Positions 1-64,000 of a stretch of 64,000 nt of DNA are shown here, one piece after another. Position numbers and translations under genes: made by a program. The notes under the pieces were generated by a model. The model did no database searches. It was given only the letters and a program-made list of their open reading frames with translations, and was not told the origin of the DNA. Origin of the DNA: Alphaproteobacteria bacterium (GTDB lineage: Bacteria > Pseudomonadota > Alphaproteobacteria > JBKEAR01); the NCBI GenBank assembly GCA_047973205.1, contig JBKEBO010000073.1, forward strand, positions 19,393 to 83,392. Reading direction: 5' to 3'. How positions within the stretch are numbered: the stretch's first letter is position 1; each line of letters opens with the position of its first letter.

Positions 1-552
1 GCTGATAATCCCAATCGAAAATCAGAAGCAGCAGCAACACAACAACCACAGACAAATGCCCAACCGCAGGTTGCTCAAATACAACAACTGCAGCAGCCGC
101 AAAATAATGCCCCAACGCAGGTTGCTCAAACAAAACAACTGCAGCAGCAGCAAAATAATGCCCCAACGCAGTTGGAGAAATCTGTAGAACTTCAAAATGC
201 AATAGCTAAAGTACAGGCAGGTAGCTTTGGGGATGCCCAAAAGGATTTAACGGCTTATGTTGCCGATGAGAGCAGGGCGGATGTGAATGTTGCTTATTAT
301 TGGTTGGGTGAGGCCTTGTTTAGGCAAAGTCAATATGAGCCTGCAGCAATGGCCTTTACAAAAAGTTATAAACAAAATAGTAATAGTAGCATCGCCCCCG
401 ATGCCCTTATTCGGTTGTCGTTATCTTTAGGGCTATTAAATCGTACAGAAGAGGCATGTAAACTACTACTATATGCAGAGACACGTTTTCCGAACGAGAA
501 AGAAAAAATTGCGATAGCTGCTGATGAGCGTCGTCGATTAAATTGTCAGTAG
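1..552 (+). CDS. cpoB: Tol-Pal/cell division coordinator CpoB (YbgF), 5'-truncated by window edge
   Basis: Frame is open from base 1. C-terminal TPR (AYYWLGEALF...APDALIRLSLSL...EEAC). Lies directly upstream of tilS-ftsH, the usual alphaproteobacterial order. Confidence 0.85.
   Translation, partial: ADNPNRKSEAAATQQPQTNAQPQVAQIQQLQQPQNNAPTQVAQTKQLQQQQNNAPTQLEKSVELQNAIAKVQAGSFGDAQKDLTAYVADESRADVNVAYYWLGEALFRQSQYEPAAMAFTKSYKQNSNSSIAPDALIRLSLSLGLLNRTEEACKLLLYAETRFPNEKEKIAIAADERRRLNCQ
67..168 (+). repeat. 51-bp x2 in-frame tandem repeat (Gln-rich linker of CpoB)
   Basis: Encodes QVAQIQQLQQPQNNAPT then QVAQTKQLQQQQNNAPT; a partial degenerate copy precedes it (37-66). Confidence 0.9.
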
Positions 553-554
553 AT

Positions 555-1820
555 ATGGATGTTTATCAGTATCTTTTAAATTACAGTGATTATAAACAAG
601 GAAAAAAAATCGCCATTGCAGTCTCAGGAGGGAGCGATAGCATAGCCTTGTTGACAATGGCATGTGAATCTGTAGGACGTGAGAATATTATAGCCTTAAC
701 CTTTGATCATAGATTGCGAGAAGAGTCGACAAAAGAAGCTGAATTCGTTAGAGATTATTGTCAAAAAATTGGTTGTAAACATCAAACTTTAACTTTACCT
801 AAAGATAAAAGCTTACAAGCCACGCAAAAAGCCGCAAGAGAAATGCGGTATCGTTATTTGCGAAGCTATTGTATTGTTGAGAATATTTCCTATTTGCTTA
901 CGGCTCATCATTGTGATGATCAAATGGAAACCTATTATATACGTTTGCTACAAAATAGTGAGCTTTGGGGTATGGCAGCAATAGCAGATGATTATAATGA
1001 TGGGAATATTCATATTTTACGCCCTTTACTAAGGATGAAATCAGTAGAGCTTAAAGATTATTTGAAACAAAAAGATATTAATTGGGTGGAAGATCCTAGT
1101 AATCAAAATCCTAAATATTTACGCTCCCAAATACGCCATTTGCGTAAAGAAAATAAATTAAAAGATATAGAACTTGCACCATTGCAAACTTATCGTCAGG
1201 CTCTTACAAATATAGTGAATGATTGGGTGGCAAAGCATGTTTTAGTTAAAGGGATAGGGTGTTTGCTTATAACGAAAGAAGCATTTATTCTCCTTTCTTT
1301 GGAGTTGCGTTTACATATATTACGGCTATGTTTGCATTACATCGGCAAAGGGAACTATTTTTTATCATTATCGAAGTTGGAATATATTTACGATGATTTA
1401 TTATCCTCAGATTTATTTTCGGCTGCAGGTTGTTTGAGTTTTAGTGATGATGATTTTATCTATATCCAACATGAATATCGCTCTCAAAAAAGCCGAGATA
1501 TTTTCTGTTTTGATAATTGCTTTACCATATTTGATAATCGATTCCATATTTTTCATCCAAAAAGTAGAGGGGTAGAGCTTATTTATGTGGGAGATTGTAC
1601 AAATAATTCTTCACAGCAAATTGATGTTTTATTGCAGCAGTCAAATAAGAAAAAATATCGCTATATAAAAGCATTACCTATTGTAATATATGAGAAAAAT
1701 AATATTATATATCCTGAGATATTACAAAAAACTTGGAGTGATGGTTCTATAAAGCTTTCGCTTATAGATATTTTAGGAGTTAGCTATTGCCAAAAATACT
1801 TTATAGACCCATCTTTTTAA
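555..1820 (+). CDS. tilS: tRNA(Ile)-lysidine synthetase
   Basis: PP-loop AVSGGSDS, DHRLR, AREMRY, TAHHCDDQMET, EDPSN motifs. ATG at 555 follows the cpoB stop (ORF track starts at 543). Confidence 0.95.
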   Translation: MDVYQYLLNYSDYKQGKKIAIAVSGGSDSIALLTMACESVGRENIIALTFDHRLREESTKEAEFVRDYCQKIGCKHQTLTLPKDKSLQATQKAAREMRYRYLRSYCIVENISYLLTAHHCDDQMETYYIRLLQNSELWGMAAIADDYNDGNIHILRPLLRMKSVELKDYLKQKDINWVEDPSNQNPKYLRSQIRHLRKENKLKDIELAPLQTYRQALTNIVNDWVAKHVLVKGIGCLLITKEAFILLSLELRLHILRLCLHYIGKGNYFLSLSKLEYIYDDLLSSDLFSAAGCLSFSDDDFIYIQHEYRSQKSRDIFCFDNCFTIFDNRFHIFHPKSRGVELIYVGDCTNNSSQQIDVLLQQSNKKKYRYIKALPIVIYEKNNIIYPEILQKTWSDGSIKLSLIDILGVSYCQKYFIDPSF

Positions 1821-1900
1821 TATATTTTATTTAAAAGCCACCCCAGAATGAGCATCTGCAAATATGCATGTTTATTCAAAGAAATGAAAGAGTAAGAATC

Positions 1901-3868
1901 TTGAATAAAAATAAAAATAATTTTAACCTTTGGATTTTTATTATCGTCGGTCTTATGGCGATGTTTTTTGTCTCACAATTTACAGAAACAACAACGCAAA
2001 AAAGCAAAGAAATCGGTTATTCTGAATTTTGGGCTTCCATGGATGCAGGGCAAGTTTCTAAGGTTACATTAACAGGCAATGAAATATCAGCTCTTATTGA
2101 TGGTCAAGAAAAAATTACCTACTTACCACAAGGTGAGCGTGATTTTTACTCAAAAGTAAAAGAAGCTGGTAAGGATGTTGAATTTGTAAGCCATCCACCA
2201 AGAGAACGTGGATTTTTAAGCACAATGTTAACTTTGTGGGTGCCAACAATTTTAATCTTTGGTTTCTTTTGGTGGTTCTTATCTCGTCAGATGGGTGGTG
2301 GCCGTGGCGGTGTTATGGGCTTTGGTAAATCCAAAGCAAAAATGCTTGAACAAACACAAAAAAAGGTGACATTTGATGATGTTGCAGGTGTGGATGAAGC
2401 ACAAGAGGAACTTTATGAAATTGTGGATTTTCTAAAGAATCCTAAAAAGTTTCAACAACTTGGAGGGAGCATTCCTAAGGGATGTTTGCTTGTTGGACCT
2501 CCAGGTACAGGTAAAACTCTTTTAGCTCGTGCAGTTGCAGGCGAAGCAGGCGTACCATTCTTTTCCATATCAGGCTCAGACTTTGTTGAAATGTTTGTTG
2601 GTGTGGGGGCTAGCCGTGTACGTGATATGTTTGAACAAGGCAAGAAGAATGCACCTTGTATCATTTTTATTGATGAGATTGATGCGGTTGGTCGCCATCG
2701 TGGAGCTGGACTTGGTGGTGGTAATGATGAGCGTGAGCAAACATTAAACCAAATTTTGGTAGAGATGGATGGTTTTGATTCGAATGAAGGTGTGATTTTA
2801 ATTGCGGCAACCAATAGGCCAGATGTTCTTGATCCTGCGTTATTACGTCCAGGACGTTTTGATCGACAAATTACTGTACCAAGACCTGATGTTTTAGGGC
2901 GTGAAAAAATCTTACAAGTCCATATGAGAAAAGCACCTTTGGCTGAAAATGTGAGTGCCAGAACATTGGCAAGAGGTACACCTGGATTTTCGGGTGCAGA
3001 GCTTGCAAATTTAGTAAATGAAGCTGCATTATTGGCTGCTCGTGAAAATAAAAAAGTTGTTTCTATGGCTGATTTCGAAAAAGCTCGTGATAAAGTCCTT
3101 ATGGGCCCAGAACGTAAATCTTTAGCCATGATTGAAGAAGAACGTGTGCTAACAGCTTGGCATGAAGCTGGCCATGCGATTGTCCAGTTGAATGTAGCTG
3201 ATATGGATCCTCTTCATAAGGTTACAATTATTCCTCGTGGTCGTGCTTTAGGGGTAACTATGTCGTTGCCAGAAAAAGAATATTTATCGATGAATCGTAT
3301 TCGTTGTAAGAGCCGCCTTGCAATGACTTTTGGTGGACGTGTGGCTGAAGAGCTTGCCCTTGGCCATGATAAAGTTACCAGTGGGGCTATGGGGGATATA
3401 CAACAAGCAACAGGGCTTGCCAGAGCAATGGTTACGGAGTGGGGCTTTTCGGAAAAATTAGGTCCTGTGCGTTATTCTAGTAATGAACAAGAAGTCTTTT
3501 TAGGCCATTCAGTTGCCCAACAAAAAAATATGTCTGAAGCAACAGCTAATTTAATTGATGAGGAAGTTCATCGGATTGTTACAGAAGGCTTAGAGGATGC
3601 AAGACGTATTTTAAACGAGAAATTTGAAGACTTACGTAAGCTTACGGAAGGTCTATTAGAATATGAAACATTGTCAGGAACACAAGTGAATGCCTTGCTT
3701 AGTGGTGATGCAGTTGAAGCTGAAGCCTTAGGAGCATCATTTAAAGAAGGTGATATTAAAGAGACTTCAGTTCCTGAAACAATTGGGTTTGATCCAACAA
3801 TACCATCAGTACAAGAGACATCTGAAAACATAGATTTTGAGGCTCCTGAAAATGGTACAACCCATTGA
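1901..3868 (+). CDS. ftsH: ATP-dependent zinc metalloprotease FtsH
   Basis: Two TM segments, Walker A GPPGTGKT, Walker [17 protein letters not shown] zinc motif. Start TTG 1901 preferred; ATG 1868 is possible. Confidence 0.98.
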
Positions 3869-4922
3869 TAGCTTACTTGCTTTTAGGTTTTCACAAAAAG
3901 ATTGTGGAAGCCTTGAGCAAAAGATATTATTACATCCAAGGGGGATAGATGCGTGGGAACTTATCTTACGTAGTGCAGCGACAATGCAAAAATATGAGCT
4001 GTCCGAAAGAGAGCTTAGTATATGGGCTGAAAAACAGCCTCAGCAACTACAAGATTATATCCAACAGCGTAAAGTGATTTATCAACGAAGAGATTTTCGT
4101 TTTTGCGGACTAACAAAAAATTCCCCATTTATTATGGGAATTGTGAATGTTACTCCTGATAGCTTTTCGGATGGAGGAGATTTTTTATTACCTGATACCG
4201 CAATCAGAAAAGGCCTAGCCTTAATGGGTGAGGGGGCTGATATTATTGATGTTGGTGGGGAGTCAACAAAACCAGGAGCCATAGAAGTTTCTCCTGAGGA
4301 AGAAATGCGGCGTATATTACCTGTTATTGAGGGTTTAGCTTCTGTAGGGGCTTTAGTATCAGTTGATACACGCCACGGGCAAACTATGGAAGCTGCAATT
4401 AAAGCGGGAGCAAAAATAGTTAATGATATTTCGGCCTTAACTGATGATGCAGATGCTTTAAATATTATTCAAAAATATGAAGATGTTTCGATTATTTTAA
4501 TGCATAAACAGGGCCAACCTAAAACTATGCAAAATGAATATCATTATCATCATGTAGTCTTAGATGTTTATGATTATCTGCTTAAAAGAGTTCAAATTTG
4601 TGAACAAGCAGGTATTGAGCGTAGTCGCTTGAGTGTTGATGCGGGTATTGGTTTTGGTAAATCGGTACAACATAATTTGGATTTAATGGGACGTTTAAGT
4701 TTATTTAAAAGCTTAGGATGTTCTGTAACTTTAGGGGCAAGCCGTAAAAGTTTTATTGCAGCGGTTAGCCGTGATGTTCCACCAAAAGAGCGACTTTGTG
4801 GTAGCTTAGCAGCAGCTCTTTGGGCAGTATCACAAAAAGTGGGAATATTAAGGGTTCATGATGTGGGTGAGACAAAGCAAGCCTTAGATGTTTGGCTTTC
4901 TATTCAAAATGCAGGATATTAA
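3852..4922 (+). CDS. folP: Dihydropteroate synthase with N-terminal extension
   Basis: [49 protein letters not shown]; ftsH-folP-glmM order. Confidence 0.95.
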
Positions 4923-4937
4923 GAAGAAGAGGTAAAA

Positions 4938-6284
4938 ATGACACAACGTAAATATTTTGGTACAGATGGTATTCGTGGAAAAGCCAATATATATCCTATG
5001 ACAGCCGAAGTTGCTCTACGCACAGGTATGGCGGCGGCAAAATTTTTTGGCCGTGGAGAGCATCGACACCAAGTAGTTATTGGCAAAGACCCTAGACTGT
5101 CAGGCTATATGTTAGAGCAAGCCTTAACGGCTGGATTTTTATCCATGGGGATGAATGTTGTGCTTGTTGGACCTATACCAACACCAGGTATAGCCATGCT
5201 AACACGAGCATTAAGATGTGACCTTGGTGTTATGATTTCAGCTTCCCATAATCATTATACAGATAATGGTATTAAACTTTTTGGTCCTGATGGTAATAAG
5301 CTGAGTGATGAGGCCGAAATGACCATAGAATCACTTATAGAGACTATTGGTAATGAGGACTTGGTTACTGGAGATAAATTAGGAAGAGCTCGCAGATTAG
5401 ATGATGTTTTAGGACGTTATATTGAATTTGCAAAACAGACTTTTCCTAAAGATTTACGCCTTGATAATTTACGTATTGTTATTGATTGCTCTAACGGAGC
5501 AGCCTACAAAGCAGCACCGAGTATATTATATGAATTAGGAGCCGAAGTTATTGCTATTGGTGTTTCTCCTAATGGGCAAAATATTAATGAGGGAGTTGGT
5601 TCAACTGCTCCTAAAAAAATGCAAGAAGCTGTAGTGGAATATCGTGCTGATATTGGTATTGCTTTAGATGGTGATGCAGATCGGGTGATTATTTCTGATG
5701 AAAAAGGGCAGATTATTGATGGTGACCAGCTTATGGCTACAATTGCTCTGAATATGAAAGAGCAAGGGCAGCTCAAGAATAATGCTCTTGTAGCTACAGT
5801 AATGTCCAACTTAGGCTTGGAGCGTTTATTAGAGGCTCAAGGTATGAAGTTAATACGCACCGCCGTGGGTGATCGCTATGTTTCTGAAGAAATGAAAAAA
5901 GGTGGTTATAACATTGGTGGTGAACAGTCAGGGCATATTGTTTTAAGCGATTATTCAACAACAGGTGATGGCACATTAGCTGCTCTACAAATATTGGCAA
6001 TTATGGCTCGCACAAAAAAGAAAGCAAGTGATGTTTGCAAACAATTTACACCTGTACCACAAATATTAAAAAATGTTCGTTTTGATAAAAATAACAATCC
6101 TTTGGAAAAAGAAGAAGTCCAAAACTATATTCGAAAGGTAGAAAAAGAGCTTAAAGGAAAAGGACGTTTGTTGATTAGAAGCTCAGGAACAGAACCTGTT
6201 ATTCGTGTGATGGTTGAAGGAGATAGCCAAAAAGAAATCACCAATATTGTTGATAATGTAATTAAGATTGTTGAAAAGGCATAA
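4938..6284 (+). CDS. glmM: Phosphoglucosamine mutase
   Basis: [17 protein letters not shown] phosphoserine loop, DGDADR, GGEQSGH, RSSGTEP. Confidence 0.97.
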
Positions 6285-6287
6285 ATA

Positions 6288-6611
6288 TTGGCATGGATTT
6301 ATCTAGTTATTGCAGGGATTTTTGAAATCGGCTGGCCTTTAGGCTTTAAGCTCTCACAAGTTTATACAAATTTACGAATTTGGGGAATTGTTATATCTGT
6401 GATTTGTATGGCATTTAGCGGACTATTTTTATGGTTGGCTCAAAAGACTATTCCTATAGGAACTGCTTATGCAGTTTGGACGAGCCTTGGGGCAACAGGA
6501 ACTTTCTTAATAGGTATATGGCTTTTTGGTGATGCAGCAAGTTTGCTACGTTATTTTGGTGTTTTCCTTATTTTGACAGGTGTAGTTATCTTAAAGCTTG
6601 CCGCTCACTAG
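6288..6611 (+). CDS. SMR/DMT family small multidrug transporter (SugE/Gdx-like)
   Basis: 107 aa, 4 TM, MAWIYLVIAGIFEIGW with membrane Glu13, IPIGTAYAVW. Confidence 0.88.
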   Translation: MAWIYLVIAGIFEIGWPLGFKLSQVYTNLRIWGIVISVICMAFSGLFLWLAQKTIPIGTAYAVWTSLGATGTFLIGIWLFGDAASLLRYFGVFLILTGVVILKLAAH

Positions 6612-6655
6612 AGAATAAAACTAAAAAAGACTCTAAATATTATGCAATATGTAAA

Positions 6656-6687
6656 AAAAGCCCTTCATTTTTATGTTAAGGGCTTTT
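6656..6687. terminator. Bidirectional intrinsic terminator
   Basis: aaaagccctt...aagggctttt stem flanked by A/T tracts, between convergent genes. Confidence 0.75.
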
Positions 6688-6698
6688 AATTTTTAGGA

Positions 6699-7259
6699 TT
6701 AGAACGGTGGTGGTTCCTCATTGAAGGGCTCTTCCTCTTCGCTTCCACTGATACTAGCAGGCCGAGGTGGTGGTGGTGGGACTGTAAGAGCTTTACCGCT
6801 TTCAAGAGAGCTTGTGGTTGTGGTCTTTTCAGATGGCATATCCTCACCATCTGAAAGGCAATCAAGTACGTAAACATCATAAAGAGTATTTTCAAAAGGT
6901 GAGAGCGAAGGGGCTGAAGCAAACATCCATCCTGAAAAAATCTCTTTTTGCGAAGAGGTTTCTTTGACTTTTAAAAAAGCTCCACTCTCAGGAACAAATT
7001 CAGGAGGACGTTCCTGACAGGCATATATGCTAATCTCTAAATCCTTGAACTTCTTCGTTTCATTCACGTTAATATTCAGGCGTTCAGAACGCCCTGAAAT
7101 TTTATTTAAGATATTTAAAACAACAATATCTTGTTTTATTACAGGAGGAGTATCTTCTTGACCTTGCTCAGAGATAATATCATCTAAGTTATCAGAATAT
7201 CCACTTAAAGCCATAAGGCTTAAAGAAACAAAAGGTAAAGAATGAAGTAATTTTTTCAT
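6699..7259 (-). CDS. DUF2155-family exported protein with Pro-rich tail
   Basis: Signal peptide; LNKISGR, ACQERPPEFVPESGAFL, IFSGWMFASAPSLSPFENTLYDVYVLDC match my recollection of DUF2155. Confidence 0.85.
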   Translation of the reverse strand: MKKLLHSLPFVSLSLMALSGYSDNLDDIISEQGQEDTPPVIKQDIVVLNILNKISGRSERLNINVNETKKFKDLEISIYACQERPPEFVPESGAFLKVKETSSQKEIFSGWMFASAPSLSPFENTLYDVYVLDCLSDGEDMPSEKTTTTSSLESGKALTVPPPPPRPASISGSEEEEPFNEEPPPF

Positions 7260-7262
7260 ATT

Positions 7263-7661
7263 TTAGGCATCAGGAACCCAAGCATCAAATTCTTGAGATG
7301 ATTTTTGGGCTTTCCCTCCTTGTTGAAGACCTTTTGGTAGGATAGCATCTTTTGTACCAGTCGGGTTTGCCATGGCTTTTTGCTCCCATGAATGCTTATC
7401 TTTGGTATCCAAAGGCTCACTTGCAATATGATGTAACCAAATATTCCACTCAGCAGGGACAGCAGAAGCTTCAACACCAAACTTTAGAAAGTCTTTACCA
7501 TAAACAACCCAACGCTTTTCGCGTCCCCATTTACCAGGTTTGCATTGAGTAACTTGCCACCAATGTTTACGAGGAGTGGCATAGTAGTATTTATTTCCAT
7601 AATCGTCTTCTCCCTTTTTTTTGCCATATAAAAGAGTAAAGAGCTTTGTTGATAGACTCAT
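7263..7661 (-). CDS. NADH:ubiquinone oxidoreductase NDUFA12 (17.2 kDa) family protein
   Basis: GEDDYGNKYY, KRWVVY, EASAVPAEWNIWLHH, NPTGT motifs. Confidence 0.9.
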   Translation of the reverse strand: MSLSTKLFTLLYGKKKGEDDYGNKYYYATPRKHWWQVTQCKPGKWGREKRWVVYGKDFLKFGVEASAVPAEWNIWLHHIASEPLDTKDKHSWEQKAMANPTGTKDAILPKGLQQGGKAQKSSQEFDAWVPDA

Positions 7662-7937
7662 ATTTGTTAAATCCCTAGCTATATAATTTTTATCTTTTTA
7701 AGGTACGAAATTCTTATTAGAATGTCTAGTTGAAAATCATATATTCAGTAAAATTTAGATTCGCTTTACAGATAGTCTCATAAATTTGACTGTAAATATT
7801 TTGTGTTTTAGGTTTTATAGAAAAATAAATTATATTTTTATCTTATAACTTATTGAAATATAACCATATATTAATGATGTTTTTTAGATAAAAATCTAAA
7901 AAATTATGTTTTATTGCTTGTCAAGCACTCTTTAATG

Positions 7938-7966
7938 TTGATTAAATTTTTCTAAAAAGATACATT
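7938..7966 (+). promoter_or_regulatory. Candidate sigma70 promoter for nrdJ
   Basis: TTGATT-17bp-TACATT; the -10 overlaps an imperfect dyad aagatacatttatatgtctt (7957-7976). The region is AT-rich, so chance matches are possible. Confidence 0.35.
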
Positions 7967-8181
7967 TATATGTCTTGATTTGATATAGAGCGTTTTTTCC
8001 AAATCAGATAAAAATTTAAGAAAACAATGAATCTTGCAAGAAAGCGAGACTATTTACATGAGCCGCAAAAAACAGATTTGTCTTTTGTAGGATGGTGCAT
8101 CTTCTTGAATTATAATAAATTAAGCTTTTTAAGAGTTTAAAGAAGAGAGAAGAGTTATAACCCAATGCAAGGAGCCTAACG

Positions 8182-11100
8182 ATGCGTATTGAACGGAACT
8201 TTACACGTGAAGATCACTGTATTTATGATCTGATAGAGTTTACACATAAAAATAGTGAGATTAAAAATCCAGATGGATCTATTGTGTTCGAAGCAAGAAA
8301 CTTCGAGGTTCCTAAAACATGGTCACAAGTGGCTGCAGATATTATTGCTCAAAAATATTTCCGTCGTGCAGGTGTGCCAGCCTATTCTAAAAAAGTAGAA
8401 GAGGAGGGTATTCCCACATGGCTTCAGCGTAGTGAACCCGATACAGAACGTCTTAAGGATTTACCAAAAGCTCAACGTTTTGTGGGTGAAAATTCAGCTA
8501 AACAAGTTTTTGATCGCCTTGCAGGAACGTGGACTTATTGGGGATTTAAGAATAATTATTTTGATAATGAGGAAGATGCCCGTAGTTTTTATGACGAGAT
8601 GCGTTATATTTTAGCCATGCAGATGGGTGCTCCAAACTCCCCCCAATGGTTTAATACAGGACTTCATTGGGCTTATGGTATTGATGGCCATGCTCAAGGT
8701 CATTATTATGTCGATCCTCAAACAAAAAAACTTGTAAAGTCAAAATCTTCTTATGAACATCCTCAGCCTCATGCCTGCTTTATTCAAAGTGTTAAGGATG
8801 ACTTAGTTAATGAAGGCGGCATTATGGATTTATGGATTCGTGAAGCTCGCTTATTTAAATATGGCTCAGGTACAGGCTCAAACTTTTCTCATATTCGTAG
8901 TGAAGGTGAATCTCTATCTGGAGGTGGTAAATCATCAGGATTGATGAGCTTTTTAAATATTGGAGATCGGGCTGCAGGTGCTATAAAATCGGGTGGGACA
9001 ACACGTAGAGCAGCTAAGATGGTGATCGTTAATGTAGACCACCCCGATATCGAAGAATTTATTAATTGGAAAGTGAGAGAAGAGCAAAAAGTTGCAGCCC
9101 TTGTAGCAGGTTCTAAAATTACTAATGCAGCCCTTAAAAAAATTGTTGTGGCATGTCAAGATACAGATGAAGATGATCTTTTTGCCCAAAATGCTTATGA
9201 CCCTCAAGTTAATCGTAAACTTCGTCGTGCCATTTTGGATGCCCGTGCTGCTATGATACCTGAAAATTATATTCAACGCGTAATTACTATGGTAAAGATG
9301 GGGCATGACAACGTTGATTTCCCTACATTTGATACAGATTTTACTTCAGAAGCTTATAGTACAGTTGCAGGACAAAACTCTAATAACTCCATTCGTGTTA
9401 CAGACGACTTTATGCATGCCGTTAAAAATGATAGCAAATGGCCTTTAACATCACGTACAGATGGCTCTACAGTTAAAGAGATTTCAGCCAAAAAATTATG
9501 GGAAGATATTGGCTATGCTGCTTGGGCTTGTGCTGACCCTGGTATTCAGTTTGATACAACGATTAATGATTGGCATACTTGCCCAAAATCAGGTCGAATT
9601 AACGCATCAAACCCATGTTCAGAATATATGTTCTTAGATGATACAGCTTGTAACTTAGCTTCGATTAACTTGCTTGCCTTCCAAAAATCAGATGGTTCTT
9701 TAGATATTAATGCCTATACCCATGCAGTACGTTTATGGACTATTGTTTTAGAACTTTCTGTGGTTATGGCTCAGTTTCCCTCTAAAGATATTGCAAGACT
9801 TTCTTATATGTATCGAACCACAGGTTTGGGCTATGCCAACTTGGGTGGGTTTTTAATGTCCGCAGCAATTGCTTATGATTCTAAAGAGGCACGTGGTTTT
9901 ACCGCAGCGGTTACAGCTTTGCTTACAGGTGTGGCCTATAAAACATCAGCCGAGATGGCAAAAGAACAAGGGGCTTTCGAAGGCTTTGCCGAAAATAAAG
10001 ACGATATGCTCCGTGTGATGCGAAATCACCGTCGTGCGATTTATTGTGAAAAAGATACTTATGAAAATCTTCATGTTCACCCCCTAGTTGCTAATGAAGC
10101 TGATATTACTGATAAAGAACTTCTTGCTGCAGCGAGAGGAGCATGGGATGATGCTTTAGAGCTTGGTAATCTTTATGGCTATCGTAATGCTCAGGTTTCG
10201 GTAATCGCTCCAACAGGCACAATTGGTCTAGTTATGGATTGCGATACAACAGGGGTTGAGCCTGATTATGCTTTAGTAAAATTTAAGAAGCTTGTAGGTG
10301 GCGGATATTTCCGTATTATCAACCAGTGTGTACCTAAAGCTTTAAAACGTTTAGGTTACGAGCAAGATAAAATTGAAAATATTATTCGTTATGCCGTTGG
10401 CTATGGTAGTCTTAAAAATGCACCTGCCGTTTCATATGAACAGTTAGAAGAAAAAGGCTTTAAACATAAGCAAATAGAAATTATTGAAGAGGCTCTCAAA
10501 GATGCCTTTGATATTCGCTTTGTCTTTAACAAATGGACATTAGGTGAAAGTTTCTTGACCGAGGAGCTTGGTATTGATAAAGCCTTATTAGATGACCATC
10601 AATTTGATTTATTGAAACATTTGGGCTTTTCCAAACAAGAGATTGATGCTGCCAATAATCATGTTTGTGGCACTATGACTGTTGAGGGGGCTCCTCACTT
10701 ACAAGATGAACATTTGCCTATCTTTGATTGTGCAACACCTTGCGGACGTTTGGGTAAGCGTTATCTTTCAGCTGAGGCTCATATCTTGCTTATGGCAACA
10801 GCTCAGCCTTTCTTATCCGGAGCTATTTCTAAAACAGTAAATATGCCTGCAGGAAGTACAATTGAAGAATGTATGCAAGCCTATGAGCTTTCATGGAAGT
10901 CAGGTATTAAAGCGAATGCTCTTTATCGTGATGGCTCTAAACTGTCGCAACCATTATCAGCCGTTGCTCTTGATGATGATACAGATGAAGAAGAGCTTAA
11001 GGCTGCAGAGGTTGCAGAACAACCTCAACCTGATCAAGCCATTTATATGGCTCAAAAACAGATTAATCAGATTTGGAAGCCTAAACGTCACCAACCACCA

Positions 11101-11802
11101 TCACGACGTAAAGGTTATACCCAAAAAGCCCGTGTGGGAGGCCATAAAGTTTATTTAAGAACAGGTGAATATGAAGATGGCTCATTAGCTGAAATCTTTG
11201 TGGATATGCATAAAGAGGGAGCCACTTTCCGCTCACTTATGAATAATTTTGCCATTGCGGTTTCTATTGGTTTGCAATATGGGGTACCGTTGGATGAATA
11301 TGTGGATGCATTTACATTTACTCGCTTTGAGCCTTCAGGCATGGTTGAGGGTAATGACTCCATTAAAATGGCTACATCGATTATTGACTATCTCTTCCGT
11401 GAGTTAGCGGTTTCTTATTTAGGCCGTGAAGAATTTGCCCATGTAACCCCAAAAGAAGTTAATCAGGAGCTTTTAGCAAGACCATCGGTTGGTTATGTTC
11501 GTCAGCTTAATTTTGGCTCATTTACAGTAATCTCTAATGGAGATGATCATCATAAACATAATGATAGTCATGATACAACGGATGTTGCCTCAGTAACTGC
11601 AGAGGTTAGCACGGCTACAGCCAATAAGACTCTATCTGGTGGTGTTGCGGTTGCAGAACAAACTAGTGTAGATAAAGCGGCTGAAGCTAAGCTCAAAGGC
11701 TATGAAGGAGATTCTTGCCCTGAATGTGGAAACTTTACCTTGGTACGTAATGGTACTTGCTTGAAATGCGTAACATGTGGTGGAACAACAGGTTGCTCCT
11801 AA
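8182..11802 (+). CDS. nrdJ: Vitamin B12-dependent (class II) ribonucleotide reductase
   Basis: [34 protein letters not shown] (thiyl Cys), APTGTIG; C-terminal TSCPD-like domain and CPEC/CVTC zinc ribbon ending GCS. SD aaggag. Confidence 0.97.
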
Positions 11803-11832
11803 TAGATTATATCTGATTATTTTATAATAAGG

Positions 11833-11863
11833 AAAACCCTAAGTATAAGTACTTGGGGTTTTT
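11833..11863 (+). terminator. Intrinsic terminator after nrdJ
   Basis: aaaaccctaagta-taag-tacttggggtttt hairpin followed by T tract. Confidence 0.8.
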
Positions 11864-11958
11864 ATATTTTTTGCCTTTAAGTTTTATTAGGGTAAATATC
11901 TTTTAATAAGATAAATTATATTTATCATGAGCTTAAATATAATAGCCAATAAGAGGTA

Positions 11959-11987
11959 TTGACACTAGTATATATGAATGCTTTAAT
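11959..11987 (+). promoter_or_regulatory. Sigma70 promoter of the NhaC/PLP-lyase operon
   Basis: Perfect TTGACA, 17-bp spacer, TTTAAT; about 50 bp upstream of the ATG, which has SD aaggggag. Confidence 0.6.
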
Positions 11988-12037
11988 ATTTTTTATTATA
12001 ACTTATATATCTTTTTTGATAAAGGGGAGACAAAAAG

Positions 12038-13501
12038 ATGAATAATCAAACAAAACAAACACCTAATGGTAAAGATATTACATTTGGACTTGCTGTTATT
12101 CCTATATTAGTCCTTGTTTTACTATTGGTTACAGGCTTAGCTCTTTTACCTTTAGCTATTCATGGTTCACTTAATGAGGGTAGTGTTGCTTTAGAAACTA
12201 TATTCTTACTTGCGATTACTTTTGCGGTATTTTACATGTATCGTCTGGGTTTTAGCTGGAAGGAAATTCAAGAATCTGCTGCAAGTAAAGTGAAAGAATG
12301 CGTACCTGCATTGATGATTTTATTTGCGATTGGAGTACTTATTGGCTCTTGGATTATATCAGGTACAATCCCCATGCTGGTTTATTATGGAATTAAGATG
12401 ATTAATCCTCATTATATGTATATTGCAGCATTTTTAGTTCCTATTGTATTTTCGATGCTTACAGGAACATCTTGGGGTTCAGCAGGAACCATTGGTGTGG
12501 TGATTATGGGGGTTGCGATTGCTATTGATGCCAATTTAGCAATTACGGCAGGTGCAGTTGTGGGTGGATCTTATTTTGGTGATAAATTATCACCACTTTC
12601 GGATACTACAAATTTTGCAGCGATGGGGGCTGAGGTTGACCTTTACGATCATATTAAATCAATGCTTTATACCACAACACCAGCAACAATTATTGCGATT
12701 ACTTTATATGCAATTTTAGGCTTTACTAATAAGCCTGCCATTACAAGTCTTAATGACCCACAAGTTATAGAAACACTTAATAGTCTTCATGATGCATTTA
12801 ATTTTAATATTATATTGCTTGTACCACCCTTAATTGTTTTACTTGGGGCATTTACACGAAAACCCACGGCTCCAACATTGATTGTTTCTTCATTAGTGGC
12901 CGTACTTATTGGCTTGTTTATTCAGTCCTTTAGCGTTATTGATACTTTTAATGCTCTAAAGAGTGGTTTTAGCCTTTCTATGGTGCAGCATTTAGATAGC
13001 TTACCCCAGACAGACGTTCTAAAAACACTACAACGTGGTGGCTTATATAATCTGATTGAAGGTATTGTTGTTGCTATGATGGTTTTTACTTTCTTAGGTG
13101 TTCTAGAACTTATTGATGCGGTATCCATTATGGTTAAGGGGGCTTTTGCTTGGATTAAAGGGGCAAGAACACTGGTGATTACTACATTGATTTCTACAGG
13201 TATTACCAATGCTCTAACCGCCAACCAAACAGCGGTGAGCTTTCTAATTGGTGGAATATTTCGTAAAAAATATGATGATATGGGAATACAAAGACGCGTG
13301 CTTTCACGCTCGATCGAAGATAATGGGACATTGCTCGAAAGCTTACTCCCATGGCACCCTACAGGTATTTTTATGGCATTAACTTTGGGCGTGCCTGTGG
13401 CTCAATATGCACAATTCCAATTTTTAAGCTTAGCCAATATCGCCATTGCCTTTCTTTATGCTATTTTTGGACTATTTATTTTTAAAGTAAAGGATAAGTA
13501 A
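12038..13501 (+). CDS. NhaC family transporter (Na+/H+ antiporter or amino-acid/organic acid transporter)
   Basis: GVLIGSWIISGTIPMLVYYG, GTSWGSAGTIG, GSYFGDKLSPLSDTT, LSRSIEDNGT..LLPW: NhaC signatures. Confidence 0.9.
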   Translation: MNNQTKQTPNGKDITFGLAVIPILVLVLLLVTGLALLPLAIHGSLNEGSVALETIFLLAITFAVFYMYRLGFSWKEIQESAASKVKECVPALMILFAIGVLIGSWIISGTIPMLVYYGIKMINPHYMYIAAFLVPIVFSMLTGTSWGSAGTIGVVIMGVAIAIDANLAITAGAVVGGSYFGDKLSPLSDTTNFAAMGAEVDLYDHIKSMLYTTTPATIIAITLYAILGFTNKPAITSLNDPQVIETLNSLHDAFNFNIILLVPPLIVLLGAFTRKPTAPTLIVSSLVAVLIGLFIQSFSVIDTFNALKSGFSLSMVQHLDSLPQTDVLKTLQRGGLYNLIEGIVVAMMVFTFLGVLELIDAVSIMVKGAFAWIKGARTLVITTLISTGITNALTANQTAVSFLIGGIFRKKYDDMGIQRRVLSRSIEDNGTLLESLLPWHPTGIFMALTLGVPVAQYAQFQFLSLANIAIAFLYAIFGLFIFKVKDK

Positions 13502-13503
13502 TA

Positions 13504-14685
13504 ATGAAATTATCAACATTGCTCAGTCATTTTGGTGAAGATAGTCAACAAGATCCTTATGGAGCAGTTATTCCACCCCTCTATCAAAATAGTCTTTTTA
13601 CCTTTAAGGATTGGGATGATATTGAAGAAGGTTTTGCTAATCCAGTGGATAGATGTATCTATTCACGAGGCAATAATCCTACAGTACAAATTGTTGAAAA
13701 AAAGATAGCTGCTCTTTGCGGCGGAGAAAAAGCTAAACTTTTTGGCTCAGGTATGGGAGCTATATCCTCAGCTATTATGCATTATGTTAAAGCTGGTGAT
13801 CATGTACTAACCATTAATAATATTTATGGACCAACTAATAATTTTTTAAATAACTATCTTACAAGTAATATGGGCTTAGAGGTCAGCTTTGTTGAGGGGG
13901 ATAACTTACAAGAAATTAAAGGTGCTTTGCAAGATAGTACTAAGCTGATTTATCTAGAAAGTCCATCATCAGTTAAATTTATTCTGCAGGATATTAAAGC
14001 TATTAGCCAAATGGCTAAAGAACGTGGTATCAAAACGGTTATTGATAATACATGGGCTACACCAATTTTCCAAAAACCACTAGATATGGGTATTGATTTA
14101 GAAGTACATTCTTGTTCTAAATATTTTGGGGGGCATAGTGATTTAGTCTCAGGAGTGATTGTTGGAAATACAAAAGATATTGAGGCTATTGCTGCTAATG
14201 AATATGCTCTTTTTGGAGCTGCGGCATCACCATTTGAAGCTTGGCTTATTTTGCGTTCCATGCGAACTATGAAGCTTCGCCTTAATCAGCATATGCAAAC
14301 AAGTATAAAGGTGGCAGAATTTTTAGAAGCTCATCCACTAATTAAACAGGTTAATTACCCTGGGCTTCCATCTTTTAAACAATATGATCTAGGACAAAAG
14401 CAGATGAGTGGTTATACAGGGCTTATGTCTTTTGAGATTGATACCGATGATTTAGAAAAACTTAAAAAATTTACTAATGCTCTAAAAATATTTAAGCTTG
14501 GTGTAAGCTGGGGAGGGCATGAGAGCCTTGCCTTTGTTCCTGCAGTAGCCTATCTACAAGAAATGCCAAGAGAACGATTTGAGGAGATGAAAATTACTTT
14601 AGCAATGGTGCGTATTTCGGTAGGATTGGAAGATGCTGAAGACCTCATCGGAGATCTTAGTATAGCACTTGAACAAGTTCAGTAA
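13504..14685 (+). CDS. Cys/Met metabolism PLP-dependent enzyme (cystathionine lyase/methionine gamma-lyase-like)
   Basis: YSRGNNPT, SGMGAIS, DNTWATP, HSCSKYFGGHSD (PLP Lys), GVSWGGHESL, RISVGLED. Confidence 0.9.
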   Translation: MKLSTLLSHFGEDSQQDPYGAVIPPLYQNSLFTFKDWDDIEEGFANPVDRCIYSRGNNPTVQIVEKKIAALCGGEKAKLFGSGMGAISSAIMHYVKAGDHVLTINNIYGPTNNFLNNYLTSNMGLEVSFVEGDNLQEIKGALQDSTKLIYLESPSSVKFILQDIKAISQMAKERGIKTVIDNTWATPIFQKPLDMGIDLEVHSCSKYFGGHSDLVSGVIVGNTKDIEAIAANEYALFGAAASPFEAWLILRSMRTMKLRLNQHMQTSIKVAEFLEAHPLIKQVNYPGLPSFKQYDLGQKQMSGYTGLMSFEIDTDDLEKLKKFTNALKIFKLGVSWGGHESLAFVPAVAYLQEMPRERFEEMKITLAMVRISVGLEDAEDLIGDLSIALEQVQ

Positions 14686-14703
14686 GCATAAATTAAAATA
14701 GCA

Positions 14704-16527
14704 TCAACCGCCAGGATTTTTATTTGTAGTTCCTTTTGTATGGCTATAGTCAAGAGATATAATCTTCCATCCTGCTTTAGGACTAATAGGATTATGGTCT
14801 CCAAAGACACGCACCATATCATGAGGAGTAATTGCCAATAGAGGAATTATCTTAGGCTGTTCCATAAGATACTCAAAAGTAAACTCATCAGAAAGCTCGG
14901 TGGTTCGTATTTTTGCTCCTTTAGCTAAAAGTGAGCTAAACTTAGCAAAACTAATATCTGGGTTAAGTTGTATTCCTTTTAGGCCAAGATCGATACGATT
15001 ATTTTCACTTTGGCTTTTACTATGAGCATTTAAATTAAATATATGTTTTTGTCCAAATTCACGGCGATACTTCATGGCAGCTATAGAGTTTAAGCTAGGA
15101 TCGGGTGATACAGTTAAAAGGTGACCAATACCGACTAAATCAAGACGGTAATCGGCACTTTTAGAAACAGGATTTCCATAATAAGTCTGAAGCCCCTGAA
15201 GTTTGGCTTCTTTAATATTGACCCAAGTTGAAGAAGCTAAGATGACTCGGAAGCCTAAATCCTGAAGAGCATGGCCAAGGCTTTGAGCAATAGAATTGGC
15301 TCCAACAATTAAAAAGCCCTTAGGCTCAGGCTCCCGAACATTAAGAAAAGTTGCTAAGGGAGCAGCAGTAATTGATTGAAAAACAACCGTACCAATAATC
15401 ATAAAAAAAGTTAACGGCACTAAAAGTTCCGCACCATCCATACCAGCCTCGCCAAGACGAAAAGCAAAAAGAGCTGAAACAGCTGCAGCTATAATCCCAC
15501 GGGGGCCAATCCATGCAGTAATGATACGTTCATTTCGTGAAAGGCGAGGTGAGTTATAAGCGGAAGCAAAGACAGCTAAAGGACGAGCAATAAATTGCAT
15601 CACAAATAAAATACCTAAAGCAGGGAAGAATATTTGACCTAAGCCCGAAAGCTCAATACGAGCTGAAAGTATAATAAAAAGAGCAGAGATAAGTAATACA
15701 GAAAGATGCTCTTTAAAATGTAAAATTTCCTTAATATGGACATCTTTCATATTGGCCATAAGTATTCCCATAACCGTAACAGCTAAAAGTCCAGATTCTT
15801 CGGCCAATTCATTAGAAAAAGCAAAAGCAACTAAAACAAAAGCTAAAGCAGTAAGAGTTTGAAGATAATCAGGAACAAGGTAACGGCGTAGGGTTATTCC
15901 TAAAATTTGACCAAATGTAAGCCCTATAAGAGTTCCGATAATAAGAATACGAATAAAGACTGCAGCGGTATCAATAATAGTGGAGCCTGTACCAACCTCA
16001 GATGCAAGCCATGTATAAACTAAGACTGCAAGTAAGGCTCCTATAGGGTCAATAAGAATGCCCTCCCATCTTAAAATAGAGCTGACTTGCGATGATGGTC
16101 GTATGGAGCGTAGCATAGGAACAATTACTGTAGGACCTGTAACGACAACTAAAGCTCCAAATAACCAAGAAATACCCCAACTAATTTGCATGATGAAATG
16201 GGTGGCAATAGTAATAATCGTCCAGTTAATGAGCATGCCGATACTAATAAGGTTTCGGATAGTGAGGCGTAGGTCTTTGACTTCGCTAAAGTGGAGGCTT
16301 AAAGAACCCTCAAATAAGATAATAGCTACAGAAAGAGAAACAACAGGCATTAAAAGATAGGAGAAAGTCTTATCAGGATTAAATAGTCCAGTAATAGGCC
16401 CTAAAAATAATCCAGCAAAGAGTAGAAATAAAATAGCGGGTAGTTGAACTCGCCAAGCTACGTATTGGCAAAGAGCAGAAATAGCGATAAGAAAGGGGAT
16501 TAGAATTTCCAGATGTTCTAGATGCAT
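14704..16527 (-). CDS. CPA1/NhaP-type cation:proton antiporter with C-terminal nucleotide-binding (TrkA-N-like) domain
   Basis: ILFEGSL, VTGPTVI, WEGILIDPIG, GPRGIIAAAV; soluble tail with FLIVGANSIA. Confidence 0.9.
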   Translation of the reverse strand: MHLEHLEILIPFLIAISALCQYVAWRVQLPAILFLLFAGLFLGPITGLFNPDKTFSYLLMPVVSLSVAIILFEGSLSLHFSEVKDLRLTIRNLISIGMLINWTIITIATHFIMQISWGISWLFGALVVVTGPTVIVPMLRSIRPSSQVSSILRWEGILIDPIGALLAVLVYTWLASEVGTGSTIIDTAAVFIRILIIGTLIGLTFGQILGITLRRYLVPDYLQTLTALAFVLVAFAFSNELAEESGLLAVTVMGILMANMKDVHIKEILHFKEHLSVLLISALFIILSARIELSGLGQIFFPALGILFVMQFIARPLAVFASAYNSPRLSRNERIITAWIGPRGIIAAAVSALFAFRLGEAGMDGAELLVPLTFFMIIGTVVFQSITAAPLATFLNVREPEPKGFLIVGANSIAQSLGHALQDLGFRVILASSTWVNIKEAKLQGLQTYYGNPVSKSADYRLDLVGIGHLLTVSPDPSLNSIAAMKYRREFGQKHIFNLNAHSKSQSENNRIDLGLKGIQLNPDISFAKFSSLLAKGAKIRTTELSDEFTFEYLMEQPKIIPLLAITPHDMVRVFGDHNPISPKAGWKIISLDYSHTKGTTNKNPGG

Positions 16528-16677
16528 AAAAATTATCTCTTTAATAATAAAACTAAAAAAGACTATATCATAAAATTATTATCTATTAATAGAGGTATTT
16601 AGCTGTTGAGTGATGATTTTTATTTTCTAAAAATGTATTTCAATAAACTAAGCAACTGTAAAGGGTATATAGTAAAA

Positions 16678-17022
16678 TCATTGGCAAGATTTTTTAGGAT
16701 TTTTTTCGTAAACAGAACCTTTTGTCCAAAAATCTTGGCCAATAAGAATCTCTTTATCTTTACGCTGACGGAGTTCAAGCAAAAATTCACCTCCACGATT
16801 ATGGGGGATATGAATCATATTACCTTGCATATAATAGGAGCTTTTAAGCTTTTCGATAGATAAAATAGTTGCTTTTTTGCCTTGGCTAAGAACAAAACCA
16901 TCATAAATACCTTCTCCCTTTAAATCCCATTGACCACAGATAGCAGTATTTGTACCTTGAGATAAGGCTGAGAAGCCACTAAAACCACCTATAAAAGATA
17001 ATAAAACAATTAAACTTTTTTT
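16678..17022 (-). CDS. Hypothetical exported protein
   Basis: MKKSLIVLLSFIGG signal-like start; small beta-rich mature part (ICGQW...) with two Cys. Confidence 0.65.
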   Translation of the reverse strand, partial: KKSLIVLLSFIGGFSGFSALSQGTNTAICGQWDLKGEGIYDGFVLSQGKKATILSIEKLKSSYYMQGNMIHIPHNRGGEFLLELRQRKDKEILIGQDFWTKGSVYEKNPKKSCQ

Positions 17023-17130
17023 CATAAGAATTCTAAACTCCATTGCAGAGTCTACTTTTTAATAAAAAAATATGGCAATTAGCGGGCAAAAGGATTATTT
17101 TTGTAAAGATTAAATAAAAGGAAAAGTAAA

Positions 17131-18318
17131 ATGGCTGACAAGCAAGTAAAAAAACGTTTTGAAACAAATGCAATTAACACAGGGACAGAAGTTTCACAAT
17201 TCATGGAAACATCAGAACCCATTTACATGAACTCAGGTTTTGTTTACTCATCGGCTGAAGAGGCAGAGGCTGCATTTAAAGGTGATATTCAACGTCATGT
17301 TTATGCTCGTTTTCATAACCCTACAAGTGATGCTTTAGAAGCACGTTTAGCAATTCTTGAAGGAGGTGAAGCTTGTCGTGTAACAGGTAGTGGGATGTCT
17401 GCTATTTTTACTACACTCATGGGGCTTTTAGAGCAAGGAGACCATATTGTTGCAGCTCGTTCTATGTTTTCTTCCTCCTTTTATATTATTACAGAGATTC
17501 TTCCTCGATTTAATATTAAATATACTCTTGTGGATGATGCCGATATTGCATCATGGAAACAAGCCTTAAGCAAACCAACAAAGTTAGTACTTATCGAAAC
17601 ACCAACGAATCCAACTTGTGAGATTTTAGATGTTAAAGCTATTTGCGAACTTGCCCATTTTCAAAATGCTCAGGTGATTGTGGATAACGCCTTTGCTTCG
17701 CCAGCTTTGCAACGTCCTATTGAACAGGGAGCAGATATTATTATTCACTCAACCACAAAGTATATTGATGGTCATGGCCGTGCTTTAGGTGGAGCAATTA
17801 TTGGGAGAGAAGAGCTTTTTGAAGAGCCCTTAGGACCTTTTATTCGCCACACGGGACCTAACCTTTCGCCTTTTAATGCTTGGTGCATGCTTCAAGGCTT
17901 AGAGACCCTTAGTATTCGTATAGATAAACACTGCCAAAATGCCATGAAAGTTGCAGAATTTTTAAATGAGCATAAAAAGACAAATAAAGTCTATTATCCA
18001 GGGCTTCCTAGCCATAAGAATCACAATATAGCAGCTAAGCAAATGGATGATTTCGGTGGTATGCTAGCCTTTGAGGTAATGGGAGGTAAAGCGGGAGCAT
18101 TTAAAATGATGAATGCTCTTAAGACTATCCATATCTGTAATAATTTAGGGGATACAAAAAGTTTAATTTGTCACCCATTTACATCAACCCATGCCTCAAT
18201 GGAAGAAGGTGAAAAACTCAGACAAGGAATTACCGAAGGGCTATTACGCTATTCGGTGGGTATTGAAAATGCTGATGATATCTTAGAAGATTTAGATCAG
18301 GCCCTCAGCAAGGTTTAA
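17131..18318 (+). CDS. metZ: O-succinylhomoserine sulfhydrylase
   Basis: ETSEPIYMNSGFVY, YARFHNPT, HSTTKYIDGHGRALGG, LSPFNAW, NNLGDTKSL. Confidence 0.88.
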   Translation: MADKQVKKRFETNAINTGTEVSQFMETSEPIYMNSGFVYSSAEEAEAAFKGDIQRHVYARFHNPTSDALEARLAILEGGEACRVTGSGMSAIFTTLMGLLEQGDHIVAARSMFSSSFYIITEILPRFNIKYTLVDDADIASWKQALSKPTKLVLIETPTNPTCEILDVKAICELAHFQNAQVIVDNAFASPALQRPIEQGADIIIHSTTKYIDGHGRALGGAIIGREELFEEPLGPFIRHTGPNLSPFNAWCMLQGLETLSIRIDKHCQNAMKVAEFLNEHKKTNKVYYPGLPSHKNHNIAAKQMDDFGGMLAFEVMGGKAGAFKMMNALKTIHICNNLGDTKSLICHPFTSTHASMEEGEKLRQGITEGLLRYSVGIENADDILEDLDQALSKV

Positions 18319-18325
18319 AATGGTC

Positions 18326-19030
18326 CTATGGAAGCATTTCGTCAACCCATAAAGGAACAATATCACTAGCTTTACCATGGCGAGTTTCTTTAAATAGACT
18401 TGCTGTAAGGCTTGGCTCTAGATTAAGCTCTATCGTATGACCTTTGGGATTATAATAGTGGGCAAGTTCAACAAAGCCTGCTGCAGGATAAACATTGCCT
18501 GATGTACCAATAGAAGCAAAAATATTGCAGTTGCGTAATTTTTCTTCAATAAAGTCCATATAAAAAGGCATTTCACCAAACCAAACAATATGCGGCCTCA
18601 TATAGCCTTTAAGTTGACAGTTAGGGCAAATAGAAGATGCATCTAAACTGGCTGTCCATTCACTTACATGCTCACAATGATTACAACGAGCCTTATTGAG
18701 TTCGCCATGCATATGATATATATTTTGATTACCTGCTGTTTCATGGAGGTTATCAACATTTTGGGTGATAATTACAAGGTTATCACCATAGACTTCTTCT
18801 AAGTGAACTAAAGCAAGATGGGCCTTATTGGGAACAATATTTTCCTCATGGAGCTGCTTACGACGAAGATTATAGAAATGATAAACAAGCTCAGGATTTC
18901 GTGAAAAAGCCTCAGGGGTTGCGACATCTTCTATACGATGATTTTCCCAAAGTCCGTTATTATCTCTAAAAGTTGATAAACCTGATTCAGCAGAGATTCC
19001 AGCTCCTGTTAGAATAACAATTTTTTTCAT
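18326..19030 (-). CDS. cobB: NAD-dependent protein deacylase (class III sirtuin)
   Basis: GAGISAESG, FYNLRR, TQNVDNLHE, HGEL, two CxxC, RPHIVWFGE, GTSGNVYPAA. Confidence 0.95.
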   Translation of the reverse strand: MKKIVILTGAGISAESGLSTFRDNNGLWENHRIEDVATPEAFSRNPELVYHFYNLRRKQLHEENIVPNKAHLALVHLEEVYGDNLVIITQNVDNLHETAGNQNIYHMHGELNKARCNHCEHVSEWTASLDASSICPNCQLKGYMRPHIVWFGEMPFYMDFIEEKLRNCNIFASIGTSGNVYPAAGFVELAHYYNPKGHTIELNLEPSLTASLFKETRHGKASDIVPLWVDEMLP

Positions 19031-19227
19031 CCTGTTATGTCTCCTGAGATTTTTTGCACGACATAAGCAGCGTTTATAATAATGATAAAAACAATCACTA
19101 GCATTATAAAGCTGGGTGAAAATGGTAAGTGATTATTGATAGGATCTTCCATTTTACGTTTTTCTAGAATACGTAAAATCCAAAGGAGAAAGCCCGAAAC
19201 AATAAAAATAAGAATAGATAGTAGCAT
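19027..19227 (-). CDS. Small 2-TM membrane protein
   Basis: 66 aa with two hydrophobic segments; ATGA overlap with the cobB start. Confidence 0.6.
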   Translation of the reverse strand: MLLSILIFIVSGFLLWILRILEKRKMEDPINNHLPFSPSFIMLVIVFIIIINAAYVVQKISGDITG

Positions 19228-19305
19228 AATCTCAATATTGCAATTTTATAAAAACTAACTCATAATAAATAAAATTTTTTTAAAAGCAAAGGAAGAAGTA
19301 TTATT

Positions 19306-21153
19306 ATGCCTGATTATCGCTCTAAAACCTCAACATCTGGACGCAACATGGCTGGAGCTCGTGCCCTATGGCGGGCAACGGGTGTAAAAGAAGAAGACTT
19401 CGGCAAACCAATTATAGCCGTTGTGAATAGTTTTACACAATTTGTGCCAGGCCATGTTCACTTAAAGGATATTGGGCAACTGGTTGCTAAAGAGATAGAA
19501 AAATCAGGAGCAATTGCTAAAGAATTCAATACAATTGCAGTTGATGATGGTATTGCTATGGGGCACGGGGGCATGCTTTATAGCCTTCCAAGTCGTGACC
19601 TTATTGCCGATAGTGTTGAATATATGTGTAATGCCCATACGGTGGATGCTATGGTTTGTATCTCCAATTGTGATAAGATTACTCCTGGGATGATGATGGC
19701 CGCTATGCGATTGAATATTCCTTCGATATTTGTATCAGGTGGTCCTATGGAGGCAGGTAAAGTTATATGGCAAAATGGAAAGTTACAGTCTGTAGACTTA
19801 GTGGATGCAATGATACAAGCAGCTGACCCTAATTGTTCGGATAAAGATATTGAAAATATCGAGCGTTCGGCTTGCCCTACATGTGGCTCTTGCTCAGGTA
19901 TGTTTACAGCGAACTCTATGAATTGTTTAGCAGAAGCTATTGGTTTAGCCTTACCTGGTAATGGGACAATATTAGCGACACATATCAAGCGGAAAGATTT
20001 ATTTTTAAATGCAGCTCAAGAGATTGTGCGTATAACTAAAGCCTATTATGAAAAAGGTGATAAAAGCGTATTACCCCGAAGTGTTGCTAGCTTTAAAGCT
20101 TTTGAAAATGCTATGAGCTTAGATATTGCTATGGGTGGCTCGACCAATACGATCTTACATCTTTTAGCTATTGCTCAAGAGGCTGAAGTTGACTTTAGCA
20201 TGGCGGATATTGACCGTTTATCACGCCGTGTGCCATGTTTATGTAAGGTTGCTCCAAATATCGAGAATGTTCATGTGGAAGATGTTCATCGCTCTGGTGG
20301 GATTATGGGAATTTTAGGTGAGCTTGACCGTGGTCATCTTTTACATACAGATGTTCCTGTTATTCATGCAAAATCTATGCAAGATGCTTTAGATAAATGG
20401 GATATTGTGAGAAACCCTACCGAAGATGTTCGTGAACTTTACCGAGCTGCTCCAGGTGGAGTACCAACACAAGAGGCTTTTAGTCAGTCCCAATATTGGG
20501 AAAGCTTAGATGATAATCGTGAAAAAGGGATTATCCGTAATGTTGAAAATGCCTTTACTATTGAGGGTGGCCTTGCGGTTCTCTTTGGTAATATTGCTAA
20601 GCGTGGTTGTATTGTTAAAACTGCTGGTGTGGATGAAAGTATTCTTAAATTTACGGGTAAGGCTCATGTAGTTGATAGTCAAGAAGCTGCAGTTGCTGAA
20701 ATTTTAGGTGGTGAAGTTAAAGAGGGATATGTGGTCATTATTCGCTATGAAGGCCCGCAAGGTGGTCCAGGAATGCAGGAGATGTTATATCCGACTTCTT
20801 ATTTAAAATCTATGGGGTTAGGGAAAAAATGTGCTCTTTTAACCGATGGCCGTTTTAGTGGTGGAACCTCAGGGCTTTCTATTGGCCACTGTTCACCAGA
20901 AGCTGCTGAAGGTGGAGCTATTGGGCTTGTGGAAAATGGGGATATTATCGAGATCGATATTCCTAATCGGAGCATTAATATTAAAATATCTGATGATGAG
21001 CTCGCAAAAAGACGTGGTCAGATGGAAGCAAGAGGTGATAAAGCTTGGAAACCTAAACGCAAACGTTTTATACCTAATGCTCTTAAAGCTTGGGCATATT
21101 TTGCTACCTCAGCTGATAAAGGTGCAGTCAGAGATTTAAGCAAGTTAAAATAA
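19306..21153 (+). CDS. ilvD: Dihydroxy-acid dehydratase
   Basis: [61 protein letters not shown]. Confidence 0.98.
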
Positions 21154-21164
21154 GTTAAAGAGTT

Positions 21165-22097
21165 CTAACAAATCTCAGAACGTTTATGAGCTACAAGAGA
21201 TTGAGCTTCAATAAAGATACGCTTAACGTCAGGATAAGCCGATTTAACCTTATTTTCGAGGTGACTAACAATTGTTTCAATCTCAGATGAGCTTAGACCA
21301 TCAATAAAATCGAGGCTCATAGTGACTAGAATACTATCGGGGGCAACCTGCATAGTTAAAAGCTCATTGACAGAAACTTTATCTTGATATTCTTTGATAA
21401 TATTGAGTATTTCAGCCTCAACTATAGGACTTGCAGCCTCACCAATAAGCAATGATTTAGCCTCTTTTGCCATAATGAATGATACGATAAATAATAATAT
21501 TCCAATGGCAATAGAGGCTAAAGTATCAGCCATATAAAAATGAAAAATATGAGCGGAGAATACACCAATAAAAGCTAAAACAAGGCCTAAAAGAGCTGCA
21601 GTATCTTCTAACAATACAGTGAACATTGCAGGGTCTTTGCTCTCTTTAATGGCTTTAAAAATAGGTGTATTACCACGAACTTTATTAAATTCTTTAACAG
21701 CTATATAAAGGGCTGCTCCTTCGAAAATCATGGCAAAGGTCAAGACAATATAATTGATAAAGGGGCTTTTTAGCTCATGGGTTGGGGCGGATAGTTTATG
21801 AAAACCTTCGTAAATAGAAAAACCACCACCTAAGGCAAATATTAAAATGGCAACAATAAAAGCCCAAAAATAAAGCTCTTTACCGTAACCAAAAGGGTGG
21901 CTACGGTCTGCAGGTTTATTACTCTTTTTTAAGCCATAGAGTAAAAGCCCTTGATTGCCTGTATCGACAAGGGAGTGAATAGCCTCAGAAAACATTGCTG
22001 AAGAACCTGTAATTGCAGAAGCTATAAATTTAGTAATAGCAATTGCCCCATTGCCTAAAAGAGCCGCAATAACAACCTTTTTTGAACCTGAAGCCAT
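21165..22097 (-). CDS. Cation diffusion facilitator family transporter
   Basis: EAIHSLVDTGNQ, HPFGYGKE, LLEDTAAL, C-terminal cytosolic domain. Confidence 0.92.
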   Translation of the reverse strand: MASGSKKVVIAALLGNGAIAITKFIASAITGSSAMFSEAIHSLVDTGNQGLLLYGLKKSNKPADRSHPFGYGKELYFWAFIVAILIFALGGGFSIYEGFHKLSAPTHELKSPFINYIVLTFAMIFEGAALYIAVKEFNKVRGNTPIFKAIKESKDPAMFTVLLEDTAALLGLVLAFIGVFSAHIFHFYMADTLASIAIGILLFIVSFIMAKEAKSLLIGEAASPIVEAEILNIIKEYQDKVSVNELLTMQVAPDSILVTMSLDFIDGLSSSEIETIVSHLENKVKSAYPDVKRIFIEAQSLVAHKRSEIC

Positions 22098-22149
22098 GTA
22101 GAACCTTTGTTTTTCTATTATTTCATTGATTTAGAATAGCAAGAAAAAG

Positions 22150-23103
22150 CTAGTATTTCAACTGATAGTCAATTTTGTTGGGCACTGGTTTACCTTCAAG
22201 TAATAAACGAAAACTTTGAGCAAGGTCAGCGGCAGAACGATTAGGAATGTATTTGCCAGCCACATGAGGAGTAATATGAAGCTGTGTGTTCTCCCAATAA
22301 GGATGGTTCTCAGGTAGAGGTTCTTGTTCAAATACATCTAGATAAGCTCTTGATAAATGGCCTGAGCCTAAAACATATAGCAAGTCTTCCTCAACTATAT
22401 TTTCTCCACGTCCAAGATTAACAAAACATGAGCCAACGGGCATTTTCTCAAAATGAAACTTCTTAAGTAAATGATGTGTCTCGTTAGTTAAGGGCAGTGC
22501 ATTTACAAATAAGTTGCAAGATTGAATAAGAGCAACAAGTCCATCTTCGCCTGTATAAGTGGGAATATTTTGGTTGTCTTTATGCTTATGCTTTCGCCAA
22601 CCACAAACTTCAAAAAGATTATCCTTAAGTCGTAAGGCACAAGCCATGCCTACATCACCCATCCCTAAAACACCAATACGTTTAATTTTACCAGGACGGT
22701 GAGGCGACCATCTTTTCTCTTGTTGATAACGACGATAACTATGCATATGAAGGTTGAAGAATAAAGCTCGCATTAAGGCATAATCTGAGCACATAAACCC
22801 CAACATTTGGTCTCTTACACGAATAACTGGAATATTCTCAGGCCAAACAAGATGACATTCACCATCAAATAAAATATGGTCGACCCCAGCACCAGGAGAA
22901 GCTATAGCCTTTAAATTAGGACATCTTTTGGGGTCGATACAAGTTGTGTCCATTCCTTGGATAATAAAATCCGCATCGCTATAATCAGTACGATCACTAA
23001 TCATTTCAATATCAAAAGAATGTTCAGGGAAATAATGGTGAAAAACTTGTCGCCAAATTTCAGGTTTTTCTTTTAAACTGTGAATATAAATCTTTAACTT
23101 CAT
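22150..23103 (-). CDS. ghrA: D-2-hydroxyacid dehydrogenase (glyoxylate/hydroxypyruvate reductase A-like)
   Basis: GAGVDH, GVLGMGDVG, LPLTNET, NLGRG, LDVFEQEPLP, TPHVAG. Confidence 0.8.
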   Translation of the reverse strand: MKLKIYIHSLKEKPEIWRQVFHHYFPEHSFDIEMISDRTDYSDADFIIQGMDTTCIDPKRCPNLKAIASPGAGVDHILFDGECHLVWPENIPVIRVRDQMLGFMCSDYALMRALFFNLHMHSYRRYQQEKRWSPHRPGKIKRIGVLGMGDVGMACALRLKDNLFEVCGWRKHKHKDNQNIPTYTGEDGLVALIQSCNLFVNALPLTNETHHLLKKFHFEKMPVGSCFVNLGRGENIVEEDLLYVLGSGHLSRAYLDVFEQEPLPENHPYWENTQLHITPHVAGKYIPNRSAADLAQSFRLLLEGKPVPNKIDYQLKY

Positions 23104-23119
23104 TGGCTCTCTCTTATCT

Positions 23120-23884
23120 TTATATCATATTTCTGAGCTCAGCATGGAGGCTTTTAGTGGCAGCTCCTATAAAAGAGCCATCACTTGTGAGTTCTAGTGG
23201 CTTCCCGCTAAAGTCACTCACATAACCACCAGCAGCTTCAATAACAGGCATAACAGCACAAAAATCCCACATTTTCAATTGATTTTCTATAACTAAATCA
23301 ATCTTACCTTCAGCAAGAAGGGCGAAAGCGATAGCGTCATTTCCATAAATATTGACTTTAGTTTGTTGTTCAATTTTTTGAATATTTTTTAATTGTTCAG
23401 GTAAAAACATAGATGGAGATGTATAACTTAGCCATGCATCGGATATTTTTATACAATTACGAGTCTTTATAGGGATACCATTACAGCGAGCTGGATTATC
23501 TCGCCCTCCTGTCCAGATTTTATTCATTGCAGGAGCAGAAATACAGCCCAAGATCGGCTTATCTTTATAGCATAAGGCAACCAGTGTAGCGAAGCAAGGA
23601 ATGCCCGCAGCAAAGTTTTTTGTACCATCAATGGGGTCTATCACCCAACAATAGTCACTTTTACGCTGAAGGTTTTCAAATTCTTCCCCAATAATATCAT
23701 GTTCAGGAAAACTCTCTTTAATATGTTTACGCAAGAGCTCCTCAATCATTTTATCGGCAATAGTTACAGGTGAAGCATCATCTTTATACTCAGCCTTTAC
23801 ATACTCATGAAAATATTTAAGAGCAATCTTATTGCTTTGCTGAACAAGGGCTTGCATAAAAAGGAGATAGTCTAGATTTTCCAT
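23120..23884 (-). CDS. hisN: Histidinol-phosphate phosphatase, inositol monophosphatase family
   Basis: KDDASPVTIAD, IIGEE, WVIDPIDGTKNF, FATLVAL, WDFCA. Confidence 0.8.
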   Translation of the reverse strand: MENLDYLLFMQALVQQSNKIALKYFHEYVKAEYKDDASPVTIADKMIEELLRKHIKESFPEHDIIGEEFENLQRKSDYCWVIDPIDGTKNFAAGIPCFATLVALCYKDKPILGCISAPAMNKIWTGGRDNPARCNGIPIKTRNCIKISDAWLSYTSPSMFLPEQLKNIQKIEQQTKVNIYGNDAIAFALLAEGKIDLVIENQLKMWDFCAVMPVIEAAGGYVSDFSGKPLELTSDGSFIGAATKSLHAELRNMI

Positions 23885-23968
23885 TTTTTTCTCTTTAATA
23901 CCTTAAAAAACTTTTTTTTATCTAATAATTTATGTACAGTTTAAGCAAATAAAGGAGAATAAACAACA

Positions 23969-24697
23969 ATGAATCCAATTATTATTATTCCCACACGTTT
24001 AGCCTCAATGCGTCTTCCTAATAAACCTTTGGCTGATATCGCAGGAAAACCCATGATTATGCATGTGGTGGAACAGTCTCAAAAAGCAAATATTGGTCCT
24101 GTTATTGTGGCCTGTGATGGTGTTGAGATTAAAGAGGTTGTCGAGTCTCATGGAGCAAAGGCTATAATTACCGATGCTAATTTACCCTCAGGAACAGATA
24201 GAATATTTGCGGCTCTTAGCCAACTTGAAGATGGTGAGCAATATGATGCTATTATTAATGTACAAGGAGATTTACCATTAGTTAAACCAGAGCTTATTTG
24301 TCTTATGGTAAAAGCCTTAGAAAGTAGTGGAGCAGAAATAGCGACACCTGTGGCAGAAATTCATAGCCAAGAAGAAGTTCACTCCGATGCGGTTGTTAAA
24401 GTTGCGGTAAGCATAAATGAACAAAAAATGGGAAGAGCCTTATATTTCTCCAGAGCAACTATTCCTTGGGGCGATGGTGTGTTATATCATCATATTGGTC
24501 TTTATGCTTATAAAAGAGATGCTTTAGAAAAGTTTGTATCTCTTAAGCCTTCACCTTTGGAACAAAGAGAAAAGTTAGAGCAGCTTCGAGCCTTAGAAAA
24601 TGGTATGACAATTACAGCAGTTTTAGCTAATGAAGCTCCCTTAGGTGTAGATAGAGTAGAAGATTTAGAGCATGTAAAAAGAATAATTGAGGGTTAG
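23969..24697 (+). CDS. kdsB: 3-deoxy-manno-octulosonate cytidylyltransferase
   Basis: IPTRLASMRLPNKPL, SGTDR, INVQGD, ALYFSR, HHIGLY, EKLEQLRALE. Confidence 0.96.
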   Translation: MNPIIIIPTRLASMRLPNKPLADIAGKPMIMHVVEQSQKANIGPVIVACDGVEIKEVVESHGAKAIITDANLPSGTDRIFAALSQLEDGEQYDAIINVQGDLPLVKPELICLMVKALESSGAEIATPVAEIHSQEEVHSDAVVKVAVSINEQKMGRALYFSRATIPWGDGVLYHHIGLYAYKRDALEKFVSLKPSPLEQREKLEQLRALENGMTITAVLANEAPLGVDRVEDLEHVKRIIEG

Positions 24698-25570
24698 ATG
24701 GATATTTTAAAACAATATGTCAAAAAGCAAGGGTTTAAAAAAATTGCCTTTCAGGGAAGCGAGGGGGCATGGTCGCATCAAGCGTGTAACGAGTGTTTGC
24801 CCAGCCTCGAAGCCATTGCTTGTGATGATTTTGAATCAGCATTAAATGCGGTAGAAACGGGCATAGCCGATTTAGGCATGATACCCATTGATAACTCCTT
24901 AGCAGGGCGGGTCGCCGATGTTCATGCCTTATTGCCAAAAACGAGCCTGCATATTGTTGGGGAACATTACTTACCTATTGCTCACCATCTTTTAGGTGTT
25001 AACGGGGCAAGCATTGAAGACTTAAAAGAAGTTCATAGCCATGTTCATGCTTTAAGTCAATGCCGTAATATTTTGCGTCAGCATAAAATAAAGCCTGTTA
25101 TTGGTGTTGATACAGCAGGTTGTGCTAAAGAAATTGCTAAAAAAAATAATAAATCCATTGGTGTTATCGCTTCAAAAATGGCAGCAGATATCTACGGGAT
25201 GCAATCTTTAAAGGAGGATATAGCTGATGGTGATGTTAATGTTACTCGCTTTGCAATTTTAGCACGCAAGCAGCTTCCCCTTGTATCTCTAAACGAGGCA
25301 AAAACAATTACAAGTTTTGTCTTTAAGGCACGTAATATACCATCTTCGCTTTATAAGGCTTTAGGTGGATTTGCCACCAATGGGGTGAACTTAACACGTA
25401 TTGAATCCTACCTTCATATGTCCCCAACTGTCGAATTTTGGATTGATGCTTACGGGCATCCCAATCAAGTAGGCTTTGATAATGCTTTAGAAGAGCTAGA
25501 TTACTTTTCTCTTGATGTACGTATTTTTGGAAGCTATGAGCGTTCACCTTTAAGAGAAAAGCAGCGTTAA
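24698..25570 (+). CDS. pheA: Prephenate dehydratase
   Basis: IAFQGSEGAWS, IDNSLAG, SHVHALSQC, DTAG, NVTRF, C-terminal ACT domain. Confidence 0.93.
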   Translation: MDILKQYVKKQGFKKIAFQGSEGAWSHQACNECLPSLEAIACDDFESALNAVETGIADLGMIPIDNSLAGRVADVHALLPKTSLHIVGEHYLPIAHHLLGVNGASIEDLKEVHSHVHALSQCRNILRQHKIKPVIGVDTAGCAKEIAKKNNKSIGVIASKMAADIYGMQSLKEDIADGDVNVTRFAILARKQLPLVSLNEAKTITSFVFKARNIPSSLYKALGGFATNGVNLTRIESYLHMSPTVEFWIDAYGHPNQVGFDNALEELDYFSLDVRIFGSYERSPLREKQR

Positions 25571-25574
25571 TCAT

Positions 25575-26189
25575 ATGAAAATATTAATGAATGATAATAT
25601 ACGTGCAGATCTATTAGGCTTAATTCATAAGGAGCAAGAACAACTTCAATCAGGGACTATTACCCAGCATCATCTTATGGATAATTTTCATAATTTGTTT
25701 CAAACTTTAACGAATGAGAATGTGGACTTACAAGCCTATTTTGCAGATACATCATCCTTTGAGCAAGCCTTTAATAATTTAGAAGAACCATGGCGGTTTG
25801 CCATTGCCTCTTATATTTTTTTAGGGCAAGTGTCCCATGGAGGTTTTGGGCAATTTTTGTTGAATACTGCAGGTTTTGCTCCTGTGGTTGCTGCTTTTGT
25901 TGATTGTTATGGTTCACCAAGCTCACTTGAACATTTTGATGAGGCCTATAATCGTCTCTATACGGAGGATTTTCTAAAGGGCTTACAAAAAATGCAAGGT
26001 GAGATTGCTCAATTAGATTTATCAACTGAAACTCAACAACAACAGGCTCAACAGATTGCCCAACAACATATAGGGCTTTTAGATAGCCATCATTTTGATA
26101 ACTGGTTTAATAGGCAAAAAGGGGTAGCTGAATTTATTTTAGCAATGATTAGACTAATTGAAGATAATGAAACTGTATTTTTTATATAA
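25575..26189 (+). CDS. DUF4375/DMP19-like acidic protein
   Basis: GQVSHGGFGQFLLNTAG resembles the family motif (E/Q)VxNGGFxQ(Y/F)FxNSxG; about 26 D/E vs about 10 K/R by hand count. Confidence 0.65.
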   Translation: MKILMNDNIRADLLGLIHKEQEQLQSGTITQHHLMDNFHNLFQTLTNENVDLQAYFADTSSFEQAFNNLEEPWRFAIASYIFLGQVSHGGFGQFLLNTAGFAPVVAAFVDCYGSPSSLEHFDEAYNRLYTEDFLKGLQKMQGEIAQLDLSTETQQQQAQQIAQQHIGLLDSHHFDNWFNRQKGVAEFILAMIRLIEDNETVFFI

Positions 26190-26291
26190 ATTACAATAAT
26201 TGATATAATATGTATCAAAAATAATTGATAATTCCTGTTTATTTATGATATTCTTTTTAGTGATAAAACAAATAGAAACAGGGAAACAGTT

Positions 26292-27788
26292 ATGACATAT
26301 CAAAAACCAAATGTAAAAAATAAATATGATAATTTTATTAATGGGCAATGGGCTGCACCAGTTGGTGGGGAATATTTTAAGAATAATTCACCTATTGATA
26401 ATAGTTTTATTGCCGATATTGCACGCTCAAACAAAGAGGATGTGGATAATGCAGTCAAGGCGGCATGGAAAGCAGCTGAAACATTCAATAAAACTTCGGC
26501 AACAGAGCGTAGCTTAATGCTCAATAAAATTGCCGATGTTATTGAAGAGAATTTAGAGTATCTAGCCACAGTTGAAACCTTAGATAATGGAAAAGCTATT
26601 AGGGAAACACTCAATGCAGATATCCCTTTGGCTGTTGATCATTTTAGATATTTTGCCAGTGTTATCCGTGCTGAAACAGGTGAGGCGACGGATATTGACT
26701 CAACAACAGTGAGCTTGCAAATTTTAGAGCCTTTGGGGGTTGTTGGACAGATTATTCCATGGAATTTCCCCTTTTTAATGGCTGCATGGAAGCTTGCTCC
26801 AGCATTAGCAGCAGGCAATTGTGTTATCTTAAAGCCTGCAGAACAAACGCCCATATCTATTTCAGTATTGATGGATTTAATCGGTGATATATTACCACCT
26901 GGTGTACTCAACGTTGTTCATGGTTTTGGTCCCGAAGCAGGTAAGCCTTTGGCAACTCATCCAGATGTTAAAAAAATTGCATTTACAGGAGAAACCACAA
27001 CAGGTCGATTAATTATGCAATATGCATCTCAAAACCTTATTCCAGTTACACTAGAATTGGGTGGTAAATCACCTAATATCTTCTTTGATTCGGTGATGCA
27101 AGAAGATGATAATTTTTTAGATAAGGCCATTGAGGGTTTTGTTCTTTTTGCTCTTAACCAAGGAGAAGTTTGTACATGTCCATCACGGGCTCTTATTCAG
27201 GAAAATATCTATGATGAATTTATCGAGCGAGCCTTAAAACGTGTCGAAGCCATTAAAATGGGTAATGTTTTTGACCCTGAAACAATGATGGGAGCTCAAG
27301 CCTCTAATGACCAATACGAAAAAATTCAGCAATATCTCAAAATTGGTAAGGAAGAAGGAGCTGAGGTACTTATTGGTGGTGATATTTATAATAATCCAGC
27401 CCATCCTGATGGTTATTTTATTCAGCCAACTGTATTTAAAGGTCATAATAAAATGCGTGTTTTTCAAGAGGAAATTTTTGGTCCCGTTGTGGCAGTTACC
27501 ACCTTTAAGGATGAAGATGAAGCTTTGGAGATTGCCAACGATACCCTTTATGGACTTGGGGCAGGTGTATGGACAAGAGATGTATACCAAATGCAAAAGC
27601 TTAGCCGTGGTATTCAAGCAGGAAGAATATGGTGTAATTGTTATCACCTCTATCCATCAGGTGCATCTTTTGGTGGCTATAAACAATCTGGCATAGGACG
27701 AGAAACCCATAAGATGATGCTTAATCATTATCGTCAAAATAAGAACATTCTAATGTCTTATAGTAAAGATCCATTGGGATTCTTTTAA
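26292..27788 (+). CDS. aldB: Aldehyde dehydrogenase (AldB/ExaC type)
   Basis: [51 protein letters not shown]-terminal LGFF. Confidence 0.9.
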
Positions 27789-27789
27789 G

Positions 27790-28176
27790 ATGATAAATAA
27801 AAAAGATAGCATTCCTCGTGTTTCTATAAGCGAGAATGCTATTGATATATTAAAGAAAGTAAAAGAAGAACATGGCTTAGTTATGTTTCATATAAGCGGG
27901 GGTTGCTGCGATGGTAGTAGCCCCATGTGTCTTTCTGAAGGAGAACTCTTTGTAGGTGAGCAAGACCTCTATTTAGGCTTAGTTGAAGATTGTGGGGTTT
28001 ACATTGCGAAAACAACCTTTCGCTATTATGAAAACATGTATATTCATATAGATGCTGTAGAGGGTAGAGGAGCGAGCTTCTCTTTAGAAATTCCCTTGGG
28101 TTACCGCTTTATTTTGGCTTCATCTTTGATTGACGATACTGACCTAGATAAAGTACAAAAGCCAATGAATTGCTGA
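27790..28176 (+). CDS. DUF779 family protein
   Basis: FHISGGCCDGSSPMC and GRGASFSLE; the usual partner downstream of aldB-type genes. Confidence 0.92.
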   Translation: MINKKDSIPRVSISENAIDILKKVKEEHGLVMFHISGGCCDGSSPMCLSEGELFVGEQDLYLGLVEDCGVYIAKTTFRYYENMYIHIDAVEGRGASFSLEIPLGYRFILASSLIDDTDLDKVQKPMNC

Positions 28177-28204
28177 GCTTGTCTTCGGCATTTAGACAAG
28201 CTCA
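28174..28204. terminator. Hairpin between convergent genes (REP-like; possible bidirectional terminator)
   Basis: Perfect 11-bp stem tgagcttgtct / agacaagctca with 9-nt loop; no U tract. Confidence 0.55.
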
Positions 28205-28220
28205 ATGATCGTAGGACTTA

Positions 28221-29621
28221 TTAAATATTTTGTCCACCAACAGTCATATTATCAATTCGCAATGTGGGTTGGCCAACACCAACAGGAACAGACTGCCCCG
28301 CTTTGCCGCATGTACCTACACCGCGGTCTAAGCAACTATCATTGCCTATCATAGATATATGCTTAAGGCTTTTAGAACCTAAACCAACAAGGCTTGCTCC
28401 TTTAAGAGGAGCAGTTTTTTTACCTTTTTCAACAAGCCAAGCTTGAGTACAAGAAAATACAAATTGTCCTGAGGTGATATCTACTTGGCCACCACCAAAG
28501 CTTTCTGCATAAATTCCCTTATCGAGGGAGGCAATAATCTCCTCAGGACTATAATCACCATTTTCCATAAAAGTATTCGTCATTCGAACCATAGGGGCAT
28601 ATTGATAACTCTCTCTACGACCATTTCCTGTAGGTTCAACACCCATAAGGCGAGCATTTTGACGATCCTGCATATAGCCCTTTAAGACACCATCCTCAAT
28701 AAGCATATTTCTTTGGGTTGGTGTACCTTCATCATCCATATTAAGGGAGCCTCTTAAGTGAGGAATATCACCTTGGTCAACTACATTAACACCTTTTGAG
28801 GCTACTCTCTGAGCCAGTAATTTAGAGAATACAGATGAGCCTTTACGATTAAAATCTCCCTCTAAACCATGACCAACTGCCTCATGGAGTAATACACCTG
28901 GCCAACCATTTCCTAAAACAACCGACATTTCTCCTGCAGGAGCTGGTATGGCCTCTAAATTGATACTTGCCATAAGTAAGGCTCTGTTTGCAGCAGCTTG
29001 CCATGTCTCTTCGGTTAAGAGTGTAGTAAAATCACTGCGGCCGCCAAAACTATCTGAGCCTCGCTCACGGCGGTCACCTTGCTTTAAAATGACAGAGATA
29101 TTAAAGCGGAGTAGGGGGCGTTCATCATCAATCCAACCACTTTGAGGGCGATAAATACCTACAGACTGATGTTGAGAAATAAGTCCTATTTCCACATGTT
29201 CTATGCGGTTATCACAACTTCGTAAATAAGTATCAACTTTTTGGATAAGTTCCATCTGTTCTTTTAGTTCAATATGTTCTAAAGGCTTTTTTTGAGTATA
29301 AAGATTGTGTTTGGCAAAAATATTTTGCGAAAAAGAATGAGAGGTTGCCTTAAGGCTACTAACAACACCAATAGCTTTTTGTAAACTCTCTTTATTGAGC
29401 ATAGGAGCATGGGCATAACCTACAGTTTCACCACTGACACTTCTTAAGCCAAAACCTGACTGGGCTGAAGAAGAAGCTGTTTTAAACTTATCATTTTCCC
29501 ATAAGAGGGCAGAGAATTGACTATCTTCCAGATAAAGCTCACCATCATCATAAGGGTGTAAACATTCATCAATCGCAGCCTGTGTCCATTGGTAATTTTG
29601 CGAAAAATTTGTCATAGCCAA
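28221..29621 (-). CDS. tldD: Metalloprotease TldD
   Basis: GWPGVLLHEAVGHGLEGDFNRKG, RMTNT, GGGQVDITSG, GTCGKAGQSVPVGVGQPT. TTG start with SD aggaga. Confidence 0.96.
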   Translation of the reverse strand: MAMTNFSQNYQWTQAAIDECLHPYDDGELYLEDSQFSALLWENDKFKTASSSAQSGFGLRSVSGETVGYAHAPMLNKESLQKAIGVVSSLKATSHSFSQNIFAKHNLYTQKKPLEHIELKEQMELIQKVDTYLRSCDNRIEHVEIGLISQHQSVGIYRPQSGWIDDERPLLRFNISVILKQGDRRERGSDSFGGRSDFTTLLTEETWQAAANRALLMASINLEAIPAPAGEMSVVLGNGWPGVLLHEAVGHGLEGDFNRKGSSVFSKLLAQRVASKGVNVVDQGDIPHLRGSLNMDDEGTPTQRNMLIEDGVLKGYMQDRQNARLMGVEPTGNGRRESYQYAPMVRMTNTFMENGDYSPEEIIASLDKGIYAESFGGGQVDITSGQFVFSCTQAWLVEKGKKTAPLKGASLVGLGSKSLKHISMIGNDSCLDRGVGTCGKAGQSVPVGVGQPTLRIDNMTVGGQNI

Positions 29622-29749
29622 GTTAAAATCTCCTAATTTCTCTATAAAAACTTGATTGCAAAAGCAATTCAGCTTAACTTAAATATAATATTTAAAGATT
29701 ATATATAAGCATTTGGAGACGAAAACTGCAAATATCTTCCGAAAAATTA

Positions 29750-31069
29750 TTGCAAAAATTAGAGGACATAGTCCAAAAGGCCAAAAAGAAAGGGGCTGAT
29801 GCAGCTGATGCAGTCTGTATTTCAGCTAGTCTTGAGGATATTGGTGTTCGCAATCGGGCTTTAGAGAATATAGATTATGCCGAAAGTCATGACCTAGGCT
29901 TAAGGGTGATTCTTAATGGACGGCAAGCAAATGTTTCTTTTAGTGATAACGATTCTATCTGTCTAGATGATATTGTTGATGAGTTAATGACTAAGGTAAA
30001 AATATTGCCTCAAGACCCTTATGCCATTATTGCCCCTAATCATAAAAAAATAATATCTGAGCTAAACTTATTTGATACAACAATACAAACATCTGAAAAA
30101 CTTTTAGAAGATGCATTGGAGTTAGAGGATGTTGCTCTTTCTCATAAAGGAATAACACAAAGCCTAGGTGCATCTGTAAGTCAAGTTCAAAAAAGCTTCA
30201 CTCTTGTGAATAGTTTTGGTTTTTCGGGAAGTTACAAGCGTTCATCTTTTGCAAAGTCAGTCTCGGTATTGGCAGGTGAGGGTGAAAATATGGTGCGTGA
30301 TTATGCTTATAGTCAAGCAGTCTTTTTACAGGATTTAAAATCAAGCCAAGCCATTGGTGATGAGGCAGCAAGTTTGACCTTACAAAAGCTTAATCCAACA
30401 ACACCTAAAACAGCCAAGCTACCTATTGTTTTTGCCCCCCGTATGGCTCGTAGGTTACTTGGTATTATTGCCTCTGCAATTAACGGAGGAGTGATTGTTA
30501 AAAAATCAAGCTTTTTATTGGAGCAAATAAATCAGCAAATACTCCCCGAAGAATTAAGCCTTATTGACTGCCCTCTCTTAGAAAAAGGTTTAGCTTCTCG
30601 TCCCTTTGATGGCGAGGGGAAAGAAAGCCAAATTAACAAGCTTATCGATAATGGTATACTTAAAACATGGCTGCTAGATGAACGTTCAGCTTTTGAACTT
30701 GGCTTAAAGTCAACAGCTTCGGCTCAGCGTGGTGTATCTTCGCCACATGCAGGTTGTACTAATCTTATTTTAGAAGGACAAATGCAGCCAACAGCTGAGC
30801 TTATGAAGCAAAATGCCTCAGGAATTTATATTACAGAAATGATGGGTAATGGTATTAATATGCTCAATGGTGATATATCTCAAGGAGCTTCTGGCTTTAT
30901 TATTGATAAGGATGGGAGATTAGGTGAGCCTATATCCAACTTTACTATTGCGGGTAAATTGCCTGATATGTTAAAAGCATTACAAGCTGGTGATGATGCT
31001 GATACGAGCTATACAATTGTAACTCCGACTCTATCGGTTAGTGAGCTGATTGTTGCAGGACAAAATTAA
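29750..31069 (+). CDS. pmbA: TldE/PmbA protein
   Basis: GADAAD, LGLRV, MVRDY, SRPFDGEG, NGDISQGASGF, FTIAG; lacks HExxH, as expected. Confidence 0.92.
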   Translation: MQKLEDIVQKAKKKGADAADAVCISASLEDIGVRNRALENIDYAESHDLGLRVILNGRQANVSFSDNDSICLDDIVDELMTKVKILPQDPYAIIAPNHKKIISELNLFDTTIQTSEKLLEDALELEDVALSHKGITQSLGASVSQVQKSFTLVNSFGFSGSYKRSSFAKSVSVLAGEGENMVRDYAYSQAVFLQDLKSSQAIGDEAASLTLQKLNPTTPKTAKLPIVFAPRMARRLLGIIASAINGGVIVKKSSFLLEQINQQILPEELSLIDCPLLEKGLASRPFDGEGKESQINKLIDNGILKTWLLDERSAFELGLKSTASAQRGVSSPHAGCTNLILEGQMQPTAELMKQNASGIYITEMMGNGINMLNGDISQGASGFIIDKDGRLGEPISNFTIAGKLPDMLKALQAGDDADTSYTIVTPTLSVSELIVAGQN

Positions 31070-31084
31070 TAAGGGTGCAAATAT

Positions 31085-31843
31085 TTGTTTAAAAAGAAAC
31101 ATTATGGAGAATATGAGCGAAATGAAAGGCGAAAAAAGATTTATACCTTTTTAAAAAAGCCTTTTGTGCAACAGCTTATTGTGTCAACAGCTGCTCTTTA
31201 TTTGCGTTTAGTTTATATCTCATCGCGAAAAGTTATTGTTAATCCTGAACGAGCAAAGGATTTTGTTGAAGCAAAACAATATATGCTCGGTTGTTTTTGG
31301 CATGGACGCTTATGCTATGCTCCTGTTACATGGCATTTGGGCAAAAACCCAGTAGCAATGCTTATTTCTAACCATAATGATGGACAGATTATCTCCAATG
31401 TTATCGGAAAGCTCCATATTAAAACTATTGCAGGCTCTACAGGTAAAGAGGGAATTCAAGCCCTAAAAAAGACTGTTGAGACCTTACAAAAAGAACACTC
31501 CGTTTGCTTTACACCTGATGGTCCAAAAGGCCCAGCATTCAAGGTGAGTGAGGGTGTTTTAGCTGCTGCACGGCTTTCGGGGGTTCCTATTATTTCTGTA
31601 GGATTATCATCTACTCTTGTTAAGAGGGTTAATAGTTGGGATTGTTTTTTTATTCCTTTTCCTTTTGGTAAAATGGCTATTGTTTGGGGTGAGCCTATTT
31701 ATGTACCCAAAGATGCTAAAGGAGATGACTTAGCTATCTATCGGCAAAAATTAGAAGATGAGCTTAATCGAATTACCCGAAAAGCAGATGAAATTTGCAG
31801 ACAAAAATCTCCTATACCTACACTTAAGGAAGAAGCAATATGA
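31085..31843 (+). CDS. DUF374 lysophospholipid acyltransferase-family protein (LpxJ-like)
   Basis: FWHGR, LISNHNDG, GST, TPDGPKGP, SWD..IPFPF; directly upstream of waaA. Confidence 0.88.
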   Translation: MFKKKHYGEYERNERRKKIYTFLKKPFVQQLIVSTAALYLRLVYISSRKVIVNPERAKDFVEAKQYMLGCFWHGRLCYAPVTWHLGKNPVAMLISNHNDGQIISNVIGKLHIKTIAGSTGKEGIQALKKTVETLQKEHSVCFTPDGPKGPAFKVSEGVLAAARLSGVPIISVGLSSTLVKRVNSWDCFFIPFPFGKMAIVWGEPIYVPKDAKGDDLAIYRQKLEDELNRITRKADEICRQKSPIPTLKEEAI

Positions 31844-33105
31844 GACCACTTCCACTGCTTATTTATGCTAATGTGAGCTATATTTTACAACCTGTAGCTA
31901 ATTTGATATTATCAAAAAGGCTTAAAAAAGGTAAGGAAGATAAAATACGCATTGATGAGCGGCGGGGGCGAAGTGACCTCTCATGGCGACAAGACCCTGT
32001 TATATGGGTACATGCAGCCAGTGTGGGTGAGAGTTTATCTTCGCTGACGCTTATTCATACATTAGCTGAAAAATATCCTGATTATCGCTTTGTTGTTACA
32101 ACAGGGACAACATCTTCTGCTAAGATTATGGGTAAAAAGCTCCCCGAAGCTGCTGTACATCAGTTTTTCCCTGTAGATCACCCAACATGGATTCATCGAT
32201 TTTTAGAAAATTGGCAACCTGAACTTGTTATTTTTATTGAGTCAGAATTTTGGCCCAATTGCCTTCATGCTATTAAGAAACGCCATATCCCTGCTTTTTT
32301 AGTCAATGGACGTATCTCAGATAAAAGCTTTAAAAATTGGCAATGTGCAAAACGCTCAATTGCTTATATTCTCTCAACCTTTACAGAATGTTTGGGGCAA
32401 AGTGAGCTAGATACACAACGTTTATTACAGCTTGGAGCAAAAAAGGTGGACTATTTGGGTAACCTAAAGTTTGCTCATCATCATGATGCCATAGAGGATT
32501 TACCACTATCTCCTTTAGAAGGAAAAAATAGATGGTTGTTTGCCTCAACCCATGATGGTGAAGAAGAAATAGCCGCAAATATGCATCTTAAATTAATGCA
32601 AGAAGTACCTAATATTTATACATGTATTATGCCTCGTCATGCAGAGCGAAGTGATGATATTGAAGCTCTGCTTCTGCAGAAAGGGATAAAAGTTGCTCGT
32701 AAAAGTCGCAAAGAGCAACCCATAGAGGGGTGTGTTTATTTATTTGATGTTATGGGGCAAGCCTTTGAATTTTATAATCTTGGAGGCATTGCAGTTATTG
32801 GACGTAGCTTTGCTAAAGGTGGTGGGCAAAACCCGATAGAGCCTGCAAGAGCAGGTAATATCATTCTATTGGGGCCTGATATGAGCAACTTTAAGTATAT
32901 TACTGACTTAATGCTTAAAAATGAAGTTGCGGAACAATTATTATCACAAGAGGCTTTATATGAGCGTTTGCTCCATTGGCTACAGCATCCCGATAAAGCA
33001 AAAGAACAAAGCCATAAAGTTGAGAGATGGGCCAACCAGCTTGGAGAGGGTGTTTTAGAGCGTCATGTCCAAAAACTATCAACCTATTTAGACAGGATTA
33101 AATGA
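31840..33105 (+). CDS. waaA: 3-deoxy-D-manno-octulosonic acid transferase
   Basis: IWVHAASVGE, ESEFWPN, NGRIS, GNLK, ASTHDGEE, PRH, GGQNPIEPA. Confidence 0.96.
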   Translation: MRPLPLLIYANVSYILQPVANLILSKRLKKGKEDKIRIDERRGRSDLSWRQDPVIWVHAASVGESLSSLTLIHTLAEKYPDYRFVVTTGTTSSAKIMGKKLPEAAVHQFFPVDHPTWIHRFLENWQPELVIFIESEFWPNCLHAIKKRHIPAFLVNGRISDKSFKNWQCAKRSIAYILSTFTECLGQSELDTQRLLQLGAKKVDYLGNLKFAHHHDAIEDLPLSPLEGKNRWLFASTHDGEEEIAANMHLKLMQEVPNIYTCIMPRHAERSDDIEALLLQKGIKVARKSRKEQPIEGCVYLFDVMGQAFEFYNLGGIAVIGRSFAKGGGQNPIEPARAGNIILLGPDMSNFKYITDLMLKNEVAEQLLSQEALYERLLHWLQHPDKAKEQSHKVERWANQLGEGVLERHVQKLSTYLDRIK

Positions 33106-33106
33106 T

Positions 33107-34072
33107 ATGAAAACGCCATCTTTTTGGTATGCAAATCAGTCATCTATTATAGAAACACTTCTTTTTCCTTTTGCAAAAATTTGGGGCTTAGAGACAAAAC
33201 GTCGTCTAAAAAAGAAAGGTTATAAGAGTAGTCTTCCTGTTATTTGTGTAGGTAATGTTACCATAGGAGGTGCGGGCAAAACTCCCACATGTATCAACCT
33301 TGGAAAATATTATCAATCCAAAGGCTTTCGCCCTGCTTTTTTGAGCCGTGGTTATGGGGCAAAAATAACATCACCTATAAAAGTTGATGCAAGTAAACAT
33401 CATTATAATGAGGTTGGTGATGAGCCTTTACTTTTGAGTCAATATGCACCCACATGGGTTTGCCCTAATCGAGCCGATGGGGCAAAAGCTATAGAAGAAA
33501 GTGGTGAGGCGGATATCATTATCATGGATGATGGTATGCAAAATCCATCTCTTCATAAAGATTATAATATCTTAATTATTGATGGTGGTTTTGGCCTTGG
33601 TAATAAAAAAGTCATACCTGCAGGGCCTTTACGTGAGGCCTTAAGTGACAATCAGAGACGTGTGGATATTGCTATGGTTATTGGTGATGATATTTATCAT
33701 GTGGCGGAAGATTTAGAGGTTTCGGTTGTGCAAGGAGAAATTAAAGCTCAAAGGGAGATGATTAATAAGAATGAACATTATTGGGCTTTTTGTGGACTTG
33801 GACGACCATCAAAATTTTATGAAACATTACGGCTTGAGGATATTGATGTTAAAGCTACATTTGACTTTGATGACCACCACCCTTATAGCGAAAAAGATAT
33901 CACCGACTTAATCCAAGCGGCTCAACTCAACGAATGCTTATTGATAACAACAGAGAAAGATAAAATGCGTATTCCAGCTCATTTACGAGATGAGATCTGC
34001 TATCTTCCCATTAGAGTTTGTGTAAACTTTGCCACCTTTGAGGGCTTACCTCTAATTGAAGATGATATGTAA
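33107..34072 (+). CDS. lpxK: Tetraacyldisaccharide 4'-kinase
   Basis: VGNVTIGGAGKTP, LSRGYG, GDEP, MDDGMQ, PAGPLRE, DHH, TTEKD. Confidence 0.96.
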   Translation: MKTPSFWYANQSSIIETLLFPFAKIWGLETKRRLKKKGYKSSLPVICVGNVTIGGAGKTPTCINLGKYYQSKGFRPAFLSRGYGAKITSPIKVDASKHHYNEVGDEPLLLSQYAPTWVCPNRADGAKAIEESGEADIIIMDDGMQNPSLHKDYNILIIDGGFGLGNKKVIPAGPLREALSDNQRRVDIAMVIGDDIYHVAEDLEVSVVQGEIKAQREMINKNEHYWAFCGLGRPSKFYETLRLEDIDVKATFDFDDHHPYSEKDITDLIQAAQLNECLLITTEKDKMRIPAHLRDEICYLPIRVCVNFATFEGLPLIEDDM

Positions 34073-34083
34073 AAATCCTATTT

Positions 34084-35958
34084 TCAAACAGTTTGAGCAG
34101 ATGCTTTCATTGGCATTTTTCTTATATAAATAAGCAAGACTATACAGAATAATGCTCCTATTATTCTTAAACTCATGATAGGAAGCAGACAGAGAGAACC
34201 CGATAAAATCAAACAAATTTTTAATATTTGAGATATATTTTGATTCCAAAATCCTGAAAACCCAATGGATAGGGAAAAAGCAGCTATAACAGCAAAGCTT
34301 AACGATATAAGTGTCGCCATAAGAGAAGACTGTAAAAGCAACGAGGAATCAACGGCAAAAGAAAAAGGTAATATAAAAGCAATAACACCCATTTTCATTG
34401 CAGCAAGAGCAATGTTTGTGGCCTTTGCTCCTGATATAGAAGCCGCAGCAAAAGAGGCTAAGGCTACAGGAGGAGTCATATTTGATAAAACGGCAAAATA
34501 AAAGATAAATAAATGAGCATTTAAAGCTTCAATACCAAGTTCAGTTAAAATAGGAACACCTAAAGCGGCTGTAATGATATAGGCTGATGTTGTTGGTAGG
34601 CCCATGCCAAAAATAACGGAAATAAAAGCAACACAGAAAAGAGCAATAAAAACAGAATCTCCTGAAATGAAGCCAATTAAAGCTCCTATTTTAAAACCAA
34701 TTCCTGTAAGAGCTATGGCCCCAATGACAATACCTGCTGAAGCACAGGCTACAGCAATAACAGGTACTGATTTTGCTCCTAAAATAAAAGCATCAAGTAG
34801 TTTGTTTACTCCCATACGTCCTGTAGGGTTAAGTAAAGAGATTAGCCATACTAAAGCAATGGCATATAAGCCTGCTCGCATAGGAGTTTTCCCCATCATT
34901 AAAGCAATCACCAAAACAATAATAGGTAATAACAAAAAGCTTTTATTCAAAACATCTTTCCATAGAGGAAGTTCGTTTTCTTTTAGCCCCATAAAGCCCT
35001 GTTTTTTTGCTGTGAAATGTATCATTAGCAAAGCTGTACCGTAATATAATAAGGCAGGGAGTAAAGCTGCTAAGATGATAGTTCTAAACTCTACTCCTAA
35101 AAAAGAAGCCATTACAAATGCACCCGCTCCCATAAGAGGTGGCATAAGTTGACCTCCTGTCGAAGCCATTGTCTCAATACCACCTGATAATACAGGAGAA
35201 AATCCTGAACGTTTCATCATCGGTATCGTAAAGTTCCCTGTTGAGTATACATTTGCAACGGCAGAGCCCGAAATAGAGCCAAATAAACACGAGCTTACAA
35301 CAGCAACTTTTGCAGATCCTCCTACATATTTCCCTGCAAGGCGAGTAGAGAAATCCATAAACCATGCACCAATGGAGGAAACCTCTAAGAAGCTTCCAAA
35401 TATTAAAAAGATAACTACATATGTTGCAGAAACTCCAAGGGGAACCCCCATAATACCATCTGTTGTTAAGTATAACAGTTCTACTGTTTCTGTTAAGGAG
35501 AAGTATTCTCCTTTTAAAGAGCTAGGAAAGTAGGATCCCAAAAGCATATAGCCTAAGAAAAATAAGCTAATAATAAAAAGAGGTAAACCTAATAAGCGTC
35601 TTGTTGCTTCAAAAAGTAAAATAATTAATAATAACCCTAAAACCAGCTGAGTCTGTGTAACCTCATCAACCTGAGCTATACGATAGAGTAATTCCTCAAA
35701 ATTTAGAACCCCATAAAGCCCAGGAAGAATAGCTAAACCTGCTAAAACCCAGTCATAAATAGGGATTTTTTGATTTTTTAAACTTTTACAAACCGGCCAT
35801 AATAAAAAAGCAATAGGTAAAACCCATGTAAGATGAATGAGCCTTTGCAGCCAAGCTTCCATAACACCAAAAGCGGCCGTCCATAAATGGAAGGTAACCC
35901 CTGCAAGTAGCCATAGAGCAATAATGATACGGATGACTTTGTGATTACCTTCTCTCAT
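34084..35958 (-). CDS. TAXI-type TRAP transporter fused permease
   Basis: GSISGSAVANV, STGGQLMPPLMGAGAFVMA, GMGLPTT, HLFIFYF..MTPPVALA. Confidence 0.93.
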   Translation of the reverse strand: MREGNHKVIRIIIALWLLAGVTFHLWTAAFGVMEAWLQRLIHLTWVLPIAFLLWPVCKSLKNQKIPIYDWVLAGLAILPGLYGVLNFEELLYRIAQVDEVTQTQLVLGLLLIILLFEATRRLLGLPLFIISLFFLGYMLLGSYFPSSLKGEYFSLTETVELLYLTTDGIMGVPLGVSATYVVIFLIFGSFLEVSSIGAWFMDFSTRLAGKYVGGSAKVAVVSSCLFGSISGSAVANVYSTGNFTIPMMKRSGFSPVLSGGIETMASTGGQLMPPLMGAGAFVMASFLGVEFRTIILAALLPALLYYGTALLMIHFTAKKQGFMGLKENELPLWKDVLNKSFLLLPIIVLVIALMMGKTPMRAGLYAIALVWLISLLNPTGRMGVNKLLDAFILGAKSVPVIAVACASAGIVIGAIALTGIGFKIGALIGFISGDSVFIALFCVAFISVIFGMGLPTTSAYIITAALGVPILTELGIEALNAHLFIFYFAVLSNMTPPVALASFAAASISGAKATNIALAAMKMGVIAFILPFSFAVDSSLLLQSSLMATLISLSFAVIAAFSLSIGFSGFWNQNISQILKICLILSGSLCLLPIMSLRIIGALFCIVLLIYIRKMPMKASAQTV

Positions 35959-35987
35959 TTCTTCCTCTTATTTTTTATGTTTGGATA

Positions 35988-36950
35988 TTAGTCTGCTTGC
36001 TGTTGCCAATATTGTTTTGCTGCTTCATGCATAGGCAGAGTTGATATAGCAGCTGCAGCAGAAAAAGCTGAAAAGTCTTTAACAGTAGCAGCAAGGTTAT
36101 CTGCATTTTTATAGAGAGATTCTGCAGCTTTGCTAATAACATCCGTTTCTATATTTTTGTTTGTAATCAATACTGTGTAATCTCCAACTGTTGGAACAGA
36201 ACTCGTTACGCTTTTATAAAAACCAGGCTCTACATTAAAGGTTGATGTTCCATAATTTTTAGATAAGATCTGCAAAGCTTCTTCATCTACAGGTAAAAGA
36301 ACAACATCTACTTGGCTTTCTATATTTAAAATAATAGATGCTTTCTCACCAACCGAAAAGGCAAATACATCAATATGACCATCTCCCATTAAGCCAGCTC
36401 CGTCAGAGTAAGACGTAAATTGTACCTTGGCTCCATTTTGTTTTAATTTTTTCCAGTCTTGATCATAAGCAAGATGAAAAAGAGAGCGAATAACAAATTC
36501 AGATGATGTTCCTGGTTTTAAGGTTGCAAAGCTCAATTTAGGAACAGCAAAAATATCCTTAAGTGTTTTTATATTATTTTTTTCGACAAAATCCTTACGA
36601 GCAACAAAATATGTGATTTGTGGATAAAGATTAGCAAAAATAACTGCATTTTCTACTTTTCCTTTAAATGTCTCTTCACCTGCATGGGCTGCACCGACAA
36701 GAGAGCCTACGCTAAATCCAAAATCAGCTTTACCATTATTAACATTAATAATATTGGCAACGCCACCTCCTGTTGAGCTTGATGTTTGTAAACCATCCTC
36801 TGTAAAATAGGCACTGATTGCTCCACCTAAAACAAACCAGTTACCACCTTGTGGGCCAGAATTGAACCGATAGGAATCTCCCCAAGCTGGGCTAAATAGG
36901 CCCATAATAATGTAAAGGGATAAAATAGATGCTATATGTTTTATTCTCAT
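35988..36950 (-). CDS. TAXI family TRAP solute-binding protein
   Basis: Signal peptide from ATG 36950; SGPQGGNWFVLG, STGGGVANI, LYPQ, PMHEAAKQYW. Confidence 0.92.
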   Translation of the reverse strand: MRIKHIASILSLYIIMGLFSPAWGDSYRFNSGPQGGNWFVLGGAISAYFTEDGLQTSSSTGGGVANIINVNNGKADFGFSVGSLVGAAHAGEETFKGKVENAVIFANLYPQITYFVARKDFVEKNNIKTLKDIFAVPKLSFATLKPGTSSEFVIRSLFHLAYDQDWKKLKQNGAKVQFTSYSDGAGLMGDGHIDVFAFSVGEKASIILNIESQVDVVLLPVDEEALQILSKNYGTSTFNVEPGFYKSVTSSVPTVGDYTVLITNKNIETDVISKAAESLYKNADNLAATVKDFSAFSAAAAISTLPMHEAAKQYWQQQAD

Positions 36951-37267
36951 AAATAAAACCTCCTTATCAAAAGTGGGTAATAACAAAAACATTTTCTAGA
37001 CAATAATTATAGAGTATATGATTACCTAAAATATTTCAAATTTTATTATTACTGAGATAAAATAAATTAAAAATATAAAATTTATTCAACTAAACTATAA
37101 AGGAAATTTGCTTTAACGCTTAGATTTATTCTCCCTATGTTTTTCTTTTTACAGGTAATCATAACATAAATGAAATAATTGTTAAAACAACATTAGCATT
37201 GTATTTTCTTTTTGATAATGTACGATAGCTCTAATATTAGTTATTGAGTTTATTATGATGGAAAAAC

Positions 37268-37294
37268 AAAAGGCTAGGGGGTTCCTAGCCTTTT
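37268..37294 (-). terminator. Intrinsic terminator after accC
   Basis: aaaaggctagg-gggtt-cctagcctttt perfect stem with T tracts. Confidence 0.85.
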
Positions 37295-37304
37295 ATGTTT
37301 CTTT

Positions 37305-38669
37305 TTAAGATTTTATATCTTCTTCTTTTTGTTGTTTGTCTAGCCAGTCTTCGAGCCAATGTATGTAATAATCACCATTGATGAAATCAACCTCACCCAT
37401 AATGCGTTGATGAAGAGGTAAGGTTGTGTGAATACCACTAATCACGGCCTCATCTAAGGCACGGCGGAGACGCATTAAACATTTATTACGGGTTGAGCCA
37501 TAAACAATAATCTTAGAGACCATGCTATCGTACCATGGGGGGATAGAATAGCCTGAATATATAGCTGAATCCACACGAACGGCCAAGCCACCAGGAGCAT
37601 GGTAATCTTCGATACGTCCAGGTGATGGTGCAAATGTTTCGGGATGCTCTGCATTAATACGACATTCAATAGCATGGCCTTTAAAGGTAATATCCTCTTG
37701 CTTATAAGGTAATGGGGCTCCTGCGGCAATGCGTATCATTTGACGAACCAAGTCAAAGCCTGTAATCATTTCCGTAACTGGATGTTCGACCTGAAGTCTT
37801 GTATTCATTTCCATAAAGTAAAAGCGTCCATCTTCGAAGAGATATTCCACCGTTCCAGCAGAGCGATACCCCACTTTTTTAACAGCATTTGCAGTAATCT
37901 CTCCAATTTCACGGCGGAGTTCATCGGAAAGTGCAGGCGAGGGAGCTTCTTCAATAAGCTTTTGGTTGCGGCGTTGAATAGAGCAATCTCGCTCACCCAA
38001 GTAAACCACATTACCATAGCTATCGGCCATAAGCTGAATTTCTATATGGCGAGGATGCTCGAGATATTTTTCGATATAAACGGCTGCATTACCAAAGTTG
38101 GCTTCGGCTTCTCTACGGGCAAGATTAAAGGCTTGTTCAAGATCTTCTTCTTTACGGACAATTTGCATTCCCTTACCGCCGCCACCAGAGGCTGCTTTAA
38201 TAATCACAGGATAGCCAATTTCGATACATGTTTGCTTGGCATCCTCAAAAGATATTACTTCGCCATCTGAACCTGGAACAACAGGAATGCCAGCTTCCTT
38301 CATACTTTGTTTAGCAGTGATTTTATCGCCCATAAAGCGAATTTGTTCGGCAGTAGGCCCAATAAAAGCCAAGCCATGAGCTTCAACCATTTCTGCAAAA
38401 TCAGCATTTTCCGATAAAAAACCGTAACCAGGGTGAATAGCCTCAGCACCTGTAATGACAGCTGCTGATATAATTGCTTGCATATTCAAATAGCTTTCGC
38501 CTGCTGGGGGAGGACCAATACATATGGCCTCATCAGCCAAGCGAACGTGCATGGCCTCACTATCTGCAGTTGAATGAACTGCAACAGTTTTTATACCCAT
38601 CTCTTTACAGGCTCTATGAATGCGGAGGGCTATTTCGCCACGGTTGGCAATAAGAATTTTTTCAAACAT
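37305..38669 (-). CDS. accC: Acetyl-CoA carboxylase biotin carboxylase
   Basis: [54 protein letters not shown]. Confidence 0.98.
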
Positions 38670-38683
38670 TAATCCGTATCTCC

Positions 38684-39160
38684 TTATTCGATAATAAGAA
38701 GAGGAGAGCCAAACTCTACCGGTTCACCAGCTTCTATGAAAATTTGGGTTACCTTGCCCGAACGTGGAGCTTTAATCGGGTTAAAGACTTTCATCGCTTC
38801 AATAAGCAGCAATGTATCACCCTCATTAACGTGAGTTCCTTCGGCAACAAAATCAGTAGCATCGGGGTCTGGCTTTGTATAGATAATGCCTACCATAGGA
38901 GCAGATACAACACCTGGATGATTTTCGGGTGATACCGAAGCAGCCTCATTAGAAGCTTCCATCATAGGAGTAGCTACTGGAGCTGCAACATGATGAACAG
39001 GAGCCGCCATTGCTGCAGGAGCAACGGTTGTTATGGGGGCTTCTTTAGCAAGACGAATTTGAATATCGTCTTTTTCAATTTCAATTTCAGTTAAACCACT
39101 TTCTTCAATGATTTTAGCAAGTTCTCGAATGAATTCTGATGTTCCTAATTCTTGTGTCAT
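38684..39160 (-). CDS. accB: Biotin carboxyl carrier protein
   Basis: Ala/Pro linker, SAPMVG, EAMK biotinylation site. Confidence 0.97.
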
Positions 39161-39174
39161 ATTAAGTGAAACTC

Positions 39175-39621
39175 CTAATCGTCTTGTATTTTATTTGAAA
39201 TAGCTTTAATCGCAGAAAAATAACCTTGAGTACCCAAGCCACATATAACCCCTGTGGCAATATCGGATATGTAAGAAAAATGTCGAAATTCTTCCCGAGC
39301 AAAAATATTGCTGATATGAACTTCTATGAGTTGCTTTACAGGCGTACCCAAAAGAGCATCACGTAAAGCAACGGAAGTATGTGTCCATCCACCCGCATTG
39401 ATGATAATTGCTTGAATGTTTTTAACTGATTTATGAATATAGTCAATCATCTCACCTTCATTATTTGTTTGAAAGCAAGTGGCATGTAAGCCTAAAGAGG
39501 CGGCATATTCCACACATTGTATCTCGATATCAGCCAAAGTCTCATGGCCATAAATCTCTGGTTCTCTTGTACCTAAAAGATTTATATTTGGTCCATTAAG
39601 GATGAGAATTTCTTTCCCCAA
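39175..39621 (-). CDS. aroQ: Type II 3-dehydroquinate dehydratase
   Basis: LNGPNINLLGTREPEIYG, THTSVALRDA, EVHISN..REEFRH. TTG at 39621 with SD ggag (ORF track 39693 looks too long). Confidence 0.96.
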   Translation of the reverse strand: MGKEILILNGPNINLLGTREPEIYGHETLADIEIQCVEYAASLGLHATCFQTNNEGEMIDYIHKSVKNIQAIIINAGGWTHTSVALRDALLGTPVKQLIEVHISNIFAREEFRHFSYISDIATGVICGLGTQGYFSAIKAISNKIQDD

Positions 39622-39681
39622 AATTATATCTCCAAATCTTGTTGAACCATTATTTATAACATGTATATAAAATTTTCCCAT

Positions 39682-39718
39682 AAAAAAAACCATCTTTCAT
39701 AAGAAAAATGGTTTTTTT
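39682..39718 (-). terminator. Probable terminator after NSS transporter
   Basis: aaaaaaaccat...atggttttttt inverted repeat. Confidence 0.6.
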
Positions 39719-39754
39719 GTTCATAAAAGCTTATGTTTCGATTTTTATTTTAGC

Positions 39755-41179
39755 CTATAAAAAGCTAGAAATAATAATATAAGCAATAAGTACAGGAATA
39801 ATAATCCCAATTAAGATACGCCATAGCTGAAGAACAGATGACGAAATGGAGCTTCCTGATTGGACTTCATCTTTAATTTTACCCCAAATTGCCCAGGCGG
39901 AGAATAGACATACACCCATACCACCTAAAGGAATAAGGATTTTAACAGAGAATTCATCATCGATAGATGTTAATAAATCGGCAGGCTTATCCATCCATGG
40001 CCATGCAAAGGTGAGGTCGTGACCAAAGAGCTGGTGGCCTCCAAGACTTAAAGATACCAAAATACCAACTAAAAATGCTGCTATATAAACAATAACAACT
40101 GAGGCAAACTTAGACATTTTGAAAGTTTCGGAAAACCAACTAGAAACAGCTTCGGCAATAGAAATATTTGATGTTAGAGCCGCAATGGTTAAAAGAGCAA
40201 AGAAGATAAAACCAAAGATGTAGGGAAGGTTAGCAAAAACTTTAGGTAATGTTACAAAAACAAGGCCAGCACCTGCGTTTACAGTTTCTACACCTGTTAC
40301 AGGGTCGACAGTTTGCATACCAAAAGCAAACACGATAGGAAGTGTCATAAAGCCTGCTAAAACAGCAATAACTGTATCGGCAACGGCAACAGTAACTGCA
40401 GCACGAGGGAGGTTTTCGCCTTTATCAAGGTATGAGCCATAAGTCATCATTAAAAGAAAACCAATAGATAAAGAGAAAAATGCATGGGATAAAGCAGTAG
40501 ATGCAACATCAAAGAACTGTCCTTCAACCTTAGAAAAGTCAGGTTTTAAGTAATAAGCAATACCATCCATAGGGTCTCCTAAGCCAGTATTAAGGCTTAA
40601 GGCTTCAAAAATTACGATTACAATAAAAACAAGAAGTAAAGGCATTAAAATTTTGTTTGACCATTCTAAACCTTTATTCACCCCAAGAGCAACAATAATA
40701 ACTGTCATGACAATAAAGATAAGTCCCCAAAATAAAGGAGTAAACCAGCCTAAGAATGTACCATTGCCAGAAAGAGCTGCTCCAAAGTCAGGAACATAAT
40801 TTTCGGCTCCTGTTATCATGGCATAAAGATAGTCCCATGTGAAGTTTAAGGACCAACCTGCTACAATAAAGTAAAATGATAAAGTTAAAAATGCAGCTAG
40901 AATGGATACCCAACCAAAACTTGCCCACACTTTACCAATACCTTTGAAATGTTGGCTATAGGCACGGATACCATTGGATTGAGCTAAACGACCCATGGCA
41001 ATTTCAGCAAGCATCAAGGAGACACCGATAATTGCTACAATACCTAAATAAATGATTAAAAAAGCACCACCGCCATTTTCGGCAACTTTATTTGGAAAAC
41101 GCCAAATATTTCCTAAGCCAATGGCCGAGCCTGCTGCGGCTAAAATAAATCCGGTCCGAGACCGCCAATGTTCACGCAT
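39755..41179 (-). CDS. Sodium-dependent transporter, NSS/SNF family
   Basis: REHWRSRTGFILAAAGSAIGLGNIWRFP, NGGGAFL, AFFSLSIG, TYGSY, GAGLVFVTLP. Confidence 0.96.
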   Translation of the reverse strand: MREHWRSRTGFILAAAGSAIGLGNIWRFPNKVAENGGGAFLIIYLGIVAIIGVSLMLAEIAMGRLAQSNGIRAYSQHFKGIGKVWASFGWVSILAAFLTLSFYFIVAGWSLNFTWDYLYAMITGAENYVPDFGAALSGNGTFLGWFTPLFWGLIFIVMTVIIVALGVNKGLEWSNKILMPLLLVFIVIVIFEALSLNTGLGDPMDGIAYYLKPDFSKVEGQFFDVASTALSHAFFSLSIGFLLMMTYGSYLDKGENLPRAAVTVAVADTVIAVLAGFMTLPIVFAFGMQTVDPVTGVETVNAGAGLVFVTLPKVFANLPYIFGFIFFALLTIAALTSNISIAEAVSSWFSETFKMSKFASVVIVYIAAFLVGILVSLSLGGHQLFGHDLTFAWPWMDKPADLLTSIDDEFSVKILIPLGGMGVCLFSAWAIWGKIKDEVQSGSSISSSVLQLWRILIGIIIPVLIAYIIISSFL

Positions 41180-41194
41180 AATTCTATTTTCCTT

Positions 41195-41230
41195 TTTACA
41201 TTTTATTCAAACTTTACATTTTATTCAAAC
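41195..41230. repeat. 18-bp exact tandem direct repeat in the NSS/protease intergenic region
   Basis: tttacattttattcaaac x2. Confidence 0.85.
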
Positions 41231-41326
41231 TTATATATTACTTTAAAAAAAGCATTATTTACTAAAATAGTGGAATTTTTATATAAAGACAAGGTGTAAT
41301 GTAAAAATGGAAGGTTTTGGCTTGGT

Positions 41327-41980
41327 ATGTTGACGAAAAAGACTATAGGTTTCATACTGATTATTATTATAGCCTTAGGTTGTGGTATATTTCTTAATTA
41401 TTCCGAAAAATATATCCTGTTACCTTATTTTGTTAATATTGCGATAGCTTTACTTATGTTTTTCGTGGGCTTTTATAGTGTATTTTTTCTTTATCGTCAG
41501 GGAATAATTTTTTCTGTATTTGGCTGGATTTTGGTGGCTATTTCGGCCTATTTTACTTATCAGCTTTATCAAGATTTTAAAACAGTACAAATTTCGGGGC
41601 AAAATCAATCGGAGCCTCCTGATTATATTTTAAAAAAGAGAGGCCTACATTTTTATGCAGATGCTCTTGTTAATGGAACAAAGATTCACTTTTTAGTTGA
41701 TACGGGAGCTAGCCTAGTTACTATCACACGCAAGGATGCTCTAAGAGCAGGGATAGATGTGGATTCTATTGATGAATACTCAATGTTTTCAACGGCTAAT
41801 GGTGTAATTAGAAGCCCTATTACCCACATAAAAGAAATTCGCCTTGGTGATATTATTGCCCATGATATTTTAATCTCTATATCAGATGGTGAGCTTGAAC
41901 AAAATCTACTAGGGAATAGCTTTTTAGAACATGTTTCTCGAAAAATAGAAGTTGGCAACGAGCTTCATTTATGGCAATAA
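41327..41980 (+). CDS. Membrane-anchored retropepsin-like aspartic protease (TIGR02281/clan AA), paralog 1
   Basis: About 3 N-terminal TM; HFYADALVNG, FLVDTGAS, TANG flap, NLLGNSFL. Confidence 0.92.
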   Translation: MLTKKTIGFILIIIIALGCGIFLNYSEKYILLPYFVNIAIALLMFFVGFYSVFFLYRQGIIFSVFGWILVAISAYFTYQLYQDFKTVQISGQNQSEPPDYILKKRGLHFYADALVNGTKIHFLVDTGASLVTITRKDALRAGIDVDSIDEYSMFSTANGVIRSPITHIKEIRLGDIIAHDILISISDGELEQNLLGNSFLEHVSRKIEVGNELHLWQ

Positions 41981-42011
41981 GTAAGTGTAAATAAAAAGAG
42001 GTCTATTTATT

Positions 42012-42677
42012 ATGGCATCAAATAAACAAAATAAAACAACAGGTATTATCCTTCTTATTATTGCGGTTGTCTGTGGTCTTATACTCCTTAATCGCGTAGC
42101 AGGAGATTATATAGCCACACCCGAAGTTATTTATCCGATTGCTTTAATTTTAATGTTTGCAGGAGGTATTTGGGGAGCTTTTCGCTCTAACCCTGGACAA
42201 TTTTTACGAATAGTTCTTGGTTGGATGATGGTTTTTATGGCGATTATGTTCAGCTATACGATTTATCATGACTATAAAAATAGCCAGCTTGCTAAACAAA
42301 CGGAAGGGCTTACGCCAGATTATGTTATACAAAAGCAAGGAAGCCACTTTTATACGGATGCCTTAGTCAATGGGGTTCAAGTTGCATTTATGATAGATTC
42401 AGGGGCAAGTATGGTGGTACTTACCAAAGAAAGTGCTATAAAAGCAGGTATTGATGTTGATGCAATTAATGAGCATGTTATGACTTCAACGGCCAATGGG
42501 GCAAAACTTTTAAAAGCAGCTTATGTTAAGGAGATTCGCCTTGGTGATATTGTTGTTGAAAATCTTCGTGTGGCTGTTTCCGAAAAAGGGCTTAAAGATA
42601 ACCTCCTTGGTACTGATTTTATGAAACATGTTTCTAAAAAGGTTGAAGTTGGTAAAGAGCTGAGATTATGGAAATAA
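42012..42677 (+). CDS. Membrane-anchored retropepsin-like aspartic protease (TIGR02281/clan AA), paralog 2
   Basis: About 3 N-terminal TM; HFYTDALVNG, FMIDSGAS, TANG, NLLGTDFM. Confidence 0.92.
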   Translation: MASNKQNKTTGIILLIIAVVCGLILLNRVAGDYIATPEVIYPIALILMFAGGIWGAFRSNPGQFLRIVLGWMMVFMAIMFSYTIYHDYKNSQLAKQTEGLTPDYVIQKQGSHFYTDALVNGVQVAFMIDSGASMVVLTKESAIKAGIDVDAINEHVMTSTANGAKLLKAAYVKEIRLGDIVVENLRVAVSEKGLKDNLLGTDFMKHVSKKVEVGKELRLWK

Positions 42678-42689
42678 TGTATATAAGCC

Positions 42690-43649
42690 TTATTCCAACA
42701 TCATATTGATAATACCATTAATCACATAGCTCATTTTTATGAAATTAAGGGTTTCGATTGTATCAGAAGCCTCATGATAGTTTTTGTTTCGCATAAAGGC
42801 GGTATCAGTAACCATAATCGCCTTAAGGCCAATATCCCAATAATTATAATGATCACTAAAATCAACACCTTCAATTGAAGCAGGAGCGGCAAGACGATGA
42901 GCTTCTATTTGCCCTAGCTGATTAACGGCTCTGGCATATTCAGACACTAAAAAAAATGAAGCTATATTTCCTACTGAGGCAATATAATCGGCATGATTTG
43001 GATAAAAGGGCTTTAAAACAGTCGGATAGCTTTGAATATCCTCTTCGCTAAAAAAGCCAATCATCTCTAATGCCATCATACCTGTATATTGTGAAACTTT
43101 GTTTTTTATGGATTGAGCATGAATATAGCTCCCCATATATTCTGTTCTAAAATAAGGAGGCTCTTCTAGGCTAAAGGCAACAAATTCAATATTATACTTT
43201 AGCTGACTTTTATGCTTAAATAGCAATCGTGCAACTTCAACTAACCCTGCAACACCCGAGGCATTATCATCCGCTCCTGCTTGATTCCCATAAACATCAT
43301 AATGAGCCCCAATAATAAAAGTTTTATCTGCACCAACATCAATAAAACCAATAACATTTTTATAGATATTGGTTGTATCTTCTAGTTGATATTCTTGATA
43401 TTTAGGATTAAGTCCAATCTTTTCAAAATTATCTTTGATATATGTCGCTACTCGATTAAGCTCATCAATATTTTGATAGTTGCGAAAAGTATCTTTGGAA
43501 ATAATATGAGAGATATGTTCTCGTAAATTAATAGGGGATGCCCGCTCAAAAGAAGGGCGGAAAAAAGCAGGAAAAGAAGGATTATGGTAAAACCAAAAAG
43601 CGGTGCTTGTTAAGATAATAAATAAAATAAGTAGTGGTAATTTAAACAT
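42690..43649 (-). CDS. M28 family metallopeptidase
   Basis: IGAHYD, GADDNASG, FSLEE, LEMIG, FSDH, NYHEASD; N-terminal anchor. Confidence 0.92.
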   Translation of the reverse strand: MFKLPLLILFIILTSTAFWFYHNPSFPAFFRPSFERASPINLREHISHIISKDTFRNYQNIDELNRVATYIKDNFEKIGLNPKYQEYQLEDTTNIYKNVIGFIDVGADKTFIIGAHYDVYGNQAGADDNASGVAGLVEVARLLFKHKSQLKYNIEFVAFSLEEPPYFRTEYMGSYIHAQSIKNKVSQYTGMMALEMIGFFSEEDIQSYPTVLKPFYPNHADYIASVGNIASFFLVSEYARAVNQLGQIEAHRLAAPASIEGVDFSDHYNYWDIGLKAIMVTDTAFMRNKNYHEASDTIETLNFIKMSYVINGIINMMLE

Positions 43650-43848
43650 TTTTTCTCTTTTATTTAGGTGTGAACATTATATAAAGTCTATAATTTATGA
43701 TAGTATGACCAAGTAATAACACTACTTTATATAATATTTAAAATACACGCAACAAACCAGAGGTTGTTTTTAACTATTCAGAGAAAATAAAAAATACCCC
43801 TCAAAAATTATTAAGGAGTATTTTTTCATATTTTTTTAAAGATAGATG

Positions 43849-44859
43849 TTAATCACTCTCAGCATCTAAAATAGAATTTTTAAAGATAATCTCTTTGAGC
43901 ATGAAAGCAGGGGTATGTTCTCCCATACCAATAACACGGCCTTGGGGGCTACGGCGAACTTTCGGTTTATCTATGGCTTTGATTTCTATATCAAGTTTAA
44001 GCTCAGAATGTTCCTCTTCAACAATAGGAGCATCATCTTCTTTTGCTTCTAACACTTCATCGCTCTTACGGCGGCGTGTCCGTTTTTTAGGAAGACGCTC
44101 TTGGCTCTCCTCTTCAGAAGATTTTTTGCGACGAGAGCGGGTTTTGCTCACAACCGTTTCTTCTTCTTGAGTTTCTTCTTCTTTTGCTTTTTTAGCCTTT
44201 GGTTCTTTAGTCTCTTTTTTCTTTGATGAAGCTTTTGTCGTTTTCTTTTCTTGAGCTTTTTCTTTGCTATCTAAGGCATCTTTATCTTTCTTAGCCTCAA
44301 CCTCTTTTGCTTTTAAATCAACAGAAAGATTTATATTTCTGTGACCTTTAAGGCGGCCAAGTTGTATCAAAGTATCACCATTTCCCGTAAGGCTTGCTAT
44401 AATTTTTTCATCATCAGGTGAAACAAATGACCATAACTCCAACTTACTTTTGCGTGTTAGGGCAAGCTCTATGGTTTCTGTATAATCATTTGCCTTTGTG
44501 GGGAAGTCCAAATTGATGATATGCGAAACATTAATTTTTATATCAAAGCCTTTAATCTCATCACGAGTAGCCACAATGAATAGGGGAGTATTCTTTGCCT
44601 TTTCAATAGCTTCTTTATCTTCTTTTGAGATTGAAGATAGTGCAAGAACACTATTAGGATACTCTTTTTCAAGATGTTTAAGAGTACTGGTTACACTTCT
44701 TTTTTGATTACATACAATAAGTGCTGCTTTGATGCTTTTGTTCGCTACAAATTGACTTAAAAGTTGCCGCTTCTTTATGGGAAGGGTTTCTGTTTTTTTC
44801 TCACCAGCCTTTAAAGTCAAGATATATTGCTTTATAGACTTATCTGTCGTTGTGTTCAC
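43849..44859 (-). CDS. Degenerate stand-alone DEAD-box helicase C-terminal (RecA2) domain with Lys/Glu-rich tail
   Basis: ALIVCNQKRSV (motif IV-like); FIVATRDEIKGFD...VSHIINLDFP..ANDY (motif V region); motif VI lost; ends VIGMGEHTPAFM. GTG start with SD aaggag. Confidence 0.7.
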   Translation of the reverse strand: MNTTTDKSIKQYILTLKAGEKKTETLPIKKRQLLSQFVANKSIKAALIVCNQKRSVTSTLKHLEKEYPNSVLALSSISKEDKEAIEKAKNTPLFIVATRDEIKGFDIKINVSHIINLDFPTKANDYTETIELALTRKSKLELWSFVSPDDEKIIASLTGNGDTLIQLGRLKGHRNINLSVDLKAKEVEAKKDKDALDSKEKAQEKKTTKASSKKKETKEPKAKKAKEEETQEEETVVSKTRSRRKKSSEEESQERLPKKRTRRRKSDEVLEAKEDDAPIVEEEHSELKLDIEIKAIDKPKVRRSPQGRVIGMGEHTPAFMLKEIIFKNSILDAESD

Positions 44860-45002
44860 AGGAGTTTCTCCTTAAAATTAGATATTCAAATTATTGTCAG
44901 TCACAAATAGTGTATATCTGATATATTATATTGCTTTTCATAGTTGTTTTATCATATTGTAGACCATCTGCAAAATATTAATTTAATAAAAGATAAGGTT
45001 TC

Positions 45003-45698
45003 ATGAAACAAAATCTCGTTCTTATTGCTGGATTACTGAATGATGCTCGTCTATGGCAGCATCAAATTGACTTTTTCCAGTCAGATTATAATATCATCAC
45101 TCCTCAGGTTGCAGGCCATAAACATATATCTCCTATGGCTCAAGAAATTTTAAAGCAAGCACCTGAGACATTTGCTTTAGCAGGGCTTTCTATGGGTGGA
45201 TATATTGCCATGGAAATTATGCGTCTTGCTCCTTCTAGAGTAAGCCATATTGCTTTTTTAGATACAAGTTGGCTTGCCGATAGTGAAGAGCGTAAAAAAG
45301 AGCGTATGCGGCTTATTGAGCTTTCTAAATTAGGACGCTTTGAAGGTGTGACTAATATGCTCCTTAAGCAAATTATTGCCCCTGAGAATTTAAATAATGA
45401 GCCATTAGTCGCAACAATAAAAGCGATGGCAAAAGAGACAGGGCAAGAGGAATTTGTTAATCAGCAAAAAATTATCCTTTCACGCCCCGATAGTCGCCAT
45501 GATTTTTCATCTATTCGTATTCCTGCTCTTTGTTTGGTTGGCAGTCATGACCAGCTTACACCGCCGCAAATTCTTAAGGATATGAGCAAAGCTTTAGCCA
45601 AAGGTATCTATTGTGAAATTGCAGGAGCAGGGCATTTACCTCCTCTTGAACAGGCGATTGCAACAACCGCTGCAATGCAAATTTGGCTTCAAATGTAA
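45003..45698 (+). CDS. Alpha/beta fold hydrolase
   Basis: GLSMGG nucleophile elbow, GSHDQLTP, GAGHLPPLE. Confidence 0.92.
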   Translation: MKQNLVLIAGLLNDARLWQHQIDFFQSDYNIITPQVAGHKHISPMAQEILKQAPETFALAGLSMGGYIAMEIMRLAPSRVSHIAFLDTSWLADSEERKKERMRLIELSKLGRFEGVTNMLLKQIIAPENLNNEPLVATIKAMAKETGQEEFVNQQKIILSRPDSRHDFSSIRIPALCLVGSHDQLTPPQILKDMSKALAKGIYCEIAGAGHLPPLEQAIATTAAMQIWLQM

Positions 45699-45775
45699 GT
45701 AAAAGCTTGATAGTTTGCCCATAGTTGCTTAAGATACAAAAAAGTAAAATTATATTCTTTATTAAAGGTCTACGG

Positions 45776-46174
45776 ATGAAAAAGATATTATTATTTTTAG
45801 TCCTGTTATCTGCATGTTCGCAAAATTCTCCTGATTTTATGCAGGTTCCAGGAACTCAAGCCGCTAAAAAATGTCCTATTATTCAAAAAGGGCAAACAGT
45901 TGCAGTCGCTAAAATTAGCTTTGAGGCTCAAAGTATAAAAATGCCTGAGGATGCTCAAGCTATCTTATCAGAAGTTGCCGAGATGCACCGCCGTTGCGGA
46001 GGGCAAATTCTTGTGAATGGCTCAAGCCTATCAGCAGAACCAAAGGATTATGGCTACTTACGTGCAGGCCTTGTTTATAAAGAGTTAGAAAAACAACGAG
46101 CTATAATTTCTTATGGAAAATTTACTCAAAAAGATAATTCAACCCGAGATGTTACCATCTCCTTTAAAAAATAG
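45776..46174 (+). CDS. Lipoprotein with degenerate OmpA-like C-terminal domain
   Basis: MKKILLFLVLLSAC lipobox; ISF..S..M...AQAIL, ILVNG, LRA..V, R.V pattern resembles OmpA_C. Confidence 0.65.
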   Translation: MKKILLFLVLLSACSQNSPDFMQVPGTQAAKKCPIIQKGQTVAVAKISFEAQSIKMPEDAQAILSEVAEMHRRCGGQILVNGSSLSAEPKDYGYLRAGLVYKELEKQRAIISYGKFTQKDNSTRDVTISFKK

Positions 46175-46186
46175 GGAAACACAAAA

Positions 46187-47407
46187 ATGAATAATGAATT
46201 CCACGCTTTGCGTCGTCTACCGCCTTATGTCTTTGCTGAAGTTAATAGACTAAAGGCTGCGGCACGAGCGGCAGGGGAAGACGTTATTGATTTTGGTATG
46301 GGCAATCCTGATTCCCCATCGCCTGAACATGTTGTTGAAAAGCTTAGAGAAACTGTTCTTAATCCCAAAACCCATGGCTACTCAGCTTCTAAAGGGATTA
46401 AGGGGCTTCGTAATGCTTTTAGTCAATATTATAAACGGCGTTTTGATGTGAGTATTGACCCTGAAACAGAAGTTGTTGTCACTTTAGGCTCTAAGGAAGG
46501 CTTGGCTAATTTAGCTTATGCAATCTCTTCACCTGGCGATGTGTTTTTAGTTCCAGCTCCAAGTTATCCTATACATCAATTTGGTTTTGTTATATGTGGT
46601 GCGGTTGTTCGGACTATTCCTGTAACTCCCGATGAAAAAATGATACATGCCATTGAGCGTGCTGTAAAATATTCCATACCAAAGCCAACGGCTATTGTGC
46701 TTAACTATCCTAATAACCCCACATCACTGGTTGCTGATTTAGAATTTTATAAGGATATCGTAAAGCTTTGTAAAAAGCATGAGCTTTGGGTACTCTCAGA
46801 CCTTGCCTATGCTGAGATTTACTTTGATGATAATCCTCCACCCAGTATTTTACAGGTTGAAGGAGCCAAAGATGTTGCCGTTGAATTTGCCTCTATGTCC
46901 AAAACATATTCTATGGCGGGCTGGCGTATAGGCTTTGCTGCAGGCAATGAGCGGCTTATCCATGCTTTAACACGTGTGAAATCTTATTTAGATTATGGAG
47001 CATTTACCCCCATTCAGGTGGCTGCAGCAACGGCTCTTAATGGCGATCAATCTTATGTAGATACAATGCGGCAAACTTACAAAAAACGCCGTGATGTTTT
47101 GTTGGAGGGGGTTAATCCCTCAGGTTGGGTGCTTCCAAAACCGCAAGCGACTATGTTCACATGGGCTGAAATACCCGAGGAGTTTAAAGAGCTTGGCTCT
47201 CTTGCTTTTTCTAAAGTCTTACTCCAAGGAGCGAATGTTGCCGTTGCTCCAGGTATTGGCTTTGGAGAAGAAGGTGAGGGCTATGTTCGCTTTGGCCTTG
47301 TGGAAAATGAACAACGTATTCGTCAAGCGGCTAAAAATATTCGCCATTTTATGGCTGAGAAAGAAAAATGGCTAAGCCTAGCCAAACAAGAAAAGGAAAG
47401 TGAATAA
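46187..47407 (+). CDS. Class I/II PLP aminotransferase (AlaC/LL-DAP aminotransferase-like)
   Basis: RLPPYVFAEVN, DFGMGNPD, GSKEGLA, NYPNNPT, DLAY, SMSKTYSMAGWRIG; upstream of hom. Confidence 0.92.
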   Translation: MNNEFHALRRLPPYVFAEVNRLKAAARAAGEDVIDFGMGNPDSPSPEHVVEKLRETVLNPKTHGYSASKGIKGLRNAFSQYYKRRFDVSIDPETEVVVTLGSKEGLANLAYAISSPGDVFLVPAPSYPIHQFGFVICGAVVRTIPVTPDEKMIHAIERAVKYSIPKPTAIVLNYPNNPTSLVADLEFYKDIVKLCKKHELWVLSDLAYAEIYFDDNPPPSILQVEGAKDVAVEFASMSKTYSMAGWRIGFAAGNERLIHALTRVKSYLDYGAFTPIQVAAATALNGDQSYVDTMRQTYKKRRDVLLEGVNPSGWVLPKPQATMFTWAEIPEEFKELGSLAFSKVLLQGANVAVAPGIGFGEEGEGYVRFGLVENEQRIRQAAKNIRHFMAEKEKWLSLAKQEKESE

Positions 47408-47409
47408 AG

Positions 47410-48687
47410 ATGATCAAAATAGGCATTGCAGGTATTGGGGTTGTTGGTTACTCAAGCCTTGAATTGTTAGAAAAAAATAAAGAGTTAATTAAGGAACGTA
47501 CAGGCAAAAATATTGCTGTTACGGCCGTTGCTAATCGAAGCCAAAAAGATATTAGCGGGCTTAGTGGAGCTCGCTTTTACGACAATGCCTTAGAGATGTT
47601 AGAGGCGGAAGAATTTGATATTGTTTTAGAACTTATGGGAGGCTCAGACGGTGTTGCCTTAGAGTTTGTTCAAAAAGCTTTAGAAAAATCCATTCATGTG
47701 GTAACCGCCAATAAAGCTCTTTTAGCTCATCATGGTAATAGTCTGTTTGACCTTGCTGCCGAAAAGAATGTTCACCTTGGCTTTGAGGCTGCCGTTGGAG
47801 GTGGTATTCCTTGTATGAAAGGCCTAAGAGAGGGGCTTGCAGGTAACGAGATTACCGCCGTTTATGGCCTTCTTAATGGAACATCAAACTATATCCTTAC
47901 CCAAATGACCCAAACAGGTGCGGCCTTTGACCAAGTGCTTAAACAGGCTCAGGAGCTTGGCTATGCCGAGGCTGACCCGAGCTTTGATGTGGGAGGCATT
48001 GATGCGGCTCATAAGCTCTCTTTGCTTGCCTCTATGGCTTTTGGCCGCAAGATTGACTTTGCTTCTGTTCGTACCGATGGAATTGAGCGAATTACCCCCG
48101 TTGATATCGCTTATGCTACAGAATTAGGATATAAAATCAAGCTCTTGGCTTTGGCTCGTAAAACATCTTATGGCATAGAGCAGCGGGTGCAAACGGTTAT
48201 GCTTCCTAAAAATAATCCCATAGCTTTAGTTGATGATGTATTTAATACAGTCGTTTTAGAAGGCGACTTTATTGGTAAAGTTCAGTTTACAGGCCCTGGT
48301 GCAGGTGGTCCTGCAACGGCTTCAGCAGTTATTGCAGATATTATCGATATCGCTCGTGAGGCTTATATTCCCCCATTATCTTATAAACAACAATATCTAA
48401 AATTACCTGAGCCTTTGAAGCTTGAGGAAGCGACTAATAGATATTATTTACGTATTCAATGTATGGATAATGCAGGCTCACTGGCAAAAATCACTAAGAT
48501 ATTAGGTGATTCTGGACTTTCAATTGTTTCGGTACTGCAACATGAGGTTGATAAGAATCACCTTGTGCCTGTTGTATTTACTTTAGCTTCTGCTAAACGT
48601 CCGTTAGTCCTTAAAGCTATTAAAGAAATTGAAGCTTTAGAGGTTGTTAAAGCTCCTGTTATTCATTTGCGTATCGAAAAATTCTAA
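47410..48687 (+). CDS. hom: Homoserine dehydrogenase
   Basis: GIGVVG, VVTANKA, FEAAVGGGIP, NGTSNYIL, AQELGYAEADP, GPGAGG, ACT domain. Confidence 0.97.
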   Translation: MIKIGIAGIGVVGYSSLELLEKNKELIKERTGKNIAVTAVANRSQKDISGLSGARFYDNALEMLEAEEFDIVLELMGGSDGVALEFVQKALEKSIHVVTANKALLAHHGNSLFDLAAEKNVHLGFEAAVGGGIPCMKGLREGLAGNEITAVYGLLNGTSNYILTQMTQTGAAFDQVLKQAQELGYAEADPSFDVGGIDAAHKLSLLASMAFGRKIDFASVRTDGIERITPVDIAYATELGYKIKLLALARKTSYGIEQRVQTVMLPKNNPIALVDDVFNTVVLEGDFIGKVQFTGPGAGGPATASAVIADIIDIAREAYIPPLSYKQQYLKLPEPLKLEEATNRYYLRIQCMDNAGSLAKITKILGDSGLSIVSVLQHEVDKNHLVPVVFTLASAKRPLVLKAIKEIEALEVVKAPVIHLRIEKF

Positions 48688-48754
48688 AAAAGAACTATAA
48701 AAAATAATGAAAATAGTGAATAATTATAAGATTATAAAAAAGAGAGGCAAATAA

Positions 48755-50536
48755 ATGAACAGGGATGAGCTTATAGCCGAAAGTACTAAAACGGCCTCAA
48801 AAAAAAGGTGGGTACTCCGTAGGGGAGACTTATCACTGGCTCGAGATATTGAGCGAGGCTATAAGCTTAATCCTGTTACCGCTAATATCTTATCAGGCCG
48901 TGGTTTTAATATGGAGGATATCTCAGATTATCTAAAACCCAAATTATCTACATTGCTTCCTGACCCTTTTACTATGCAGGATATGAAAAAATTCTCCGTT
49001 GCTATCACCAAACTTATTTTAGCTAATGAGCCTATTGGTATCATTGGTGATTATGATGTAGATGGAGCAACAAGTACCGCCTTATTCTTGCGTTTTTTTA
49101 AAGAAATCAATCTGGAACATACCCACTATATTCCTGACCGTATCGAGGAGGGTTATGGACCAAGTAAAGGAGCTTTTGCCCATTTTAAACAACATGGAAT
49201 TAAGCATATTATAGCCGTAGATTGCGGAACAACCGCTTTTGAGATTTTAGATGAAGCAGCTAAAGATGGCTTTTTTGTTCATATTTTAGACCATCATGAA
49301 CCCACGCTTTTGCAACCAAATTGTATGTCTTTGGTTAATCCTAGACGCTTTGATGATGAGTCAGGCTTAGGGCATTTAGCAGCCGTTGGTGTTGTTTTTA
49401 TGAGCCTTGTCGCCATTAACCGTAACCTTCGTGAAGTTCAGTATTATCAAAAGAATAACATAAAAGAACCCCAATTGATGGAACAGCTTGACCTTGTTGC
49501 CTTAGGGACAGTTTGTGATGTTGTTCCTCTTACAGGGCTCAATAGAGCCTTTGTTTTTCAAGGGCTTAAAGTTATGAGGCGGCGTGCAAATGTTGGCTTA
49601 AAACATTTATGCGACATTTCAGGTTTAAACGAAGCTCCTCAAGCTTGGCATTTAGGCTTTATGTTAGGGCCTCGTATTAATGCAGGCGGACGTGTAGGAA
49701 GCTCTGATCATGGGGCAAAATTATTAGCAAGCTTTAATGAAAAAGAAGCCCAAAAACTTGCCCAAGAACTTGATAGCTTTAATAAGCAAAGACAAGCCAT
49801 AGAGCAAGAAATTATTGGTGAAGCAGAACAACAATTAGCCGCTATAGACGAGCAAGATGCCGCTATTATCATTGGGGGTGAGCATTGGCATTCGGGTGTG
49901 GTTGGGATTATTGCTTCTCGCGTTAAAGAACGGTATTTTAAACCATGCTTGGTTTGGTGTGCAGATAATGAGGGCTATTATGTTGGCTCAGGCCGCTCCA
50001 TTGCAGGGGTGGATTTAGGGGCAATTATTTTATCAGCCGTTGAATGTGGCATTTTGCTTAGAGGTGGAGGCCATTCTCAAGCAGCAGGATTTACCGTTCT
50101 TCCTGAAAAATTAGAGGAGTTCAAACGCTTTATTAATGAACGTGTTACGCAACATATTCAACAAAATCAAGTTATTGCCGAACTTCATCTGGATGCCTTA
50201 ATTAGCCCCGAAGCTATTCGCATTTCACTGATGAAAGACCTTGAAAAACTTGCTCCTTTTGGTATGAGTAATCCTCAGCCAAAATTTGTCATTAAAGGAA
50301 AGCTTGCTGCCGTTAGTCCTGTAGGTGTTGATAAGCAGCATTTACGTTGTATTATCAGTGCAAAACATACTCCTGATATTGTTGCAATGGCCTTTCGTGT
50401 TGCAGGGAGCAATTTAGAACAAATGTTGCTCAACGCTAAAGGCCGCTCTATTTCCATTGTAGGTACACTTAAGATAAACCAATGGAACGGGACAACTGCT
50501 CCACAGGTTATCATCGAAGATGCAGCAATGGGGTAG
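48755..50536 (+). CDS. recJ: Single-stranded-DNA-specific exonuclease RecJ
   Basis: GDYDVDG, YIPDRIEEGYG, VDCG, DHH, LGTVCDVVPL, GPRINAGGR, GSGRS, GGHSQAAG. Confidence 0.97.
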   Translation: MNRDELIAESTKTASKKRWVLRRGDLSLARDIERGYKLNPVTANILSGRGFNMEDISDYLKPKLSTLLPDPFTMQDMKKFSVAITKLILANEPIGIIGDYDVDGATSTALFLRFFKEINLEHTHYIPDRIEEGYGPSKGAFAHFKQHGIKHIIAVDCGTTAFEILDEAAKDGFFVHILDHHEPTLLQPNCMSLVNPRRFDDESGLGHLAAVGVVFMSLVAINRNLREVQYYQKNNIKEPQLMEQLDLVALGTVCDVVPLTGLNRAFVFQGLKVMRRRANVGLKHLCDISGLNEAPQAWHLGFMLGPRINAGGRVGSSDHGAKLLASFNEKEAQKLAQELDSFNKQRQAIEQEIIGEAEQQLAAIDEQDAAIIIGGEHWHSGVVGIIASRVKERYFKPCLVWCADNEGYYVGSGRSIAGVDLGAIILSAVECGILLRGGGHSQAAGFTVLPEKLEEFKRFINERVTQHIQQNQVIAELHLDALISPEAIRISLMKDLEKLAPFGMSNPQPKFVIKGKLAAVSPVGVDKQHLRCIISAKHTPDIVAMAFRVAGSNLEQMLLNAKGRSISIVGTLKINQWNGTTAPQVIIEDAAMG

Positions 50537-50538
50537 CT

Positions 50539-51243
50539 ATGCTTGATATCAAATCTACCCCTCATATGCCAAAAGATGGCGGCTTTTTAGAGGATTATAC
50601 TTGGATACGTCTTCTAAAAAAAGAAAAAACAATAGCCAAAACTCCACAGCCAGCCTTATTTTTAGACCGTGATGGGGTGATAAATGTGGAAAAAAGCTTT
50701 ATTATTCATCCTGATATGTTTGAGCTCGAAGATGGTATTATTGAACTTATCCGCTTTTATAATCAAAAAGATTGGCCTGTGATTGTGGTGACGAATCAGT
50801 CAGGAATTGCCAAAGAAAAAATGAGCTGGAACGACTATTGGCTCATAGAAGATAGAATGATACAAGATTTAGCGGCAAATGGGGCTTTTGTTGACCTTAT
50901 TTTGGCTTGCCCATGCCATCCAGAAGGTATTGCTCCATATAATGAAATTCAGCCTCCTTCACGAAAACCTGCTCCTGGTATGTTAAAATCAGCTATTGAG
51001 ATATTGGCAATTGACATAAAATCATCTATAATTATTGGTGATAGAATACGAGATATTGAAGCTGGCCGCAATACAGGCTTAAGGCTTGGAATATTAAGGG
51101 ATTCAGGTCACCATGAAAGCCAGCAGGAATGGCAAATAGCTCAGAAAAATCAGTGGGATAATTTTGAGCTTTTTACAATCAAAGATGTTTCTGAGGCTTT
51201 ACCTATAATAAAAATAAAAATCAAAGAGTTAGATAGAGATTAA
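50539..51243 (+). CDS. gmhB: D-glycero-manno-heptose-1,7-bisphosphate phosphatase-like HAD-IIIA hydrolase
   Basis: FLDRDGVIN, VVTNQSGIA, CPCHP, RKPAPGM, IGDRIRDIEAG. ATG 50539 follows the recJ stop. Confidence 0.8.
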   Translation: MLDIKSTPHMPKDGGFLEDYTWIRLLKKEKTIAKTPQPALFLDRDGVINVEKSFIIHPDMFELEDGIIELIRFYNQKDWPVIVVTNQSGIAKEKMSWNDYWLIEDRMIQDLAANGAFVDLILACPCHPEGIAPYNEIQPPSRKPAPGMLKSAIEILAIDIKSSIIIGDRIRDIEAGRNTGLRLGILRDSGHHESQQEWQIAQKNQWDNFELFTIKDVSEALPIIKIKIKELDRD

Positions 51244-51244
51244 T

Positions 51245-52603
51245 ATGACAAAAATCACCCCAGAATTACTAGAAAAGTTTGAGTTTAAAGTTCCTCGATA
51301 TACGAGCTATCCAACCGCACCACATTTTTCTCCAGAAGTTGGGAGTGATACCTATGTGGATTGGCTTAAAAATCAAAACCCTAATGAGCCAATTTCTCTA
51401 TATATTCACGTACCTTACTGCGATACATTATGTTGGTTTTGTGCTTGTAATACTCAAATAACAAGTAACTATCGTCGTATTGAAAGCTATCTAAAATGGC
51501 TTACTGAAGAAGCCAAATTGCTTCATCAATATCTAGGCTTTAAGCCAAAAATAGCACGGCTTCATTGGGGCGGTGGCTCTCCCACTTTGCTCCAAGAAGA
51601 TGACTGGAAAATGATGGGAGATTTGGTTCATCAATATTTTGACTTTACCGATGATGCTGAGCTCTCTGTTGAGCTAGATCCTCGTGATATTCAAAGGAGT
51701 TACACCCAAACTTTGTTTGATGTTGGCATTAATCGGGCAAGTATTGGGGTGCAAGATTTTGAAGAAGATGTTCAAAAAGCAATTAACCGTCTGCAACCCT
51801 TTGAAGTTGTGGAAGAAGTTGTACTTGGCTTAAGAGATGTAGGCATTGAAGATATTAATCTTGATATCATGTATGGCCTCCCTTATCAAACAGAGGAACG
51901 AACTATTGCAATGAGCGAGAAGTGCTTGAAACTTAAGCCTAAAAGAGTTGCTCTCTTTGGTTATGCTCATGTTCCTTGGATGAAGCCTCATCAAAATAAA
52001 ATCCCTGAAGGGGAACTTCCTGGTAGTTGGGAGCGTTATCAACAATTTAAGCTTATTGAAGATATTCTTTCCAAAAATGGCTTAGATGCCATAGGTTTAG
52101 ACCATTTTGCAGTTAAAGAAGATAGTCTTCATATTGCTCAAAGAGAAGGGCGGATGCGGCGGAATTTTCAAGGCTATACAACCGATACGGCCACAACGCT
52201 TATCGGTTTAGGGCCAAGCTCTATTGGGAGTATGCATCAGGGTTATGTACAAAACCAAGCTTCGATTAGTATGTGGAAAAGTGAGTTAAAACAAGGGTTT
52301 TTACCTGTTCATAAAGGGCTTAAGCTTACGGATGATGATCGGATGCGGCGGGCTATTATTGAGGAACTTATGTGTAACTTTAGTGTGGATTTGGATAAGG
52401 TTCTGGCTGAATATGGTCATAAAGATTTTATTCTGGATAGTGAATTAGATGCCTTAAAACTCCTTGAAAATGAAGAACTTGTTCATGTTGATGGCCATAA
52501 GATTTCTGTAGAAGTGGAGCATCGTTTATTCTTACGAGCTGCGGCAGCTGTTTTTGATGTTTACCTCAATAAGGGTAAGGCCAAACATAGCCGAGCCATT
52601 TAG
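51245..52603 (+). CDS. hemN: Oxygen-independent coproporphyrinogen III oxidase
   Basis: PRYTSYPTA, YIHVPYCDTLCWFCAC radical-SAM motif, HWGGGSPT, YAHVPW, RNFQGY. Confidence 0.97.
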   Translation: MTKITPELLEKFEFKVPRYTSYPTAPHFSPEVGSDTYVDWLKNQNPNEPISLYIHVPYCDTLCWFCACNTQITSNYRRIESYLKWLTEEAKLLHQYLGFKPKIARLHWGGGSPTLLQEDDWKMMGDLVHQYFDFTDDAELSVELDPRDIQRSYTQTLFDVGINRASIGVQDFEEDVQKAINRLQPFEVVEEVVLGLRDVGIEDINLDIMYGLPYQTEERTIAMSEKCLKLKPKRVALFGYAHVPWMKPHQNKIPEGELPGSWERYQQFKLIEDILSKNGLDAIGLDHFAVKEDSLHIAQREGRMRRNFQGYTTDTATTLIGLGPSSIGSMHQGYVQNQASISMWKSELKQGFLPVHKGLKLTDDDRMRRAIIEELMCNFSVDLDKVLAEYGHKDFILDSELDALKLLENEELVHVDGHKISVEVEHRLFLRAAAAVFDVYLNKGKAKHSRAI

Positions 52604-52620
52604 GAGATATTATTGTTCAG

Positions 52621-52820
52621 TTTCTACCCATTTTTGCCCCTAATTGTCCATTTTTGTCCATTTTTGTCCAAAATTATCCCATTTAAACCTTAAATATCCA
52701 CAAGGCTCTCCCTATGAGTGTGTGATACTGATGGACAAATAGGGGATGTTTTTGTATTTTTTCTGTTCATTTAGGGATAAAAATGGATAAATTTGGACAA
52801 AAATGGACAATTTGAGGCAA
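52621..52820. repeat. Inverted pair of 10-bp-periodic repeat arrays (non-coding element of unknown function)
   Basis: Left units tttctaccca/tttttgcccc/taattgtcca/tttttgtcca/tttttgtcca/aaattatccc. Right arm 52774-52820 is the reverse complement of 52634-52680 at 39/47 positions. Confidence 0.9.
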
Positions 52821-52825
52821 CAAAT

Positions 52826-53968
52826 CTAATCATCAATCTTTAAATCACGTAAAGCGAAAAAGGCTTGCTTATATCCATTTTGAGCGGCTTTTTTTATCCA
52901 CTCAATACCATCCTTTTTATCTTGTTTAACACCTAAACCATAGTAAAGAGAATTGCCATAAAGATACTGTGCTTTGGGGTTATTTTGAGCTGCAGAAAGA
53001 CGATACCAGTTAGTGGCTTGCTCGCTATTCGGTGGAACATCCCTATGGCCTGTAAAATAGAGAGATGCAAGGTCAAGCATTGCTTTATCATCACCTAAAA
53101 GAGCTGCTTTTTTTAGCCATTTTTCAGCCTCAACACCATCGCGATCAACCCCTCGACCAGCCAAGTAAAGTGCTCCTAAAACCCGCATAGCCTCAGTATC
53201 ATCGGCCTTGGCCTTTTCCATCATCTGATTAAAGAGTATTTCTGAAGGGTCAAACTTTGTCGTCAAAGATGATATGTTGAAATCAGCTAGCCAAGCCTTA
53301 GCTCTTGGGTCGCCTTGCTCAGCCCCCGAACGATAAAGTCTTAAAGCTTCCGTATTGTTATATAATGCAGAGCTTTTATCAGAAAAAATAGTAGCTAAGT
53401 CATAGTAAGCCCTTGTTTCTCCTGTATTTGAAGCCCTTAAAAAATCTGTAATTGCGGCATCGATATTCTTATCTCGTCCTAAACCATCACGATAAGTAAT
53501 CCCTCTAAGCCAATAAGCGGTTGGACTATTGGCATTAATGGCTTCATTAAGGTAAGGGGTGATTATTTTAGGGTCAACTTCAATCTCAGGATTGAGAAGT
53601 AAAAGCTCAATAGTATCTGTAATTCCAAGCATATAGGGAGAATTTGCAGCATCTCCTATAGGAAAGTCTTTACTAAAAATATTTACAAGATCTTGGCTGC
53701 GAATATAGCCCATATCTCCTGTTTTAAGCTTTAACTTCCACCATGGTTTACCATTTTGAATAATAAGGTCTTGAACACTCACAAGTTCTTTAAATTCAAC
53801 ATCTTTTAATATCTGAGAAGAGGGGGACGGCTGACTATAAATCGAGGTTGGTCCGATACTCATCTGCTGCATAGGAATAGTCAGATGAAAGCTATTTTCA
53901 ACTGCAAAGGCTAAAAAGGAGCAGAAAATAAAAACAAAACCAATAGTAGAGCGTATCAGAAGAATCAT
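52826..53968 (-). CDS. Exported SH3-like plus Sel1-repeat protein
   Basis: Signal peptide; IYSQPS...WWKLKLKTGDMGYI (SH3b-like); multiple Sel1 repeats (LGALYLAGRGVDRD.EAEKWLKKAA, YGLGVKQDKKDGIEWIKKAA). Confidence 0.88.
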   Translation of the reverse strand: MILLIRSTIGFVFIFCSFLAFAVENSFHLTIPMQQMSIGPTSIYSQPSPSSQILKDVEFKELVSVQDLIIQNGKPWWKLKLKTGDMGYIRSQDLVNIFSKDFPIGDAANSPYMLGITDTIELLLLNPEIEVDPKIITPYLNEAINANSPTAYWLRGITYRDGLGRDKNIDAAITDFLRASNTGETRAYYDLATIFSDKSSALYNNTEALRLYRSGAEQGDPRAKAWLADFNISSLTTKFDPSEILFNQMMEKAKADDTEAMRVLGALYLAGRGVDRDGVEAEKWLKKAALLGDDKAMLDLASLYFTGHRDVPPNSEQATNWYRLSAAQNNPKAQYLYGNSLYYGLGVKQDKKDGIEWIKKAAQNGYKQAFFALRDLKIDD

Positions 53969-54348
53969 TTATATAAATCCTCTGGATTTTGAATTGGCTC
54001 TGAGATGATTTTTAGTCCAGAATCCGTTACTTTATAAAAAAAACAGTCTTTTCTTCCCGTATGGCACGCCGCTCCTTTTTGCCTTACCTTTAGTAGTATT
54101 GTGTCTTTATCGCAGTCCAAAAGCATTTCAACAAGCTGCTGTTGATTGCCCGATTGCTCGCCTTTTCGCCATAGTTTCTTACGTGAGCGTGACCAGTAAC
54201 ACACTTGATTCTTTTGTAATGTTTCCATAATGGCTTCCTTATTCATCCATGCCATCATCAACACATCGCCACTATCAACATCAACCGAAATAGCCGCTAT
54301 AAGCCCATTTTCATTGAAGTTTATTTGGTCAATAAAATCTAAATTCAT
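53965..54348 (-). CDS. hisI: Phosphoribosyl-AMP cyclohydrolase
   Basis: VLMMAWMN, YWSRSR..LWRKGEQSG, DCDKD, ACHTGRKDCF. Confidence 0.97.
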   Translation of the reverse strand: MNLDFIDQINFNENGLIAAISVDVDSGDVLMMAWMNKEAIMETLQKNQVCYWSRSRKKLWRKGEQSGNQQQLVEMLLDCDKDTILLKVRQKGAACHTGRKDCFFYKVTDSGLKIISEPIQNPEDLYK

Positions 54349-54395
54349 AAGAGTTTCTCTTGCTTTTGTTGTCTATAAAATTTATTTTAAAATAA

Positions 54396-54408
54396 AGTAT
54401 ATTATAAT
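54396..54408 (+). promoter_or_regulatory. Possible Zur-like box overlapping a TATAAT -10 upstream of znuC
   Basis: agtatattataat matches 10/13 of GTTATATTATAAC (Zur-like core from memory); AT-rich context. Confidence 0.3.
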
Positions 54409-54422
54409 GATGAGAAATAAAT

Positions 54423-55166
54423 ATGGCAATCAAAGAAGATATAATAATTAAATGTAGGGATGTTTCTTGGATAGTTGATAATAGAGCTATCTTAAGTGAT
54501 GTTAACCTCGAGATAAAAAGAGGTGAATTTATTTCTCTTATTGGGCTTAATGGAGCAGGCAAAAGCAGCCTTTGTAAGCTTATTTTAGAGCTTATAAAGC
54601 CAACAAAAGGGCAAATTATCCGTCAAAAGGATTTATCAGTCTCTTATGTTCCGCAATTTTTTGATGCGAATCAACTTGTTCCTTTGAAAATTGAAGACTT
54701 TATGCAATTAACCTTGCGTAAGGTAGAGACTGAAGAAATCAAAGAACTACTTTTAGAAGTTGAGTTATGGGATAAACGTCATCTTCCTTTGCAAAGCCTT
54801 TCTGGAGGCGAGCGGCAACGCTTACTTGTGGCAAAAGCTCTTTTAAGTCATCCTAATCTTTTGGTTTTAGATGAAGCCTTTAGTCATGTGAATTTATCAG
54901 GGCAGCAAAAGTTAATCCAACTTATCAATAAGAAGAGAAAACTTATTGATTTTTCTATATTAATGGTGTCGCATGATATGTTTTGGGTTATGGCTCAGAC
55001 TGACCGTGTTATTTGTGTTAATCATGGTATTTCTTGCTCAGGTGAGCCTTTAGATATCTCACAAGACCCGATGATTTCTAGCCTTTTAGGTGAAGATTTT
55101 ACAAAGAATCTTGCATATTATCACCATAATCATCATCACAAACAAGTTGATAAAAATAAAAAATAA
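54423..55166 (+). CDS. znuC: Zn/Mn ABC transporter ATP-binding protein
   Basis: GLNGAGKS, YVPQ, LSGGERQR, LDE, VSHD..VM, His-rich tail YYHHNHHH. Confidence 0.88.
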   Translation: MAIKEDIIIKCRDVSWIVDNRAILSDVNLEIKRGEFISLIGLNGAGKSSLCKLILELIKPTKGQIIRQKDLSVSYVPQFFDANQLVPLKIEDFMQLTLRKVETEEIKELLLEVELWDKRHLPLQSLSGGERQRLLVAKALLSHPNLLVLDEAFSHVNLSGQQKLIQLINKKRKLIDFSILMVSHDMFWVMAQTDRVICVNHGISCSGEPLDISQDPMISSLLGEDFTKNLAYYHHNHHHKQVDKNKK

Positions 55167-55230
55167 GGATAAATATCAATGTTTAACAAAGCAATGCTAA
55201 CAAATAAGTTTAAGATAAAAGAGAAATAAT

Positions 55231-56034
55231 ATGGAAATATTTATTATACCGTTTATTGCATCTATACTACTTTCCTTATCCATTGCCCCATTATCTGTAC
55301 TCACAAATTGGTTTAAGCTTTCATGGTTTGGTGAAACCTTAGCTCATGCAAGCTTATTAGGTGTTGGCCTTGGTGTGGTTTTTGCCATTAATCCTTTTAT
55401 TGCAATTATTCTTATTAGCTTACTTTTAGCTTGGGTAACCTTTGAGCTTGCTTTTCAAGAAAAAGATGGGGATATCAGCCTATATTTAGCTATATTTTCC
55501 CATGGTTTTTTGGCTCTTGGGGCGTTGCTTGCTCTGACTAATCCTCAGGCAATTAATATTGAAAGCTTGTTGTTTGGACAAATCATTAATACAGGATTAC
55601 AAGATATTATTATCCTTGCTATTATCGCTTGTTTGGCATGGTTCTTTTTGATTTACAAGAAGAAATCCATAATCCTTTCGGCCCTACATTCCGATTTAGC
55701 TGCTGTAGAAGGCGTTAAGGTTAAGCAAATTCATCTGATGATTCTTCTGCTTTTGTCTATATCTATTTCATTTTCAATCCAGTTTGTCGGCATATTGCTT
55801 ATTGCATCACTACTTGTTATTCCTTCGGCAGTTGCCCGAATTTTTGCAAAAAACCCTACAGGTTTCATTGTGATAACAACAATTGTTACCCTAATAGCGG
55901 CTCTTGGAGGAGATTTTGCCGCCATTAGCTTTAATTGGCCATTTGGCCCAACAATTGTGGCTCTTGCCTTTGTAATATGGCTGTTGTTATGGAGTATAAA
56001 TCGCTATTTTTTAAAGCTTTTTAAACGCTTCTGA
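55231..56034 (+). CDS. znuB: Zn/Mn ABC transporter permease
   Basis: FGETLAHASLLG, SLLFG, DLAAVEG, VGILLIASLLVIP..AR, GPTIV. Confidence 0.88.
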   Translation: MEIFIIPFIASILLSLSIAPLSVLTNWFKLSWFGETLAHASLLGVGLGVVFAINPFIAIILISLLLAWVTFELAFQEKDGDISLYLAIFSHGFLALGALLALTNPQAINIESLLFGQIINTGLQDIIILAIIACLAWFFLIYKKKSIILSALHSDLAAVEGVKVKQIHLMILLLLSISISFSIQFVGILLIASLLVIPSAVARIFAKNPTGFIVITTIVTLIAALGGDFAAISFNWPFGPTIVALAFVIWLLLWSINRYFLKLFKRF

Positions 56035-57165
56035 TAAATCAGCAATTAAATCGTCAGCATCTTCTAAGCCGCAATGAAGCCGAAGGCATGGATTGTTATA
56101 TTTTTCATCCTTATATTGACGCGAAAGCCCTTTATCAAAGCGAGAGATAAGGCTATCATAACCTCCCCAAGAAACCCCCATACGAAACAATTTTAGCCTA
56201 TTTAAAAAGGCATCAACTTTAGCATCAGGATAATCTTTTAAAATAATGCTGAATAGCCCAGGAGAGCCCGAAAAATCTCTTTGCCACAAATGGTAGTAAG
56301 GAGAATTGGGATGAGCAGGATATAATATCTCTTGCACCTCATCACGCCCTGCGAGCCAATTGGCAACCTTTAAGCCTGTCTCTTGATGCTGTTTTAGACG
56401 AACATGCAAGCTGCGAAGCCCACGAAGAGCGAGCCAACAATCTTCGGACGAAACCCCATAACCAAACATAACGGCCGAAAGTTTAAGCTTTTTCCATAAG
56501 CGTTCATCCTTTGTTGAGACCATTCCCATCAAAATATCCGAATGTCCACCCACAAATTTTGTACCCGCATGTAAAGTTACATCTACACCTAAATCAAAGG
56601 CATCACAAAATAGACCTGCAGACCATGTATTATCGTAAATCGTGATGATTTTATGCTGTTTGGCAACATCACAAATAGCTCGAATATCCGCCATTTCCAT
56701 AGTTAGAGAGGCTGGGCTTTCGATATAAATCACCTTGGTATTTTCTTTAATATAAGGAGAAATATCTGTACAATCAGCAGGATACCACTGAACATCCACA
56801 CCCATACGAGCCAAAAAACGTTTCGATAAACGAGAAGTTGGCCCATAAGCCGCATCACAAACTAAAACATGCTCACCTGCTTGAACAAAGCTGAGCATAC
56901 CTACGCTAATTGCAGCTAAGCCTGAGGGTAGGGCAATGCAGTGATTTGCTCCTTCAAGCTCACATATAGCTTCTTCAAAAGCACGTTGTGTTGGATTAGA
57001 AATCAACCCATAAAAATCGCCTTTCCACTCATTTCTTTCACCCTCATCAAAAGCAGCTACCGTATCAAAAGTAACAGTAGAACCCTTATAAATCGGAGGG
57101 TTAACATAGCCTTGATTATTATCTTTTGTATGGCCTGATTGTAAGAGTCTTGTTTGCTTTTTCAT
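56011..57165 (-). CDS. metC: Cystathionine beta-lyase
   Basis: VNPPIYKGSTV, PSGLAAI, YGPT, DNTWSAG, HAGTKFVGGHSD, LRGLRSL, MGVSWGGYDSL, RLHCGLED. Confidence 0.9.
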   Translation of the reverse strand: MKKQTRLLQSGHTKDNNQGYVNPPIYKGSTVTFDTVAAFDEGERNEWKGDFYGLISNPTQRAFEEAICELEGANHCIALPSGLAAISVGMLSFVQAGEHVLVCDAAYGPTSRLSKRFLARMGVDVQWYPADCTDISPYIKENTKVIYIESPASLTMEMADIRAICDVAKQHKIITIYDNTWSAGLFCDAFDLGVDVTLHAGTKFVGGHSDILMGMVSTKDERLWKKLKLSAVMFGYGVSSEDCWLALRGLRSLHVRLKQHQETGLKVANWLAGRDEVQEILYPAHPNSPYYHLWQRDFSGSPGLFSIILKDYPDAKVDAFLNRLKLFRMGVSWGGYDSLISRFDKGLSRQYKDEKYNNPCLRLHCGLEDADDLIADLSEAFKKL

Positions 57166-57172
57166 TTTTGCC

Positions 57173-57790
57173 TCATGATGATTTTTTACATTGGGTCTCG
57201 TTTGCTAGTGTAGTGGAAAATTTGGAAATTTCAAATATTTTCCCTTTTGCCGAAAAAGCCCATCTTTTCTGTGGTTGCTTGTCACTAGAAAGAATAATCA
57301 AAGCTCCTGTAGGAATACGAGCATTAAGGGCAATGGGCTGCAACATATAAGCGTAATTTATGGGAGAATTAACAACAAAACGGCCATCATTTTTAACAAA
57401 TATACATTTACCATGAGCCTTATGGGTAAGGTATCCGTAACTTGCAAAAAATAAAATAGTCATAAATATCAAGGTAAAGCATGGAGTTAAGAGGGTGAGG
57501 ATAGGGGCTTTATATAATCCAAAGCCAAGCCATAATAATAAGGGAAGCATTGGTATATATGGACTTAACGGATAAAACCATAGGAGGATAAAATAGGCTA
57601 TCAAGAAGGCAAGAAATAAGGGTTGCTTTAAGCAAAGCCATAATAATGCAATCGCTCCCCATAAGGCTAAAACAACCTGCAGTTTTAAGTCTACATAGTA
57701 GACTAAATAGAGGCGATTAAGGGTAAATAGCCCTAACCAAATAAGGAGAAAAAAACCATAAGTGAAAGAAAAGCTTATCTTTTTAACCAT
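57173..57790 (-). CDS. Hypothetical membrane protein
   Basis: Several hydrophobic segments then a small soluble domain; fills the gap in the MATE-nudF-X-metC run. Confidence 0.7.
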   Translation of the reverse strand: MVKKISFSFTYGFFLLIWLGLFTLNRLYLVYYVDLKLQVVLALWGAIALLWLCLKQPLFLAFLIAYFILLWFYPLSPYIPMLPLLLWLGFGLYKAPILTLLTPCFTLIFMTILFFASYGYLTHKAHGKCIFVKNDGRFVVNSPINYAYMLQPIALNARIPTGALIILSSDKQPQKRWAFSAKGKIFEISKFSTTLANETQCKKSS

Positions 57791-58404
57791 TCTTCTCTCA
57801 CTTGCTCACGATGATAGCGTAGCCATTGCAGAGCAATAAGTGCCGTTGCATTGGTGATTTTCCCCTCATCAAGCATCTTCCAAACTTCATCACAGGGAAG
57901 AATATGGGTTTTAATATCTTCAGCTTCTACATCAAGGCCAAAAACACCACCCGCTTTTTCGCTATTAACTTGTGCGACATAAAGGTGAATAAACTCACTA
58001 ACTGCACCAGGGCTAACAAAAAACGGTTGAATATATTTAAGGTTGGCAATCTCTAGATTGGCCTCTTCTTTGGTTTCTCTTATAGCGACATCATCGATTG
58101 TTTCACCTTCATCAATAATACCCGCTATAATCTCGTACATCCATGATGTTGTTTGTTTATTTTGCCAATGAGGATTTTGTATACCCACAAAAACACCCGG
58201 GCGAAACTGCTCAATAAGAATAATCACATCTTTTATCGGATCATATGGTAAAACCGCTACAGCGTGGCCACGCTCAAAAATCTCACGTTCGACCACAGCC
58301 CCCATTTTCCCGTTAAACTGACGATAGGAAAAGCGATATTTATTGACTTCAAAATAACCTTTAAATTCTTCAGACTTTTCTAATAACTCAACCTTATAAT
58401 CCAT
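57775..58404 (-). CDS. nudF: ADP-ribose pyrophosphatase (Nudix)
   Basis: REIFERGHAVAVLPYDP, EQFR, AGIIDEGE...RETKEEA Nudix box, SPG, EAEDI. ATG at 58404. Confidence 0.92.
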   Translation of the reverse strand: MDYKVELLEKSEEFKGYFEVNKYRFSYRQFNGKMGAVVEREIFERGHAVAVLPYDPIKDVIILIEQFRPGVFVGIQNPHWQNKQTTSWMYEIIAGIIDEGETIDDVAIRETKEEANLEIANLKYIQPFFVSPGAVSEFIHLYVAQVNSEKAGGVFGLDVEAEDIKTHILPCDEVWKMLDEGKITNATALIALQWLRYHREQVREEWLKR

Positions 58405-59719
58405 TGAAACCTCGATTAACTTTGATAAACATGGCATAAAGATATAGGCCTCGAGCGATAAAAGAAAGCAAAAAAGCAATCCATAAACGGTGAACCTCTA
58501 AATTTACTGGAAGAATATAATAACTTATTCCAAAAGCTAAAGCGGCAAAAATACTTGCATTTCTTAAATGTTTAATCTCTTTAAGGCCCAAAATAATGCC
58601 ATCAAAAGTAAAGGCAATAATCATTGGAATTGGTAAAATAAGAAACCAAATTTTATAGGCTAAAATATTTTCAATCACCATGGGAATATGCGTAAAAAAT
58701 CGCCCTATATATGTGATATTCATATAAATAAAGAATGATAGCATAATACCCAAAAGACCATTAATCACAAAGGCATCTTTGGTAATTGTATAAATTTGGG
58801 GGTATTTCTTTTGACCTAAAGAACGTCCGATTAGTGTTGAAGAGGCATCTCCAAAAGCCTCTAAACTTGTTGTAAGCATCAGTAGTATTTGTAAAATAAT
58901 ACCATTAGCCGCAATGATATTTGTATCAATAAACCCTGTCGAAAAGCGGTTAAATAGCATAAAAATACTGATTAAACACAATGTTCTAACAAATAAATGA
59001 CCATTCACTTTGAATATACGAATAATGTCGTTATAAGCAAGGGCTTCTTTGAGAACTCGCCATGAAAAATGTTGAAATATATCTGTCTTTTTGCATAAAA
59101 TATAAAGAAGCACCACAAAGCTTCCTAGCTCTGCCAAAACAGTCCCTATGGCTATTCCCTTGATATTATAGTCTAAAATAATCACAAATAAGATATTAAA
59201 ACCTATAGTTAATATACCAAAGGTAAAATCATAAACCAAAATATATAAACTCTTTTTATTCGCAAGCAGCCAAGCTGAAGCCATATACGAAAATAAAGGA
59301 ATAAAAAAGAAGTAGATACGAATATTCAAATAGTCCTTTATCGGATCAATAATTTGAGCTTCTGGATTGATTATCGTAAAAATAATCCGAAAAATAACAG
59401 GGTGGAATATAGTAACCGCAATAGCTAAAATAAGCCCAATAGTTGCATTACGGTAGAAAATGGCCTTGACTTCCTTTTTATCATTCATACCAATTGCAAC
59501 AGAGGTTAACGATAATGTTCCTATAAATAAAAAAGAGAAAAACCAGATTATCTGAGCATATGTAAGTGCTGCAACAGCCAAGCCCGCAAGCCATAAAGCA
59601 TTATCTTTAAAGCCAAGCATCTTTGTATCAATCATACCCACAATAGGGTTAATCATCATAGAGATAACTAATGGTAACGCAATGACAATAATCGACTTAT
59701 AATAGGTTTTTGTTCCCAT
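58394..59719 (-). CDS. MATE family efflux transporter (DinF-like)
   Basis: ALPLVIS..PIVGMIDTKMLG, YLNIRI, GIAIGTVLAE, LFVRTL, AFTFDGI; about 12 TM. Confidence 0.9.
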   Translation of the reverse strand: MGTKTYYKSIIVIALPLVISMMINPIVGMIDTKMLGFKDNALWLAGLAVAALTYAQIIWFFSFLFIGTLSLTSVAIGMNDKKEVKAIFYRNATIGLILAIAVTIFHPVIFRIIFTIINPEAQIIDPIKDYLNIRIYFFFIPLFSYMASAWLLANKKSLYILVYDFTFGILTIGFNILFVIILDYNIKGIAIGTVLAELGSFVVLLYILCKKTDIFQHFSWRVLKEALAYNDIIRIFKVNGHLFVRTLCLISIFMLFNRFSTGFIDTNIIAANGIILQILLMLTTSLEAFGDASSTLIGRSLGQKKYPQIYTITKDAFVINGLLGIMLSFFIYMNITYIGRFFTHIPMVIENILAYKIWFLILPIPMIIAFTFDGIILGLKEIKHLRNASIFAALAFGISYYILPVNLEVHRLWIAFLLSFIARGLYLYAMFIKVNRGFNGL

Positions 59720-59829
59720 AAATTAAAGACTTTCAGATAAAAGGAGATACTCGTAACTACTTGTAGCAATATTCCTATTTTTTCGCTATAGTTATTTTGA
59801 GATGAACATAAAGTTTTTAGGAGTTCTTT

Positions 59830-60660
59830 ATGAGTGATTTTTTAAATAATACACCTGAGCTTTGGATGGCTAAACTTCCACTCCCTAACAAAGAAAGCCA
59901 TAAACATAATCGGGGGCATTTGCTAATTTCGGGTAGCCGAGAAATGACAGGAGCTTCACGCTTAAGTGCAAGAGGAGCAAGAAGAATGGGTTGCGGGCTT
60001 GTTTATCTAGCGGTTCCTCATGAGGTTGCTCCAATTTATATGACAGATAGTCCGAGCAATATTGTTCTGCGTTCAGAAGATTCGGGGGCTTTTCGCTCAG
60101 CTATTCGTAAATCCCAAGCTACGGCTATTTTAGTGGGGCCAGGAATGAAAGAATCTGACACAACAAGAGAGATTATTCAACGAGCTTTACATGCAAATGT
60201 TCCTACACTTATTGATGCAGGTGGTATTGGAGTCTTTACAAATAAGCCTGAACGTTTAAAAAAAGCAATTACGAATCAGGCTGTTATTACACCACATATG
60301 GGAGAATATGAAAAACTCTTTGGCTCTGACAATAAGACGGCGGCTCAAAAGGCCTTGGATATGGCAAAATATCTTAAAGCAACGGTAGTCCTCAAAGGCT
60401 CAGAAACATATATTGCAACTTATGATGGTCGTGTTGCAAAAACTGAAACAGCTAATCCTTGGCTCGCTATTGGTGGGACAGGTGATGTTTTAAGTGGTCA
60501 AATTGCGGCATTGTTGGCTCAAGGTATGGATTCATTTTTGGCTGCTTGTGCAGGCGTTTGGTTTCATCGTCAGGCAGCTGAAATTATTGGAGTAGGGCTT
60601 GTTGCCGAAGATATTCCAGAGCATTTAATGCATGTTTGGAAAGAGCTTCTAAAGGATTGA
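59830..60660 (+). CDS. nnrD: ADP-dependent NAD(P)H-hydrate dehydratase (stand-alone YjeF C-terminal domain)
   Basis: SHKHNRGH, MTGASRL, VGPGM, IDAGG, TPHMGEY, VLKG, LAIGGTGDVLSG. Confidence 0.92.
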   Translation: MSDFLNNTPELWMAKLPLPNKESHKHNRGHLLISGSREMTGASRLSARGARRMGCGLVYLAVPHEVAPIYMTDSPSNIVLRSEDSGAFRSAIRKSQATAILVGPGMKESDTTREIIQRALHANVPTLIDAGGIGVFTNKPERLKKAITNQAVITPHMGEYEKLFGSDNKTAAQKALDMAKYLKATVVLKGSETYIATYDGRVAKTETANPWLAIGGTGDVLSGQIAALLAQGMDSFLAACAGVWFHRQAAEIIGVGLVAEDIPEHLMHVWKELLKD

Positions 60661-60694
60661 AAAACTATATAAAGAACAATTTTGAATAATTTTA

Positions 60695-60722
60695 TTGACT
60701 TTAGAATTTATTTTTGTAAAGT
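60695..60722 (+). promoter_or_regulatory. Candidate sigma70 promoter for tRNA-Leu/tig
   Basis: TTGACT-16bp-TAAAGT, about 36 bp upstream of the tRNA. Confidence 0.4.
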
Positions 60723-60758
60723 GTGAGCTTGATGTAAGGCATAACTGCCAACACTATT

Positions 60759-60843
60759 GCGGGTGTGGCGGAACTGGTAGACGCACTGGATTTAGGTTCC
60801 AGCGACTTCGGTCATGGGGGTTCGATTCCCTTCACCCGTACCA
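60759..60843 (+). tRNA. tRNA-Leu (anticodon TAG)
   Basis: Acceptor GCGGGTG/CACCCGT, D-arm, anticodon arm CTGGA-TTTAGGT-TCCAG, long variable arm, GGTTCGATTCC T-arm, encoded CCA; directly upstream of tig. Confidence 0.97.
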
Positions 60844-60909
60844 TAACGAGTTATGTACTTCTTTATTCAGGTAGGGAAGTATTTTTTTTAAAAGAAACTG
60901 GATTAAAAA

Positions 60910-62529
60910 ATGGATATCAAAGAACTCAAAAACAAAGGTCTAAATCATGAATATGAAATCACTGTTCCTGCAAAAGATGTGGATAGTCGTGTTTCTAGCC
61001 GATTAAGCCAAATAGGTAAGCAAGTAAAAATAGCAGGTTTCCGCCCTGGCAAAGTTCCTCCTAGGGTTCTTGAGCAGCGTTATGGTCAAGCAGCGATGGG
61101 TGAAGTTCTTGAGCAATTGGTAAATGAGAGCGTGGGTTCTTTATTCGAAGAGAAAAAAATCCGCCCTGCATTACAACCTCAGATTGAGGTGAAATCATAT
61201 GATCGTAAAAAAGGGTTAGAGTTCATTCTTAAGGCAGAGATTCTTCCAGAAGTTTCTCATATGGATTATGCTAAACTTTCTTTAGTGAAAAAAGTTGCAA
61301 AAATTAATGATAGCGAAATTAAAGAATCTTTAGAAAATATTGCATCATCACATTCAGCTTCTGAACCCATAAAAACAAAACGTGCTGCAAAAGAAGGCGA
61401 TATCGCTGTTATTGACTTTGTTGGCCGTGTTGATGGAACAGAATTTGCTGGCGGTAAAGGTGAGGCTTATCCTTTAGAACTTGGTAGCCATATGTTTATT
61501 CCAGGCTTTGAAGAGCAAGTTGTTGGTCATAAACCAGACGAAACATTTGATGTTAACGTAACATTCCCCAAAGAATATGGTGCTAAAGAATTAGCAGGCA
61601 AGGATGCGGTTTTTGAAGTTTCTCTTAAAGAAATCCAAAAGAAAGTTCCTGCAAAGGTTGATGATGAACTTGCTAAAAAACTTGGCCTTGAAGATGCAAA
61701 AGCTCTTAAAGTAGCCGTTAAAGAACAACATGAAAAACAATATGATGGCCTATCACGCAACCATCTTAAACGTGAACTTTTAGATGCTTTAGATGAGGAA
61801 TATCGCTTTGATATCCCTCAAGGCCTTGTTGACCAAGAGCTCAATAATATTGTGCAACAATGGCAACATCAAAAAGATAATAATCCTGAGGCTCTTGGTG
61901 ATGAAGCCAATGCAACTGAAGAAGATATTAGAAGTGAGTACCAAAAAATTGCTGAACGCCGTGTTCGTTTAGGTTTAGTTTTAACTGACCTTGGCCGTCA
62001 AGAAAATATTAAAGTAACTGATGAAGATCGCCAACAAGTTTTAATGCGTGAAGTTCAGCGTTTCCCTGGTCAAGAGCAACAAATTTTTGATTACTTCCAA
62101 AAAAATCCTCAGGCTTTAGCTGCTTTAGAAGCTCCTGTTTTAGAAGAACGTGTGATTGATCTCATCATTAGCAAAGCAAAAGTTAAAGAAGAAACTGTTA
62201 GCGTAGAAGATTTAATGAAAGAGCTTGAGGAAGATGAAGCTCCAAAGAAGAAACCTGCTGCTAAAAAGGCTCCTGCTAAAAAGGCTGAACCTAAAAAAGC
62301 TACAGAAAAGAAACCTGCTGCAAAAAAAGCTCCTGCTAAAAAGGCCGAGCATAAAAAAGCTGCAGAAAAGAAACCTGCTGCTAAAAAAGCAACTACTAAA
62401 AAAACGACAGCGAAAAGCCTGCTGCTAAAAAGTAATTTGATAATTTTTATTAATCAGTTTAATATGTTCAGCCAGACCGTTATTTTAGATGGTCTGGCTA
62501 TATTTTACAAAAGGATAAAAGCTCTATGA
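60910..62529 (+). CDS. tig: Trigger factor with Lys/Ala-rich C-terminal repeats (true stop probably 62435; apparent 1-nt frameshift)
   Basis: GFRPGKVP ribosome-binding motif, FKBP domain ([18 protein letters not shown]), RRVRLGL; upstream of clpP. Confidence 0.97.
62248..62412 (+). repeat. 60-bp tandem repeat (~2.7 copies) encoding [20 protein letters not shown]
   Basis: Units start at 62248, 62308 and 62368. Confidence 0.9.
62470..62499 (+). terminator. Hairpin between tig and clpP (terminator or processing stem)
   Basis: agccagaccgt...atggtctggct stem followed by atatttt. Confidence 0.65.
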
Positions 62530-63137
62530 ACTATGCCGATAACTATGCCGCACTAATTCCCACTGTAATTGAAAGTACAGGTAGGGGAGAACGTGCTTTT
62601 GATATTTATTCACGACTCCTGCGTGAGCGTGTTGTTTTTATTACAGGGCCAATTGAAGATCATATGGCATCGCTTATTTGTGCTCAGCTTCTCTTTTTAG
62701 AGGCGGAGAATCCTAATCGTGATATTTCTATCTATATTAACTCTCCTGGCGGTGTGGTTACAGCGGGTATGTCTATTTATGATACAATGCAATATATCAA
62801 ACCTGAGATTGAAACCGTATGTCTAGGCCAAGCATGTTCTATGGGCTCACTCTTATTAGCAGCGGGGAGCGAAGGGCGGCGTATTGCTCTTCCTAATGCA
62901 AGGGTTATGGTACATCAACCTTCTGGTGGGGCTCAAGGTCAGGCCACCGATATTGAAATTCATGCAAAAGAGATTTTATCGATGCGTAAAAAGTTAAATC
63001 AAATTTACGTAAAACATACAGGGCAAAAGCTTGCAACTATCGAAAAAGCATTAGAGCGAGATAACTTTATGAGTCCAGAAGAAGCCAAAAAATTTGGTAT
63101 TATTGATAAAATTGTAGAAAAGCGTTTGAGTGCGTAA
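62526..63137 (+). CDS. clpP: ATP-dependent Clp protease proteolytic subunit
   Basis: [27 protein letters not shown] (Ser), HQP, ERDNFM. Confidence 0.98.
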
Positions 63138-63153
63138 TTTTTAGGAGTAGAAA

Positions 63154-64000
63154 ATGACAGAGCAAAACAAGACAGAATTACATTGCTCATTTTGCGAGAA
63201 AAAAGAAAAAGATGTTAAAAAGCTTATTGCAGGGCTTGATAACACATATATTTGCGATGAATGTGTTTTGCTTGGCTGGGAGGTCTTGAATGAGCATGCT
63301 CCTACTGCAGAACAAAATGCTACTCAAAAGCTCACTCAACCTGCTTTACCAAAACCAAAGGAAATCTTTGAAGCTCTTAATGAGTTTGTTATTGGTCAGG
63401 AAGATGCAAAAAAGGTTCTTTCTGTTGCGGTATATAATCATTATAAACGCCTTGATCAGGAAGATAATCATGATGATGTTCGGATATCAAAATCCAATAT
63501 TTTGATGGTAGGACCTACAGGGAGTGGTAAAACATTTTTGGCTCAAACTTTAGCTAATATCTTAAATGTTCCTTTTACAATTGCCGATGCAACAACATTA
63601 ACCGAGGCAGGTTATGTGGGGGAAGATGTGGAAAATATTATCTTAAAACTTCTCCAAGCAGCTGATTATAATGTGGAACAAGCAGAACGTGGTATTATCT
63701 ATATTGATGAGATTGATAAAATTACCCGTAAGTCCGAAAATCCTTCTATCACCCGAGATGTTTCAGGTGAGGGGGTACAACAAGCCTTACTCAAAATCAT
63801 TGAAGGCACGGTGGCAAGTGTTCCTCCACAAGGAGGACGCAAACATCCGCAACAAGAATATATTCAGATAGATACATCTAATATTCTCTTTATTTGTGGT
63901 GGTGCTTTTTCGAGACTTGATCGTGTTATTAAAGACCGTACAAGTAAATCAGGCGTAGGTTTTGGTGCAATTGTTGCTGCTCCTGATGAGCGAAGTGATG
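63154..64000 (+). CDS. clpX: Clp protease ATP-binding subunit ClpX, 3'-truncated by window edge (absent from ORF track)
   Basis: Hand translation from ATG 63154 (SD aggag): [14 protein letters not shown]...ICDEC zinc finger, [46 protein letters not shown] loop. Confidence 0.97.

What the first reader, a model, noticed from the sequence alone, without database searches (positions are those of the whole stretch)
43849..44859. Half-helicase pseudoenzyme: DEAD-box RecA2 domain only, catalytic motifs erased, C-terminal motif retained
Seen: intact 336-aa ORF with a strong SD. It begins at what looks like the inter-domain linker (TTDKSIKQY), with no Q motif, Walker A or DEAD box. Motif IV is recognisable (IVCNQK), motif V has drifted (ARGLD to IKGFD), and motif VI HRIGRTGR is replaced by ETIELALTR. 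It is followed by ~140 aa of K/E/R-rich disorder (SRRKK, RTRRRK) and the terminal GMGEHTPAFM, resembling the GxGDHxPAF(L) tail I recall from alphaproteobacterial RhlE-like helicases. Only 143 bp separate it from the divergent gene, so no RecA1 half is adjacent. Inference: an ATPase-dead RNA-binding adaptor or scaffold (degradosome, condensate or ribosome assembly), or half of a split helicase acting in trans.
Basis: partly seen in the sequence, partly recalled or inferred. Interest (0 to 1): 0.7.

Follow-up and report, generated by a model that had tools for sequence, protein, structure and literature searches.

The report
Half-helicase that keeps its RNase E anchor
An uncultured alphaproteobacterium has kept only the rear half of an RNA helicase, with its catalytic motifs erased, together with a tail that is predicted to dock onto the RNA-cutting enzyme RNase E, so a motor enzyme seems to have become a motorless accessory of the RNA-decay machinery.

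Summary
Window 43849-44859 (-) is an intact 336-aa gene with a Shine-Dalgarno site (SD), a GTG start and an upstream in-frame stop. It encodes only the second RecA-like domain (RecA2) of a DEAD-box helicase: Pfam Helicase_C, Foldseek probability 1.0. Behind RecA2 lie about 120 disordered, highly charged residues and a conserved 50-aa C-terminal module ending in GMGEHTPAFM.

The closest full-length relatives (545-583 aa) have every helicase motif and the same C-terminus. The truncated forms make one clade (support 100/99), start at the same linker position and have lost motifs IVa, V and VI. They are under purifying selection (dN/dS 0.24 overall, 0.06 in the C-terminal module). The sister species has the same gene in the same place. 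It is therefore neither a misassembly nor a decaying fragment.

No orphan RecA1 gene was found in the genome, so a split helicase is unsupported.

A tail of the type GxG(D/E)HxPAF ends DEAD-box helicases across Alphaproteobacteria. [quoted passage not shown] Here, a complex prediction places the PAFM core on alpha-specific RNase E residues (score 0.81; best control 0.00).

Best reading: an ATPase-dead accessory subunit docked on RNase E. The docking is predicted, not measured.

The parts
43849..44859 (-). Whole gene: 336-aa RecA2-only helicase derivative (stop codon at 43849-43851)
   Evidence: ORF list; Pfam Helicase_C only; 100% match to cluster P0001
44868..44873 (-). Shine-Dalgarno AAGGAG, 8 nt before the GTG start. 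An in-frame TAA at 44872-44874 closes the frame upstream.
   Evidence: Read from the sequence. The sister species also has AAGGAG, an 8-nt spacer and GTG.
44365..44838 (-). RecA2-like domain (residues 8-165). Motif IV is kept (IVCNQKR); motifs IVa, V and VI are replaced. It carries a clade-specific insertion, TLKAGEKKTE, after the first strand.
   Evidence: AF2 pLDDT 70-92. Foldseek top hits are RecA2 of YxiN, eIF4A and DDX proteins, probability 1.0, TM(target) 0.71. Motif alignment. dN/dS 0.23.
44335..44361 (-). Conserved post-RecA2 island LGRLKGHRN (residues 167-175), shared with the nearest full-length helicases only
   Evidence: Invariant L167 G168 R169 L170 G172 H173 N175 in the truncated set. 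Present in P0003-6 and P0013, absent from the outgroups. Modelled as short strands, pLDDT 77-87, in the subclade-B model.
44005..44313 (-). Disordered, highly charged K/E/R-rich linker (residues 183-285)
   Evidence: pLDDT under 50. 59% charged, net +5, no aromatic residues. Length and sequence vary among relatives. dN/dS 0.35.
44068..44100 (-). Conserved basic island ERLPKKRTRRR (residues 254-264) inside the linker
   Evidence: R255 L256 P257 K259 R260 R262 R264 are invariant across all 11 aligned relatives.
43852..44004 (-). Conserved C-terminal module (residues 286-336), the predicted RNase E-docking element
   Evidence: 69-75% identical among truncated forms, against 26-51% for RecA2. dN/dS 0.06. 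pLDDT 72-83 with strands. Residues 287-333 make the predicted interface with the RNase E N-terminal domain.
43900..43929 (-). Tail core GMGEHTPAFM (residues 311-320)
   Evidence: Read from the sequence. The motif is found at the C-end of alphaproteobacterial DEAD-box helicases. The contacts with the lowest expected error in the complex model involve residues 317-320.
43789..43826 (-). Terminator-like hairpin followed by a T-run, just 3' of the stop codon
   Evidence: Consensus scan: 1 site found against 0.9 expected, so it is weak evidence on its own.
44860..45002 (.). 143-bp divergent intergenic region with no RecA1 coding remnant
   Evidence: Six-frame translation is full of stops and has no helicase motif. 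The equivalent gap in the sister species is 151 bp.

Best explanation
The gene encodes a functional pseudo-helicase. An ancestor of this small alphaproteobacterial clade deleted the RecA1 half of its tail-bearing DEAD-box helicase. That helicase type is the one whose C-terminal extension anchors the helicase to RNase E in Caulobacter.

What survives is (i) a RecA2 fold that can no longer form an ATPase site, (ii) a charged disordered linker with conserved basic islands, and (iii) a C-terminal module ending in GMGEHTPAFM.

Most likely mechanism:
[quoted passage not shown] The PAFM core inserts against the alpha-specific EIHPDY and RDYEYLLRxW segments.
- This tethers the basic linker and the RecA2 platform beside the RNase E RNA channel.
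- There the protein acts without ATP, as an RNA-holding or chaperone-like accessory, or as a modulator of RNase E.

Shown here: the architecture, the loss of motifs, a single origin, purifying selection and the spread of the tail. Predicted in silico: the docking on RNase E. Inferred only: what the docked protein does.
For: Architecture and fold:
- Helicase_C is the only family above threshold.
- Two AF2 models, of this protein and of subclade-B member P0011, both give RecA2. Foldseek probability is 1.0. VIA-align gives Z 18.9, rmsd 2.2 A over 153 residues, to 5gi4_B.

Descent:
- Full-length relatives P0003-6 and P0013 carry GKT/GKS, DEAD and HRIGRxGR and share the clade-specific insertion, the LGRLKGHRN island, the ERLPKKRxRRR island and the C-terminal module.
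- The truncated forms are one clade, 100/99, on RecA2 plus C-terminal columns, and 75/96 on RecA2 alone.

Selection:
- G000 against G001 gives dN/dS of 0.24 for the whole gene, 0.23 for RecA2, 0.35 for the linker and 0.06 for the C-terminal module, with dS saturated at about 1.6.
- Six intact truncated proteins at 34-47% identity come from separate assemblies.
- Synteny, SD and GTG start are conserved in the sister species.

ATPase-dead: there is no RecA1 in the gene or the upstream gap. Motifs V and VI are replaced.

Tail:
- The strict G-x-G-[DE]-H-x-P-A-F pattern is found in 114 of 401 sampled class genomes, against 2 hits for the reversed control, and nearly always once per genome (the tally includes unpublished G240).
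- 23 of 29 motif ORFs in the fetched loci show DEAD plus motif VI.
- 15 of 18 best helicases in a one-per-family sample end in a strict or variant xPAF tail.

RNase E link:
- Published: Caulobacter RhlB residues 416-517 (the C-terminal extension), not the RecA core, bind RNase E. RNase E 1-274 forms a 1:1 complex with RhlB (PMC4245959; passages, section 15 and supplement legends). PMC10715135 restates this.
- Complex prediction of this genome's RNase E N-terminal domain (293 aa) with residues 245-336 scores 0.81 (runs 0.81, 0.81, 0.80), best of 3 controls 0.00. That mark was reached by 116 of 157 solved complexes and 2 of 215 mismatched pairs. The runs agree in at least 68% of contacts, and the partner pLDDT is at least 59.
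- The interface uses partner residues 287-333. The lowest-error pairs join P317-M320 to RNase E residues 76-79, 159-161, 191-192 and 246-262.
- Those RNase E segments are identical or near-identical in Caulobacter 4OXP (EIHPDYY, RDYEYLLRLW) and differ in E. coli (EIAREYF, WDLSFRLKHW). They fall inside the fragment mapped in Caulobacter.
- No solved chain contains the tail (0 hits), so the pass is unlikely to come from memory of a solved complex.
Against: - The docking is a prediction made with my own shallow alignments (16 and 11 rows). The tool warns that its calibration counts hold only roughly in that case.
- I could not verify that Caulobacter RhlB (cc1847) itself carries the GxGDHxPAF tail. 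The paper's alignment figure S10 is an image, and no named Caulobacter sequence was available. The link between the published binding and this tail is therefore an inference.
- The predicted RNase E contact residues H76, D78 and Y79 are invariant in all 16 aligned RNase E sequences. Only 3 of those 16 genomes match the strict tail pattern, although variant xPAF tails exist. Conservation of that surface is therefore not specific evidence for tail binding.
- There are no expression data.
- What RecA2 does is unknown. Between the two truncated subclades it is only 26-30% identical, and RNA-contact motifs IVa and V are lost.
- The linker is a near-neutral polyampholyte (net +5), so strong non-specific RNA binding is not a given.
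Confidence: 0.55

Rival explanations
1. It is a functional RecA2-only protein, but the tail's partner is not RNase E. The partner could be the ribosome or a ribosome-assembly intermediate, another RNA-metabolism protein, or the protein's own RecA2 or post-RecA2 segment. In that case it would act as a free-standing, ATP-independent RNA chaperone or adaptor.
For: - Conservation and selection say only that it works, not with what.
- In both AF2 monomer models the C-terminal module is confidently folded (pLDDT 72-83). In the P0011 model the LGRLRGHRN segment forms short strands too, which would fit an intramolecular mini-domain.
- The RNase E contact surface is conserved even in genomes without a strict tail.
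- RecA2 domains are docking platforms for many different partners among the fold matches, for example SrmB-RraA 2yjt, DDX6-CNOT1 4crw and Vasa-Oskar 5nt7.
Against: - The complex prediction with RNase E scores 0.81 against 0.00 for all three controls.
- It places the most conserved tail residues on alpha-specific RNase E residues, inside the fragment that binds the RhlB C-terminal extension in Caulobacter.
- No alternative partner was tested, so this rival is weakened only indirectly.
Confidence: 0.27
2. It is one half of a split DEAD-box helicase. It pairs in trans with a separately encoded RecA1 protein to rebuild an active ATPase.
For: The protein begins exactly at the inter-domain linker. 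The genome is 95.6% complete, so a partner gene could lie in the missing part.
Against: - The Pfam DEAD search of the whole genome finds RecA1 only inside multi-domain helicases (10 matches, all in open frames of 322-1164 aa; the 322-aa one is a sub-threshold 19.7-bit match that I did not inspect).
- tblastn with the RecA1 half of P0004 hits only the complete 437-aa helicase on contig C24.
- Motif VI (HRIGRTGR becomes ETIELALT) and motif V (AARGID becomes EIKGFD), both needed for ATP hydrolysis and coupling, are replaced. Subclade B even has a 4-residue deletion in motif VI.
Confidence: 0.03
3. It is a decaying gene fragment or an assembly artefact that removed the 5' half.
For: The RecA2 domain evolves fast: the truncated clade's stem is 0.62 changes per column against 0.17 for the full-length sister group. 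There is no expression evidence.
Against: - The same truncated architecture, with the same start position, occurs in at least six intact proteins from separate assemblies, on contigs of 4.5 to 87 kb.
- Only 8 proteins in a library of 1.84 billion score E<1e-30. They include 4 intact truncated proteins and 2 fragments of truncated type.
- The sister species has it on a 288-kb contig with conserved neighbours, SD and GTG start.
- dN/dS is 0.24 overall and 0.06 in the C-terminal module despite saturated dS.
Confidence: 0.02

Closest known systems
Caulobacter crescentus RhlB (cc1847), the degradosome DEAD-box helicase
   Same: The published mode of attachment is that the C-terminal extension (residues 416-517), not the RecA core, binds the RNase E catalytic domain, and RNase E 1-274 is sufficient (PMC4245959). 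Here the C-terminal module is predicted to bind the homologous part of RNase E, on residues that are conserved in Caulobacter RNase E.
   Different: RhlB is a complete, active two-domain helicase. This protein has no RecA1 and no motifs V or VI. I could not check whether cc1847 carries the GxGDHxPAF tail.
Full-length sister helicases P0003-P0006 and P0013 (545-583 aa, metagenomic or MAG proteins)
   Same: They share the clade-specific TxKAGxxxxE insertion, motif IV CNQKR, the LGRLKGHRN and ERLPKKRxRRR islands and the 50-aa C-terminal module. Identity is 35-40% over 97-98% of the query.
   Different: They retain the Q-motif region, Walker A, DEAD, SAT-like, QxxR, ARGID and HRIGRTGR motifs. The truncated clade lacks all of RecA1 and has degenerate motifs IVa, V and VI.
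Pseudomonas aeruginosa RhlE2
   Same: It is a DEAD-box helicase whose C-terminal extension mediates binding to RNase E (stated in PMC10715135; PMC8266600 seen as a search listing only). It is the best NCBIfam match of the query, covering residues 29-271.
   Different: The match scores 42 bits against a cut-off of 925, so the query is not a member. RhlE2 is catalytically active. No tail motif was tested in it.
Pseudohelicases such as yeast Utp25 and Deinococcus radiodurans PriA
   Same: They are helicase-derived proteins that lost catalytic motifs and serve as structural or adaptor factors (search listing only).
   Different: As far as I recall (not tested here) they keep both RecA-like domains. 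The present protein keeps only RecA2.
Isolated RecA2 domains used as protein-docking platforms (SrmB-RraA 2yjt, DDX6-EDC3/CNOT1 2wax/4crw, Vasa-Oskar 5nt7, eIF4A-PDCD4 2zu6)
   Same: The fold is the same: Z 17-19, rmsd 2.0-2.7 A over 146-164 residues. RecA2 surfaces are known to bind regulators.
   Different: Those are domains of full helicases that were cut out for crystallography. Here nature encodes the half on its own.

Membership tests
DEAD-box RNA helicase (SF2 enzyme) | RecA1 domain with the Q motif, Walker A (motif I), DEAD (motif II) and SAT (motif III) | tested here: not met
   There is no Pfam DEAD match. The protein starts at the inter-domain linker. The upstream in-frame stop and the 143-bp gap hold no remnant.
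DEAD-box RNA helicase (SF2 enzyme) | RecA2 fold | tested here: met
   Foldseek probability 1.0 to RecA2 of YxiN and eIF4A. Z 18.9 for clade member P0011.
DEAD-box RNA helicase (SF2 enzyme) | RecA2 catalytic and coupling motifs V (ARGxD) and VI (HRxGRxGR), and RNA motif IVa (QxxR) | tested here: not met
   In the alignment with full-length relatives, AARGID becomes EIKGFD, HRIGRTGR becomes ETIELALT and LSQSER becomes ISKEDK. Motif IV (CNQKR) is kept.
Pfam PF00271 Helicase_C | Score above the gathering threshold | tested here: met
   26.3 bits against a cut-off of 23.5, E 9.6e-6, residues 30-127.
NCBIfam equivalogs RhlE, RhlE1, RhlE2, RhlB, SrmB, DbpA, CsdA | Whole-protein score above the curated cut-off | tested here: not met
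   The best match is RhlE2 at 42.2 bits against 925, and all others are lower. Even the full-length relatives P0004, P0013 and P0047 stay below every cut-off.
Alphaproteobacterial tail-bearing DEAD-box helicases (family defined here) | C-terminal motif G-x-G-[DE]-H-x-P-x-F within about 40 residues of the stop | tested here: met
   GMGEHTPAF lies 17 residues from the stop. The same motif ends helicases in many families.
Alphaproteobacterial tail-bearing DEAD-box helicases (family defined here) | Common descent with full-length members | tested here: met
   The truncated clade plus the nearest full-length helicases separate from the outgroups at 99/98. The truncated clade is sister to P0003-6.
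RNase E degradosome helicase of the Caulobacter RhlB type | The C-terminal extension binds the RNase E catalytic N-terminal domain | tested here: inconclusive
   In-silico test only: score 0.81, best of 3 controls 0.00. The mark was reached by 116 of 157 solved complexes and 2 of 215 mismatched pairs, with at least 68% contact agreement and partner pLDDT of at least 59. No binding experiment has been done.
RNase E degradosome helicase of the Caulobacter RhlB type | Orthology to cc1847 (cc1847 carries the same tail) | not testable with these tools
   No named Caulobacter helicase sequence was available. Figure S10 of PMC4245959 is an image.

The most novel reading that the evidence does not exclude
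Two linked claims. (1) The xGxG(D/E)HxPAF(L/M) tail is the so far undescribed short linear motif by which alphaproteobacterial degradosome helicases, Caulobacter RhlB included, plug into an alpha-specific pocket (EIHPDY / RDYEYLLRxW) on the RNase E catalytic domain. (2) One uncultured clade has turned this helicase into a motorless, RecA2-only subunit. Its degradosome would then carry a pseudo-helicase that holds or presents RNA, or gates the S1 channel, without ATP. This would be the first natural 'half-helicase' pseudoenzyme described in bacteria.
Probability: 0.35. Interest if true: 0.8.

Novelty: new variant of a known kind. Interest (0 to 1): 0.62.

Why it matters
DEAD-box helicases are regarded as two-lobed ATP-driven clamps. 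A conserved protein made of the rear lobe alone shows that the non-catalytic parts (the RecA2 surface, the charged linker and the docking tail) have a selectable function of their own.

It also points to a concrete, testable docking motif and pocket for the helicase-RNase E contact in Alphaproteobacteria. That contact was mapped in Caulobacter only to a 100-residue extension and a 274-residue fragment. A few point mutations in the tail (P317, F319, M320 equivalents), or in the RNase E EIHPDY segment, would test it in a tractable model organism.

The clade itself is rare: only 8 proteins at E<1e-30 among 1.84 billion representatives. The immediate reach is therefore mechanistic rather than ecological.

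Tried and rejected
- GTDB family and order searches returned only this genome and one congener. The class and relatives samples held no member of the lineages that encode P0003-P0013. Their genomic context and helicase complement could therefore not be examined.
- The genome contigs and metagenome-contig scans gave only the sister species and two distant full-length helicases.
- Searching with the C-terminal module alone found only its own family (4 hits of 9 candidates).
- PDB sequence searches with this tail and with a typical alphaproteobacterial tail gave 0 hits each.
- Literature: 0 papers contain the strings GDHVPAF, GDHMPAF, GEHTPAF or GDHLPAF. Searches on RhlE and alphaproteobacterial C-termini and on RhlB/AlphaFold/S1 gave nothing on the motif.
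- Sequencing runs: no RNA holder is listed, and only one DNA run holds a small share (0.12) of the stretch's words. No reads were laid.
- ESM Atlas: all feature scores were under 0.9. The Helicase_C-only clusters it lists cannot be told apart from contig-edge fragments.
- Neighbouring genes (alpha/beta hydrolase, M28 peptidase, aspartyl proteases, SNF symporter, aminotransferase, homoserine dehydrogenase) give no functional hint.
- The promoter scan found no more sites than in shuffled sequence (5 against 5.1).
- Not examined: the weak PF00270 match on contig C12 (19.7 bits) and protein P0021 (tail present, motif VI regex absent).
Full report
**1. What is there**

Window 43849-44859 (minus strand) holds an intact 336-aa ORF with a GTG start. 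AAGGAG lies 8 nt upstream of the start, and an in-frame TAA five codons upstream closes the frame (open frame 340 aa). A terminator-like hairpin follows the stop codon.

The 143 bp up to the divergent alpha/beta-hydrolase gene contain no coding remnant in any frame. Gene GC content (36.8%) matches the window (37.6%).

The only Pfam family above threshold is Helicase_C (26.3 bits against 23.5, residues 30-127). NCBIfam helicase equivalogs match the same part, far below their cut-offs; the best is RhlE2 at 42 against 925. The best PDB sequence match is the RecA2 domain of Vasa (E 2e-7).

**2. Fold**

An AlphaFold2 model built on 11 aligned relatives has three parts:
- residues 10-160, alpha/beta, pLDDT 70-92;
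- residues 166-285, disordered, pLDDT under 50;
- residues 290-330, folded again, pLDDT 72-83, with strands and one short helix.

Foldseek returns RecA2 domains of DEAD-box proteins: YxiN 2hjv (E 1e-8, probability 1.0, TM by target 0.71), eIF4A, DDX3, DDX6 and Vasa. There are 443 matches at E<=1e-3.

A second model, of the most degenerate clade member P0011, gives the same result: pLDDT 75-91 for residues 10-180. VIA-align Z is 18.9 (rmsd 2.2 A over 153 residues) to 5gi4_B and 18.5 to the SrmB RecA2 of 2yjt.

**3. Relatives and how the gene arose**

The word-indexed search found 11 proteins among 5586 candidates:
- the query itself;
- five intact truncated proteins (343-386 aa, 34-47% identity);
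- one fragment;
- four full-length helicases (545-583 aa, 35-40% identity over 97-98% of the query).

An exhaustive profile search of 1.84 billion representatives found only 8 proteins at E<1e-30. They are four intact truncated proteins, two truncated fragments and two full-length helicases. The family is therefore rare.

The full-length proteins carry Walker A, DEAD and HRIGRxGR. They share four features with the truncated ones: a clade-specific insertion after the first RecA2 strand (TxKAGxxxxE), motif IV CNQKR, the LGRLKGHRN island, and the ERLPKKRxRRR island plus the 50-aa C-terminal module.

In the truncated proteins:
- the N-terminus aligns with the inter-domain linker;
- motif IVa, LSQSER, becomes ISKEDK;
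- motif V, AARGID, becomes EIKGFD;
- motif VI, HRIGRTGR, becomes ETIELALT, and one subclade also has a 4-residue deletion there.

On RecA2 columns alone the truncated proteins form one group with 75/96 support. With the post-RecA2 and C-terminal columns added, support is 100/99. The truncated clade plus the nearest full-length helicases separate from other alphaproteobacterial helicases at 99/98. P0012 was cut to its first 215 residues because its end looks frame-shifted. A single loss of RecA1 is the simplest history.

The stem of the truncated clade is long (0.62 changes per column, against 0.17 for the full-length sister group). RecA2 therefore changed fast after the loss.

**4. Not an artefact, not decaying**

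The GTDB family and order of this genome contain only one other genome. That genome is a MAG labelled only Alphaproteobacteria. It has a 367-aa ortholog (53% identity) on a 288-kb contig, with the same SD and GTG start and a 151-bp gap to the same divergent hydrolase gene. Behind that lie the same 132/149-aa ORF, aminotransferase and homoserine dehydrogenase.

Nei-Gojobori estimates between the two species are as follows.

| Region | dN/dS |
|---|---|
| Whole gene | 0.24 |
| RecA2 | 0.23 |
| Linker | 0.35 |
| C-terminal module | 0.06 |

dS is near saturation (about 1.6), which makes these ratios overestimates rather than underestimates.

Between the two truncated subclades RecA2 is only 26-30% identical, while the C-terminal module is 69-71% identical. 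The C-terminus is the most constrained part.

**5. Split helicase?**

The genome is 95.6% complete with 0.06% contamination. It has 10 matches to Pfam DEAD, all inside long multi-domain frames. One sub-threshold 19.7-bit match on contig C12 was not inspected.

tblastn with the RecA1 half of full-length relative P0004 hits only the complete 437-aa helicase on contig C24. That helicase has all motifs and no tail. The tail motif occurs nowhere else in the genome.

With motifs V and VI gone, a helicase assembled in trans is very unlikely.

**6. The tail**

The regular expression G.G[DE]H.P.F was found at the C-end of full-length DEAD-box helicases in 15 of the 28 class loci fetched, and in both metagenome loci.

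A strict DNA pattern for G-x-G-[DE]-H-x-P-A-F matches 114 of 401 sampled alphaproteobacterial genomes. The reversed control pattern gives 2 hits. The match is nearly always single-copy (the tally includes one unpublished genome, G240).

In the 30 loci fetched from that search, 29 ORFs carry the motif. Of these, 23 show DEAD and motif VI within the fetched piece, and one is a clear chance hit.

In a one-genome-per-family sample, 10 of 18 best helicases end with the strict motif. Five more have variants such as GWGNHMPAFF, GFGQFVPAFML or DDMPAFL. Three have none. The invariant core is therefore xPAF(L/M).

No paper in the searchable library contains four typical spellings of the motif. No PDB chain contains it.

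**7. Link to RNase E**

Voss et al. 2014 (PMC4245959; I read passages, section 15 and the text of the supplement legends) report three relevant results:
- Caulobacter RhlB residues 416-517, its C-terminal extension, bind the RNase E catalytic domain, and the RecA core (residues 1-390) does not.
- RNase E 1-274 forms a 1:1 complex with RhlB.
- The GST-tagged extension pulls down RNase E, aconitase and PNPase.

A 2023 paper restates that RhlB contacts the S1 region through its carboxy-terminal portion (PMC10715135, passages). I could not check that cc1847 ends in the tail motif. That step is an inference.

This genome encodes an RNase E of 780 aa, with a probable start at Met28, an acidic S1 insertion and a C-terminal RGWWNK.

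I submitted its N-terminal 293 residues (alignment of 16 relatives) and residues 245-336 of the finding (alignment A1) to the controlled complex test. The results were:
- Score 0.81 (three runs: 0.81, 0.81, 0.80); best of 3 controls 0.00.
- That mark was reached by 116 of 157 solved complexes and 2 of 215 mismatched pairs.
- The runs agree in at least 68% of contacts, and the partner pLDDT is at least 59.
- The tool notes that its counts hold only roughly with user-supplied alignments.

The interface uses partner residues 287-333. The lowest-error contacts join P317, A318, F319 and M320 to RNase E residues 76, 78-79, 159-161, 191-192 and 246-262.

Aligned to solved structures, these RNase E segments read EIHPDYF and RDYEYLLRVW here. 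In Caulobacter 4OXP they read EIHPDYY and RDYEYLLRLW. In E. coli they read EIAREYF and WDLSFRLKHW. All lie within the Caulobacter 1-274 fragment.

The prediction therefore agrees with the published mapping and supplies a specific pocket. Against over-reading it: H76, D78 and Y79 are invariant in all 16 aligned RNase E sequences, and only 3 of those genomes carry the strict tail.

**8. Mechanism proposed**

- Shown: an ATPase site cannot form; the protein is maintained by selection; its most constrained element is the C-terminal module.
- Predicted: that module docks on the S1/5'-sensor face of RNase E.
- Inferred: once docked, the charged linker, with its two conserved basic islands, and the RecA2 platform sit beside the RNase E RNA channel. 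There they act without ATP by holding, annealing or presenting RNA, by recruiting a further partner through RecA2, or by gating RNase E.

The linker is a near-neutral polyampholyte (59% charged, net +5). RNA binding would rest mainly on the basic islands.

The LGRLKGHRN island and the extended C-terminal module occur together. They are present in the truncated clade and its full-length sisters and absent from the outgroups. They may fold into one small split domain. I could not inspect contacts in the monomer models.

**9. Novelty**

The helicase family, the RecA2 fold and the principle of helicase-RNase E attachment through a C-terminal extension are all known. Three things appear to be new:
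- a naturally encoded, conserved RecA2-only derivative (the pseudohelicases I found listed, Utp25 and D. radiodurans PriA, keep both lobes as far as I recall; search listing only);
- recognition of the xPAF tail as a class-wide motif;
- its predicted pocket on RNase E.

I rate it a new variant of a known kind, of moderate to high interest to the RNA-decay field. The limits are the rarity of the clade, the lack of a cultured host and the absence of any experiment.

Noticed in passing
window 41327-41980 (+) and 42012-42677 (+): Two adjacent paralogous genes (217 and 221 aa). Each has an N-terminal hydrophobic, membrane-like region and a C-terminal retropepsin-type aspartyl protease domain (gag-asp_proteas, E 1e-22 and 2e-21). 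The sister species has one such gene at the same place.
   Followed up: partly
window 42690-43649 (-): An M28 peptidase gene lies directly downstream of the finding in this genome. In the sister species a LysE-type translocator gene occupies that position. It is the only break in local synteny that I saw.
   Followed up: partly
G000 contig C31, locus L071:423-2765: This genome's RNase E (780-aa ORF, probable start at Met28) has a strongly acidic insertion in the S1 domain, a K/E/R-rich C-terminal half and the ending RGWWNK. From recall (not tested) this resembles the GWW PNPase-binding motif of Caulobacter RNase E.
   Followed up: partly
loci L053, L057, L060, L063, L069 (class relatives): Variant helicase tails keep only the xPAF(L/M) core: GWGNHMPAFF, GFGQFVPAFML, DDMPAFLRRP, SQVPAFLRQP, PYVPAFLLRP. 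The Gly-x-Gly-Asp-His part is therefore dispensable in some lineages.
   Followed up: partly
window 45725-46174 (+): A 149-aa ORF with a lipoprotein-like signal (LLFLVLLSAC) and no Pfam match. A 132-aa ORF sits at the same position in the sister species.
   Followed up: no
G000 contig C24, locus L001:1414-2727: This is the only canonical DEAD-box helicase found in the genome (437 aa, best NCBIfam match SrmB at 391 bits, below the cut-off of 507). It has a lysine-rich C-terminus and no xPAF tail. The lineage therefore appears to run on a single active DEAD-box helicase.
   Followed up: partly
protein P0012 (275 aa): A truncated-type family member whose last 35 or so residues lose all similarity inside the low-complexity linker. 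This looks like a frameshift or a sequencing error in that assembly.
   Followed up: no

Follow-up and report, generated by a model that had tools for sequence, protein, structure and literature searches.

Two opposed arrays of a 10-bp unit fill the spacer between convergent hemN and Sel1-repeat genes: a possible assembly site for a row-forming protein

The window analysed here, a 64-kb stretch of an alphaproteobacterial contig, has a G+C content of approximately 38% and reads as an ordinary stretch of a compact chromosome. Its gene content includes ybgF, tilS, ftsH, folP, glmM, a B12-dependent ribonucleotide reductase gene, lpxK, accBC, hom, recJ, hemN, hisI, znuCB, tig, clpP and clpX. Both the choice of genes and their order look alphaproteobacterial, to judge by the families concerned. 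Two of its genes, hemN on the plus strand and a Sel1-repeat gene on the minus strand, converge, and the 222-bp spacer between them is almost entirely taken up by the element described here. As the first-pass annotation of this DNA had stated, the element lies between two stop codons: hemN ends at 52603 and the Sel1-repeat gene at 52826, the stop codon of the latter being located 3 bp beyond the right arm. The features of the locus are the following.

51245 to 52603, plus strand: hemN, the left flank, encoding the oxygen-independent coproporphyrinogen III oxidase HemN, 452 aa (TIGR00538, 463.7 bits)
52621 to 52700, plus strand: left array of eight 10-bp units that read WWWTTRYCCM here and TGGRYAAWWW on the minus strand
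52631 to 52680, no strand: left arm of the inverted repeat, 50 nt, 82% complementary to 52774-52823
52673 to 52700, minus strand: leftward promoter-like site, TGGATA, 16 nt, then GATAAT preceded by TG; a consensus match only
52701 to 52773, no strand: core between the arrays, with TGTGATACT at 52721-52729, tggacaaata at 52732-52741 and a T-rich segment at 52749-52772
52732 to 52760, plus strand: rightward promoter-like site, TGGACA, 17 nt, then TATTTT; a consensus match only
52774 to 52823, minus strand: right array, 5 units opposite in orientation to the left array
52826 to 53968, minus strand: Sel1-repeat gene, the right flank, 380 aa (PF08238)

All eight units of the left array are in exact register, the one at 52681-52690 being weak, and the innermost unit overlaps ATATCCACA (52694-52702). 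On the plus strand, the right array reads gggataaaaa, tggataaatt, tggacaaaaa, tggacaattt and gaggcaacaa. A sixth inverted unit, tggacaaata, is located inside the core, apart from the right array, and the element thus totals 14 units (8 + 5 + 1). Each unit combines a 7-bp core, TGGAYAA when read on one strand, with the three to five A/T bases that come after it; TGG stands in register at the start of 9 of the 14 units, and TGGACAAAAA, TGGATAAATT and GGGATAAAAA are examples that share this TGG-type grammar. Much of this layout had been described before, and the six phased units at 52621-52680, the return of the phase at 52691-52700, the five inverted units with the additional tggacaaata, and the two sequences ATATCCACA and TGTGATACT were all found where they had been reported. 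The arms of the inverted repeat also have the 93-nt spacing given earlier, as measured by a repeat search; their pairing, previously put at 39/47, is given by the same search as 82% over 50 nt.

Tandem Repeats Finder detects a period of 10 in both the left and the right arm. The unit variants follow a mirrored order in the two arms, with TTGCCYC outermost and TTATCCC innermost, which indicates that both arms are copies of one multi-unit sequence and not separately grown arrays. A third, partial copy of the arm is found within the core, where 52731-52745 is an inverted copy of 52637-52651 (14/15 identical). Five units in sense orientation follow each of the two promoter-like sites, as at mraZ promoters; such sites are not above chance, with 5 found compared to 2.6 +/- 1.6 in shuffled sequence. 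We note that the repeat unit itself resembles a -35 hexamer, and the promoter-like layout is only a lead.

Several measurements confirm that the element is a real and unusual cis-element, far beyond chance. A search for a two-unit 16-mer with at most 3 mismatches gave 6 matches in the window, 5 being inside the element, and none of 100 shuffles reached 6 (shuffle mean 1.13). Three in-phase copies of TGGR-N6 occur twice in the window, both times in the element, where 0.07 would be expected. The densest 250-bp segment holds 10 copies of TTRTCC, 9 of which belong to the element, and segments elsewhere hold at most 3. When the 10-bp periodicity of AA/TT/AT was calculated for all 60-bp segments of the window (mean power 3.8, sd 2.0, 99.9th percentile 13.4), the two arms ranked first and second, with powers of 17.0 and 15.2. 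No second copy or fragment of the element was found in the 64-kb window. As for an assembly fold-back artefact, it is unlikely, since the arms differ at 9/50 positions.

The spacer is exceptional for its surroundings. The nine convergent junctions in the window have gaps of 87, 18, 7, 11, 44, 11, 12, 222 and -24 bp, and the junction that carries the element is the sole long one, the others ranging from -24 to 87 bp. In the window, no tRNA, integrase, transposase or replication gene lies near the element, the closest tRNA being 8 kb away, and no gene for a DNA-binding protein adjoins it. The Sel1-repeat protein is a singleton in its 90% cluster; a homologous-protein search returned closest relatives that are 46-55% identical, one of them from an Alphaproteobacteria MAG, and a protein-cluster search with the same protein recovered generic Sel1/TPR clusters only. 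The DNA therefore comes from a lineage that is uncultured and thinly sampled. No coding capacity is seen in the element, and stop-to-stop frames overlapping the spacer reach 43 aa at most.

Comparison of the 14 units shows where the motif is conserved. The CC pair is present in 14/14 and 13/14 units and the TT at positions 4-5 in 12/14 and 13/14, and the variable positions are 1-3, 6 and 10. Heterogeneity among positions across the units gives a chi-square P = 0.045, or 0.033 for the 12 distinct units, values that apply to units sharing ancestry. Between the arms, mismatches fall on 7/15 spacer positions and 2/35 core positions (Fisher P = 0.0016), a P value that makes the case look too strong, as adjacent changes in a spacer do not arise independently of each other; when mismatches are counted as events, 4/6 are in spacers (P = 0.07). 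This spacer-centred variation weakly favours a recognised motif over a selected hairpin, and is suggestive rather than conclusive.

RNA folding bears on the same question. Either strand would fold into a long hairpin, of -73.1 and -69.3 kcal/mol (z = -6.9 and -6.2), and thus the long-hairpin ncRNA proposed in the first-pass annotation is thermodynamically possible, but the placement of the mismatches speaks against selected pairing. No Rfam family reached its gathering threshold, and the sub-threshold hits were only plant long-hairpin miRNA models, far under their cut-offs. The spacer contains no intrinsic terminator (a G+C-rich stem plus a T run), and neither long hairpin is followed by a U-tract.

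The hairpins could take part in transcript ending, and a two-way RNA-level terminator or 3'-end element is a reading that we consider unlikely. Each transcript would carry a C-rich, G-poor, U-rich Rho loading tract, with CC every 10 nt past the stop, and then a long hairpin formed with the complementary arm, which would pause polymerase or protect the 3' end. Rho-dependent terminators have about 78 nt of transcript with more C than G after the gene. The left arm, as plus-strand RNA, has 21 C and 4 G in 78 nt (99.95th percentile of windows of that size), and the right arm, as minus-strand RNA, has 18 C and 5 G (99.35th percentile); when the 57 genes are ranked by post-stop C/G ratio, the Sel1-repeat gene comes 2nd and hemN 3rd. 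This is also the sole reading to account at once for the place of the arms and for their polarity. The stability of the hairpins and the absence of an intrinsic terminator from the spacer are further points in its favour. However, Rho has no need of an exact 10-nt unit or a conserved heptamer, the arm mismatches cluster in spacers and are not spread as in a selected stem, and the U-tract is missing after both hairpins. In addition, eight other convergent junctions suffice with spacers of at most 87 bp, and polarity alone amounts to a 1-in-2 coincidence.

A scan of a genome collection with a 3-unit degenerate pattern yielded at least 119 loci; none of the matches listed belongs to the lineage of the window. 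Of the 119 matches listed, 37 have the array within a long ORF, and the other 82 have it elsewhere. In 4 of these 82 listed loci the array is on the sense strand between the promoter and the start of mraZ, and the four loci (L009, L039, L059, L078) come from four phyla, as identified by a Pfam scan of 145 flanking ORFs. Five of the 119 listed loci (L001, L047, L058, L077, L103) have the array at most 100 bp from a tRNA 3' end; L058 is a remnant of 115 bp, with a tRNA on one side and a duplicated tRNA 3' end on the other. At six listed loci (L001, L030, L036, L037, L041, L061), the array adjoins genes for replication, integration or transfer. One Dehalococcoidia genome carries, among the matches listed, two copies of an array-bearing element of about 110 bp (L065, L115), and the unit is contained in the seven 21-bp iterons of the Caedibacter plasmid pKAP298.

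Inverted partner arrays scoring at least 19/26 are present at 8 of the 119 listed loci, the remaining 111 scoring 12-18. Four of those eight (L014, L082, L083, L101) all belong to a set of six Parachlamydiaceae loci from three genomes among the matches listed. These six listed loci display opposed rows of ATGGAC units, and 5/6 adjoin at least one gene start. The listed loci have in common with the window only the query pattern, and the core of the element matches no fetched locus. The 16-mers of the element are absent from the full-text literature searched, and the matches listed in literature searches on Bartonella MITEs and on 10-bp inverted intergenic repeats included nothing relevant. Opposed rows of a motif set once per helical turn thus recur in several phyla and in diverse settings; they are common and are not catalogued as a class.

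A number of these loci invite the reading that the element is a relic of a mobile element or a non-autonomous piece of one, either a MITE whose ends hold transposase sites in rows, or an integrative or replicative element reduced, by the loss of its genes, to joined arms made of integrase arm-type sites or replication iterons. We regard this as a serious candidate, though on the doubtful side. The inverted arms of 50 nt, the size near 200 bp and the lack of coding capacity are among the features by which MITEs are defined, the element occupies an outlier spacer in an otherwise compact genome, and the partial third arm copy in the core would fit such an origin. Pattern loci beside tRNA 3' ends (5 listed) and beside replication, integration or transfer genes (6 listed) point the same way, with the L058 remnant, the Dehalococcoidia pair L065/L115 and the pKAP298 iterons as analogues. 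The MITE had also been put forward in the first-pass annotation, and the inverted arms are in keeping with it; the target duplication that should go with it is absent, the best direct repeat being 4 bp and out of register with the arms, and flanking direct repeats were not found. The element is present in one copy only in 64 kb, the genes and tRNA that would accompany such an element are lacking nearby, and plasmid and phage searches with the element gave no match better than E = 0.2. Furthermore, the arms have diverged by 18% and their cores have nevertheless been kept. A Tn7-like end was considered separately and set aside, since a 5-bp duplication is lacking and the units are spaced at 10 bp and not at about 20.

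The element could also be functionless, an A/T-rich 10-bp microsatellite that grew by slippage, was copied in inverse orientation by template switching (fold-back) and is now decaying. It lies at a site where selection is weakest, the inverted partners at 8 of the 119 listed loci show that palindromic arrays arise repeatedly, and the evidence for constraint is only moderate. Against this, the genome is compact, the CC pair has been kept (14/14 and 13/14 units) despite turnover in the spacers, and the mirrored order of unit variants is retained in both arms. We judge neutrality decidedly unlikely.

The resemblance of ATATCCACA to the DnaA box, reported in the first-pass annotation, holds for that one unit, which matches 8/9 positions of the consensus and is in phase with the left array, at its inner end, but does not extend to the others. 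It would be compatible with a cluster of weak DnaA boxes off the origin, a titration or DnaA-regulating site at which one near-consensus box would nucleate cooperative filling of the weaker ones in both arms. On the right, similarity to the box declines from inner to outer units (7, 7, 7, 6, 4), and tandem boxes with a 10-bp period do exist: 16 of the 119 listed loci have at least 2 in-phase DnaA boxes within one mismatch, and 11 of these listed loci have two to five perfect ones. However, 13/14 units score 4-7 of 9 and are without the C at box position 8, and the several near-consensus 9-mers that make up a DnaA-box cluster are not present. The window contains 31 sites at most 1 mismatch from the box, so that one more is ordinary, and no IHF consensus occurs in the element. 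A position at a GC-skew switch, which the same annotation had proposed to look for, is contradicted by the cumulative skew, which rises across the site without a turn and does not have the form expected of a replication origin. A role in DnaA binding is very unlikely.

We also considered a topological role, in which the element would be a preferred seat for DNA gyrase or another wrapping enzyme. Positive supercoils would accumulate there from converging transcription, and the periodic arms would be wrapped around the enzyme. The element is two-fold symmetric, strongly periodic and located at a convergent junction. The accessible part of PMC6379681 describes an E. coli gyrase motif that is 130 bp long and has a periodic arm of 47 bp on each side of a 36-bp centre, and reports an accumulation of gyrase in some BIME-2 repeats as well as downstream of transcribed units. 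The arms of the element are 93 bp apart as compared to that 36-bp centre, in so far as the accessible part of the source describes it, and a degenerate bendability signal has no need of a conserved heptamer. We hold this to be very improbable, and the least probable of the readings.

The reading that we favour, tentatively and well short of an even chance, is that a protein whose subunits bind in a row assembles on this DNA, the element being its assembly site at the DNA level. Of the three readings offered in the first-pass annotation, which as a whole is partly supported, the one that fares best is the loading or wrapping site for an oligomeric protein, in view of the kept CC pair and the variable spacers. 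The centres of the core and of the A-tract are 5 bp apart, and therefore two grooves half a turn from each other, major at the core and minor at the A-tract, would face the same side. The arms would then be pre-bent toward a protein on that face; the same rule for the arrangement of grooves in DNA that bends around a protein on one side is given in the accessible part of PMC6379681. One subunit would read each core, contacts between neighbours would make binding cooperative, and the two arms would seat two protein rows of opposed polarity.

For the assembly site, the leading candidate reader would be a swapped-hairpin regulator of the MraZ/AbrB type, because the element has at least 3 tandem units at a 10-bp period, each with a TGG-type core beside an A/T-rich spacer, as in the operators of these regulators. 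The likely outcome would be a stable nucleoprotein block, placed where the two transcription units converge, which could serve as a roadblock, an insulator or a sink that titrates the protein. Such a block might also gate two weak outward promoters making antisense RNA to hemN and to the Sel1-repeat gene. With regard to the sequence match itself, we estimate that any 10-bp repeat has about an even chance of containing an in-phase TGK, and the match to MraZ is weak when taken alone.

In a more specific version, the assembly site would be an orphan super-operator with two sides, bound by MraZ or by a different swapped-hairpin oligomer. It would titrate this cell-division regulator with its 14 boxes, or the regulator would gate antisense RNAs to both neighbours. 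We think this improbable. Its two back-to-back modules, each a promoter plus five boxes, would mimic the layout of the mraZ promoter and face outward into the 3' ends of the neighbouring genes, and the opposed ATGGAC arrays of the Parachlamydiaceae would be fellow members of the same unrecognised class. The kinship with MraZ sites that had been suggested beforehand is sustained by the occurrence of the same pattern before mraZ at 4 listed loci, but the element does not lie at an mraZ promoter and does not carry the row of GTG(G/T) boxes. Indeed, three GTGK-N6 repeats with at most 1 mismatch have 0 matches in the window, and GTGG occurs in 1/14 units.

If the reader were of the MraZ type, a 14-unit, two-sided site off any promoter would lend itself to testing a second MraZ role, for example titration of the protein, a roadblock at the convergent junction or control by antisense RNA. 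If the element were instead a relic or a product of slippage, it would be ordinary.

The arrangement can be compared with a number of known systems. In the parC centromere of plasmid R1, a small protein binds cooperatively to two sets of five short repeats, one per turn, with a core between them. The element is similar in having two repeat sets with one unit per turn on either side of a core, but the R1 repeats are unidirectional and precede the par genes, and the sets described here are opposed. E. coli oriC contains opposed arrays of low-affinity DnaA sites with an 11-bp period, divergent and next to a stronger site. Two opposed, closely spaced sets of weak sites beside a stronger one are also seen here; unlike the oriC arrays, they lie off the origin, have a period of 10 and not 11, miss the key C of the box and are convergent.

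The element also resembles iteron and arm-site arrays, which have short units of about 10 bp in direct and inverted sets around a spacer, and arrays of this kind beside replication or integration genes or tRNA 3' ends were found at 10 distinct listed loci (L001 belonging to both groups). Those arrays adjoin an initiator or integrase gene or a tRNA and consist mostly of GGGACAA units, whereas the element has neither neighbour. With MITEs and REP/BIME palindromes, it shares its size, inverted arms, RNA hairpin and place between converging genes, but it differs from them in having no target duplication, a single copy in 64 kb, and arms made of phased 10-bp units.

AbrB is known from Firmicutes. 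Its sites, as described in the accessible part of PMC3738160, are paired TGGNA motifs with A/T-rich spacers of 4-5 bp, in direct or inverted order. The TGG cores, the A/T-rich spacers and the combination of direct and inverted arrangement are common to both, and long AbrB sites, in the same part of that source, contain many motifs. The fifth base is C or T in the element, and not the A of TGGNA, and AbrB sites are pairs, whereas the rows of the element have 5-8 units.

The MraZ operator offers the closest terms of comparison for the candidate reader. Its box is GTG(G/T) followed by six spacer bases, with three boxes in most bacteria and four in M. genitalium; one MraZ subunit binds each box in the major groove, with contacts to TG(T/G), and binding is cooperative (PMC12957436). 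The closed MraZ ring opens for binding, fibres form on DNA with concatenated boxes, and transcription starts inside box 1 (PMC12957436). The triple repeat is located solely at the mraZ promoter in B. subtilis, according to the accessible part of bioRxiv 2022.02.09.479790, and is likewise confined to that promoter in M. genitalium, according to that of PMC8475190. In E. coli K-12, the mraZ promoter repeats GTGGGAAATT, GTGGGGCAAA and GTGGGAATAA have a TGG-type core and an A-rich spacer, at 10 bp.

The element, like these operators, has direct repeats set once per helical turn, with a TGG-type core beside A-rich bases, and it contains the at least 3 direct repeats at a 10-bp period (4-nt box plus 6-nt spacer) that belong to the definition of an MraZ operator. 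In known operators, 3 or 4 boxes, all pointing the same way, occupy the interval from the promoter to mraZ at the start of the dcw cluster; the element has 14 units in two opposed sets and is flanked by hemN and the Sel1-repeat gene, between two stop codons, and mraZ was not found among the 58 scanned ORFs of the window. The leading G of GTG(G/T) is missing in 13/14 of its units. Judged by its sequence, the element would work like a row of MraZ-type boxes, yet it stands outside the MraZ-operator family as that family is defined.

Among the matches listed for a degenerate three-unit form of the window's 10-bp unit in the genome collection, 11 of 119 pattern loci, drawn from several phyla, carry two to five perfect DnaA-box 9-mers in a tandem row whose period is exactly 10 bp. 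Neither dnaA nor dnaN was seen in their scanned flanks.

Loci with tandem perfect DnaA boxes at 10-bp period
L012, L018, L025, L036, L050, L059, L071, L073, L080, L086, L087

Units of ATGGAC at 8–10 bp form palindromic rows in Parachlamydiaceae genomes, at six loci among the matches listed (L014, L082, L083, L093, L101 and L113), which come from three MAGs, one of them supplying four. The polarity of the rows is inward in some of these loci and outward in others, and at least one gene start adjoins the row in five of the six.

Gene starts lie close to arrays at three other loci.

Arrays near gene starts
L095 300-330 and L105 300-330, three TTGGGATAAC-like units, two Anaerolineae MAGs
L020 2001-2080, eight exact TTATCCAAAA units, Shewanella surugensis

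The Anaerolineae units lie directly upstream of the start of an aconitase-family (leuC-like) gene that comes after leuA, and the array is conserved at the orthologous position in the two MAGs. In S. surugensis, an ORF that matches the YopE domain (E = 1.7e-9) starts approximately 70 bp from the array.

Other arrays are associated with a tRNA or are repeated within one genome.

L058 1891-2105, tRNA-Ala and, 35 bp further on, a run of four GGGACAA units, then a hairpin and a duplicate of the tRNA 3' end
L065 1935-2085 and L115 235-340, copies of a ~110-bp element with opposed TTGTCCC and GGACAA units

The first looks like an integrative element that has shrunk to about 115 bp. The ~110-bp element occurs in two copies, among the matches listed, in a single Dehalococcoidia genome.

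Arrays were likewise found on plasmid records.

L120 2400-2540, seven 21-bp iterons containing the window's unit, Caedibacter plasmid pKAP298
L121 2500-2550, three to four TTCCA units at 10-bp period, Lactiplantibacillus plasmids (8 records)

The pKAP298 iterons fall within a CDS whose annotation names a helix-turn-helix protein (HTH_36), although calling a CDS across the iterons may be a mistake, and an HU-family gene adjoins; the TTCCA array lies upstream of a sugar-isomerase/PTS operon.

The window itself holds further repeats and spacers.

55-171, 2.3 tandem copies of a 51-bp repeat (92% matches), within a ybgF-like ORF at the beginning of the window
7662-8181, longest spacer (520 bp), preceding a B12-dependent ribonucleotide reductase gene
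41195-41232, exact 18-bp tandem repeat just upstream of the next feature
41327-42677, two neighbouring paralogous genes for TIGR02281 clan AA aspartic proteases
60910-62529, trigger-factor ORF (539 aa)
62237-62402, tandem 60-bp and 15-bp repeats, 3' end of the trigger-factor ORF

These last repeats encode a lysine/alanine/proline-rich tail, and the TIGR00115 match to the ORF is confined to residues 12–420 of 539. Rfam gave no match at gathering score in the 520-bp spacer.

In L059, one of the DnaA-box loci, the tandem perfect boxes stand immediately upstream of mraZ, so that at this locus the GTGG MraZ box coincides with the DnaA box.
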